8,442 nt of DNA, taken from IMG/VR virus record IMGVR_UViG_2531839666_000024, one strand, 5' to 3'. Position 1 is the stretch's first letter, and each line of letters opens with the position of its first letter. Source of the stretch: a virus (lineage: Duplodnaviria; Heunggongvirae; Uroviricota; Caudoviricetes). Both the position numbers and the translations under genes were made by a program. Below the pieces are notes generated by a model. The model was not told where the DNA came from, made no database searches, and saw only the letters and a list, made by a program, of their open reading frames with translations. Of the stretch, positions 1 through 8,442 are shown in pieces.

Positions 1-112
1 AACTGAAGTTGCCCTGAAAATGAAATTTTTTTGCACAACCGCAGAACTTTTCCGCAGGGCATCAGTCTTAATTAGTGCCACTGCTTTTCTTTGATGTCCC
101 CATTTTGTGGAG

Positions 113-155
113 CCCATCAACCCCGCCATTTCGGTTCAAGGTTGATGGGTTTTTT
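113..155 (+). terminator. Rho-independent terminator (10-bp perfect stem, 17-nt loop, T6 tract)
   Basis: cccatcaacc (113-122) is the exact reverse complement of ggttgatggg (140-149), followed directly by tttttt (150-155). The T tract is on the plus strand only, so it terminates rightward transcription entering from the left flank. Confidence 0.7.
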
Positions 156-235
156 GTTGCCTGAAATTTAAGCTGTTTAAAATCATGATGTTAGAAACAC
201 TGTTTTTTAACGATGGCGACAAAATGGCGGCAGCG

Positions 236-454
236 TCAAAGAGAGAGCGCCACCTGTCCTGATTTCATTGGATGCGGCTGAACCGGATTTGACTCTTTTG
301 GCGTTGCAATCGAACGAACAAAAGTTTCATGGGTAACAAAAGTATGGCTGCAGTTAATGTTCTGGCACTGGTTGTAACGCTCTTTGGTCAATGAAGATAC
401 CTGAAAACTGCTGCGAGTATGGGCGGCACTTCCACACAGTGGGCAAATCATCAT
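236..454 (-). CDS. ogr: Ogr/Delta-family zinc-finger late-gene transcription activator
   Basis: Small ORF immediately downstream of gene D, as in P2. It has a Cys-x2-Cys...Cys-x4-Cys motif (CPLCG...CQNINC) and the KERY(N/H)QCQN signature typical of Ogr. Start is ambiguous: ATG at 454 has the better SD spacing (GGGGAGAA upstream), ATG at 451 aligns with the P2 Ogr N-terminus, and the ORF track start at 487 is probably an over-extension. Confidence 0.85.
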   Translation of the reverse strand: MMICPLCGSAAHTRSSFQVSSLTKERYNQCQNINCSHTFVTHETFVRSIATPKESNPVQPHPMKSGQVALSL

Positions 455-491
455 TTTTCGAGTTCTCCCCATTTTTGCTAAATTCACAATA

Positions 492-518
492 ATGATACCG
501 CATTATTCCATTTTGCAA
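492..518 (-). promoter_or_regulatory. Candidate sigma70 promoter for ogr (-35 TTGCAA, 15-bp spacer, -10 TATCAT on minus strand)
   Basis: Read on the minus strand, the D-ogr spacer contains TTGCAA (plus 513-518) and TATCAT (plus 492-497), about 35-40 nt upstream of the ogr start. Hexamer match only. Confidence 0.25.
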
Positions 519-544
519 ACTTAAAAGTTCTCCATTGCGAAGAA

Positions 545-1645
545 TCATTCCATTTCGAAATCATCAATCCTCACTTCAAGCTCCAGACTGGTTGTAAAAC
601 CGTTATCGGGGCTGACGGTATGCGTCAGAGTCGTAATGGTCCATTCCGCATCATCTATCGGCTGTTTAAAGCCACTGACTTTCACTGGCATTTCCGTGTA
701 GAGATCTGCCCGACCTTCTGCCAGTTGTAGCGAGAATGACGCAACGCCGCGTTGCAGGCGTTCCCACTGCATTTTCGCCGCCCGTTCGGCGTTGCTCCGG
801 TTGGCATAGGTGCGATTAAGTACCAGCACGTTTTCATCTGTACCCACCAGGTAATCGCCCTGCTTCGCTTCCGGCTCTTTCTTCTGCTTCTTAGTCCTGC
901 GCTTACGCTTCACCGTGGTGCTTTCATTCTTCGCGGGTTCGCGGGTATGCAACCAGCTGGCAATTACGCCCGTGTAGGCTCCGCGATCTGCCAGGGTAAA
1001 GCGGTGACTGTCGCCGTCCTTACGTGTGATAGTGATAACCGGTAGTGGTTTACCGCTGGCGCTTTTACCCTGTCCCTGCCGGATGAATAACAGATTGCCA
1101 TTTTTCACCGACGCAATAGCACCGTACTGGCGCGCCAGCCGCATCAGAAAACTGCCGTCACTCTCATTGGTCTGGTCTATATGTTCCACGGGTTTATCTG
1201 ACAGGTCTTTACCCAATGCCATCTTCAGTTTGTGCCGCACAGCTATTTCCTTCACCACTTCCCCAACGGTGGTCTTGTGCCACGACTTTTCACGGCGGGT
1301 ATTCAGCGTTTCACGAAAATCAGCACTTCGCGCCCGGATAGTCAGGCGGTCCGGTGCGCCAGTGTGTTCAATCTCGTCCACCGTGAATGCCCCTTTCGGG
1401 AAAAGCGGCTGCCCCTTCCAGCCCAGCGCCAGCGTAATAACCGCACCACGGCGCGGCAGCACGATTTTTCCGTCGGCGTCGTCCAGCTCCAGATCAAGCT
1501 GGTCCGCTTCAAAGCCCCGATTGTCCGTCAGCGTCAAACTCATCAGGCGGTTATCCAGCACAGTGGTGATATCCCTGCCCTCAATACTGATGCTGAATGC
1601 GGGAGTTTTGTTGCCTTTGTTAAGCAGTTCAGAGCTGAAATTCAT
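545..1645 (-). CDS. D: Tail protein gpD (late control gene D family)
   Basis: 366-aa ORF at the P2 gpD position (after U, before ogr). Its start overlaps the U stop in an ATGA junction. Size and N-terminal sequence are typical of the gpD family. Confidence 0.9.
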   Translation of the reverse strand: MNFSSELLNKGNKTPAFSISIEGRDITTVLDNRLMSLTLTDNRGFEADQLDLELDDADGKIVLPRRGAVITLALGWKGQPLFPKGAFTVDEIEHTGAPDRLTIRARSADFRETLNTRREKSWHKTTVGEVVKEIAVRHKLKMALGKDLSDKPVEHIDQTNESDGSFLMRLARQYGAIASVKNGNLLFIRQGQGKSASGKPLPVITITRKDGDSHRFTLADRGAYTGVIASWLHTREPAKNESTTVKRKRRTKKQKKEPEAKQGDYLVGTDENVLVLNRTYANRSNAERAAKMQWERLQRGVASFSLQLAEGRADLYTEMPVKVSGFKQPIDDAEWTITTLTHTVSPDNGFTTSLELEVRIDDFEME

Positions 1646-2127
1646 GACAGCAGCCCTCCCACCGTTTTACTGATATCGCTTAAGGCAGACGTTGCTGTGT
1701 CCTGCAGATTATTCAGTTGCGCACTGAGATCACCGAATATATCGGACAGGGATTCATCCACCCGTTTGAGCGACAGGGTGAACTCAATCCGGCGCGGCAT
1801 ACCGTCGCGGAAAAACTCCGTTTTAGTCTGATTCAGTCCCTCAATCACATACATGCCATAAATCGTGCCACTGCCTTCAATCAGGGGCCATGCTTTCCCC
1901 TGTTCTGCCATCTGCTCCAGTGCCAGCAACGACAGCCTGCCACCTGTTATCTCCGGCATAAGAACACCGGAAAGCGTCAGCATGTCGTTGTCCGGTCCCA
2001 GAAACTGCGTGGACGGACGTCGGTTTACCCGGCTGTTTGCCGCATGTCGCCAGCTGCGTTGATACTGCAGCTCCTGATACGGTACGGTGCGCAGCATAAA
2101 CACGTACAATCCCAGCACCATCATCAT
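1642..2127 (-). CDS. U: Tail protein gpU
   Basis: 161-aa ORF between T and D with ATGA overlaps on both sides. The MMMVLGL...VPYQELQ N-terminus is characteristic of P2 gpU. Confidence 0.85.
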   Translation of the reverse strand: MMMVLGLYVFMLRTVPYQELQYQRSWRHAANSRVNRRPSTQFLGPDNDMLTLSGVLMPEITGGRLSLLALEQMAEQGKAWPLIEGSGTIYGMYVIEGLNQTKTEFFRDGMPRRIEFTLSLKRVDESLSDIFGDLSAQLNNLQDTATSALSDISKTVGGLLS

Positions 2128-5100
2128 GCGTCGTATCCCCCCTGATCGCTGTAGTTACTCCTGGCTTTTGCCTTCAGCCTGCGTTCACGTTCATCAAGCT
2201 GGCGGGCCACCTCCCGCGCAATATCCTGCGCACTTTGTCCTGGCTGTGTCTGGATGATGATCTGCGTCGGTGCTTCAATCCGGTAAATGGGCGGCACAGT
2301 AGCTGCACGACTCACCATCGCTTCACCGCCTTTTGCGGGAAGCGCCAAAAGATGCAACGGTGGAAGCTCTGCTGGCGCGGCAGCAACACCCATCATTCCG
2401 GCGACAACGGCAGCCAGTGCAGCTGTATTTCTCCGGCTGGTCACGTTTGCCGGGCCGTTAACAATTTCCGGCCCGTTTTCACCGACGATGCCAAACTGCC
2501 CGCGCGGGATATAGCCGCCGCTGTCATACATCCCCGCAAAGCCATATCCCCATGACGGAAAATCACCCGATGGCATCATCACTTTACCGTCTGCATTCAC
2601 CGTCGCAGGTTGCTGACGCGTCACGCTTTCCGGCAGTTTCGCCTTTGCAGCCTCTTTACTGACAATGCCGAGTTTCTCCAGCAACCAGGAAACGCCGGAT
2701 TTCAGGGAGTCCAGCGGATGCATGACCATATTCAGCCCTTCTGCCAGTGCCTCCCCGAATCGTCGCCCCATTGCCGCTGCGCTCTGCAGTTCGGCAGAGG
2801 TCGACTTAACGGGCGTCAGCAGATCAGTAAACCAGCCCCACAGCGCCTGCACTTTGTCGCCAATCCACTGGAACACGGGCTTAAGCGGTTCGAACGCTGC
2901 ACTGATGGGACCTGCCGCCGCTTTGAATCCTTCCACCACGCCACCGAGAAATGCGGTGATGGGTTGCCAGTATTTCCAGACAACCAGCGCCACGCCCGCC
3001 AGTGCAGTAACCACAAGACCTATCGGACTGAGCAGAGCACCTAACAGACCAGATATGGCATACAGGGCAACGCGCAGCATCGCCAGTGGACCAGATGCCA
3101 GTACTCGCAGCACCGTGCCTGCGGCGGCCAGTCCACCGCGCAGTGCCGCCAGAGGATTCATAAACATCACAGCAACAGCACGTAAACCGGATAATCCAGA
3201 CCGCAAAAGTGCAACCGGCGCACCTGCTACAGTTTTCAGGACATTTCCCGTCAGTGATGCCGTGCGGCGCAAAGACGACAACGGCGCAGTAAGTAAACCT
3301 GCGGCGTTGCCCGATGAAGCAAGCCCGCGTCGCAGCAGTGCCAGTGGCGCGCCAGCCAGCCAGGACAACGCGCTGCTGGTTCGAGTTACTGCTGCCGTAA
3401 CGGAAGATAACGTTTTGATACCCAACACAGAGAATCCCAGACGGATCACTGCCAGCGGCCCCAGCACTGCAGCCAGCGCCACCGCTAAGGTGCCGAGGCC
3501 GACAGTAACCGCAGCCACAACAGCCGATGCTTTCATCAGTGTGCCTGTCAGTTCCGGGTTAGCTTCCACCCAGCGACGCAACGCCCCCGTGACGCTTTTC
3601 ACCGTGTACAGAATATCCATCAGCGGCTGGCGCAGCGTTTCGCCCAGGCTGCTGAAGGTGTTCTGCGCTCCGGTTTTGACCAGCAACCACTGCGCAGAAA
3701 GTGAATCCTTGTTAATGTCGGATTCTTTCTGCATGGAGCCGAGCGCATCATTGCCCGCTGTCAGTTTTAACTGACGCTGCAGTTCCGGCAGGTTGTTTGC
3801 CAGTTTCGCCGCGTCATCGCCAAACTCTTTACCAAACAACATAGTCATGGCAGACAGGCGCTTGTCCTGCGGCAGCGCGTTTACCTTCTCCAGCACGCGC
3901 TGGATGGTTCCCATCGCATCCTTCGTCATCTGCTTTTCAATCACTTCAGGATTGAGTTTCAGCAGATTCATCCCTTCAAAGAAACTCTTGCTTTGCATGG
4001 TGGCAATGGACAATTCACGCACCATCGCGTTTGCTGCACTGGCTGCAACCTCTGGCGCAGCGCCCAGTGTCAGGAAGGTGGAGCCCAGCGCCGCCGCTTT
4101 ACGATAATCCAGACGGTCAGCCACACCGCCCAGACGTTGCATCACATCAATGATGTCTGCCCCTTTCGACATGGCGTTATCATCCAGATAGTTCAGCGCA
4201 TCACCGAGCTGTTCAATATTGCGGGTGGGGATTTTGTAGAGCTGGGCGATTTTCCCCAGACTTTCTGACAGTTCATCCGCTGGCAGCTCAAAGGCTGTTG
4301 CCGCCTTTGCTGCCGTACTGGCGAAGGCCAGCAGGTCACGTTTCTGATCTTCCCAGCTGTCGTCAGGGTTTGCGACGTTCATGCGCGCACCACCTTCAAC
4401 CAGTGCAGCGAAGTCCACCGCACCGTTTTCCATCGGCAACTGTTCGCTGGCAGCCTTGATGGCATCCTGCATTTCATAAAAACGTGCAGTGCGGTTGCCA
4501 TTATCGTCACGCAGACCATTGACCTGCTTTGCCACACCTTTCATGGCATCTTCCATGCTGGTATAGCTTTTTACTGCCGCCATCACTGGCGCACCCATTG
4601 CCAGCCCTGCAGCCGTGGTGGTGGCTCCGGCACCTGCAATACGATCACGCACCTCCAGCGAACGGGCATAACTGGCACGCGCTGCATTCATCCTGCGCTG
4701 AGCTTCCCCCAGTCGCTTCAGCCGCGCCTCCTGTTTCGAAAGTTCCTGGTTATAACGTGATGTTTCACGGGCTAAACGGGCAGTTGCTCCCGCATCGTCT
4801 TTCGCAGAAATTCCCGCCCGGTACAGTTCAGCACGCACAAGCGCCGTCTGCTGCTGCAGCTTTTTCTGGCGTTCTTCCAGGCGCTGAACAGCCAGCCGTT
4901 GACGGCCCAGAGCAACAACCTGACGTTGCGAAGGCGGCCCCATCGCTCCCAGTTCCTGACTGAGCAAATTTGCACGCTGGCGGGCATAGTTCAGCCTGTC
5001 GCCTAATTTCTGATTTTCTGCCTGCAGCTTTCGGAAGCTGTCCAGACTGCTCCCGGCCTGATCAAGCTGCTTTATTGCATCGCGGGATTTTTTGACAGCA

Positions 5101-5201
5101 GCAGCCAGTTCTCTTGAACTGGCCTGTGCAGATCGAAATGGGCGGGTGAGCTTGTCAACCGCATTAAGAATGACCTGCAGACGCAGGTTGTTATCACTCA
5201 T
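2124..5201 (-). CDS. T: Tail tape measure protein gpT (1025 aa)
   Basis: Long ORF downstream of E/E' in the FETUD arrangement. It has an N-terminal coiled-coil-like region rich in Q/R/L/A, a central hydrophobic block and Ala/Leu-rich tandem repeats. Its ATG at 5199-5201 overlaps the E' stop codon. Confidence 0.9.
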   Translation of the reverse strand: MSDNNLRLQVILNAVDKLTRPFRSAQASSRELAAAVKKSRDAIKQLDQAGSSLDSFRKLQAENQKLGDRLNYARQRANLLSQELGAMGPPSQRQVVALGRQRLAVQRLEERQKKLQQQTALVRAELYRAGISAKDDAGATARLARETSRYNQELSKQEARLKRLGEAQRRMNAARASYARSLEVRDRIAGAGATTTAAGLAMGAPVMAAVKSYTSMEDAMKGVAKQVNGLRDDNGNRTARFYEMQDAIKAASEQLPMENGAVDFAALVEGGARMNVANPDDSWEDQKRDLLAFASTAAKAATAFELPADELSESLGKIAQLYKIPTRNIEQLGDALNYLDDNAMSKGADIIDVMQRLGGVADRLDYRKAAALGSTFLTLGAAPEVAASAANAMVRELSIATMQSKSFFEGMNLLKLNPEVIEKQMTKDAMGTIQRVLEKVNALPQDKRLSAMTMLFGKEFGDDAAKLANNLPELQRQLKLTAGNDALGSMQKESDINKDSLSAQWLLVKTGAQNTFSSLGETLRQPLMDILYTVKSVTGALRRWVEANPELTGTLMKASAVVAAVTVGLGTLAVALAAVLGPLAVIRLGFSVLGIKTLSSVTAAVTRTSSALSWLAGAPLALLRRGLASSGNAAGLLTAPLSSLRRTASLTGNVLKTVAGAPVALLRSGLSGLRAVAVMFMNPLAALRGGLAAAGTVLRVLASGPLAMLRVALYAISGLLGALLSPIGLVVTALAGVALVVWKYWQPITAFLGGVVEGFKAAAGPISAAFEPLKPVFQWIGDKVQALWGWFTDLLTPVKSTSAELQSAAAMGRRFGEALAEGLNMVMHPLDSLKSGVSWLLEKLGIVSKEAAKAKLPESVTRQQPATVNADGKVMMPSGDFPSWGYGFAGMYDSGGYIPRGQFGIVGENGPEIVNGPANVTSRRNTAALAAVVAGMMGVAAAPAELPPLHLLALPAKGGEAMVSRAATVPPIYRIEAPTQIIIQTQPGQSAQDIAREVARQLDERERRLKAKARSNYSDQGGYDA
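3027..3356 (-). repeat. Five tandem degenerate ~22-aa (~66-bp) coding repeats inside the tape measure (motif xPLxxLRxxLxxxG)
   Basis: Consecutive protein segments AGAPLALLRRGLASSGNAAGLL / TAPLSSLRRTASLTGNVLKTV / AGAPVALLRSGLSGLRAVAVMFM / NPLAALRGGLAAAGTVLRVLAS / GPLAMLRVALYAISGLLGALLS. Coordinates were mapped from the codons by hand and are approximate. Confidence 0.5.
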
Positions 5202-5630
5202 CGTTGGCCCCGCTTCTCTGAATCGCTTTATACCGCCATTCCAGCACTTCGGTCAGCGGCATAACGTCAGTAACGGATGGCGGCCAGTGAAAAATGGTGG
5301 CGATATCTGCCACCAGATCGTCAACCGTCAGGCTGTCGGTAAACCGGCAAGCACCGACTTCTTCAACAAAAAAGTGACAACCTCAACCGACATGGCAGTG
5401 AGATCTGCCGGGTCCATCTCTGCAATTTCCTGTGCAGTCAGTGCCGGACTGGAGATGCGGGGGATCACGGTCATCATCGCGTTTACATCCATATCCATAA
5501 TGGCCTGCAGGCGTGTACCGCGCAGCGCACCGGACTGCGGTTTACGCAGCACAATTTCGGTGATTTCTGTTTTACCGCGCTTGATGGGGGTATCCAGTTG
5601 AATGGTCTTTTCAGTCTGCTTATCGCTCAT
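5194..5630 (-). CDS. E+E': Tail assembly chaperone gpE+E' (-1 frameshift fusion, ~145 aa)
   Basis: After a -1 slip at T_TTT_TTG, the -1 frame stays open for 57 codons (VEEVGACRFTDSLTVDDLVADIATIFHWPPSVTDVMPLTEVLEWRYKAIQRSGANDE). It ends at a TGA (5194-5196) that overlaps the T start (minus-strand AACGATGAGTGA). Translated by hand from the sequence. Confidence 0.75.
5328..5630 (-). CDS. E: Tail assembly chaperone gpE (zero-frame product, 100 aa)
   Basis: ORF between FII and T at the P2 gene E position. The slippery heptamer lies 13 codons before its stop. Confidence 0.85.
   Translation of the reverse strand: MSDKQTEKTIQLDTPIKRGKTEITEIVLRKPQSGALRGTRLQAIMDMDVNAMMTVIPRISSPALTAQEIAEMDPADLTAMSVEVVTFLLKKSVLAGLPTA
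5367..5373 (-). other. Programmed -1 ribosomal frameshift slippery heptamer T_TTT_TTG
   Basis: Minus-strand GTC ACT TTT TTG TTG AAG; zero-frame codons ACT-TTT-TTG. This is the same heptamer and relative position as the P2 E/E' recoding site, analogous to lambda G/GT. Confidence 0.8.
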
Positions 5631-5655
5631 TTTGCTGTCCTGTCAATTGGGTTCT

Positions 5656-5673
5656 GGCGCGGTATCCCGCGCC
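5656..5673 (-). other. GC-rich hairpin in the FII-E intergenic spacer (7-bp stem GGCGCGG/CCGCGCC, 4-nt loop), no U tract
   Basis: Perfect inverted repeat ggcgcgg (5656-5662) and ccgcgcc (5667-5673), 12 nt downstream of the FII stop and about 25 nt upstream of the E start. Confidence 0.35.
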
Positions 5674-5684
5674 GTTCAGATATA

Positions 5685-6200
5685 TCAGAGGCCGAGGGCG
5701 TTGCGGTGCGCTTCCATCAGGTCCACACCGTCCACAATTTCCACCATGTTGATAAGGTCCACTTCATAGAGCACCTCACCATTGATGGTCAGCTTCGCGT
5801 AGCTGTTGGTACTGGTCACTTTGGTGGTGTTGCTTTCGCCCGTCTTCCACTCGCCGGAATCCACTTCTTTGTGACGTCCACGCACGACAAGCTCCACGGC
5901 CTGCACTTCCCCGGTATCGTCACGCTGAATAGAGCCGGTAAAGCGCAGCTGGATGCCATCCACCGTGGCTTTACCCATCTGTTTAAACAGCAGCAATTCA
6001 GTACCACCAATGGAAAATTCTGTGTCCAGCGCACTGTCATCAAGCCCCAGGTCCACATCCACCGCACCCGGCATTCCGCCGCCGCGATACTTCTCATATT
6101 TGCGGGTAAATTTCGGCAGCGTCAGCGACTCAACGATCCCCTGCCAGTTGTTCCCGTCGTTAAACAGGTTCAGGTGTTTTAATTTGCGTGGTAAAGCCAT
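5685..6200 (-). CDS. FII: Major tail tube protein gpFII
   Basis: 171-aa ORF 9 bp downstream of the sheath gene. The MALPRKLK(H/Y)LNLFNDG N-terminus and the size match P2 FII. Confidence 0.9.
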   Translation of the reverse strand: MALPRKLKHLNLFNDGNNWQGIVESLTLPKFTRKYEKYRGGGMPGAVDVDLGLDDSALDTEFSIGGTELLLFKQMGKATVDGIQLRFTGSIQRDDTGEVQAVELVVRGRHKEVDSGEWKTGESNTTKVTSTNSYAKLTINGEVLYEVDLINMVEIVDGVDLMEAHRNALGL

Positions 6201-6209
6201 GTTGTCCCC

Positions 6210-7382
6210 TTACGCGCTGACCTGGCTGGCGAAATTCACCAGGTACTGATCGGTGATGCGCTGACGCAGCATCAGGTTTTCAAGTGGCGGCACTGGCGTG
6301 TAGTCGTAGTCGATGGTGAGTTTTCCGGCTTTCAGCGTGTCTTTGTCGTTCACCGACTCATCCAGCCAGCAATCACCACCAATGAGATAGCCCTGACTGA
6401 CCAGGCTGCGCATTTTGGCGCGGATACCTTCGATAATGTCGCGGGCCAGCGACGGGTTAAGCGGTTTATCCACCGCCCACATGTGTGCTTCTGCCATCGT
6501 GTCCATCAGCACCTGCGCCGTGCGGGTGTAGTTTTCGAAGGCAAAGAGCGGGTCATCACTCAGGCAGCGGGAACCCCAGAAGCGGAAACCGTCTTTACGC
6601 ACAAGCGTGGTGACGTCGTTCTGGTTCAGCAGACCTGCATCGGTTGCCGGGTCCTGCAGATCCCAGAACACATCTGCAGAAATTCCGGTGACACCGTTCA
6701 CGCCCACGTTGGACAGGCTTTTGTGCCATCCGGTCTGCTCGTCAATTTTGGCGCGCAGACCAAGCGCACGGGCGGTGGCATATGCCGTTGCTTCGGCATT
6801 CAGCACCGTGTCCCAGCCAGTAAAGTCAGGCCAGATCAGCATCCCTTCGCGCTGGCTGAAGTTTTCGCGGTAAGTGATCGCCTCCTGCACTGTCTTGCAG
6901 CCATACGCTGACAGGTAAGCAAATCCACGCAGGCTTTGCGCCACGCTTAGCAACTCAGTAGCTACCGCCTTGGTGTCGTGGCCTGGCACGCCGAGAATGC
7001 GCGGTTTAACGCCGAGCTGTGACTGGGCAGATAACAGGGCTTTCATACCTGTTTTTTTACCTTCAGCAGTCACTGCGCCGATGATATTGGTCGTGGTTTC
7101 GTCTTCCGTTTCACCCTGCGGCACACGCACAACAATGGTCACGGGTTTTGCCTGGTCAGCGATGGCATCCAGCGAACGGGCCAGAGTACCTGACTCACCC
7201 GCTTTACCGCTGGCAGTCAGCACATCAGTGATCAGCACGGGTTTATTAAGAGGAAACATTTTTGCATCGGCATCATCGCCCGTGCAGACCATACCCACGA
7301 TGGCGGTGCTCACCGTGGTAATAGATCGGGTGCCTTCGTTGACTTCAACAACGCGCACCCCGTGGTGGTAATCCTGAGCCAT
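6210..7382 (-). CDS. FI: Contractile tail sheath protein gpFI
   Basis: 390-aa ORF that is first in the operon, with a strong SD (AGGAGG, 9-nt spacer). The ...DYHHGV...INEGTR...[10 protein letters not shown]... N-terminus is typical of the P2 sheath. Confidence 0.92.
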
Positions 7383-7457
7383 AGTGGCGAACCTCCTGAT
7401 TGGATTAGGCTTCGCCCTATGTTGAAGTGATTGTGCCTGACAAACAGCTAAGCGCAG

Positions 7458-7477
7458 TTGTGTCGTTATTCACACAA
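7458..7477 (-). promoter_or_regulatory. Ogr-type late promoter activator box (TGT-N12-ACA dyad) upstream of FI, putative PF
   Basis: ttgtgtcgttattcacacaa carries TGT (7459-7461), a 12-nt spacer and ACA (7474-7476) with extended 6-bp arms TTGTGT/ACACAA. It is centred about 85 nt upstream of the FI ATG. This is the P2/186 late-promoter element bound by Ogr/Delta. Confidence 0.6.
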
Positions 7478-7524
7478 AATGACGGTATTTGTCTACTTGC
7501 AGGGATAATCAAAATAATGCTGAT

Positions 7525-8091
7525 TCAGGGGGATTCATTGCTCTTATTTGCCGGAAATTTTCTATAAATGGTAGAAACGCCTACATCAAAAATCAGTGCA
7601 ATACGCTGTCTTGATTCTCCGGCCTCGAGTAAACGCCCAATCTGTGCCCACTGTTCGGTGGTCAACTTAGGACGGCGTCCACCTACTCTGCCTTTGGCAC
7701 GAGCTGCAGCCAGCCCTGCCATGGTACGTTCAACTATCAGTTCGCGTTCCATTTCAGCCAGGGCCCCCATGACATGAAAAAAGAAACGGCCCATTGGGGT
7801 GCTGGTATCAATACTGTCAGTCAGGCTTCGGAAATTCACGCCACGCTGACGCAACTCTTCTATCAGCGTAACAAGATGCCGCATACTGCGCCCCAACCTG
7901 TCCAGCTTCCAGACAACCAGAGTGTCTCCTGCCGATAGTGTCCTGAGCAGTTTTTTAAGCCCCGGTCTGTCGGACTTAGTGCCACTGATTTTATCCTCAA
8001 AAATCCGCTCACATCCCGCGCAGTTCAGTGCATTACGTTGCAAATCGGTGTTCTGGTCATTTGTTGACACGCGTACATAGCCAATAAGCAT
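7525..8091 (-). CDS. Serine DNA invertase, Hin/Gin/Cin/Pin family
   Basis: The N-terminus MLIGYVRVSTNDQ contains the catalytic Ser. RPGL...GD.L.V.KLDRLGR and the C-terminal HTH (GVSTIYR) are family hallmarks. The start was chosen at the internal ATG (8089-8091) with SD AGGGGA and a 6-nt spacer; the ORF track extension to 8136 lacks an RBS and runs into the recombination site. Confidence 0.9.
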   Translation of the reverse strand: MLIGYVRVSTNDQNTDLQRNALNCAGCERIFEDKISGTKSDRPGLKKLLRTLSAGDTLVVWKLDRLGRSMRHLVTLIEELRQRGVNFRSLTDSIDTSTPMGRFFFHVMGALAEMERELIVERTMAGLAAARAKGRVGGRRPKLTTEQWAQIGRLLEAGESRQRIALIFDVGVSTIYRKFPANKSNESP

Positions 8092-8102
8092 GATCAATCC
8101 CC

Positions 8103-8128
8103 TGAATAAAAACCGTGGATGATGCCAG
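8103..8128. other. Candidate 26-bp invertase crossover site (gix/hix/pix-like) at the edge of an invertible segment
   Basis: tgaataaaaacc-gt-ggatgatgccag. The outer half matches the remembered hix/gix half-site consensus TTATCAAAAACC at 9 of 12 positions and the central CC-NN-GG is present, but the inner half is weak. It lies between the invertase start and the opening of the fiber reading frame. Confidence 0.4.
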
Positions 8129-8442
8129 TTAGCCATTATCTCTGCATTTTCATAAACGTTGGTTTGGGAGAAGGTTCGGCATTACCCGTTGGTGTGCCTG
8201 TTCCGTGGCCTTCCGCCACTCCGCCAACAGGCTGGCTGAAATGCAACGGTGCGGCTTTTTCTGCTGAAGAATACCCGGAACTGGCAAAGGCTTACCCGAC
8301 CAATAAATTGCCTGATTTACGCGGTGAATTTATTCGTGGCTGGGATGACGGTCGCGGGATTGATACTGGTCGCGCTTTGCTTAATAGGCAGCCACACACA
8401 ATTTTGGACCATGCACACTATATGGAATTATGGACAGGGGAC
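8110..8442 (+). CDS. Tail fiber C-terminal variable cassette, partial; probably the promoterless alternative copy in the silent orientation
   Basis: The frame opens immediately after a TAA at 8107-8109 and stays open to the window end. It encodes ...PVGVPVPWPSATPPTGWLKCNGAAFSAEEYPELAKAYPTNKLPDLRGEFIRGWDDGRGIDTGRALL..., a phage tail-collar/fiber-tip type motif. There is no convincing RBS before the in-frame ATGs at 8119/8122, and it is opposite in strand to the tail operon. Confidence 0.65.

Follow-up and report, generated by a model that had tools for sequence, protein, structure and literature searches.

In bacteriophage P2, a -1 frameshift at the sequence TTTTTTG gives rise to a 91-aa protein E and a 142-aa fusion protein E+E', an arrangement that is conserved in P2-like phages according to two papers (PMC3091744, PMC3931495), which also cite an earlier report (Christie et al. 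2002, J Bacteriol 184:6522) that the fusion is made by -1 frameshifting and is needed for tail assembly. The database record of P2 annotates a "-1 translational frameshift", and in the records of P2, PSP3 and KL3 the E' part is annotated as a slippage join. A comparable layout is found in phage lambda (Levin et al. 1993; Xu et al. 2004, 2013, 2014, as summarised in PMC5009743), where a -1 frameshift links two overlapping ORFs that are placed between the genes for the major tail protein and the tape measure, giving G and GT. Outside the phages, a general description of the dnaX type of -1 frameshift signal is available (PMC3711429). For the P2 family it is established that the E to E+E' ratio is fixed by the frameshift, and that both chaperones are needed for a contractile tail of the correct length.

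The DNA studied here, hereafter called the window, is a stretch of 8,442 nucleotides from the viral record IMGVR_UViG_2531839666_000024. An earlier inspection of the letters alone (the sequence-only reading) had proposed that it carries a P2-type -1 frameshift producing E and E+E'. We confirm that the observation is correct, and we find its interpretation as the E/E+E' frameshift site of an E. coli P2-like prophage supported. The slippery heptamer, the matches to PF10109 and PF06528, the conservation of both frames and the likeness to P2 all support it, and we assign a probability of about 93% to the reading that the locus is the tail-assembly-chaperone pair E/E+E', expressed by a -1 frameshift, of a P2-like (Peduoviridae, Elveevirus/Felsduovirus-type) E. 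coli prophage.

Results

Gene E, whose zero-frame product is a 100-aa tail assembly chaperone, occupies 5630..5328 on the minus strand, as do the other elements of the locus. It begins with an ATG at 5630, preceded by a ribosome-binding site (AGGA, 7 nt upstream), and its C-terminus reads ...VVTFLLKKSVLAGLPTA before the TGA stop at 5330..5328. The protein matches PF10109 (Phage_TAC_7; E=1e-18; 67.5 bits, cut-off 25) as well as phrog_103, annotated "tail" (E=4e-44). There were no NCBIfam models for E, E' or the fusion, and a PDB sequence search with the fusion and a 16-sequence profile gave no meaningful match. This Phage_TAC_7 homologue is placed between the tail tube gene FII (5685..6200; PF04985, E=9e-60), directly upstream, and gene T (2124..5201; PF10145), which encodes the 1025-aa tape measure protein. 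The gene order around the locus is FI-FII-E-E'-T-U-D, and the adjoining tail genes are all intact.

The slippery heptamer T_TTT_TTG is located at 5373..5367, near the 3' end of E, where the zero-frame codons are ACT TTT TTG and the X_XXY_YYZ register can be read directly from the sequence. It is followed by twelve sense codons, with the stop of E as codon 13; its position and register are as the sequence-only reading had given them. The heptamer lies inside an 18-codon overlap of the zero and -1 frames, from the last -1-frame stop upstream of the slip site (TGA, 5385..5383) to the E stop, which is the only stretch where a shift could be productive. In-frame X_XXY_YYZ heptamers are rare (6 in 2491 codons), while a -1 frame that stays open for 57 codons is found at 9.9% of codons in the window's genes and in 7.4% of shuffles; together with the short overlap, these rates imply that the geometry alone would arise by chance in well under 1% of cases.

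A first scan of IMG/VR returned near-identical loci only, and the diversity was taken from GenBank phages and species-level genomes instead. The species-level set numbers 80 loci, including one truncated contig without TTTTTTG, and 79 of them carry TTTTTT[GA]. Among 55 distinct sequences from the 79 bacterial species loci, the T6 run is 100% conserved, whereas conservation at other third positions averages 0.69, and the heptamer keeps a strictly conserved register with respect to the E frame. The 44 distinct close variants comprise 43 with TTTTTTG and one with TTTTTTA (L042), and both frames are open in every one of them, L042 included. At more diverse phage loci T_TTT_TTG is still in frame in 13 of 19, and five of the 19 have other heptamers at the same place (T_TTT_TTC, T_TTT_TTT, G_GGA_AAG, C_CCT_TTC and A_AAT_TTT); the Ralstonia locus L090 also carries TTTTTTG.

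Translation of the -1 frame from the heptamer gives E' (5194..5367), with 57 sense codons (5367..5197) and a TGA stop at 5196..5194, the length of open frame that had been claimed. Base G5367 is read twice, and from it E' reads VEEVGACRF...RSGANDE. The composite E+E', join(5630..5367, 5367..5194), is predicted to have 145 aa; its predicted mass is 16.1 kDa and that of E is 10.9 kDa, in line with the approximate values of 16 and 11 kDa suggested beforehand. In a tblastn search, the fused protein found 425 phage records, in 388 of which the match takes in at least 80% of the fused query.

We regard homology as the decisive evidence for the predicted frameshift, namely the PF06528 match of E' together with a heptamer that is conserved in P2 and its relatives. 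E' matches the PF06528 model (Phage_P2_GpE) over its full length (1-37/37, E=2.9e-18) and also matches phrog_1756 and phrog_6416. The residues directly after the slip site (VxEVG) are conserved, and the core of the domain is ADIAxIFHWPP. Upstream of the heptamer 41 of 53 substitutions fall on the third codon position of E; after it they favour the third position of E', both in the overlap (4 of 5) and in the part that belongs to E' only (14 of 25). Purifying selection acts in the E' frame.

The last codons of E' contain the start codon of T (ATG, 5201..5199), within ATGAGTGA, and E' overlaps T by 8 nt, its stop following 2 nt after the ATG. The sequence-only reading had correctly seen that E' ends inside the start of the tape measure gene (stop TGA 5196..5194, 8 nt into T), but it mistook the TGA that overlaps the ATG for the stop of E'; this overlapping TGA (5200..5198) is in another frame, and E' uses the next TGA in ATGAGTGA. 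An E'/T junction of the form ATGAGTGA or ATGAGTAA occurs in 70 of the 80 species loci and also in P2. The layout of the locus, the identity of its domains and the extent of its conservation are shown directly by these data.

A Shine-Dalgarno-like element, GAGGUU (5379..5384), is a candidate frameshift stimulator 5-7 nt upstream of the heptamer; relatives have RAGGUGG. The energy of the duplex with the anti-Shine-Dalgarno sequence is strongest at -13..-4, with a mean of -7.3 against -1.2 kcal/mol overall in 32 representatives, and is -6.8 in the window. The codon at -11..-9 ends in G in 24 of 27 cases, compared with 61 of 177 elsewhere in the same genes. Under synonymous randomisation the element scores z=-7.5 (0/2000), with absolute z values of at most 1.8 at control positions. 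The RAGGUG element is conserved beyond amino-acid constraint, and it is probably an upstream frameshift stimulator. Its spacing falls at the short edge of the 6-17 nt window used for upstream Shine-Dalgarno-like elements in an E. coli reporter survey (PMC4066793). Heterogeneous ZZN codons, UUG among them, were less efficient in shifting than UUY in this survey, and U_UUU_UUG is absent from the 21 high-efficiency motifs that were selected (PMC4066793), so that the efficiency of the shift may be low unless a stimulator is present.

Folding of 5366..5270, of 5400..5300 and, in 7 phages, of the 39 nt that follow the heptamer revealed no significant or conserved hairpin or pseudoknot of appreciable stability 5-9 nt downstream of it (z from -1.5 to +0.4). 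The predicted folds are non-homologous, and RNAalifold on 11 sequences gave a consensus of only -2.0 kcal/mol for the region downstream of the heptamer. A downstream stimulatory structure at canonical spacing is ruled out on these grounds, and this agrees with a report that P2-like phages are without one (PMC3091744). Rfam has no family over the frameshift site, its sole match in the window being RybB at 80..158. As a separate observation, a short hairpin, GUCGGU..ACCGAC, located 8 nt past the heptamer, has a single compensatory change among Klebsiella relatives; P2, ENT90, phiCTX and Burkholderia lack this hairpin.

Further downstream, inside E', a terminator scan picked out the hairpin UGGUGGC-AGAUAUC-GCCACCA (5315..5295), which is followed directly by UUUUU (5294..5290). 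The mean minimum free energy of this segment (5315..5290) is -12.2, as opposed to -8.6+-0.4 after synonymous randomisation (z=-8.8), and eight control segments gave z values from -2.1 to +1.9. In the alignment of the hairpin 87% of cells are paired, and 38 cells are changed on both sides of a pair, compared with 15.3+-4.1 in shuffles (0/500). The two codons after the stem have T at the third position in 34 of 59 cases, against a background of 98 of 403. The hairpin and its U-tract are conserved and covarying beyond amino-acid constraint, and they look like a terminator, which is the function that they may have. In the searchable literature we found no discussion of this hairpin, or of the Shine-Dalgarno-like element, for P2.

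The host phage is a member of an Elveevirus/Felsduovirus-like group; it carries a tail-fibre invertase, and its integration site is rybB. Of 5426 complete E. coli genomes, 999 contain the E/E' locus, and the sequence is 100% identical in many RefSeq E. coli prophages. Escherichia phage Cartapus and Klebsiella phage 4LV2017 (Elveevirus) have 96-100% DNA identity with 5100..5700, and the same is true of Escherichia phage 500465-1, Klebsiella phage KP12 and RefSeq E. coli prophages. All of these encode E and E' proteins identical to those of the window, with no biological difference, but their records give E' as a separate 39-aa CDS and not as a slippage join.

Discussion

The frameshift competes with a different gene model, in which E' would be made on its own as a 39-aa protein starting at GTG 5313 (5194..5313), with no frameshift. 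Exactly this ORF is annotated as "GpE family phage tail protein" by PGAP and in many phage records, in RefSeq as in GenBank, and the equivalent codon is GTG or ATG in most relatives, which speaks for a genuine start; it is, however, TGG in Vibrio MAR, ATC in Acidovorax, ATT in Mannheimia and GTT in Klebsiella ST16phi5.4. Nor is there Shine-Dalgarno complementarity before GTG 5313 (about -0.5 to -1.7 kcal/mol in windows +40..+52), and the E' of P2 has likewise been reported to be without a ribosome-binding site (PMC3931495). Between the upstream stop at 5385..5383 and GTG 5313 the E' frame contains no ATG, GTG or TTG. The E' frame is itself conserved and shows position-3-biased substitution from the heptamer on, 18 codons upstream of GTG 5313, and the phrog_1756 alignment covers E' residues 3-57. 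We consider independent translation extremely unlikely, and the stand-alone protein is most likely an artefact of slippage that was left unmodelled. The warning that a naive annotation would miss E' is thus justified with respect to the slippage join, which is modelled in none of these annotations, and mistaken with respect to the E' domain, which PGAP and many phage records do annotate as a separate 39-aa ORF. The practical value of the analysis lies in annotation, the true gene model being join(5630..5367, 5367..5194) on the minus strand.

Two other explanations take the heptamer in a different sense. RNA polymerase might add one U within the U6 run, so that a fraction of the mRNAs would encode the fusion in a single frame. 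The slip site is indeed a homopolymeric T6 run, extended to T7 in Stenotrophomonas and Xanthomonas relatives (PMC3931495). The resulting protein would be nearly indistinguishable from the ribosomal one (...TFFVEE... as against ...TFLVEE...). However, efficient slippage by bacterial RNA polymerase usually needs runs of about 8-9 or more, and T6 is shorter than this. Polymerase slippage would also not need the register of the heptamer in the E frame, which is strictly conserved, and the non-homopolymeric X_XXY_YYZ heptamers of several relatives (G_GGA_AAG, C_CCT_TTC, A_AAT_TTT) fit tandem tRNA slippage and not polymerase stuttering. As the event in P2 is moreover treated as a translational frameshift in the literature (PMC3091744, PMC3931495), we think a transcriptional origin very improbable. 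That heptamer and open frame are a product of chance, or a relic in a decaying prophage with no second product, is scarcely credible. Even though chance alone leaves a -1 frame open for 57 codons at some 7-10% of positions, the E' frame gives the PF06528 match at E=2.9e-18, none of the 44 close variants has lost either frame, the heptamer is kept in 79 species-level loci, the E' frame is under purifying selection and the neighbouring tail genes are intact; the conservation data have effectively refuted this explanation already.

For the ribosomal frameshift that we favour, we infer how the tRNAs move, in what ratio the products are made and what the chaperones do as follows. Most ribosomes would translate E as far as its stop (5330..5328), releasing the 100-aa chaperone. 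In a minority of them, the P-site tRNA-Phe (on UUU) and the A-site tRNA-Leu (on UUG) would slip back by one nucleotide at U_UUU_UUG (5373..5367), and such tandem slippage predicts the junction peptide ...SVEVVTFLVEEVGACR. The shifted ribosomes would read 57 more codons in the -1 frame, up to the UGA at 5196..5194, and E+E' is thus the predicted 145-aa product of the window's own locus. By analogy with P2 and with lambda G/GT, the shared E part would coat the tape measure protein and the E' domain would recruit the tail tube subunit, the frequency of frameshifting setting the proportion of E to E+E'.

As the prophage is present in about one fifth of complete E. coli genomes, the finding is an ordinary one, though correct; the P2-type E/E+E' frameshift is an already known feature, established for the family, so that the finding as such adds nothing new. 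The two additional RNA signals, if functional, would add a further regulatory layer to a textbook recoding site. It is conceivable, though we rate it as doubtful, that the RAGGUG element boosts the weak U_UUU_UUG while the hairpin and U-tract serve as a leaky terminator or as an mRNA stabiliser, coupling T to E+E'. If this were true, the hairpin and U-tract would separate the abundant products of FI, FII and E from the rare ones of T, U and D. Only frameshifted ribosomes translate through the hairpin, so that frameshifting could double as an anti-attenuation switch, which would couple the expression of the tape measure protein to the synthesis of E+E'.

Comparison with known systems

The closest relative among described systems is P2, which has the gene order FI-FII-E-E'-T-U-D-ogr with its FETUD tail operon, the identical T_TTT_TTG in the same register, the PF10109 and PF06528 domains, and a 57-codon E' that ends in ATGAGTRA with an 8-nt overlap with the start of T. 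The two nevertheless differ in several respects: the fused proteins are only 49% identical, E has 91 aa in P2 and 100 aa here, and from the slip site to the E stop there are 6 codons in P2 compared with 12 here. The Elveevirus/Felsduovirus-like host phage, with its tail-fibre invertase and its integration at rybB, is another difference, and in P2 the hairpin within E' adopts another register.

The description of the locus as lambda G/GT-like holds for the arrangement and the mechanism, but it does not extend to sequence homology. None to lambda gpG/gpT was detected in sequence searches, which gave PF10109 (Phage_TAC_7) and PF06528 (Phage_P2_GpE) as the only Pfam matches and no PDB relative. 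The lambda heptamer is G_GGA_AAG, and the lambda tail is non-contractile.

With dnaX of E. coli the locus shares a -1 shift on an X_XXY_YYZ heptamer that has a Shine-Dalgarno-like element upstream. The spacing of this element is 10 nt in dnaX and about 5-7 nt here, dnaX has a downstream hairpin whereas there is none at 5-9 nt here, and the shifted product, which is shorter than the zero-frame product in dnaX, is the longer of the two in this prophage.

The E/E' recoding site

The E gene (5630..5328, minus strand) was read from the sequence as a 100-aa ORF whose last 15 codons and stop are ACT TTT TTG TTG AAG AAG TCG GTG CTT GCC GGT TTA CCG ACA GCC TGA. The phasing of the E codons (ACT TTT TTG) places the slippery heptamer T_TTT_TTG in the X_XXY_YYZ register at 5373..5367 (minus strand), with 12 sense codons between it and the E stop. 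Translated in the -1 frame from G5367, the extension E' (VEEVGACRFTDSLTVDDLVADIATIFHWPPSVTDVMPLTEVLEWRYKAIQRSGANDE) is open for 57 codons up to a TGA at 5196..5194 (minus strand). The sequence-only reading had proposed both the heptamer and the open frame, and had a TGA overlapping the ATG of the tape measure gene T (1025-aa ORF, ATG at 5201..5199, minus strand) as the end of E'. E' does end inside T, the two ATG and TGA positions giving an overlap of 8 nt (ATGAGTGA), but the TGA that closes its frame is the second one, 2 nt past the ATG. The predicted masses of 10.9 kDa for E and 16.1 kDa for the 145-aa fusion E+E' agree with the anticipated values of ~11 and ~16 kDa. Because the -1 frame is closed upstream by a TGA at 5385..5383 (minus strand), 5 codons before the slip site, a productive shift is confined to 18 codons, within which the heptamer is the sole slippery motif.

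After 9.9% of codons in the window's eight genes the -1 frame stays open for 57 codons or more, and 7.4% of shuffles of the 171-nt stretch contain no stop; heptamers of the X_XXY_YYZ type occur in frame 6 times in 2491 codons. The combination of open frame and heptamer is thus improbable by itself, yet not decisive. It is homology that is decisive for E/E' exceeding chance: the -1 extension matches PF06528 (Phage_P2_GpE; Pfam, E=2.9e-18) over the full model, E matches PF10109 (Phage_TAC_7; Pfam, E=1e-18), described there as 'tail assembly chaperone proteins, E, or 41 or 14', and the PHROG tail families 103, 1756 and 6416 are in agreement, with phrog_1756 aligned to E' residues 3-57. We regard the -1 frameshift observation as confirmed and its reading as a P2-type E/E+E' pair as supported.

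Conservation and alternative models of E' expression

The 145-aa fused protein matched 425 phage records in a tblastn search, with at least 80% of the query covered in 388; the matches listed are each in two pieces, as two reading frames would give. Among 19 diverse loci, T_TTT_TTG is in frame in 13 (including P2, PSP3, ENT90, phiCTX, Burkholderia KL3 and Acidovorax), five have a different slippery heptamer in the corresponding position (T_TTT_TTC, T_TTT_TTT, G_GGA_AAG, C_CCT_TTC and A_AAT_TTT), and the remaining one, from Ralstonia, also has TTTTTTG. At species level, TTTTTT[G/A] is at the expected position in 79 of 80 genome loci, the exception being a truncated contig. The six T's do not vary among 55 distinct sequences, 95% of which have G at Z; other third-codon positions have a mean major-base frequency of 0.69. 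Both frames are open in all 44 distinct close variants (TTTTTTG in 43, TTTTTTA in 1). Among these, 41 of the 53 variable sites before the heptamer fall at the E third position; past it, the E' third position accounts for 4 of 5 in the overlap and 14 of 25 where E' alone is encoded, a switch which indicates that selection tracks the shifted frame from the heptamer on.

RefSeq (PGAP) and many GenBank phage records model this region differently, with a stand-alone 39-aa 'GpE family phage tail protein' that begins with the internal GTG 5313 (5194..5313, minus strand; 6388..6507 in locus L100). This is argued against by the lack of anti-SD complementarity before that GTG, by the equivalent codon being TGG, ATC, ATT or GTT in four relatives, and by the 18 preceding E' codons, whose protein sequence is conserved (VxEVG...) and which show the substitution pattern of coding sequence in the E' frame. 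The use of this ORF instead of a ribosomal-slippage join looks like systematic mis-modelling. Transcriptional slippage on the T6 run, another conceivable source of the fusion, is disfavoured since relatives have non-homopolymeric heptamers and the register is conserved.

Elements around the slip site

No significant or conserved structure was found at the canonical 5-9 nt past the heptamer, consistent with the reported absence of a downstream stimulatory structure in P2-like phages (PMC3091744). Before the heptamer there is a sharp maximum of complementarity to the 16S 3' end, at -13..-4 relative to it (mean -7.3 vs -1.2 kcal/mol overall), where the window has an SD-like GAGGUU (5384..5379, minus strand; anti-SD duplex -6.8 kcal/mol) and relatives have RAGGUGG. 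Synonymous codon choice keeps the element in place across 32 representatives. The Glu/Lys codon at -11..-9 is G-ending in 24 of 27 representatives vs 61/177 at other places in these genes (Fisher p=7.5e-8), the codon after it is GTG in 18/24 vs 83/173, and the observed -7.58 compares with -4.35+-0.43 after synonymous randomisation (0/2000; |z|<=1.8 at four control positions), p-values that ignore shared ancestry, with the control positions on the same tree. Given this codon-ending bias and the randomisation result, amino-acid conservation does not account for the element. As E. coli reporter assays show UUG in the A site to promote shifting less strongly than UUY, GAGGUU is a plausible upstream frameshift stimulator; its spacing of 5-7 nt before the heptamer falls at the lower limit of the 6-17 nt range used in that study (PMC4066793).

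Inside E', a terminator scan identified a terminator-like hairpin (UGGUGGC/GCCACCA, 5315..5295, minus strand) followed by UUUUU (to 5290), overlying the codons for LVADIATI. Over a 39-nt segment in 31 representatives, the mean energy is -12.2 kcal/mol vs -8.6+-0.4 for synonymous randomisation (z=-8.8), while eight control segments of the same genes range from z -2.1 to +1.9. In 50 distinct sequences the stem pairs in 87% of cells; both sides are changed in 38 cells vs 15.3+-4.1 in shuffles (0/500), for example GUG..GCC to GUA..GCU, at two synonymous third positions. The covariation score of the stem is 0.331 (slid controls at most 0.223), and the two codons past it have T in third position in 34/59 cases vs 98/403 in the background. 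The hairpin starts 13 nt past the E stop, and its end is 94 nt upstream of T; at 52 nt past the heptamer it is too distant for a classical frameshift stimulator. Speculatively, it is a possible leaky terminator or mRNA stabiliser between abundant and rare tail products, and might be melted by frameshifted ribosomes only.

Genomic setting

By Pfam matches, the minus strand of the window carries a P2 late tail operon in P2 gene order: FI sheath (7382..6210), FII tube (6200..5685), E/E', T, U (2127..1642), D (1645..545) and ogr (487..236). FII and E are separated by 54 nt, within which lies a GC-rich inverted repeat, GGCGCGGgataCCGCGCC (5657..5674, minus strand), without a U-tract; in a Mannheimia relative a terminator is annotated at this position. 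Three codons before the T stop there is an in-frame G_GGG_GGA (2136..2142, minus strand) whose -1 frame is the U frame, which in formal terms would permit a T-U fusion. The corresponding sequence is G_GGG_GGG in SEN8 but A_GGG_GGG in Klebsiella ST512phi13.6, and these are probably simply conserved Gly-Gly codons. A TGT-N12-ACA dyad, TGTGTCGTTATTCACACA (7459..7476), which we take to be the Ogr-dependent P2 late-promoter motif, lies between the invertase gene and FI, ~85 nt before the FI start; such dyads are not enriched across the window (3 found vs 2.3 expected).

The invertase, a serine recombinase (Resolvase + HTH_7; 7525..8136, minus strand; flank 8137..8442), is situated between tail-fibre genes and FI, and in a matching E. 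coli genome is flanked by tail-fibre and fibre-assembly genes in opposite orientations, which suggests an invertible host-range segment. At the other end, a full-length RybB sRNA gene (80..158, plus strand; Rfam RF00110, 105 bits) is present, and as the match to prophage-free E. coli chromosomes stops at ~158-170, the P2-like prophage abuts the rybB 3' end, beside ybjL, with ogr as its last gene.

Over 601 bases around the E/E' site, identity is 99.8% to Escherichia phage 500465-1, 99.7% to Klebsiella phage KP12, ~96-97% to the Elveevirus phages Cartapus and 4LV2017, and ~86% to Felsduovirus phages such as SopEPhi and SEN8. Of 5426 complete E. coli genomes, 999 have the E/E' stretch, some of them with 100% identity. 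As a recoding site it was known before, and the prophage that carries it is very common; only the SD-like element and the E' hairpin might repay experiment.

Comparison with P2 and lambda

In P2, Christie et al. reportedly found in 2002 a frameshift efficiency of roughly 10% and that E' is essential. The P2 record annotates a 91-aa E and a two-piece join for E+E' with a 'site of -1 translational frameshift', where the sequence is GGT TTT TTG TCG ... TGA. Heptamer and register are identical to those of the window and E' likewise has 57 codons, ending with AAT GAG TAA inside ATGAGTAA at the T start; P2 differs in having its hairpin in another register and in lacking the invertible host-range segment suggested for the window's phage. 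The TTTTTTG site of P2 yields the 91-aa E and a 142-aa E+E', E' has no ribosome-binding site, and the arrangement is conserved in P2-like phages and parallel to lambda (PMC3091744; PMC3931495), where G and GT are produced by a frameshift mechanism at a 30:1 ratio (PMC5009743).

Follow-up and report, generated by a model that had tools for sequence, protein, structure and literature searches.

Gene Organization of the Locus

The stretch of DNA analyzed in this study (hereafter, the window) is 8442 nucleotides in length and represents the right arm of a P2/186-like prophage, which is inserted beside ybjL. The prophage that hosts the locus carries retron Ec67. The E. coli genome JNEC-KY202 differs from the window by two mismatches over the 8442 bp, and a SNP at position 8386 is private to the window among the records compared. 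The four genomes closest to the window show zero or one SNP over positions 1 to 8173, while relatives with an intact prophage arrangement show six or seven. A 36-kb record labeled as a plasmid (NZ_CP019257.1) was considered as a candidate for an excised phage, but it contains chromosomal genes from ybjL to rlmC and frameshifted phage genes, and it was left out. The features of the window are summarized in Table 1.

Table 1. Features of the window, with their coordinates and the basis of each assignment
Feature	Coordinates	Strand	Basis
Right-arm prophage genes ogr, D, U, T, E/E′, FII, and FI		-	
Serine DNA invertase gene of the Pin/Gin/Cin family, 188 aa	7525..8091	-	Pfam domains, homologues, PGAP coordinates
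Predicted Fis-dependent recombinational enhancer	8007..8069	.	Two 15-bp Fis-core motifs (proximal, 8055-8069; distal, 8007-8021)
Invertase leader and presumed promoter region	8092..8146	-	Alignment with the gixR-to-gin-start stretch of Mu and with the e14 equivalent
In-frame ORF extension outside the segment, from ATGATG (8119-8124), MMPVSHYLCIFINV	8119..8160	+	PGAP starts; ATG conserved in e14 and Mu
Invertase-proximal 26-bp crossover site, TTTTCATAAACG TT GGTTTGGGAGAA	8147..8172	.	Identity with e14, gixR alignment, partner in relatives
First 94 codons of Sv′, the silent alternative fiber C-terminal cassette, tail-collar type	8161..8442	+	Collar domain, identity with e14 StfE, fusion ORF

To the right of the sheath gene, a complete ORF starting at the ATG at 8091 encodes a protein that begins with MLIGYVRVS. 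It has a Resolvase domain (PF00239, E 6.8e-53) and an HTH_7 domain (PF02796, E 1.5e-15), and it can be aligned over its full length with the Mu Gin structures 3UJ3 and 4M6F (E 1e-93, about 78% identity). In the alignment with Gin residues 1-184, the catalytic Ser9 is found in MLIGYVRVSTNDQ, and the wild-type Met114 is present. The protein is 87% identical to PinE of e14 and 78.6% identical to Cin of P1, while the gamma-delta and Tn3 resolvases match it far less closely (E 1e-31 to 1e-34). Thus, the Gin/Hin/Pin-family serine invertase recognized in the initial annotation, which was made from the nucleotide sequence alone, is confirmed. A longer ORF reaching 8136 appeared in the ORF listing but was dropped, since the alignments with Gin, Cin, and PinE all begin at the ATG at 8091 and PGAP agrees, giving identical coordinates in a near-identical genome. 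A ribosome-binding site, AGGGGA, lies ahead of this ATG at 8098-8103, and a simple promoter scan found no promoter for the invertase gene. As in Mu, the gene is transcribed away from the invertible segment and has a crossover site just upstream of its start.

On the plus strand, the reading frame from 8161 reads GLGEGSALPVGVPVPWPSATPPTGWLKCNG, and the cassette opens with GLGEGSALPVG inside the crossover site. The tail-collar motif noted there earlier proved to be a Phage Tail Collar domain (PF07484, E 1.3e-15) at about nucleotides 8191-8334, and the frame runs off the right end of the window. In relatives, Sv′ extends 225 nucleotides further, to about window coordinate 8667. The first 70 or so residues after GLGE are identical to those of StfE of e14.

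It had been expected from knowledge of the family that a Fis-dependent enhancer lies early in the invertase gene. A pattern made from the Fis-core consensus, KNNYRNNWNNYRNNM-N33-KNNYRNNWNNYRNNM, matches the window once, at 8007-8069, although the motif is degenerate and 0.58 matches per window are expected by chance. The centers of the two motifs are 48 bp apart, and the pair spans +23 to +85 of the invertase coding sequence. The pair falls within the interval 8002-8073, which is homologous to the annotated cin enhancer of P1 (+19 to +90), and Mu gin, P1 cin, and e14 pinE do not vary at the key motif positions. This conservation could simply be that of the N-terminal protein sequence; no part of the protein is better conserved than the one encoded here. 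The motif pair fits the expectation as a prediction rather than as a proof, and the Fis dependence of the switch would follow from what is known of the family.

The Crossover Site and Its Partner

The initial annotation had placed the crossover site at 8103-8128, about 12 bp from the invertase gene. It was found that this proposal lies 44 bp too far to the left and that the site occupies 8147-8172, 55 bp upstream of the invertase start. The 26-bp sequence at this position is identical at 26 of 26 residues to the e14 site beside pinE, and its core is matched by the published repeat of the e14 P segment, TTGGTTTGGGAGAAGG (PMC12529663). It also aligns column for column with gixR of Mu, the center of which is the annotated G-segment boundary, and it fits the imperfectly dyad-symmetric 26-bp type TTCTCNNAAACC NN GGTTTNNGAGAA. 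The 26-mers were also scored with a half-site matrix. It is based on 15 half-sites, taken from Mu, e14, P1, and the EC958 prophages, and two of them (from e14) are identical to this prophage's own. With this matrix, the sequence at 8147-8172 is the top-scoring 26-mer, and the site and its partner reach 27 bits, against at most 11 bits for the best non-site 26-mers in 39.9 kb.

The comparison of genomes points to the same position. Homology to many phage records ends at window position 8173, and FHI_NMBU_11 is 100% identical to the window from 1 to 8173 and has the segment flipped from 8174 on. In the intact relatives, an inverted partner, TTCTCACATACC TT GGTTTGGGAGAA, is found 1.98 kb to the right. 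These sequence comparisons indicate that 8147-8172 is the true crossover site and the left boundary of the invertible segment, where strand exchange would take place at the central dinucleotide, 8159-8160.

Could the site nevertheless be 8103-8128? Within this stretch, AAAACCGTGG looks like one half of a gix-type site, but a second half-site is lacking. The check that had been proposed, a search for an inverted copy to the right, gave no copy on either strand with up to nine mismatches in 8.6-45 kb of three near-identical relatives, and no repeat partner was found in the window either. The stretch overlaps the ribosome-binding site and leader of the invertase gene, and it aligns with plain non-site leader sequence upstream of gin in Mu and of pinE in e14. 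Moreover, genomes with a flipped segment are collinear with the window on both sides of 8103-8128 and break at 8173/8174, which refutes this placement; its probability is practically nil.

Two Orientations of the Invertible Segment

The organization of the whole segment can be seen in relatives. In fS25a, the order is invertase, site, Sv′, tfa′, tfa, H (500 aa), I, J, W, and V; the partner site TTCTCACATACC TT GGTTTGGGAGAA lies within H, and an IS66 element interrupts Sv′. At 1.98 kb to the right of 8160, an intact H would read TTCTCCCAAACC AA followed by GGTATGTGAGAA. The segment consists of two cassettes with two Caudo_TAP chaperones between them. The initial annotation had predicted a partner site and chaperones to the right of the window, and in the intact relatives both are there. 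An expressed fiber gene had also been predicted just to the right. This is so in the intact relatives, but the four closest genomes have the constant part of H as a pseudogene at a distance of 21 kb.

In-silico fusions of the two cassettes to the constant N-terminus of H give proteins of 500 and 518 aa, and both lengths occur naturally. PRO_A-1443, which differs from the window by six SNPs over positions 1-8173, has the segment flipped and a natural H of 518 aa made of the constant part and the window's cassette. The natural 518-aa H with the window's tip is found in the record NZ_CM136167.1.

Both orientations were found among near-identical genomes. In FHI_NMBU_11, the 1955-bp segment is reverse-complemented with no mismatch to that of JNEC-KY202 and the window. 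The records NZ_CP149553.1 and NZ_CP149565.1 are equal in length and differ in the orientation at identical coordinates. In a count over complete E. coli genomes, 200 have the collar cassette facing the invertase gene and 36 have the other cassette there. These orientations are a comparison between genomes; the window itself holds one of the two sites. In EC958, the prophages Phi1, Phi2, and Phi4 have homologous fiber segments of 2-3 kb between 26-bp sites, and PacBio reads showed these segments in both orientations (PMC4134206).

From these results, I consider it about 90% probable that this region represents one end, the one with the invertase gene, of a site-specific inversion switch of the Pin/Gin type in a P2/186-like prophage. 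The earlier idea of a switch of the Mu G-segment type with a silent alternative C-terminal cassette stands, on the grounds of homology, genome comparison, and the natural 518-aa fusion. By analogy with the family, invertase dimers would bind the two inverted 26-bp sites, one at 8147-8172 and the other about 1.98 kb to the right inside the tail-fiber gene H. With Fis on the predicted enhancer early in the invertase gene, both sites would be cut at the central TT/AA, and the cut ends would rotate and be religated, so that the segment is flipped. The two fiber C-terminal cassettes would be promoterless, with one chaperone each. Since both begin with the site-encoded GLGE, either one can continue the reading frame of the constant N-terminal part of H, which is 350 aa long. 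The choice of the fusion would give the virions one of two receptor specificities; this effect on the host range, like the chemistry of the strand exchange, is taken from what is known of the family. In the orientation of the window, the collar-type cassette faces the invertase gene and would be silent.

It may be asked whether the switch is a fossil, that is, the remains of an inversion system that has ceased to work in this prophage family. The fiber gene is broken in the nearest relatives, and one relative has the IS66 element inside a cassette. On the other hand, the invertase is full-length with the catalytic Ser9 and all domains, the two orientations occur with no mismatch between genomes that are 0-4 SNPs apart over 30 kb, and the orientation differs between the two equal-length records. 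A fossil is very improbable, and the preferred reading remains a switch that inverts.

A Reading Frame Starting Outside the Segment

According to the initial annotation, the plus-strand frame has no plausible translation start. This is only partly right, as an in-frame ATGATG at 8119-8124, outside the segment, is used as a start by PGAP, while a promoter and a good Shine-Dalgarno sequence are lacking. The frame from 8119 continues across the site and into the cassette that happens to face it, and the proteins annotated by PGAP from the ATGATG are 182 aa or 163 aa, depending on the orientation. A simple scan found no sigma-70-like plus-strand promoter ahead of the ATGATG or the cassette, and the Shine-Dalgarno sequence is poor, a weak GTGG abutting the ATG. 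Is the plus-strand ORF a complete gene starting at the ATG at 8119 or 8122? If so, inversion would swap the C-terminus of a short secreted or surface fiber-tip protein, instead of or besides changing the host range of the virion.

There is no stop codon between the ATGATG and the site, and PGAP has a protein for each orientation. In e14, the ATG and the open frame are both retained, and Mu retains the ATG. The equivalent of the ATGATG in e14 is the start of stfE or "stfE2", and an e14 chimera translated from the equivalent codon blocks T2 adsorption when produced (PMC12529663). In addition, the segment still flips in the four closest genomes even though it is uncoupled from the fiber. A short protein from this frame might block the adsorption of other phages, as is claimed for StfE2 of e14.

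Against this, neither a sigma-70-like promoter nor more than the weak GTGG precedes the ATG, and the leader of 14 residues is a hydrophobic filler from the promoter and leader region of the invertase gene. Since this region encodes it, the leader may be conserved for the sake of the invertase. Both cassettes act as ordinary fiber C-termini in the intact relatives, the second cassette is unrelated to the StfP tip of e14 that makes StfE2, and the e14 evidence comes largely from overproduction from a plasmid. A transfer of the anti-phage function of StfE2 to the present switch was considered and rejected, because the second cassette has no homology to it. An independent gene is unlikely; the ATGATG is probably not a real start but a by-product of the leader sequence of the invertase gene, and the preferred reading remains that of a switch between the C-termini of H.

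A 21.1-kb Inversion in the Closest Relatives

It was revealed that the four genomes closest to the window, JNEC-KY202, JNEC-KY174, FHI_NMBU_11, and CFIAFB20190167, have an inversion of 21.1 kb. To the right of the segment, these genomes have apl′-cII-fil...A, retron Ec67, and the head, lysis, and baseplate genes in reverse, and then a truncated H. This H encodes 352 aa, is annotated as "missing C-terminus", and abuts cI and int; the constant part of the fiber gene is 21 kb away and on the other strand.

The junctions were compared with the sequences of an intact relative. Junction B of the inverted lineage, TTCTCCCAAACC AA CGTTATAGCGAA, is a hybrid site whose inner half and core are intact, and junction C, between the constant part of H and cI, reads TTCTCACATACC TT CGATTGTGACAT. 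The intact relative has a quasi-site, ATGTCACAATCG AA CGTTATAGCGAA, within codons 13-21 of apl. This apl quasi-site also reads ATGTCACAATCGAACGTTATAGCGAA. A reciprocal exchange between the H-proximal site and the apl quasi-site accounts exactly for junctions B and C, in which no base of the two parents is missing or added. Since the parental sequences differ right beside the central AA on both sides, the exchange was confined to that dinucleotide, which, as far as sequence can tell, is the signature of a serine invertase. Among the 5706 26-mers of the 39.9 kb that have an AA/TT core, the apl quasi-site ranks third by score, behind only the two true sites, and it ranks tenth of 39,885 when any core is allowed. 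Its core is inverted relative to that of the H-proximal site, as an inversion requires. It appears from the junctions that the same invertase flipped 21 kb of its own prophage via the apl quasi-site, breaking the fiber gene.

A rearrangement by another mechanism, such as microhomology-mediated or RecA-dependent recombination, or a misassembly, is improbable. The event itself was not seen directly, and the parental sequences do share a 2-bp identity and nothing more. However, homologous recombination needs far more than 2 bp, and the exchange, which is reciprocal and conservative, maps precisely to the central dinucleotide of a genuine invertase site. Its partner is the top-ranked quasi-site, with a matching core and in the orientation that gives an inversion, and both junctions are common to four assemblies from three countries. 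Cin is known to use quasi-sites of this kind; Iida and Hiestand-Nauer reportedly showed in 1987 that these share the central dinucleotide. An invertase-mediated inversion is thus preferred.

The complete junction C is present in only 4 of 5426 genomes. Junction B is complete with the segment in the orientation of JNEC-KY202 in two of the four; the other two have the same hybrid site with the segment flipped. Because the hybrid site occurs with both segment orientations and the four genomes are a handful of SNPs apart over 30 kb, the simplest history is a single ancestral inversion, after which the small segment flipped through the hybrid site. The genome from which the window was taken probably shares the 21-kb inversion, since its closest relatives, at zero or one SNP, are all inverted, while the intact relatives are six or seven SNPs away. 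No paper on the large inversion of this prophage was found in the literature.

What would the inversion do to the prophage? It splits both H and apl. A pR-like promoter, TTGACA-17-TAAAGT, remains on the cI side of the breakpoint, and the early lytic operon would therefore have lost its promoter. With this loss, the truncated Apl, and the headless fiber, the prophage should not produce phage. The 2-kb segment still flips in the inverted lineage but no longer dresses a fiber.

Comparison with Known Inversion Systems

In its mechanism and its defining features, the system belongs to the Pin/Gin/Cin type of inversion systems; the closest known one is the e14 P segment with PinE, and the organization resembles that of the Mu G segment. 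Besides the similarity of the invertases and the identity of the proximal 26-bp sites described above, e14 has the same geometry, in which a cassette and a site are followed by an invertase gene transcribed away from the segment, and a tfaE-type chaperone is present here too. The collar cassettes share the identical first part but are mosaic in the distal part, with 60% identity overall. In contrast to the P2/186-like prophage studied here, e14 is a 15-kb remnant, and the second cassette here is unrelated to StfP.

The arrangement Sc [Sv U U′ Sv′] gin of the Mu G segment is shared; gixR lies about 67 bp ahead of the start of gin, Gin is about 78% identical, and the sites can be aligned. The Mu enhancer was reportedly located inside the 5′ end of gin by Kahmann et al. 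in 1985. The central dinucleotide is TT/AA here and TC/GA in the gix sites of Mu, the segment is 1.98 kb here and 3 kb in Mu, and the phage backbones differ. The P1 C segment has a 78.6% identical invertase, Cin, and a cin enhancer (+19 to +90) homologous to window positions 8002-8073; however, cixL lies at the 3′ end of cin, which is transcribed toward the segment, while the site here is upstream of the invertase gene.

The sites of the EC958 prophage Phi2, ...ATAAACGTT GGTTTGGGGGAA and ...ATTACCTT GGTTTAGGAGAA, closely resemble the sites found here, while the cassettes and prophage alleles differ and no large quasi-site inversion was reported there (PMC4134206). Hin of Salmonella belongs to the same invertase subfamily and works on 26-bp hix sites with a two-site Fis enhancer in the recombinase gene (PMC3798978). 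Unlike the switch described here, which flips coding cassettes, Hin lies inside its own segment and flips a promoter.

Significance of the Switch and of the Large Inversion

The fiber switch is another copy of a textbook mechanism known from e14, Mu, P1, and many E. coli prophages and matters little as such. Its value is one for annotation, since fiber-tip fragments beside invertase genes are cassettes rather than genes, and assemblies may differ by orientation alone.

A bolder idea is that the invertase acts as a switch on the scale of the prophage. The 21-kb inversion, reversible in principle, would silence lytic development and excision and truncate the fiber, and the 2-kb segment would be co-opted for short fiber-tip proteins translated from the ATG at 8119 or 8122, for example for receptor masking of the kind claimed for StfE2 of e14. 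This is a long shot. If it were true, the off-target activity of an invertase would be a route to prophage domestication or to on/off control.

The quasi-site inversion illustrates a behavior documented for Cin in the 1980s and is not new in kind. What is worth keeping is a natural, base-precise case in which an invertase and a quasi-site with a matching dinucleotide appear to have inverted most of the invertase's own prophage. It shows how invertases can ground a retron Ec67 prophage and reshape genomes.

Inversions at the fibre crossover site

A 21.1-kb inversion covering most of the prophage is shared by the four genomes that resemble the window most closely. It has the fibre crossover site at one end and, at the other, a quasi-site within apl. 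The exchange falls precisely at the central AA/TT, and both apl and the tail-fibre gene H are split by it.

The chromosome records NZ_CP149553.1 and NZ_CP149565.1 are of equal length (5,198,112 bp), and different cassettes face the invertase at the same coordinates, about 2,007,026-2,008,068. They appear to represent near-isogenic isolates differing by a flip of the segment. An ATG lies beyond the invertible segment, in frame with either cassette when that cassette faces the invertase. This ATG is common to the window's prophage, e14 and Mu, and annotation pipelines call a gene start there.

Variation in the collar cassette

It was found that the silent collar cassette of the window has a private SNP at position 8386 (A, versus T in all relatives examined), which changes Trp to Arg (LLNWQPH to LLNRQPH). 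Since the SNP is private, no examined record is the source of the window. In strain fS25a, ISCro1, an IS66-family element, interrupts the silent collar cassette of a prophage that is otherwise intact. The collar cassette also has a mosaic make-up: up to and including the collar domain it matches e14 StfE exactly, whereas the distal part is strongly divergent, and the similarity returns over the last ~15 residues.

Retron, a possible cargo gene and related records

The prophage has a gene for a retron Ec67-family reverse transcriptase/endonuclease, flanked by the replication and portal genes. The prophage with this retron is located at ybjL, ~19 min on the K-12 map, and probably corresponds to the classic element known to carry Ec67. 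A gene for a KAP-family NTPase is flanked by cI/ydcA and int in fS25a. The prophages of KY202 and FHI lack this gene, and its position has the look of a variable slot for cargo or defence genes.

Coordinates of features in the window and in related loci
Feature	Sequence	Position
Inversion junctions	L002 (NZ_AP045178.1)	2794-2819; 23961-23986
	L003 (further locus)	13043-13068; 34210-34235
ATG outside the segment	Window	8119-8124
	L007 (e14 locus)	about 4150-4156
	L006 (Mu locus)	4554
Mosaic collar cassette	L002	827-1333
	L007	3620-4156
ISCro1, IS66-family	L004 (NZ_CM176579.1)	1287-3902
Retron Ec67-family reverse transcriptase/endonuclease	L002	9709-11649
	L005 (fS25a prophage)	9263-11203
KAP-family NTPase	L005	19836-21167

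The 36-kb NZ_CP019257.1 ("plasmid p13TMH22-1") consists of a part of the window's prophage and the chromosomal genes from ybjL to rlmC. It contains many frameshifts, and this "plasmid" probably arose as an artefact of assembly.

Records labelled Klebsiella phage (Kp48xx) match window 7400-8173, a stretch that takes in the invertase and the site, at 99.5% identity, and past the crossover site they are divergent from the window or flipped. This match suggests that the invertase/site module, or the phage, crosses genera.
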